In this document: piece after piece, positions 1-19,054 of the stretch
Numbering within the stretch: position 1 is the stretch's first letter
Layout of the letters: each line of letters starts with the position of its first letter
Source: Gemmatimonadota bacterium
GTDB taxonomy: Bacteria > Gemmatimonadota > Gemmatimonadetes > Longimicrobiales > RSA9
Assembly (NCBI GenBank): GCA_040905425.1
Contig: JBBDRO010000090.1
Coordinates: forward strand, 1 to 19,054
Length of the DNA: 19,054 nt
Direction of reading: 5' to 3'
The notes under the pieces: generated by a model
Database searches by the model: none
Seen by the model: only the letters and a program-made list of their open reading frames with translations
What the model was told of the DNA's origin: nothing
Translations under genes and position numbers: made by a program

Positions 1-2
1 CC

Positions 3-53
3 GGCTCGGAAGGGGCCACGGTGGTGGAGCGGCGGGTGTGGCTGCGGAGGTAG
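3..53 (+). CDS. Possible 3' end of an upstream CDS (...GSEGATVVERRVWLRR*)
   Basis: Open frame from the window edge to TAG at 51-53 with G/C-ending codons; too short to identify. Confidence 0.3.
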   Translation, partial: GSEGATVVERRVWLRR

Positions 54-199
54 TATGCTACCGGAACCACGCCCGGCCTCCCTCTGGAGAGTGAGGAGCC
101 CGTATACCTCACCACTTCGCGCTGGCGCGGCGCCGGTTCCCAGCTTTACCTCGTCGCGGAACGTCAGCCGAACCAGCGGTGTCCGCCGAAGGCGAGCCC

Positions 200-631
200 T
201 CAACCGCTCAGCTCCTCGGCAAACCGACCCTCGATGAGGCGTACGAATTCGTCCGGATCATCGAGTGAACCGCGCAGGACCTGAATCACCCGCACCTCAT
301 CCACGTCGGCATAGAGGTGGACCAGCACGTTCCGGAAGCGGGACATGGCCATCAGGCGATCCGCCAGTTCCGCCGGGACGATGCCTTCGTCGCGCAGCAC
401 CCGGAAGATGTCAGCGTAGCTACCCGGAGGTTCAAATCCCTCGGAACTGATGACGTGGCTCCCGAGGTCCACAACCGTCTCGATGGCCAGCAGAAGGTAG
501 TGCTGCAGGCCGCCCATGACGGCGAAGTCGTTACGCAGTTCATCATCCGTGCGCTCCGCCAGTTCGGCCAGGAAGCCTCGGTAGCGCCTGTAATGGCCGA
601 GCAGAGCGCGTGCCTTCTGGGGATCAACCAC
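200..631 (-). CDS. hepT: HepT-like HEPN ribonuclease toxin (DUF86 family), type VII TA
   Basis: 143 aa with the RX4HXY motif (FRNVLVHLY) and a P.SYADIF..L segment; start overlaps the stop of the upstream MNT gene. Confidence 0.9.
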   Translation of the reverse strand: MVDPQKARALLGHYRRYRGFLAELAERTDDELRNDFAVMGGLQHYLLLAIETVVDLGSHVISSEGFEPPGSYADIFRVLRDEGIVPAELADRLMAMSRFRNVLVHLYADVDEVRVIQVLRGSLDDPDEFVRLIEGRFAEELSG

Positions 632-1055
632 GGGTCAACCCCTCACGGGCGTCTCGCTCCAGGAGGGGGAGGAAGTCAAAGTAGAGCCGGCGCGTCGCGA
701 CCTCGAACTCCACACGCAAGGATGCGTTACGCTCGAAGACCAGCACCCCCTCCGTGACCACCCGCCCGAGCACCGGCAGCGGCAAGTGATCCACCAGGTG
801 GGCGTCCACCTCCATCCGGGAGTCGAGGCATTCCTCCAGACGAACGGCCAGGGTCTCGGCGAACAGCGGACCCGGTCGGGCACCAGGATGCAGCAGGAGC
901 GCCAGATCCAGATCGCTTCCCTCGTGCGCCGAGCCGCGGGCTCGCGACCCGTAGGCATAAACGGCGGCCAGGTCGGGCAGCGTTCGAGCCACCTGGGTCA
1001 GGCCATCGCGCACGTCGCCGAGGTACGGCGCCGGTTCGGAGCGGCGTGTGGTCAT
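624..1055 (-). CDS. mntA: MntA-like minimal nucleotidyltransferase antitoxin
   Basis: C-terminal part of ORF 624..1967 from ATG 1055 (MTTRRSEP); GSX10DXD motif (YGSRARGSAHEGSDLD), EVD...L and V..EG.LVFER; alternative ATG at 1073. Confidence 0.88.
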   Translation of the reverse strand: MTTRRSEPAPYLGDVRDGLTQVARTLPDLAAVYAYGSRARGSAHEGSDLDLALLLHPGARPGPLFAETLAVRLEECLDSRMEVDAHLVDHLPLPVLGRVVTEGVLVFERNASLRVEFEVATRRLYFDFLPLLERDAREGLTRG

Positions 1056-1133
1056 GGAACAATGATAGGGCATGGAGAGCCATTTGCCACGTCCGGGGTC
1101 CAGTTGTTGGAAGCTTCCGGTCGCATTATGTTC

Positions 1134-1154
1134 ATCTAGCCAGACTGGACAGAT
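1134..1154. promoter_or_regulatory. Imperfect inverted repeat, probable autoregulatory operator of the phd-vapC operon
   Basis: ATCTAGCCAG-A-CTGGACAGAT, 12 bp upstream of the antitoxin ATG in a divergent intergenic region. Confidence 0.5.
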
Positions 1155-1166
1155 TGTGAGGCAGCC

Positions 1167-1424
1167 ATGACATCCTGGAAGCTCGAAGACGCCAAGAACC
1201 AATTCAGCGAGGTCGTGCGGCGTGCGTTGGATCACGAGCCGCAACTCGTGACGCGCCACGGTCGCAATGCGGTGGTCGTACTGAGCGCGGAGGATTACGA
1301 GCGCCTGACGGCGGCCACCGGCCTGTTGGACTTCCTGCGCGATTCCCCCTTTGCACGCGCCCTGGCCGCGGGGGACCTCGATCTCGAGCGCCAGCAGGAC
1401 TACGGACGCAGCGTGGAGCTCTGA
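1167..1424 (+). CDS. Phd/YefM family antitoxin
   Basis: 85 aa; WKLEDAKNQFSEVVRRA...PQLVTRHGRNAVVVLSAEDYERL matches the Phd/YefM N-terminal pattern; GAGG RBS. Confidence 0.92.
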   Translation: MTSWKLEDAKNQFSEVVRRALDHEPQLVTRHGRNAVVVLSAEDYERLTAATGLLDFLRDSPFARALAAGDLDLERQQDYGRSVEL

Positions 1425-1430
1425 AGCAAG

Positions 1431-1865
1431 GTGCGCTATCTGCTCGACACGAACGTGCTGTCGGAGGCCGCCAGGCCGGAGCCGGCACAGGGTGTGGTGG
1501 CCTTCCTGCAGACTACGACCCCCCTCGACCTTGCCATCAGCGTGCTTACGGTGGGTGAGATCCGTCAGGGGATCGTCCAGCTGGCCTCCGGGCGGCGTCG
1601 GCGCGAGCTGCAAAAATGGCTGTCCGTGGATCTGCTGCGGCAGTTCAGCGGGCGTGTGCTGCCTGTGGATGAGGCGGTTGCGCTCGCGTGGGGGCGCCTG
1701 GCGGCCGAGGGTCGCGCGGCGGGGCGCCGGTTGCCGGTCATCGATGGTCTGCTGCTCGCAACCGCTCAAGTGCATGCCCTGACTTTCGTCACGCGCAATG
1801 TTGGGGATTGTGGTGGGCGAGACGTGGAGGTGCTGGATCCGTGGGCAGGTGAGGGGGATGGGTAG
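1431..1865 (+). CDS. vapC: VapC family PIN-domain ribonuclease toxin
   Basis: YLLDTNVLSE, SVLTVGEI..G, VIDGLLLATA, LTFVTRNV.D and DPW motifs; 6 bp after the antitoxin. Confidence 0.93.
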   Translation: MRYLLDTNVLSEAARPEPAQGVVAFLQTTTPLDLAISVLTVGEIRQGIVQLASGRRRRELQKWLSVDLLRQFSGRVLPVDEAVALAWGRLAAEGRAAGRRLPVIDGLLLATAQVHALTFVTRNVGDCGGRDVEVLDPWAGEGDG

Positions 1866-1893
1866 AGCGTGCCGGTTTCGTAGGAAGGTCGCT

Positions 1894-1984
1894 GGAGGAG
1901 CCGCTGGAGGTGATGGGCGTCGTCGCTTGTAAGAAACGGGCTCCCTATCTGCCCAGCAGGAACGCAACCAATCCTGCCGGGAGC
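1894..1984. repeat. Direct repeat copy 1 (91 bp; last ~13 codons of the ATPase gene plus downstream DNA)
   Basis: Aligns ungapped to 4415-4505 with 4 mismatches by manual comparison. Confidence 0.95.
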
Positions 1985-3363
1985 GCCCAGCCGCCCTCGT
2001 GCTCCTGTGTTCCGGAGCGCGTGGCTACAATGCCCATGCGCCTGCCCGAGGCTTCGATGGTCTGAAAGGCGCGGCCCCAGCCACGATCCACGAACTTCGA
2101 CTCCACGCAGGTTCGAGGAAAGGCCGGCGAGACGAAGTCAATTTCCGCCCGGGTCCTGGAGCGATAGTACAGGAGGCTGTCGTGACGTACGGCGGCTCCA
2201 GGCGTCTCTTCCTCTAACGCCCGCAGGAGCGCCAACGCAATCTGCTGTTCGGAAATAGCCGTTATGTCAGGCGCACTACCGGCGCCGAACTCCGCTGCCA
2301 GCCGGGCCAGGCGCGGATCGGTAAAATACCACTTGGCTTGTGATTGCGGTCTTGGCGCCAGCCCCTGTTCCCTGTAGACCGGAAAGGCCAGGAACGCGCG
2401 CCCAAGAGCATCGAGTCGAGCCCCGGCCGTTGCGTGGCCCACGTTCATGGCGGCGGCCAATCCCTGCACCGAGTAGAGCGAACCGAGAGACGCGGTGATG
2501 GACCGGAGCATGGCTTGCGTCTGGGTGGGAGCCAGATTCGAACCATCGAGAGCGTCTCCGTGAATTACATCCCATAGCGCATCGCGCAGTGCCACGTGGC
2601 CGGCCGTTCCGGGTGCGCGGAGTTCAAGTTCGACGGCCTGAGGATAACCTCCAATCAGCAGGTACCGATCCCACGCTTCGATCATTTCCGTTAGCCACGG
2701 CCGTACCTCCGCGACTGCAGCTCTGATCACTTCCGGGTCACCGAGGCTGGTCGGAGCAAGACACGGAGCCGCTGGCAGGTCGATTCCAAGGGCTCTGCAG
2801 ACGTCCGTGAACCCCATCTGGAACAGGGTACGGTCACTGCGCTCCGTGTGCCTTCGCCCCGCCAGGTGCTTGCGCGCCGCCTCGAAATTTGCGGCGGAGG
2901 AGCCCGTGAGGATCACCGTGTCTGCGGAGAAATGCGGGTGGCTGTCACGCAGGCGCTTGATGGTCTCGGGCCAGGGACCCTCAATAGCAGTGATCTCGTC
3001 GATTACCCAGAGACGCTCCCCGGGCTCTCCCTGAAGCCAGGTCGTGGCGCCCCTGCGCACAATATCGACCACGTCCTGGGCGGTGCGGCCCTCTACCCAC
3101 ACGTGCAGGATTGTCCGGGGGGCGGTTCCGGCGGCCAGGCGTCGCGCGATGAGCTTCTTGAGCGCTGTGGACTTTCCTACGCGACGGGGTCCACGGAGAA
3201 TGTAGAGTCCGCCGGCGGCCAGGTCATCAAGAGGCCGGGGGTCGTAATCCAGAACGGATTCTCTGGCCCTTCGGAGTTGCACATCCGAGGCCTGCCAGCT
3301 GCCTGGATCACGCCACCAGGGGTTTGCGGCGATGAGTTCCCGATCGATCTCGTTGGATTGCAT
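1945..3363 (-). CDS. ATP-binding protein, AAA_14 + DUF4143 family
   Basis: NPWW near the N-terminus, Walker A GPRRVGKST, Walker B WVIDEI, LTGSS, YLLIGGYP, HTH-like SVQGLAAAMNVGHATA, KWYFTDP, C-terminal EIDFV...VESK; ATG 3363 preferred over TTG 3375. Confidence 0.9.
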   Translation of the reverse strand: MQSNEIDRELIAANPWWRDPGSWQASDVQLRRARESVLDYDPRPLDDLAAGGLYILRGPRRVGKSTALKKLIARRLAAGTAPRTILHVWVEGRTAQDVVDIVRRGATTWLQGEPGERLWVIDEITAIEGPWPETIKRLRDSHPHFSADTVILTGSSAANFEAARKHLAGRRHTERSDRTLFQMGFTDVCRALGIDLPAAPCLAPTSLGDPEVIRAAVAEVRPWLTEMIEAWDRYLLIGGYPQAVELELRAPGTAGHVALRDALWDVIHGDALDGSNLAPTQTQAMLRSITASLGSLYSVQGLAAAMNVGHATAGARLDALGRAFLAFPVYREQGLAPRPQSQAKWYFTDPRLARLAAEFGAGSAPDITAISEQQIALALLRALEEETPGAAVRHDSLLYYRSRTRAEIDFVSPAFPRTCVESKFVDRGWGRAFQTIEASGRRMGIVATRSGTQEHEGGWALPAGLVAFLLGR

Positions 3364-3376
3364 GGCGGATATCAAC

Positions 3377-3426
3377 GATAAGTGTACTTATCTCTCAGAT
3401 AACGGAAATATAAGTATACATATTTC
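3377..3426. promoter_or_regulatory. AT-rich promoter region of the ATPase with two related palindromic boxes
   Basis: GATAAGT-GT-ACTTATC (3377-3392) and ATAAGTATACATAT (3410-3423), 12/14 identical and 32 bp apart; the second lies inside GAAATAT...ATATTTC arms. Confidence 0.6.
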
Positions 3427-3600
3427 ACAGCGCAAGGGTGCGCCCTTTGTCTGCCCACCTCATCCGATCACGGCACTCCGTGGCAGGCCGGCATCCGAGT
3501 TCGTGCGCTCAGAATCGTCGTCTGCAGGGCATCCGCGCCAGATCTTCGGGAGAGAGTGCGTCAGAATATCGGGAACTACAGGGCCGGACCCGCGGGCCTA

Positions 3601-3984
3601 TCAGGGCTTCCCCTGTAGGTGGGCTATTGTTGCAGTAACGAATTCGTCCGCCTGGTCGATCAGTTGCCCAGCGTCCTCGCTACTGATCTCGACATCCGCA
3701 TCGTAGACGGTTTTCTGGCGGGTTCGGAACGCATCGAGCATCCATCGATGAAACTTCGGGTCCAGCACGCGGGTCTTGGCGTATTCCCTCCCAAACGCGC
3801 CATGCACTGCTCCGTGGCTGCTGAAATTCAGCTCCCGCGCCAGGAGGAGGGCTTCGGCCACGTGAAACATTGCGTAATACGCCCGATCGGCGGCGAGTCC
3901 CGCCTCACCGGCCTCGAGGTCGCGACGCGCGCCTGCGAGCGCCTTGACAGCCTTCGTCACGCGGATATCGGGTGCGCCTGTCAA
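3601..3984 (-). CDS. HEPN domain protein (RAYYA.F-type), partner of the upstream MNT
   Basis: DRAYYAMFHVAEALL...SSHGAVHGAFG...AFRTRQKTVYD; TTG start 3984 overlaps the TGA of the MNT gene (TTGA). Confidence 0.88.
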   Translation of the reverse strand: MTGAPDIRVTKAVKALAGARRDLEAGEAGLAADRAYYAMFHVAEALLLARELNFSSHGAVHGAFGREYAKTRVLDPKFHRWMLDAFRTRQKTVYDADVEISSEDAGQLIDQADEFVTATIAHLQGKP

Positions 3985-4331
3985 GCCGCCTGACCTTCGT
4001 CGCGAACGTTCCGCAGGAACGGCGACGCTGGGGATTGCCAATGATTTTCGGTTGTGAAAACGGTGCTGACCGTGAGGTCATGTTCAAGGGAAAGCTCCGC
4101 AGTGTCGTGGCTCGTCCGGAGGATTTCCTGCCAGTAGGAATCAATCCGATCAAGGACTACGAGGACATCCAGATCACTCCCGGGGCGGGCCTCGCCGCGC
4201 GCGTAGGAACCGTACAGGTAGAGCCCGCGAAGCCGCTCACCGTAGGTCCGCTCGAGGCGGGTGCGCAGTGAGGACAGGATGCCGCGCACGGTCTCCGACG
4301 ATTTCGGCTCTAGCCAGGTGTGGTCGCTCAT
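3981..4331 (-). CDS. Minimal nucleotidyltransferase (MNT) domain protein
   Basis: From ATG 4331 (MSDHTW) with GAGAGG RBS; YGERLRGLYLYGSYARGEARPGSDLDVLVVL and PFLRNVRDEG. Confidence 0.9.
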   Translation of the reverse strand: MSDHTWLEPKSSETVRGILSSLRTRLERTYGERLRGLYLYGSYARGEARPGSDLDVLVVLDRIDSYWQEILRTSHDTAELSLEHDLTVSTVFTTENHWQSPASPFLRNVRDEGQAA

Positions 4332-4414
4332 GGTCCTCTCGCCGTAGAATCGCTGAGGAAAGCTACAATCCACGGTGGGTTGAGGCGAGCCCACGAGGTG
4401 CTGACGCTGTAGCG

Positions 4415-4505
4415 GGAGGAGCCGCTGGAGGTGATGGGCGTCGTCGCTTTTGAGAAACGAGCTCCCTATCTGCCCAGCAGGAACGCAATCAATCCTGCCG
4501 GGAGC
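4415..4505. repeat. Direct repeat copy 2 (91 bp)
   Basis: 87/91 identical to 1894-1984; offset 2521 bp. Confidence 0.95.
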
Positions 4506-4670
4506 AGGGTGCGCCCCCTCAGTCTTGCCCGCCTGACGAGGTCCTCGGATGATATGGGCGTCCCCGAGCGTCACGGGAAGGCCATCAAGCAGAGGTGGCT
4601 TCCATGGCACGGGCGCGGCTTGGAACGCGCGTATATGTAGGTCCGTGGCCCGAAGACGCTCCCAACACGG
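4466..4670 (-). pseudogene. Internally deleted remnant of a second AAA_14/DUF4143 ATPase
   Basis: PCWERLRATDLHIRAFQAAPVPWKPPLLDGLPVTLGDAHIIRGPRQAGKT (Walker A at 4521-4544) parallels the N-terminus of 1945..3363; it then jumps in another frame to LPAGLIAFLLGR*, nearly identical to that gene's C-terminus. Confidence 0.75.
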
Positions 4671-4697
4671 ACCCCCCATTCCAGCGGAGAGGCTGCC

Positions 4698-5219
4698 ATG
4701 CGGAACGCCATGCTCGTGACCGCGCTGACCGTGCTACTCTTCGCGCCTCTCCCCGCCTTCGGGCAGGGCGTCACGCAACCGGCCCGTGCCTGGCTGGGGG
4801 TCGGGCTGGGTGGCGGCGGCGGCATGGAAGACGTGGGCGGAGCGGTGTTCATGGCCCAGCTGGTCTACCAGCACTCACCGCACCATCTGGCGGTGCGTGG
4901 GCTCGCGCTCGGGGAGGTCACGAGCGACAGCGGCAGCCCGAACGTGGGGGAACTGGGGCTGCTCTACGGCCGCACGCGCATGGGCTACATGGGCCACGTG
5001 AGCGCGGCGGCGGGCCTGGCGCTCACGGCGTTCGATCCGTGCCCGAACGATGATGATGGGTGCATCATCCTGGGCGTGCCCGTTGTGCTGGATGCCGCGC
5101 TCCGCGTGTTTCCGGTGGCGGGACTCGGCGCGCAGATTTTCGGCAACCTGAACGCCGAGGCCAGCTACGCGGGTCTGGCCGTCTATCTGCAGCTGGGGTG
5201 GCTGCCGGTGCGGCTGTAG
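4698..5219 (+). CDS. Secreted hypothetical protein, probable small outer-membrane beta-barrel
   Basis: Signal peptide (MRNAMLVTALTVLLFAPLPAFG-Q), Gly/aromatic-rich alternating strands, CX6C loop, ends VYLQLGWLPVRL; GGAGAGG RBS. Confidence 0.7.
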   Translation: MRNAMLVTALTVLLFAPLPAFGQGVTQPARAWLGVGLGGGGGMEDVGGAVFMAQLVYQHSPHHLAVRGLALGEVTSDSGSPNVGELGLLYGRTRMGYMGHVSAAAGLALTAFDPCPNDDDGCIILGVPVVLDAALRVFPVAGLGAQIFGNLNAEASYAGLAVYLQLGWLPVRL

Positions 5220-5288
5220 GGCGGAGGACATCTTTGTGGACGATCTACCCGTCCATCCTGAACGGGTGGAGCAACATTATCACCCCCC

Positions 5289-6443
5289 TCAGCCGGCACC
5301 CTCCAGCGTGAGCCCCACGATCTCCAATACCGGGTAGCCGTCCCCCTCCTCGGTGTAGACCGCCACGCTGCCGTCGTCCAGCACTTGATTGGCGTAGCCA
5401 TCGTAGCGGCGGCTGAGCAGCAGTCTGCCGGACCCGGGGTCCCAGACATCGATCACGCTCTGGTAGAGTTCGTGCTCGCCCGGAATCGCGCTCACGGGCA
5501 CGCCGCCCGTTCCCTCCGGTAGCGGCGGGTACGCCTCCCAGGCCGCCCGCCAGTCCTCGCGCGCCACGTGCCCCAGCACCCAGACCCGACCCCGGTCATC
5601 CGTCCAGAGGGCGGCGATGCGGGCGTTCGGCGCGCGCTCCGGACCGCCGCCCATCCCCTGGGAGCCGTCCGGCAGCCAGCTCGGCTCCGGCCGGAGTTCC
5701 TGGAGAACAGTGCCGTCGGCCGCACGGCGTACGAGCCGGTAGGTGCCGGCGCCCGTGGTCCAGACCGAGCCGTCTTCCGCGGCGGCCACCCGGTAGGAGC
5801 GGCTCTCCATGTCCGGGGCCACCGGGCCGAACGGCTCGCCCAGGATGAGTGAGTCCCGCACGACGGCCCGCTCGCCGGAGACATCCATGAGCAGGGCGCG
5901 GGGGACGTAGCGCATCTGATGGTGCGTGGCCGCCACGGTCGTGGGCCAGGCCATGACCGTGGCATCCTGCACCTGCGCCCGCGACATAACGGCGGTGCGC
6001 ACCCAGGCCAGGTCGGGGCCGTAGACGTGCATGCCGCTTCGGGCGTCGAAGATGGCTATGGAATCGGCCACCCGGAGCGCATGGTCGGGGACCTGGAATT
6101 CGCCGGGTCCGGCGCCGGTCAGCCCCACGGTCTGCAGGAACGCCCCGTCGGCCTCGAAGACCATGGCCGGTTGCCGGTGGAAGACCAGCCAGTAGCGGCC
6201 CATGGCGTCCCGCGCCATGCCATTCGGGCCGTGCGGCAGGGCACCGTTGCCCTCGGCCGTGCCGATGCGCGCCAGGGTGCGCGCCTCCAGCGTGCAACCC
6301 GCGCATGCCTCCGCCATGTCGGCCACCCGCGTGAACGGACTCGCCGCGTCCGCGGGCGGCTCGCCGGCGCCGCACGCCGCGAACGCGGGCGCCGCGGCCA
6401 CGAGGAGGAGGAGCGGAAGAAGGTGGCGCGGGGACCGTCGCAT
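5289..6443 (-). CDS. Lipoprotein, probable 6-bladed beta-propeller (NHL-like)
   Basis: Signal with lipobox-like AFAAC, CAGC motif, VFEADGAFLQTVG..GAGPGEF..P repeat signature, DDRGRVWV, IDVWDP.SGRLL; ATG 6443 with GAGG RBS. Confidence 0.8.
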   Translation of the reverse strand: MRRSPRHLLPLLLLVAAAPAFAACGAGEPPADAASPFTRVADMAEACAGCTLEARTLARIGTAEGNGALPHGPNGMARDAMGRYWLVFHRQPAMVFEADGAFLQTVGLTGAGPGEFQVPDHALRVADSIAIFDARSGMHVYGPDLAWVRTAVMSRAQVQDATVMAWPTTVAATHHQMRYVPRALLMDVSGERAVVRDSLILGEPFGPVAPDMESRSYRVAAAEDGSVWTTGAGTYRLVRRAADGTVLQELRPEPSWLPDGSQGMGGGPERAPNARIAALWTDDRGRVWVLGHVAREDWRAAWEAYPPLPEGTGGVPVSAIPGEHELYQSVIDVWDPGSGRLLLSRRYDGYANQVLDDGSVAVYTEEGDGYPVLEIVGLTLEGAG

Positions 6444-6477
6444 AGAACCTCTGGGGGTATCCATTTAACCGGAGGAA

Positions 6478-6551
6478 TGCCCCACATAGCTGCCACGAGG
6501 GGTCAGCCGTTTGGGCGTGACCCCCCGCCTTTAGGCGTGGGGAGCAGTCAC
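6478..6551 (+). mobile_element. IS200/IS605-family right-end-like hairpin remnant (no tnpA or tnpB)
   Basis: CCCCGCC-TTTA-GGCGTGGGG followed by AGCAGTCAC resembles the subterminal palindrome and TCAC end of this IS family; an extra hairpin GGGGTCA-GCC...GGCG-TGACCCC lies upstream. Confidence 0.5.
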
Positions 6552-6919
6552 TGAGAAAGGAAGTCGACCTCGTATGGCTGCATCGGCCAAGCGCCTGTTT
6601 CCTTCCGCTCCTCCACCCAACGCACCAGCGCGTGGGCAATCCGAGCCGGGTCGCGAGGTAGTCTGTGCGTCAGGATCAGCAGGCCCGCATGAGGACTGCT
6701 TGAGGCAAACGCATCATGGGTAGCGGCCAGAAAGTCATCCCGATTGTGCGTGACCATGATTCTTTGGTCCTGGCCCGCGTAGCGAAGATGTACCGGGTCG
6801 TCCTGAGGCAGGGAGGCCTGAGCATCCTTTGCCGAGCGAATGTCGAGCCCCAGAGCCTCCCCCACCTCGGCACATGAATACGGAACGTCCTCGTCAGTAT
6901 AGAACCGAGCCCCTTTCAC
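6548..6919 (-). CDS. DUF5615 family PIN-like protein (VapC45-like toxin)
   Basis: RFYTDEDVP, D..HLRYA....RIMVTHNRDDF and HAGLLIL motifs; GTGA overlap with the upstream DUF433 gene. Confidence 0.85.
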   Translation of the reverse strand: MKGARFYTDEDVPYSCAEVGEALGLDIRSAKDAQASLPQDDPVHLRYAGQDQRIMVTHNRDDFLAATHDAFASSSPHAGLLILTHRLPRDPARIAHALVRWVEERKETGAWPMQPYEVDFLSQ

Positions 6920-7338
6920 GTGCCTATTCTACGCGTGAAGGGCATCTCCTCGGCTACACGCTCAGGTGTCCAGTAGGCCTCGCGCGCAAGGCGTTCATCG
7001 ATCTCCTCAGGGTAGGCACGGTAGTAGGACACAGCGGCTCGCAACTGGTTCTCTGATACCTCGGGATAGGCCTCAACCAGCTCCTCCCAGTTCTCTCCTG
7101 ACTCCTTCCAGGTCGCAACCACCTCCCAGACCTCCAGTCCTGAGAAGGCGATTGCTGGTCGGCGTTCGTTGCGTCTCTGGACGAACACGATGCCAGGGAC
7201 TCTCGCCGAGCGCAGAGCCTCCTCAATCAAGGAAATCGCGCCCTTGGACCAATCACGCTCTCCACGGAACTGAATCTCTCGGCTGATCTCGCGGTCCAGT
7301 TGCTCGGGGACGCGAAGGCTGTGTTGAATCGACGACAT
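6916..7338 (-). CDS. DUF433 domain antitoxin with N-terminal RHH-like DNA-binding segment
   Basis: SLRVPEQLDREI N-terminus; PGIVF....RRPAIAFSGLEVWEVV and QLRAAVSYYRAYPEEIDERL; ATG 7338 with GGAG RBS (alternative ATG 7353). Confidence 0.85.
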   Translation of the reverse strand: MSSIQHSLRVPEQLDREISREIQFRGERDWSKGAISLIEEALRSARVPGIVFVQRRNERRPAIAFSGLEVWEVVATWKESGENWEELVEAYPEVSENQLRAAVSYYRAYPEEIDERLAREAYWTPERVAEEMPFTRRIGT

Positions 7339-7368
7339 AGCAGGCTCCAGCATGGGTGCGTCGTAAAC

Positions 7369-7390
7369 CACTGTATTACAGTGTAATGCA
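7369..7390. promoter_or_regulatory. Overlapping palindromes, probable operator/promoter of the DUF433-DUF5615 operon
   Basis: CACTGTA-T-TACAGTG (7369-7383) overlapping ATTACA-G-TGTAAT. Confidence 0.6.
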
Positions 7391-7441
7391 ACGCCCGCGC
7401 CAGCGCAAGGTGCCTCAGTGAAGAGCAAACCCGCCCAAGCA

Positions 7442-7570
7442 CGCTGGGCGCTGGCCGACGGGGCCGCCGAGCCCCGGGTCCTGACCCCGGCGGACACGCT
7501 GCGCTGGCAGCCGCGCGGCGCCGGGGCGGTCCTCGAAGTGCCCGTAGGGGAGTTGCTGCCCGACGCCTGA
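7442..7570 (+). pseudogene. 3' remnant of a probable Uma2-family endonuclease gene
   Basis: RWALADGAAEPRVLTPADTLRWQPRGAGAVLEVPVGELLPDA* has host-like G/C-ending codons and resembles Uma2 C-termini as recalled; no homologous 5' part. Confidence 0.45.
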
Positions 7571-7682
7571 GCCCGCCCCCCACCCGCTTGACCGGCGCCA
7601 CCCCTCCCACCTACGTTCCCGTGCGACGCCCTCCTGCCGCAGCACCGTCGCTTCGACAGATCCTCTCTCCGGGAACCCGCTT

Positions 7683-8390
7683 ATGCTGGTACGCGCGCGC
7701 ATGACGCGGGACGTGATCACGGCGTCCCCAGACACCACCCTGGCTCAGGCCCTGAACCTCCTGCGCGCCAAGGAGTTCCGGCACCTTCCTGTGCTCGAGG
7801 ACGGCGCCCTCGTGGGGCTGGTGAGTGACCGCGACCTGCGCATGGCCATGCCGCCCATCTGGGCCGAGGAGCAGGAGGAGCTGCGGCGCGCCCTGGATGA
7901 GAAGACGGTGGGCCACGTCATGACCACCGAGCTGATCACGGTGCCGCCGGACACGCCCATCGAGGAGGCGGCCAAGCTGCTCTACCAGCACCACATCGGC
8001 TGCCTGCCGGTGCTGGAGGACGGCGCCCTGATCGGGATTCTGACGGAGACGGACATCCTGCGCTCCTATGTGGAGCTCTTCGGCGTCGGGGAGCCCTCCT
8101 CGCGGCTGGAGATCCACATGCCCAACCGGCCGGGCGAGCTGGCCCGCGTGGTGCGCATGATCGGCATCGAGCGGAAGGTGAACATCACCGGCATGGTGGT
8201 GCCGCCCACCATCGGGGACCGCGCCACGGCCATCATGCACGTGCAGACGGTCAACCCGGGTCCGCTCGTGGAGGCGCTGCGCCGCATGGGCTACACGGTA
8301 GGCTGGCCGGCGGTGGGGCTGGAGGATCCGGTGTTCACGCCGGCCGGGGAGCGCGGCGAGCGCGGGCTGCGCGCGGCGGAGGCCCTGTAG
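7683..8390 (+). CDS. acuB: CBS-pair + ACT domain protein, AcuB-like
   Basis: Two CBS repeats (FRHLPVLEDGALVGLVSDRDL; IGCLPVLEDGALIGILTETDIL) then ACT (PSSRLEIHMPNRPGELARV); next to an acuC-like gene. Confidence 0.85.
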   Translation: MLVRARMTRDVITASPDTTLAQALNLLRAKEFRHLPVLEDGALVGLVSDRDLRMAMPPIWAEEQEELRRALDEKTVGHVMTTELITVPPDTPIEEAAKLLYQHHIGCLPVLEDGALIGILTETDILRSYVELFGVGEPSSRLEIHMPNRPGELARVVRMIGIERKVNITGMVVPPTIGDRATAIMHVQTVNPGPLVEALRRMGYTVGWPAVGLEDPVFTPAGERGERGLRAAEAL

Positions 8391-8406
8391 GCGCCAGTTA
8401 CGTGCA

Positions 8407-9588
8407 TTGAGCAATTCCATCACGGCGCTCGTCTGGGATGACGTCCTGGCGGGCTACCGGTTCGGCGCCGAGCATCCGCTGAATCCCCGTCGCCTGGAGA
8501 TCACCCTCGATCTCATCCGCCGCCTGGGCCTGGTGGGCAACGGCCACCGCCCCATGGTGCGGCCGGCGCCCGCCACCGACGCGGACCTCCTGCGCGTGCA
8601 CGCCCCCGAGTTCATCGACGCGGTCAAGCGCGCCTCCGCCGGGGACCGATCTCCCGAGCTGGGCCGCTTCGGGCTGGGGTCGGAGGACGTGCCGCTGGTG
8701 GCGGGCATGCACGAGGCGGCCTGCCTGGCGGTGGGCGCCACGCTGAAGGCCGCCGAGCTGGTCATGAGCGGCCGCGCGCGGCGCGCCTTCTCGCTGGCGG
8801 GCGGGCTGCACCATGCCCGGCGCGCGGAAGCGGCCGGCTTCTGCGTCTATAATGACCTGGCCGTGGCCGCCCACTGGATGAAGGAGGTCCATGGCGCGCG
8901 GGTCATGTACATTGACATCGACGCCCACCACGGCGACGGCGTGCAGTGGCTCTTCTACGAGGATCCGGAGGTGCTCACCGTCTCCTTCCACGAGAGCGGC
9001 ACCTACCTCTTCCCGGGCACCGGCTACATCGACGAGGTGGGCCAGGGGGACGGCCACGGTTTCTCCGTGAACGTGCCGCTGGACGCCCACACCGAGGACG
9101 CCTCCTACCGCGCCGCGTTCGAGGAACTGGTGCCGGCCCTGGCCGACGCCTTTCGCCCGGACGTGATCCTCTATCAGGCCGGCTGTGACGCGCACGCGGT
9201 GGACCCACTCACCCACCTGCGCTGTACTACCGGCCTGTACCACGAGCTCACACGCGTGGTGGTGGAGGTGGCCGAGCGGCACTGCCAGGGCCGGGTGGTG
9301 GCAACCGGCGGGGGCGGCTACGCCATCTACGAGGTGGTGCCGCGCGCCTGGACGCTGGTGTGGGCGGCGCTGTGCGGCGCCCACCCGCCCGACGAGCTGC
9401 CGGCGGAGTGGCTGCACGCCATGCGCCTGGAGCACGGCCGCGAGCTGCCGTGCTGTCTGCGGGACGCGCCCGGTGACTACCCGGCCTCGCCCCGGCGCGC
9501 GAGCGTGGACGAGACCAACGAACGCACGCTGGCCGCCGTACGGAGCCGCGTCCTGCCGCTGCTCACGGGCTGGCACCTGGGCTTTTGA
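8407..9588 (+). CDS. acuC: AcuC-like Zn-dependent lysine deacetylase (HDAC family)
   Basis: HPLNPRR, GGLHHA, GFCVYND, DIDAHHGDG, FPGTG, NVPL, QAGCDAH..DPLTHL, GGGGY and VPRAW all intact; TTG start. Confidence 0.93.
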   Translation: MSNSITALVWDDVLAGYRFGAEHPLNPRRLEITLDLIRRLGLVGNGHRPMVRPAPATDADLLRVHAPEFIDAVKRASAGDRSPELGRFGLGSEDVPLVAGMHEAACLAVGATLKAAELVMSGRARRAFSLAGGLHHARRAEAAGFCVYNDLAVAAHWMKEVHGARVMYIDIDAHHGDGVQWLFYEDPEVLTVSFHESGTYLFPGTGYIDEVGQGDGHGFSVNVPLDAHTEDASYRAAFEELVPALADAFRPDVILYQAGCDAHAVDPLTHLRCTTGLYHELTRVVVEVAERHCQGRVVATGGGGYAIYEVVPRAWTLVWAALCGAHPPDELPAEWLHAMRLEHGRELPCCLRDAPGDYPASPRRASVDETNERTLAAVRSRVLPLLTGWHLGF

Positions 9589-10094
9589 TGGCACCTCCGG
9601 TGCATGCCTGGCTGCGGGACAAGACGGGCATCCCCTTCATCGTGCGGGACTACCAGCCGGTGGACCGCGTGGGGTTGGAGGCCATGTATGAGGACTTCGA
9701 TCCCAAGCGCGCCGCCCAGGGCCTGCCCCCCGAGAAGGTGGACGCGGTGCGGCGCTGGCTGGACGGCGTGCTGCCGCAGGGCCGGCACCTGGTGGTGGAG
9801 GTGGCGGGCCGCGTGCTGGGCCACGTCATGATGGTGCCCATGAACGGCCGTACGGAGATGGCCAGCTTCCTCCACCAGTCCATCCGCGGCCGCGGCATCG
9901 GCACGGCCGCGCACGGCGTGGCGCTGGAGGTCTGCCGCGCGGTCGGCTGGCATCACCTGTGGCTCTCCGTGCGGCCCATGAACCGGGCGGCCATCCGTTC
10001 GTACGAGAAGGTGGGCTTCCGCATGCTGGCGGGGAGTCTCTGGGAGCCGGAGCTGGAAATGGAACTACTCATCCCGAAAGCGGAGCAGGTATGA
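9588..10094 (+). CDS. GNAT family N-acetyltransferase
   Basis: Acetyl-CoA motif A (FLHQSIRGRGIGT) and N.AAIRSYEKVGF; TGATG overlap with acuC. Confidence 0.9.
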   Translation: MAPPVHAWLRDKTGIPFIVRDYQPVDRVGLEAMYEDFDPKRAAQGLPPEKVDAVRRWLDGVLPQGRHLVVEVAGRVLGHVMMVPMNGRTEMASFLHQSIRGRGIGTAAHGVALEVCRAVGWHHLWLSVRPMNRAAIRSYEKVGFRMLAGSLWEPELEMELLIPKAEQV

Positions 10095-11731
10095 AGCGCA
10101 CACGCGTCCTGGCCACGTGGTCCCTGGTGGCCCTCCTCGTGGCGCTGGCCAGCACCGGCTTCGCCCTGCAGAGCCGGTCGCAGACGTCCTCCAGCACGCG
10201 CCTGCTGGAGCAGGTGCTGCAGCGCGTGAGCTTCGACGGCGTGGACTCGCTGGCGCGCGAGGTGGTCATCGAGAAGGCCGCGCGCGGCTTCGTGGAGCAG
10301 CTCGACGATCCGTACGCCGCGCTCTACTCCCCCGAGGAGCTGGCCGCCTTCTCACGCGAGACCATCGGCAATGACTACGGCGGCCTGGGCATGATGATCG
10401 AGGACCAGCAGGGCGTGATCACCGTCACGCGGGTCTTCCCCGATACGCCGGCCGAGCGCGGCGGCGTGCAGCCCGGCGACCGCATCGTGGAGGTGGCCGG
10501 GGAGCCGATCCGGGGCTGGTCGGTGGAGCGCACCTCCACCACGCTGCTCGGTCCGCCGGGCAGCTCGGTGGACGTGACCTTCGCGCGCCCGGGCATGGAG
10601 AGCACCTTCGGCGGCGGCTTCGAGCGCGCCCGCGTGCATCAGCCGGCGGTCCCCTTCGTGACCCTTCTTGAAGGCGACGTCGGCTACTTACCGCTCCAGC
10701 GCTTCAGCCAAGCATCCACGGCCGAGCTGGCCGCCGGCGTGGCGCGCCTGCGCGCCGCGGGCGCCCGCGCGTACGTCCTGGACCTGCGCGGCAACGGCGG
10801 CGGCAGCCTGCCGGAGGCCGTCTCCATCGCGGACCTCTTCCTGCCCGAGGGCAGGGAGGTGGTGCGCATTGTCTACCGCAGCCAGCCCACCGAGGTCTAC
10901 CGCTCCGAGCGACCCGCCGCCGCGGGTGACGCGCCCGTGGTGGTGCTCACGGACCGCTTCACCGCCTCCGCCTCGGAGATCGTGGCGGGCGCTCTCCAGG
11001 ATCACGACCGCGCCCTCATCGTTGGCCAGCGCAGCTTCGGCAAGGGCGTGGTGCAGGACGTCTTCGGGCTGGACGCCGGCTGGGCGCTCAAGCTCACCAC
11101 CGGCAAGTGGTACACGCCGAGCGGCCGCACGCTGCAGCGTGACTGGGCGGCGCACGCCGCGGGCGCCGAGGCGGCGGAGGCGGTGGAGGGGGCGCACGGA
11201 GCGCAGGGGGCGGATGCGGCGGCGGACGCCCACGTGCCGGCGCACGCCGCGGACTGCACCGCCGCGCTGGCGGTCACCTCCGCGGGCGGGCGGCGCCTGT
11301 GCGCCGGCGGCGGCGTCTTCCCCGACCACCCCGTGGCGCCGGATTCGCTCACCGGCCCCGACCGGGCGCTCATGCGCGCCGTGGGCGCCAACGCCACCCA
11401 GCTCTACTTTGCCGTCCATGAGGTGGCGCTTGAGCTGAAGGAGGGTGTGGGGCGGGACTTCGTGGTGCTGCCCGCGTGGCGGGCCATGCTCTACGAGCGC
11501 TTCCTGGCCAAGGGCGGCAGTGTGGAGCGGGCGGTCTTCGACGCCGGCCACGGCATCGTGGACCAGCTCCTGGAGCGGCGCATTGCCGGCTTTGCGTTCG
11601 GCGATGACGCCGCCTTCCTGCGCGCGGCCGTCCAGGACACGCAGCTGCAGGAGGCGCTGCGGCTGCTCCGCGCCGCGCGCACGCAGCCCGAGCTGCTGGC
11701 GCTGGCGGCGGGCGGCCGGCCCACCGGCTGA
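10091..11731 (+). CDS. S41 family carboxyl-terminal processing protease (PDZ + peptidase S41)
   Basis: ATG 10091 (ATGA overlap); signal peptide, LDDPY, GGLGM PDZ, DLRGNGGG, TASASEIVAGALQDHDRA, SFGKGVVQ, WYTPSGR. Confidence 0.93.
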   Translation: MKRTRVLATWSLVALLVALASTGFALQSRSQTSSSTRLLEQVLQRVSFDGVDSLAREVVIEKAARGFVEQLDDPYAALYSPEELAAFSRETIGNDYGGLGMMIEDQQGVITVTRVFPDTPAERGGVQPGDRIVEVAGEPIRGWSVERTSTTLLGPPGSSVDVTFARPGMESTFGGGFERARVHQPAVPFVTLLEGDVGYLPLQRFSQASTAELAAGVARLRAAGARAYVLDLRGNGGGSLPEAVSIADLFLPEGREVVRIVYRSQPTEVYRSERPAAAGDAPVVVLTDRFTASASEIVAGALQDHDRALIVGQRSFGKGVVQDVFGLDAGWALKLTTGKWYTPSGRTLQRDWAAHAAGAEAAEAVEGAHGAQGADAAADAHVPAHAADCTAALAVTSAGGRRLCAGGGVFPDHPVAPDSLTGPDRALMRAVGANATQLYFAVHEVALELKEGVGRDFVVLPAWRAMLYERFLAKGGSVERAVFDAGHGIVDQLLERRIAGFAFGDDAAFLRAAVQDTQLQEALRLLRAARTQPELLALAAGGRPTG

Positions 11732-11762
11732 GCGGCGCGGCGGCTCTGGCATAAAGAGGGGG

Positions 11763-11789
11763 GGGGCGTACCGGGCTGGCCCGCGCCCC
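11763..11789 (-). terminator. Possible intrinsic terminator between convergent genes
   Basis: GGGGCG-TAC-CGGGC-TG-GCCCG-CGCCCC bulged hairpin; the minus strand continues with a C-run then TCTTT. Confidence 0.35.
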
Positions 11790-11816
11790 ACGCGCGTTCA
11801 GCGGTTGAAATGCCGC

Positions 11817-12293
11817 CTACTCGGAACCCGTACGACGGGAGCTGTGCTCGTAGCCCTCGCGGACGAACGGGCGCATCTGCTCGTAGTCCCGGCCCGCGGC
11901 GTCCTGCTTCCAGCCGCTCTTCAGGTCCGGCTCGACCTCGTCGAACGGGCGGCCACGGTAGTCGGGGTTGTGCCCCGCCACGTGCCCCACGCCATAGCCC
12001 AGCCGGGCGTCATCGTACTTCAGGTTCTCGGACGACGTGGTCTTGTAGTGGGTGCGGTAGTGGTCCTCTTCCTTGCCCATGTCCTCCACGGCCCGGCCGG
12101 CCTTCTCGCCGGCCCACCAGCCGCCCACAGCGCCCGCGATGCCGCCGAGGACCGTGCCGATCGGGCCCGCCACGGAACCGATGGCCGCGCCCGCGGCCGT
12201 GCCGCCGATGCCGCCCACGGCCTCGCCGGCCTGCTCACCCGCGCCCGGGTTTTCGTCACGTACGTCATCGGGAAGATGCTTGCGATCCGTCAT
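11817..12293 (-). CDS. Glycine-zipper-containing hypothetical protein (possibly stress-associated)
   Basis: AVGGIGGTAAGAAIGSVAGPIGTVLGGIAGAVGGWWAG zipper, then a hydrophilic domain (FDEVEPDLKSGW); AGGAGG RBS. Confidence 0.8.
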   Translation of the reverse strand: MTDRKHLPDDVRDENPGAGEQAGEAVGGIGGTAAGAAIGSVAGPIGTVLGGIAGAVGGWWAGEKAGRAVEDMGKEEDHYRTHYKTTSSENLKYDDARLGYGVGHVAGHNPDYRGRPFDEVEPDLKSGWKQDAAGRDYEQMRPFVREGYEHSSRRTGSE

Positions 12294-12466
12294 TTATACC
12301 TCCTGTAAGGTGTGCCTCTCAACAGGGCTTGCCATAAACGCATGGATCGCGCCAGCTCGGGTACGGGGGCGGGGGGGAGAAACCTGTCGTGTGACCCCTT
12401 CAGCGCGTATCGTCAATGTGATGCGCTCGGCGGCCGCCGAGGCTTCCCCCTCTCCCGGAGGTACGC

Positions 12467-12874
12467 ATGAAGAGCCTGGCACAACGTGGCGCCCTGCTGT
12501 TCGGCGTGGTGTTCCTGCTGGTGGGCATCCTGGGACTGTTCGTGGACAACGGCATGAGCATGGACGCGGACATGGCCACTGCCGGCCGCCTGTTCGGCCT
12601 CTTCCCCGTGAACTTGCTGCACAACCTGGTGCACCTGGGCTTCGGCGTGTGGGGCATCGTTGCGTCCCGCGGCAAGGGGGCATCGGTCACGTACGGTTGG
12701 CTGGGCGGCGCGGTCTACGGCGCGCTGGTCATCCTGGCCTTCGTCACGCCCACGCTGTTCGGGCTGGTGCCGATCGGCGGGCATGACATCTGGCTGCATG
12801 CCGTGCTGGCGCTGGGCCTGCTCGGCCTGGCCGTGTCGGGCAGGAAGGGAACGGGCGCGGCTACGCCGGTCTGA
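12467..12874 (+). CDS. DUF4383-like integral membrane protein
   Basis: Four hydrophobic helices; GVVFLLVGILG, LFGLFPVNLLHNLVHL..G, DIWLH; GGAGG RBS. Confidence 0.85.
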   Translation: MKSLAQRGALLFGVVFLLVGILGLFVDNGMSMDADMATAGRLFGLFPVNLLHNLVHLGFGVWGIVASRGKGASVTYGWLGGAVYGALVILAFVTPTLFGLVPIGGHDIWLHAVLALGLLGLAVSGRKGTGAATPV

Positions 12875-12939
12875 GCCGGAGGCTTCGGCAGGTTACTGTC
12901 GGGCGGGAGGCGCCGGTGGCGGTCCGGCCGGGGGGCGGG

Positions 12940-13009
12940 GGGGGGGGCCGGGCCCCCCCCACGGCCCGTGCGTGGTCCGCACGGGCCGTCGGGTGCCGGG
13001 TGCCGACGG
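12940..13009. terminator. Cluster of GC-rich hairpins between convergent genes
   Basis: Perfect 12-bp stem ACGGCCCGTGCG-TGGTC-CGCACGGGCCGT (12961-12989) flanked by a G8CC/GGC8 stem and CCGTCGG...CCGACGG. Confidence 0.5.
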
Positions 13010-13010
13010 G

Positions 13011-13184
13011 CTAGATTCTGCGCATACGGTTGGAGACCGTGTTGAAGCGCACGCCCTTGAGGCGCTTGATGCCCTCGCTGGTGCGCTTGAAGACCTCCGC
13101 GCGCTTGCGGTCCACGCTGTCCTGATTGAGCCAGTAAAAGGGAGTGGGGGTGCCGTCCTTCTTGAAGATCTTGACCTTGGCCAT
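13011..13184 (-). CDS. Small basic hypothetical protein (57 aa)
   Basis: MAKVKIFKKDGTPTPFYW...; GGAG RBS, strongly G/C-ending codons, Lys/Arg-rich. Confidence 0.7.
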   Translation of the reverse strand: MAKVKIFKKDGTPTPFYWLNQDSVDRKRAEVFKRTSEGIKRLKGVRFNTVSNRMRRI

Positions 13185-13309
13185 GCTGCGTCTCCGCTCT
13201 CTTGGAGAGGGTCGAACCACACGGGGGCGTTCGAAGGGGTTCTGGCAGGATTGAAACGTGATACCCCGCGGGGGTCGGTGCGGTCCCGATGGGCACAGCG
13301 GTAGCCCGC

Positions 13310-14824
13310 TCAGCGCTCCCTCGCCAGTTCATTGCCGATGGCCACCACCGCCGCCACCAGCGCGTCCACATCCGCCGCCGTGGTCCGGTGGTTGGTGAAG
13401 GAGGCGCGCAGAGCAAAACGGCCGTTCAGCACCGTGGAGGAGGGCACCGCCAGGCCGCGCTCCTGGAGGCGCATGAGAAGTTCGCGGTTGAGGGCGTTCA
13501 GGCTGCGGGGGTCATCGGGCTCCGCCGGTGCGGCGCCGATGGAGGCGGCGCCGGAGGCTGGCGCGGGGACGCGGCTTGAAGGGGTGTAGCGGAAGCAGAC
13601 GATGTTCAGCGGCACGGGCGCCAGGCGCTCCAGGTCGGGATGGGCGTCCACCCGCTCGGCCAGGCGGCGGGCGTGGGCCACGTCCGCGGCAATGGCCGCC
13701 GCGTGCGCGTCCGCGCCGAGCGCCTTCAGGGCAAACCAGGTGGAGAGCCCGCGGAAGCGACGGGTGAGCTCGGGGCCGTCGCCGCCGAAGACGTGGCCGC
13801 CGGAGGCTGGGCCGCGCGTGAAGGGCGCCAGGTAGGCGGCGCCCGAGGCGAAGGCGCTGCGCTGGGCCGCGCGGTCGCGGATCAGGATGCAGCCGGCGCC
13901 CACGGGCGCGTGCAGCCATTTGTGGAGGTCGAAGGCCAGGGAGTCGGCGCGCGCCATGCCGCGCGTCAGGTGGCGGAGCTCCGGGACGAGGTGCGCCAGG
14001 GCGCCGAAGGCACCGTCCACGTGCAGCCAGAGCGCTTCGCGCTGACAGAGGTCCGCCAGCGCCTCCAGGTCATCGAAGGCGCCGGTGTTGACCGTGCCAG
14101 CGTTGGCCACCACGCAGATAGGGCGCGCCCCCGCCGCCCGGTCCGCGGCGATCATGCGCTCCAGGACGTCCGGCTGGATGGAGAAGTCGGCGTCCACCGG
14201 CACCTTCCGCACGGCCGTCCTCCCCAGCCCCAGCGTGGCCGCCGCCTTGTGCACGGAGCTGTGCGTCTCGGTGGATGCGTAGACGGTCAGCTGCGGCAGG
14301 CCGCGGATGCCGTCGGCCGCGGCGGCGCCTCCGGCGTGCGCCTCCCGGGCGGCGGCGAGCGCCACCAGGTTGGCCACCGAGCCGCCGCTCACCAGCACGC
14401 CCGGCGCGCGGAAGTCCAGCAGGTCGCCGAGCCAGCCGATGAGCTGGTCCTCCACGTAGCTGGCCGCCTCCTCGAAGCCGCCCGCGTTCACGTTGAGGGA
14501 GGCGGTGAGCAGGTCCCCGAGCATGCCCACGGGCGTGCCGCCGCCGTTCACCCAGCCCCACCACCGGGGGTGGATCTGGCGCAGCGCATAGGGGCGCACG
14601 TGGGTGAGGAAGTCCTGGTAGGCGGCCTCGGCGCCGGTAGGGTGATGGGGGACGTCGCTTGAAAGGGCCGCCCGCGTGTCCGCCGGCATGGCGCGCCAGG
14701 CGGGCTCGGTGCCGATGTCCCGCAGGCGGTCCAGGGCGTCATCCACCATGCGGTGGGCCAGGGCGCGCAGGGTGTCCCAGTCGGCGGGGTCGAGGGTGGC
14801 GGGAGGCTTGTCGGAGCTGGTCAC
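13310..14824 (-). CDS. Group II PLP-dependent decarboxylase (aromatic L-amino acid/DABA decarboxylase-like)
   Basis: HPRWWGWV, SGGSVAN, HSSVHKA, AGTVNTGAFDDL, WLHVDGAFGA, ADSLAFDLHKW (PLP lysine), LNIVCFRY, NHRTT. Confidence 0.92.
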   Translation of the reverse strand: MTSSDKPPATLDPADWDTLRALAHRMVDDALDRLRDIGTEPAWRAMPADTRAALSSDVPHHPTGAEAAYQDFLTHVRPYALRQIHPRWWGWVNGGGTPVGMLGDLLTASLNVNAGGFEEAASYVEDQLIGWLGDLLDFRAPGVLVSGGSVANLVALAAAREAHAGGAAAADGIRGLPQLTVYASTETHSSVHKAAATLGLGRTAVRKVPVDADFSIQPDVLERMIAADRAAGARPICVVANAGTVNTGAFDDLEALADLCQREALWLHVDGAFGALAHLVPELRHLTRGMARADSLAFDLHKWLHAPVGAGCILIRDRAAQRSAFASGAAYLAPFTRGPASGGHVFGGDGPELTRRFRGLSTWFALKALGADAHAAAIAADVAHARRLAERVDAHPDLERLAPVPLNIVCFRYTPSSRVPAPASGAASIGAAPAEPDDPRSLNALNRELLMRLQERGLAVPSSTVLNGRFALRASFTNHRTTAADVDALVAAVVAIGNELARER

Positions 14825-14837
14825 GGGCGGCTCTGGT

Positions 14838-16841
14838 CTAGCCGGGGTCGGTGTTGGCGTTGGCGTTGGCGCCTACTCTACCGACCCGAACCGACAGCCG
14901 CCAGCCGGCGGCCCCGTGCGCCAGGCTGACCATGCTCTCACGCTCGCCCGCCTCCACGAAGAGCCCCACGCCGAGGTCCACGAAGGTGCCGCTTTCGGCG
15001 GTGCCGAGCCGGGAGCGGGCATGAGCCGCGTCGGCGAAGAGGGATGCGCCCATCCGCGCGGGCCCAATCCGCCTGAAGATGCGATGCTCCGCGGTGGCGT
15101 GCAGTAGCGTCCGCCCGAAGGCCGGGCCCGCGATCGCGTCATCCTCGACCAGGTCGTGCGCCCGGAGGAGGTAGGCCCGTACATCCCCCGTGCCGGCGCC
15201 GGGCCAGACCATGGCGGGGGCGTCCGGGGACGCGGCGGTGCCGCCCGCGCGCAGGCGCCACTCGCGCTGCGTGCCCCGGGGGATGGTGGCGCCCGCTTCG
15301 AGGCCCGCCTTTGCGAACGTCCGTGCCGCACCGGTCCAGGCGTCCCCGCGGGCGTTGAGCCAGAATCGGTCAGCGTCGGTCACCCAGCGGGCGTCGAGGC
15401 CGGCGTTCAGCAGGCGCACCGATTCGTCCGTGGCGTCGGCGCTCCAGTCCGGCACCTGCCAGGCCTCGGCGGCCAGGCTCGCTCCCAGGCGCACGCGCGG
15501 ATGGATCCACTCCTGAAGCGTGAGGAAGCCGCGCCGGCGCTGCTGGGTCAGGACCGGCGCTGATGCCCCGCCTTCCGCGGCGGCCCGTGTGGCGAAGCGC
15601 TCGCTCCGCCACTCCACCCCCACGGTGGCCACACCCGGCAGCGGTGGTGCCGGCGTGGACACCGATCCGCCGAGAAAGCGCTGCGCCGACCGCCAGCTTG
15701 CGGCGGCGCGCCAGCGGTCGCCCGCCGCCATGACGGGGCCGAGCTCCAGGCTCATACGCTGGTTCACGAGGCCGCGGACGCCCTGCAGCGCCAACGCCCG
15801 GAGGCCCGGCATGCGGCCGCGCTCGAGCACGGCGGCCCGCACTTCTACGCTGCCGTCGGCCAGGGGCACGTAGTCGAGGCGGGATTGCTGTACGGCGGGG
15901 AGCTGCGCCAGACGGCGTTGGGCCAGCGCCAGGGCGGTGGGCGTGAGGATGGCGCCGTGCTCCAGGGCCATGCGGTCCGCTGCAACGTGGAAGCGCGTGG
16001 CCGCCAGGCCGTCGATGCGCACCAGGTCGATGGTGGGCTCGCCAAGCTCGTTCCATGCGGCGAGCGCGCGGTCCCGCTCTCCCTCGAGGAACCAACTGGT
16101 GGCCACGACGCGGCGCCCCAGTACGGCCTTACTGCCGCCCTCCTGTACCATGGCTCCGGCTGCCGCGCGCGCACCCTCTGTATCACCGCCGCGGAGGCGC
16201 GCCATGGCCAGGTCGAGTGCGGGGTTGGGGGCCGTTACGGGGCTGGCGGGGGCGGTCTGCGGGAGGTTCGGGGATGGCGCCGGGGTGGCGGCAGACGGCG
16301 CTGATGCGGTTGCGGAGGGGGCCAGGAACAGCGCCCAGTACCCGGACGCCTCCCACCTGCGGAGCAGTTCTGCCCGGTCCAGCTCACGCCGCGGCCCGAA
16401 ATTGGGATCGTGGATCCAGACCCGGTCCTCCTCCACGCCCACCAGGACCACGTAGTGGAGGCGGGTGGCCCCGGATTCGAGGAGCAGGATGGGCGGCACG
16501 CCGTCCGCCAGGGCGGCCAGGGCGCGCTCCGGCTCGCGGCTGGAGACGGCCACGGTGTAGCCCCGCTCCCGCATGGCGGACGCCAGCTCCGACGTGCGGA
16601 TCCCCCCTTCCGCCTCCCTGACCAGGTGGCCGAAGTCATGCCCATACACGCCCCGGGCGCCCCAGTACCGCTCCACCATGGCCGCCGCGGCGCCACCGCA
16701 CAGGAGCGGGCCCTGTGCCACGAAAGGCACCTCGAGAGATGCCCTCTCGAGGGTGTCACCCACGAACCCGCGGACCCCGGGAGGATCTGCCCCCCCGGGG
16801 CCCAGCAGGCCCGCAATGACCGCGAGGCCGGCCGCGATCAC
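14838..16841 (-). CDS. C39-like cysteine peptidase fused to a helical/TPR-like segment, POTRA-like domain and Omp85-like beta-barrel
   Basis: VPFVAQ...C48, LH129YVVLVG and IHD145P triad; Pro/Ala linker; POTRA-like residues ~269-341; C-terminal amphipathic strands with LRAH, AEHR and LFADAA. Confidence 0.75.
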   Translation of the reverse strand: MIAAGLAVIAGLLGPGGADPPGVRGFVGDTLERASLEVPFVAQGPLLCGGAAAAMVERYWGARGVYGHDFGHLVREAEGGIRTSELASAMRERGYTVAVSSREPERALAALADGVPPILLLESGATRLHYVVLVGVEEDRVWIHDPNFGPRRELDRAELLRRWEASGYWALFLAPSATASAPSAATPAPSPNLPQTAPASPVTAPNPALDLAMARLRGGDTEGARAAAGAMVQEGGSKAVLGRRVVATSWFLEGERDRALAAWNELGEPTIDLVRIDGLAATRFHVAADRMALEHGAILTPTALALAQRRLAQLPAVQQSRLDYVPLADGSVEVRAAVLERGRMPGLRALALQGVRGLVNQRMSLELGPVMAAGDRWRAAASWRSAQRFLGGSVSTPAPPLPGVATVGVEWRSERFATRAAAEGGASAPVLTQQRRRGFLTLQEWIHPRVRLGASLAAEAWQVPDWSADATDESVRLLNAGLDARWVTDADRFWLNARGDAWTGAARTFAKAGLEAGATIPRGTQREWRLRAGGTAASPDAPAMVWPGAGTGDVRAYLLRAHDLVEDDAIAGPAFGRTLLHATAEHRIFRRIGPARMGASLFADAAHARSRLGTAESGTFVDLGVGLFVEAGERESMVSLAHGAAGWRLSVRVGRVGANANANTDPG

Positions 16842-17218
16842 TTGATCAGAAGAATCAGTATCAGCAGTCCGATGATGATGGCCGTGGTCGAGATCACGAT
16901 GGTGCTGCCGCCCACCTGATCAGGATCCTCCCTGCCCTCCACACGGCGGGCCAGGTCAGCCACGGCGCCCGCCCCGAGCGTGCTCAGCGCTGTCCGTACC
17001 CGGTCCAGGTCCAGGCCGTGCGAGGCCGCGGCCTCACCCACGTCGGTGCGGTTCAGGAAATCCTCCACCACCTGCCGGTCCCGCTCGGCGGGCGCCGCCT
17101 CGGCGGCCATGGTCCGGAGTTCGCTGGTGGCGTCCTGCGTGGCGGTCTCCTGGGCGTGCAACTCCCCGGAAACGGAAAACAGAATGATCAGGGACAGAAC
17201 GGAAGTGAGTGTTCGCAT
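16838..17218 (-). CDS. PA2779-like secreted protein with Gly-Gly motif and hydrophobic C-terminal tail (126 aa)
   Basis: ATG 17218 with GAGGAG RBS; signal peptide ending LHA-Q; helical FLNRTDV...GLDLDRVRTALSTL core; QVGG then STIVISTTAIIIGLLILILLIK; GTGA overlap with the peptidase gene. Confidence 0.8.
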   Translation of the reverse strand: MRTLTSVLSLIILFSVSGELHAQETATQDATSELRTMAAEAAPAERDRQVVEDFLNRTDVGEAAASHGLDLDRVRTALSTLGAGAVADLARRVEGREDPDQVGGSTIVISTTAIIIGLLILILLIK

Positions 17219-17353
17219 GGTGCCGGGCTCCTCGCGTGGATAGGTCCTCAGTGTGAGGTTGTGGGGTGAGGACGTTCGCAATGGCCGTGCCCCACTGGTT
17301 CGGCTTAGCGTATATTCATTCCGACTCCTTCCCGACCCGACCCCGAGCGAGCC

Positions 17354-18391
17354 ATGAACCAGCGCACTCCAGCAGCAGAGCCGGACCGCGCTCCCGCGTG
17401 GTGTATGGGGTGCCTGCGCGCCGCAGCGAGGGGCGCGCTGCTGGCTGCGCTCGTTCCGGTCGGCGGGTGTGGCCCCGTCCTTTCCGGGAACGACCCGGCC
17501 CCCTTCACGCATGCCTCCCCCGCTCACGCCGCGCTGGAGATCGAGCAGGAGCGCACGATGGACGGCTACGTCGTGCGGGTCGTGAGCTTCGAGAGCCCCG
17601 TGGGCGGTCGCGTGCCGGCGTACCTCCATCGCCCGTCAGGTCCCCTCGCCGCGGGCGCCTCGCCCGCGCTACTCATGCAGCATGGCATGCCGGGCGACCC
17701 GGCGTCGCTGGAGGGGCTCGCGGCCGCGTACGCGCGCGCCGGTGTGTTCGTGCTCAGCATCTCGGCGCCGTTCAACCGCCCCGACAGCCTGTCCGACAGG
17801 GCGCCGGGCCTGCTGCCCGCGCCGCATTTCGACATGCACGACAGCACCCACGTGGTGCAGCTGGTGCACGAGCAGCGGCGCGCCCTGGACATGCTGCAGG
17901 CGCTGCCCGAGGTGGATCCCGAGCGGGTCGGCTTCGTGGGCTTCAGCTACGGCGGCTGGATCGGCGCGCTCCTGGCCAGCGTGGAGCCGCGCCTGGCGGC
18001 GGCGGTGCTCATGGCGCCCACGGGCGGGCTGGCGTCTCTGCTGCGCTCGCACTGGGACAATACCGGCTACCTGTTCGTCCTCGCGGGCCGTGCCCTGGAG
18101 GAGGAGCAGCGCGCCCGCTGGCTGCGCATGATGGAGCCGCTCGAAGCGGAGCGCTGGCTGGGCCGGGACCGGCGCACGCCGGTGCTCATCCAGGCCGGCC
18201 TCTACGACCGCACCGTCCTGCCACCCGAAGCACACCGCCTCTTTATCGGGGCGGCCCACCCGAAGAAGCTGCTGTGGTACGCGGCGGGGCACGATCTCGG
18301 CCGCACCGCGTTCCACGAGCAGGCCGCGTTCCTGGCCGACGCCATGGGTATCGATCTGGACCGGTTCAAGGCGCCCGCGTCACTCTTCTGA
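17354..18391 (+). CDS. Alpha/beta-hydrolase (dienelactone hydrolase/S9/acetylxylan esterase-like), probable lipoprotein
   Basis: VPAYL, HG, EVDPERVGFVGFSYGG nucleophile elbow, GLYD and AGHD; lipobox-like VGGC; start codon uncertain. Confidence 0.85.
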   Translation: MNQRTPAAEPDRAPAWCMGCLRAAARGALLAALVPVGGCGPVLSGNDPAPFTHASPAHAALEIEQERTMDGYVVRVVSFESPVGGRVPAYLHRPSGPLAAGASPALLMQHGMPGDPASLEGLAAAYARAGVFVLSISAPFNRPDSLSDRAPGLLPAPHFDMHDSTHVVQLVHEQRRALDMLQALPEVDPERVGFVGFSYGGWIGALLASVEPRLAAAVLMAPTGGLASLLRSHWDNTGYLFVLAGRALEEEQRARWLRMMEPLEAERWLGRDRRTPVLIQAGLYDRTVLPPEAHRLFIGAAHPKKLLWYAAGHDLGRTAFHEQAAFLADAMGIDLDRFKAPASLF

Positions 18392-18684
18392 CGGCGCAAC
18401 AGAGCGTCGCGCTCACACCAACAGCGCCCCCTCCAGCCGCAGCAGGGCCTCCTTCCTCCACAGTTCGCCGCCATAGCCCACGAGCTTGCCGTTCGCACCG
18501 ATGACCCGGTGGCACGGCACCACGATGGGCAGCGGATTGGCGCCGGTACACGTCTTGCCGCATCACCATGGATCTACACATACGTGTACCAGTGCCTCGC
18601 TCTTCCACTGGGCGGCCACTTGAATCTAGAGGCCGGAGCCCGCTGACTTGGCCAGCGTCCGGCCATAATGTTCTGCGGGGCAAC

Positions 18685-19054
18685 ATGGCAGGAACAGGCG
18701 CAATAATCGGGCTCCTCGGTCTCCGCCTAGCGGAATCGAGTTTGTACAAGGTGCGTTATCTTCAGGCCCTTCCATCCGCAGACCGGCCCGGTCATCACGT
18801 CATCGTTACAGACCTGCCCACAGCCGAGCACCTACCGGCGGTGCTGGGGTGGCTGGCAAGAGCTCGTGGTATACGACCCCATTTCGCATTCGGGTTGGTG
18901 CTGCCATACTTCGATGACGGATCGGTGATGCGGGCAGCGCTCAGCACGCCCGAGCCGCCGACGCTCGTTTTCCTCTGCGGAGAGGCCCCCCACGGGGTCC
19001 TGTCCGATACCGCGGTGGCCGCTCTCCTGACCCATGGAGTCATCGAGCTATTGG
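18685..19054 (+). CDS. Partial hypothetical protein running off the window
   Basis: ATG 18685 opens a stop-free frame to the window end (MAGTGAIIGLLGLR...HHVIVTDLP...LLTHGVIELL); absent from the ORF track because it has no stop; atypical codon use. Confidence 0.5.
   Translation, partial: MAGTGAIIGLLGLRLAESSLYKVRYLQALPSADRPGHHVIVTDLPTAEHLPAVLGWLARARGIRPHFAFGLVLPYFDDGSVMRAALSTPEPPTLVFLCGEAPHGVLSDTAVAALLTHGVIELL

Follow-up and report, generated by a model that had tools for sequence, protein, structure and literature searches.

How does a double-glycine-type peptidase come to share a polypeptide with an outer-membrane barrel, and what might such a protein act on? The question is raised by a gene for a 667-aa protein in a 19,054-nucleotide stretch of a Gemmatimonadota genome (contig JBBDRO010000090.1; this whole stretch is referred to as the window). 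An initial sequence-only reading had described the product as a C39-like peptidase joined by a Pro/Ala linker and a short helical pair to a POTRA domain and an Omp85-like barrel, and had compared it to the type Vd secretion proteins. It had treated this gene by itself and overlooked the gene just upstream, which encodes a PA2779-like protein with a Gly-Gly (GG) motif and whose TGA stop codon overlaps the GTG start codon of the 667-aa gene (shared GTGA). The best reading of the locus is a two-gene cell-envelope module, made up of a C39-barrel gene and a gene for a small membrane-anchored GG protein (Table 1). We found no publication that describes a C39-TPR-POTRA-Omp85 architecture, although the literature searched omits most subscription journals.

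Table 1. Features of the two-gene module, in window coordinates.
Feature	Position	Strand	Remarks
Partner gene, PA2779-like	16838..17218	(-)	126 aa; ATG start; upstream of the 667-aa gene
Gly103-Gly104 of partner	16907..16912	(-)	proposed C39 cleavage site; flexible, 3-4 residues before the membrane helix
Sigma-54-like -24/-12 element, GGCACG-N4-TTGC	17278..17291	(-)	60 nt upstream of the partner ATG
C39-TPR-POTRA-Omp85 protein gene	14838..16841	(-)	667 aa; GTG start
C39-type cysteine peptidase domain	16317..16745	(-)	residues 33-175; Q43, C48, H129, D145
Pro/Ala-rich disordered linker	16224..16316	(-)	residues 176-206; pLDDT <50 at 181-201
Two TPR-like repeats	16050..16223	(-)	residues 207-264, four helices; predicted partner docking surface
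Single POTRA domain	15819..16037	(-)	residues 269-341; beta-alpha-alpha-beta-beta at 270-340 in model
Helix 347-360	15762..15803	(-)	AF2 model, DSSP, pLDDT 87-90; sequence position of Omp85 beta1
Omp85-fold barrel	14877..15758	(-)	residues 362-655; 15 DSSP strands
L6-like loop, WPGAG...LLRAH	15123..15230	(-)	residues 538-573; counterpart of RFxxGG...VRGF
LFADAA	15024..15041	(-)	second strand after L6; counterpart of FxDxG

Most of the architecture proposed from the sequence was borne out. The papain-fold peptidase, which had been recognized by an intact Q/C48-H129-D145 pattern, matches two Pfam C39 models above their gathering thresholds (Peptidase_C39_2, PF13529, residues 36-147, 33.1 bits vs. 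24; Peptidase_C39, PF03412, residues 48-167, 30.8 bits vs. 22), and all 66 aligned homologues keep Q43, C48, H129 and D145 unchanged. A profile search also matched the domain to ComA (E 4.8e-6), with C48 aligned to the Cys of the ComA 'MDCG' motif and D145 to Asp112, both of which we take to be catalytic residues of ComA. The match to the NCBIfam model C39_FapD was weak (E 0.036). Export signals are predicted in most homologues of both the 667-aa protein and its small partner; the N-terminus of the 667-aa protein itself has no charged n-region. The Pro/Ala linker that follows is disordered at residues 181-201 in the AF2 model and is Pro/Ala-rich across the family, where it varies from 20 to 65 aa (median 32; 20% Pro, 17% Ala). 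The supposed helical pair is indeed helical, but it consists of four helices that form two TPR-like repeats, and this segment gave weak profile matches to designed TPR proteins (E 0.008-0.1).

The POTRA domain and the Omp85-like barrel also held up. The AF2 model of the 667-aa protein (pLDDT 88.3, pTM 0.86) contains a POTRA fold that aligns with TamA POTRA3 and BamA POTRA5, and Foldseek returned TamA as the best match to the model (E 5.5e-13). VIA gave a Z of 23.0 against TamA 8us3 (rmsd 4.8, 351 residues aligned) and of 22.6 against the TamA barrel alone (rmsd 3.4, 274 residues aligned); the matches to TamA and BamA (Z 21-23) span the POTRA and the whole barrel, while FhaC scored below TamA (Z 19.7). 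The genome's own Omp85 paralogues were likewise aligned by hhalign (E 9.5e-9). The degenerate Omp85 hallmarks LRAH and LFADAA, whose DNA coordinates were exact on recomputation, align to VRGF of L6 and FxDxG of beta13, respectively: hhalign sets LRAH (residues 559-562) on the RG of VRGF, and F602 and D604 on FxDxG of the genome's own paralogues. R560 and F602 are invariant, and L558, L559, H562 and D604 are conserved in at least 90% of the family. The glycines of both motifs are Ala in the 667-aa protein (A561 for VRGF, A606 for FxDxG) and the aromatic residue of VRGF is His; some homologues carry LLRGH instead of LLRAH. By DSSP, the model shows 15 strands, against the sixteen expected of an Omp85 barrel, and a helix of 14 residues (347-360) occupies the place of BamA beta1. 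In the hhalign alignment this helix falls on beta1 of the Omp85 paralogues from the same genome; its presence is an observation made at the level of the model. If modeled correctly, the protein may offer a naturally occurring Omp85 barrel whose lateral seam is altered.

The likeness to TamA and BamA covers the POTRA and the whole barrel and includes the L6 Arg and the F and D of FxDxG. However, the 667-aa protein differs from both in its degenerate LRAH and FADAA, its lack of a PF01103 match, the helix modeled at beta1 and its fused protease. E. coli BamA has five POTRA domains. The 667-aa protein has a single one, compared with three in TamA (PMC4104836, accessible part). The Pfam Omp85 model (PF01103) gave no match to the 667-aa protein at E <= 10 and, when the whole genome was searched, found eight other Omp85 genes but not this one. 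The accessible part of a 2014 survey of the Omp85 superfamily distinguishes ten subfamilies, none with a cysteine peptidase (PMC4104836); since the Pfam model misses this barrel, such surveys are blind to the family.

A survey of homologues, which the sequence-only reading had proposed, showed that the domain order is conserved. We found 84 full-length homologues and 740 representative clusters (50% identity) at E <= 1e-30, and the best 150 of the 740 are all 586-821 aa long. The family ranges over soil and sediment Gemmatimonadota and Acidobacteriota. A chance fusion, a misassembly or a pseudogene might be suspected from the failure of the Pfam Omp85 model and from some short database entries. 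However, this explanation is refuted by the conservation of the full-length form and has a negligible probability: 62 of 80 genome loci have an open frame (481-854 aa), the AF2 model is confident, and a search for short homologues returned 20 matches, of which the three inspected as sequence (P0090, P0096 and P0097) are versions of the fused gene with a truncation or a frameshift. P0097 (353 aa) and P0088 (340 aa) are partial family copies that match positions 3-248 of the NCBIfam model NF033920, corresponding to the C39 domain plus the TPR repeats. In some Acidobacteriota, the module occurs in a split version with a separate C39 gene, whose product has its own signal peptide and is, judged by its sequence, a free periplasmic enzyme. 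The earlier reading had held that peptidase and barrel in unrelated separate genes would point to a chance fusion. Separate genes do exist, but they are not unrelated: the C39 gene and the TPR-POTRA-barrel gene are adjacent and co-oriented, which argues for functional coupling rather than a chance fusion.

The small partner is a near-constant part of the module: 80 of the 81 loci have a co-oriented homologue of it immediately upstream of the barrel gene. Its signal peptide (residues 1-22, with A22 nearly invariant) is followed by a disordered segment (23-40) and four short helices (41-95), and in the AF2 model the chain continues through a flexible stretch (96-107) into a C-terminal membrane helix (108-125). 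The GG, at which pLDDT falls below 50 (residues 103-107), is kept in 78 of 79 aligned partners within a motif (L)(A/V)GG. Mean identity in this alignment is 0.69 for the xxLAGG columns and 0.65 for the tail, compared with 0.44-0.55 for the periplasmic domain. A Foldseek search of the partner fold against the PDB returned nothing at E <= 0.001. Matches of the partners to RIFIN models (41/79 and 48/79) were taken as compositional, and kinship to Nif11 leaders was rejected because the matches are too weak: 8 of the 79 partners matched Pfam Nif11 (best E 0.0027) and 4 matched NCBIfam leader_Nif11 (best E 0.0032). No conserved third gene emerged when the ORFs of the 81 loci were clustered by a crude procedure, as no family beyond the pair occurred in more than 27 loci. 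The cluster found in 27 loci spans the small-gene region in antisense orientation, has no Pfam match and is probably a shadow ORF; the clusters that followed encode a methyltransferase, in 18 loci, and a cupin, in 14.

Upstream of the partner gene, the sigma-54-like element GGCACG-N4-TTGC is the single match in the window, although at least one match arose in 24 of 200 shuffles. The source genome contains rpoN, and sigma-54 control of the module in the window is suggestive only. We dropped it as a general feature of the family, since a relaxed pattern lies within 200 nt upstream in just 6 of 80 loci (background 0.0046 per 200 nt).

Both proteins have relatives in an adjacent gene pair that bears Pseudomonas names, PA2778/PA2779 (NF033920/NF033919, the small protein corresponding to DUF6627). 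The C39 domain in the window matches positions 4-152 of the PA2778 family model at 36.4 bits, under its cut-off of 150, and the partner matches the PA2779 family model at 28.9 bits (E 1e-6), under its cut-off of 40. Across the partner family, NF033919 matches 79 of 79 members, one of which exceeds the cut-off (44.5 bits), and Pfam DUF6627 matches 65 of 79; PA2779 had no match in 14 control genomes. These profile matches tie the N-terminal half of the 667-aa protein to the PA2778 family and its small partner to that of PA2779. However, the NF033920 model has 255 positions without a POTRA or a barrel, unlike the 667-aa protein. NCBI names PA2778 and PA2779 as separate families, and no paper on what the Pseudomonas pair does came to light: in the accessible text of one preprint PA2778 is listed only as a candidate T6SS toxin (bioRxiv 10.1101/733030), and in that of another paper PA2779 appears only as a hypothetical protein (PMC3985676).

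A model of the complex between the partner and the 667-aa protein passed its controls, with a median ipSAE of 0.66 compared to 0.18 for the best of three controls. Among solved complexes, 116 of 157 attain this mark, and among mismatched pairs 2 of 215 do; the calibration is rough, since we supplied our own alignments. The runs share at least 81% of contacts, with a partner pLDDT of at least 67. In the model, residues 209-259 of the TPR segment and 277-342 of the POTRA segment (277-278 and 319-342 within the latter) face partner residues 26-43 and 73-82, so that the N-terminal peptide of the partner is placed on the TPR-POTRA surface. The C39 active site and the GG lie outside the confident contacts, where residues that are not named are to be read as uncertain, not absent.

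We favor a reading in which the tethered peptidase cuts the partner from its membrane anchor, and we put its probability as a whole at roughly 0.5. The partner would be exported by Sec and held in the inner membrane by its C-terminal helix, with the GG in the flexible stretch just outside that helix. The 667-aa protein would reside in the outer membrane, with the POTRA, the TPR repeats and the Pro/Ala-tethered C39 domain on the periplasmic side. The TPR-POTRA surface would capture the disordered N-terminal peptide of the partner, and the C39 domain would then cut after Gly-Gly, freeing a soluble domain of ~82 residues from a 22-residue anchor. The barrel would fix the enzyme in the outer membrane and may also hand on the freed domain in the manner of two-partner secretion. 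We infer, then, a periplasmic peptidase, the partner as its substrate, cleavage at the GG and any export step; the conserved pair, the conserved GG, the export signals, the complex model, the split-form C39, a precedent in FapD and the kinship to PA2778/PA2779 all speak for this reading. Several observations stand against it. The confident contacts of the complex model leave out both the C39 active site and the GG. To reach the GG, an enzyme held at the outer membrane would have to extend to within 3-4 residues of the inner membrane, which the linker (median 32 aa) makes possible, not obvious. The window copies score under the NCBIfam cut-offs, the N-terminus of the 667-aa protein has no charged n-region, the 5 kb examined at three loci of the split form (L098-L100) holds no partner-like ORF, and the partners at L035 and, in split form, L102 lack the GG.

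Known systems resemble parts of this arrangement. ComA and PCAT1 have the same C39 fold and catalytic Cys/His/Asp, and their substrates carry a GG. However, their C39 domains sit in the cytoplasm, joined to an ABC exporter of the inner membrane, whereas that of the 667-aa protein would be exported by Sec and is fused to a predicted outer-membrane barrel; the GG follows an N-terminal leader in their substrates but precedes a C-terminal anchor in the window partner. FapD, as described in the accessible part of the source, is a C39-like peptidase that Sec exports to the periplasm, and secretion through FapF, an outer-membrane barrel, depends on the catalytic Cys of FapD (PMC5557850). FapD and FapF are separate proteins, unlike the fused C39 and barrel here, and FapF is no Omp85 but a trimeric barrel compared to the 12-stranded type of autotransporter (same part of PMC5557850). 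In two-partner secretion (FhaC/TpsB), an Omp85-superfamily barrel uses a periplasmic POTRA to bind a partner encoded beside it (bioRxiv 10.1101/2021.11.09.467682, accessible part). However, TpsB has two POTRA domains and an ShlB/FhaC-type barrel and lacks the built-in protease, whereas the 667-aa protein has one POTRA and resembles FhaC less than TamA; TpsA is a TPS-domain beta-helix and the window partner a 126-aa helical, membrane-anchored protein.

The comparison to type Vd secretion made by the sequence-only reading leads to a different picture, in which the C39 domain would be threaded through its own barrel, with the linker in the pore, and would act on the surface or after release. PlpD, the patatin-POTRA-Omp85 barrel protein of type Vd secretion (PMC4104836, accessible part), has the same order of N-terminal enzyme, linker, single POTRA and C-terminal Omp85-type barrel. 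The barrel of the 667-aa protein is nearer TamA/BamA than FhaC, and PlpD is likewise nearer Omp85 than TpsB according to the same part of that source (PMC4104836). Nevertheless, such an autotransporter seems unlikely. The 667-aa protein has a C39 domain and not a patatin, TPR repeats are inserted between linker and POTRA, and there is a dedicated partner gene; because this conserved partner presents its GG in the periplasm from an inner-membrane anchor, a periplasmic peptidase is the simpler reading. Moreover, the C39 of the split relatives is a separate Sec-exported protein and therefore no cis passenger there, and FapD offers an example of a C39 enzyme that works in the periplasm (PMC5557850, accessible part). 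Thus the domain order stands, but 'type Vd-like' is no more than an analogy, and any export of the peptidase to the surface would be hypothetical.

The partner need not be a substrate if the 667-aa protein acts in assembly as BamA and TamA do and carries its own protease for quality control or maturation; the small protein would then serve as an adaptor, tether or regulator bridging the two membranes. BepA, which works with BAM, is an analogue for such a protease, and the TPR of the partial copy P0088 matches BepA weakly (E 1.9e-4). The best fold matches are to the insertases TamA and BamA, the partner docks in the model on the TPR-POTRA surface and not in the active site, and TamA pairs with the inner-membrane-anchored TamB (PMC11014939, accessible part). 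However, this explanation leaves the conserved GG beside a GG-specific peptidase family unaccounted for, no conserved third gene offers itself as a client, and the genome already has its eight Pfam-detectable Omp85 genes; we consider it improbable. Still less can be said for a double-glycine leader-and-core precursor, in which the N-terminal domain would act as an extended leader and the product would be the hydrophobic C-terminal peptide of 22 residues, released by cleavage at the GG. It would agree with the tail and the GG being the best-conserved regions of the partner and with the Nif11-leader-like matches, but the latter are far under significance, the precursor carries a Sec signal peptide, and the 'core' is a plain membrane helix kept across two phyla, whereas bacteriocin cores vary. 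Neither an ABC exporter nor modification genes were found, and immunity genes are not evident, which makes this a very unlikely explanation.

The favored reading, in which the tethered C39 domain cuts the partner from its anchor, can be extended to a new outer-membrane sorting or secretion route, an extension that is possible but doubtful. The C-terminal Gly-Gly-plus-helix would be a signal that parks the precursor in the inner membrane, from where it would be captured by the TPR-POTRA surface of an Omp85 protein that is dedicated to it and has diverged strongly. The C39 domain would cut by hydrolysis or possibly by a sortase-like transfer through a thioester, and the product would then move across or into the outer membrane through a barrel with a helix in place of its first strand. 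If true, such a route would be a further type V-like secretion branch with a built-in maturation protease and would provide the first function for the PA2778/PA2779 families.

Omp85 proteins are central to the machinery by which the outer membrane is assembled and traversed, and the C39-barrel protein with its GG partner is a widespread, unstudied cell-envelope module that appears to mount a double-glycine peptidase on an outer-membrane scaffold, facing the periplasm. Its two products also form a candidate enzyme-substrate pair that can be tested directly for the PA2778/PA2779 families, themselves unstudied.

The large gene, which starts with GTG, encodes a 667-aa protein in which Pfam recognizes Peptidase_C39_2 (residues 36-147, 33.1 bits, cut-off 24) and Peptidase_C39 (residues 48-167, 30.8 bits, cut-off 22), and nothing beyond this N-terminal peptidase. 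Its top NCBIfam match is the PA2778 family cysteine peptidase (E 3.7e-9), at 36.4 bits far under the cut-off of 150. Among 66 of the 84 homologues, aligned with one another, none departs from Q43, C48, H129 or D145. Pairwise alignment with ComA sets C48 opposite the Cys of 'MDCG' and D145 opposite residue 112, which are catalytic in that protein.

AlphaFold2 (AF2), given a 66-sequence alignment, modeled the whole protein with a mean pLDDT of 88.3 and a pTM of 0.86. Foldseek of this model against the PDB returned TamA first (E 5.5e-13), together with many BamA entries. In VIA-align, model residues 261-657 superimposed on TamA 8us3 (Z 23.0, rmsd 4.8, 351 aligned), followed by TamA 4c00 from E. 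coli (Z 22.7), the isolated TamA barrel 4n74 (Z 22.6, rmsd 3.4, 274 aligned), FhaC (Z 19.7) and the fungal SAM-complex chain 9nk6_B (Z 19.7). A search of the window's own genome with the Pfam Omp85 model did not include the 667-aa protein among its matches. Profile-profile comparison (hhalign) of the family with four Omp85 paralogues from this genome gave a probability of 95.7% (E 9.5e-9, 354 columns), pairing WPGAG...LLRAH with RFxxGG...VRGF and F602-x-D604 with FxDxG. None of the 66 aligned sequences lacks R560 or F602, and at least 90% have D604; some homologues still have LLRGH. As a separate observation, the 4.1-Mb genome contains eight separate Pfam Omp85 (PF01103) matches (loci L090-L097, open frames of 650-1126 aa), an unusually large complement even without the 667-aa protein.

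These peptidase, fold and motif results uphold every element that the sequence-only reading had described for a C39-POTRA-Omp85 fusion, and its DNA coordinates were correct on recomputation. Two details needed amendment. The proposed "helical pair" is indeed helical, but comprises four helices forming two TPR-like repeats (weak TPR matches, with precomputed TPR Pfam matches in several homologues). The barrel has the Omp85-type fold, but the model gives 15 strands and, at the position of BamA beta1, a confident helix; given this helix, the lateral seam of the barrel is possibly altered.

Features of the module and its surroundings (window positions, strand in parentheses)
Feature	Residues	Window position	Basis
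Large gene, 667 aa		14838-16841 (-)	
Peptidase domain	33-175		AF2 model
Disordered stretch	181-201		AF2 model
Four helices	207-264		AF2 model
Beta-alpha-alpha-beta-beta unit	270-340		AF2 model
14-residue helix	347-360	15762-15803 (-)	AF2 model, pLDDT 87-90
Fifteen strands	362-655		AF2 model, DSSP
Repeat (GTTGGC) x 3.2		14853-14871	
Partner ORF, 126 aa, directly upstream of large gene		16838-17218 (-)	
Partner disordered segment	17-40		AF2 model
Partner four short helices	41-95		AF2 model, pLDDT 78-86
Partner flexible stretch with G103-G104	96-107		AF2 model
Partner terminal helix	108-125		AF2 model
Sigma-54-type element		17278-17291 (-)	
PLP-dependent decarboxylase		13310-14824 (-)	Pfam Pyridoxal_deC, E 6.8e-57
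Nucleotidyltransferase (Polbeta/NTP_transf_2), AAA_14-DUF4143, DUF433 cluster		624-4679 (-), 6916-7497 (-)	
S41 tail-specific peptidase with PDZ domain		9959-11731 (+)	
Alpha/beta hydrolase (S9/DLH-like)		17354-18391 (+)	

Past the last barrel strand, a hexanucleotide repeat encodes an ANANAN stretch within a C-terminal extension. The exact stretch is absent from 13 other homologues whose C-termini were compared; in the two closest, P0003 and P0004, the tail is related and about as long.

The sequence-only reading missed the partner ORF, which ends in a TGA overlapping the large gene's GTG start codon. This small protein matches NCBIfam PA2779_fam at E 1e-6 (28.9 bits, cut-off 40). An iterated HMM search seeded with it covered 81 loci, the window's own among them; in 80, a homologue lies directly upstream in the same orientation, and L064 was the sole locus without one. 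The partners are 124-134 aa long and all begin with a signal peptide that shows almost no variation at A22, probably its -1 residue. The GG motif occurs in 78 of 79 aligned partners, and conservation is highest in it and in the hydrophobic tail (mean column identity of 0.69 and 0.65, respectively, versus 0.44-0.55 elsewhere). Each of the 79 has a PA2779_fam match (best E 8.8e-15), which exceeds the cut-off for one partner, from genome G201; 65 match Pfam DUF6627. The AF2 model of the partner (pLDDT 65.7) had no fold match in the PDB.

The sole GGCACG-N4-TTGC match in the window, a candidate sigma-54-type -24/-12 element, lies 60 nt upstream of the partner ATG. The genome has rpoN, and a relaxed version of the pattern occurs upstream in just 6 of 80 related loci, mostly from Gemmatimonadota. 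Starting 13 nt past the large-gene stop, the decarboxylase gene may be co-transcribed with the module in the window, and is not among the gene families common to many related loci. The alpha/beta hydrolase gene is divergent and adjoins the module. Farther away are the S41 peptidase gene and the nucleotidyltransferase cluster; clusters of the latter kind are often found in toxin-antitoxin or defence islands.

A word-indexed search identified 84 homologous proteins, nearly all 600-720 aa with 89-100% query coverage, the few named ones belonging to Longimicrobiaceae and Longimicrobiales. The 80 loci fetched, of 203 confirmed by a degenerate-pattern scan for relatives of the large protein, belong to Gemmatimonadota and Acidobacteriota, the latter mainly Vicinamibacteria. 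When 1.84 billion representatives were scanned in full with HMMER, 740 matched at E <= 1e-30; the best 150 of these all have lengths of 586-821 aa and span the entire profile. Such conservation rules out an artefactual fusion. Within the window's phylum, 11 of 201 sampled genomes, representing 7 of 99 genera, encode a match, in every case in a single open frame of some 700 aa. In Acidobacteriota, 19 of 201 sampled genomes match at E <= 1e-20 (a tally that takes in the unpublished genome G250), four of them with full-length fusions. We inspected six of the remaining loci (L098-L103). In five of these (genomes G371, G401, G289, G234 and G216), the C39 protein (162-189 aa, with one longest ORF of 300 aa) and the TPR-POTRA-barrel protein (566-605 aa) are encoded by adjacent, co-oriented genes. 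L102 (G211) yielded just the small gene and a POTRA-barrel ORF of 419 aa, which covers profile positions 247-609. The partner gene is upstream at L101, L102 and L103, lacking GG at L102, and was not found within the 5 kb fetched at L098-L100. In longest-ORF translations, the split C39 proteins have a hydrophobic signal-like stretch near the N-terminus, as do four of the five split barrel proteins. That peptidase and barrel are fused in some lineages and encoded side by side in others argues that they are functionally coupled, and a free, Sec-exported C39 protein in the split forms favours the periplasm as its site of action.

A controlled complex prediction that paired partner residues 24-126 with large-protein residues 33-345 gave ipSAE values of 0.70, 0.66 and 0.66, and the best of three controls reached 0.18. 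Of 157 solved complexes 116 attain that mark, as do 2 of 215 mismatched pairs; these counts apply only roughly here, since the prediction used our own alignments. At least 81% of contacts were common to the runs, with partner pLDDT of at least 67. In the confident interface, partner residues 26-43 and 73-82 contact TPR residues 209-259 and POTRA residues 277-278 and 319-342. The model thus supports docking of the partner N-terminal peptide on TPR-POTRA, much as POTRAs of Omp85 proteins bind their clients. The confident contacts do not involve the C39 active site, and the model says nothing firm on placement of the GG in the catalytic cleft.

Beyond the folds, conservation and docking model themselves, we infer a mechanism in which the partner would be the substrate. 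Sec would export it, and its C-terminal helix would hold it in the inner membrane while TPR-POTRA captures its disordered N-terminal peptide. Swinging on the Pro-rich linker (20-65 aa across the family, median 32), the C39 domain would then cut after GG, releasing a partner domain of about 82 residues. The barrel would serve as the enzyme's anchor and may conduct the released domain outward. A precedent is FapD, which works in the periplasm: according to PMC5557850, secretion via the outer-membrane barrel FapF requires the active-site Cys of this C39 peptidase. As a side observation on the linker, a single Cys ends it (reference residues ~200-207, e.g. ...ACDS, ...TCEQ) in 9 of 12 further homologues from the family alignment (P0058-P0069), and is absent from the window's clade.

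Three rival readings seem less likely. The peptidase might be exported by its own barrel in a type Vd-like manner, against which stand the separately exported C39 proteins of the split forms. Alternatively, the large protein might be an assembly factor with a BepA-like protease, the small protein serving as a tether; the predicted TPR-POTRA docking would fit this, and the conserved GG would be left without an explanation. Finally, the partner might be a leader and core, its hydrophobic tail, nearly as well conserved as the GG, being the product.

Literature searches, with most subscription journals outside their scope, found no paper on a C39-POTRA-Omp85 architecture or on PA2778/PA2779 function. 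In the sources found, PA2778 appears solely as a candidate T6SS toxin without follow-up (bioRxiv 10.1101/733030) and PA2779 solely as a hypothetical protein (PMC3985676). A 2014 survey of the Omp85/TpsB superfamily gives ten subfamilies (PMC4104836). The 667-aa protein is a variant of two known groups, the Omp85 superfamily and the C39/GG peptidases.
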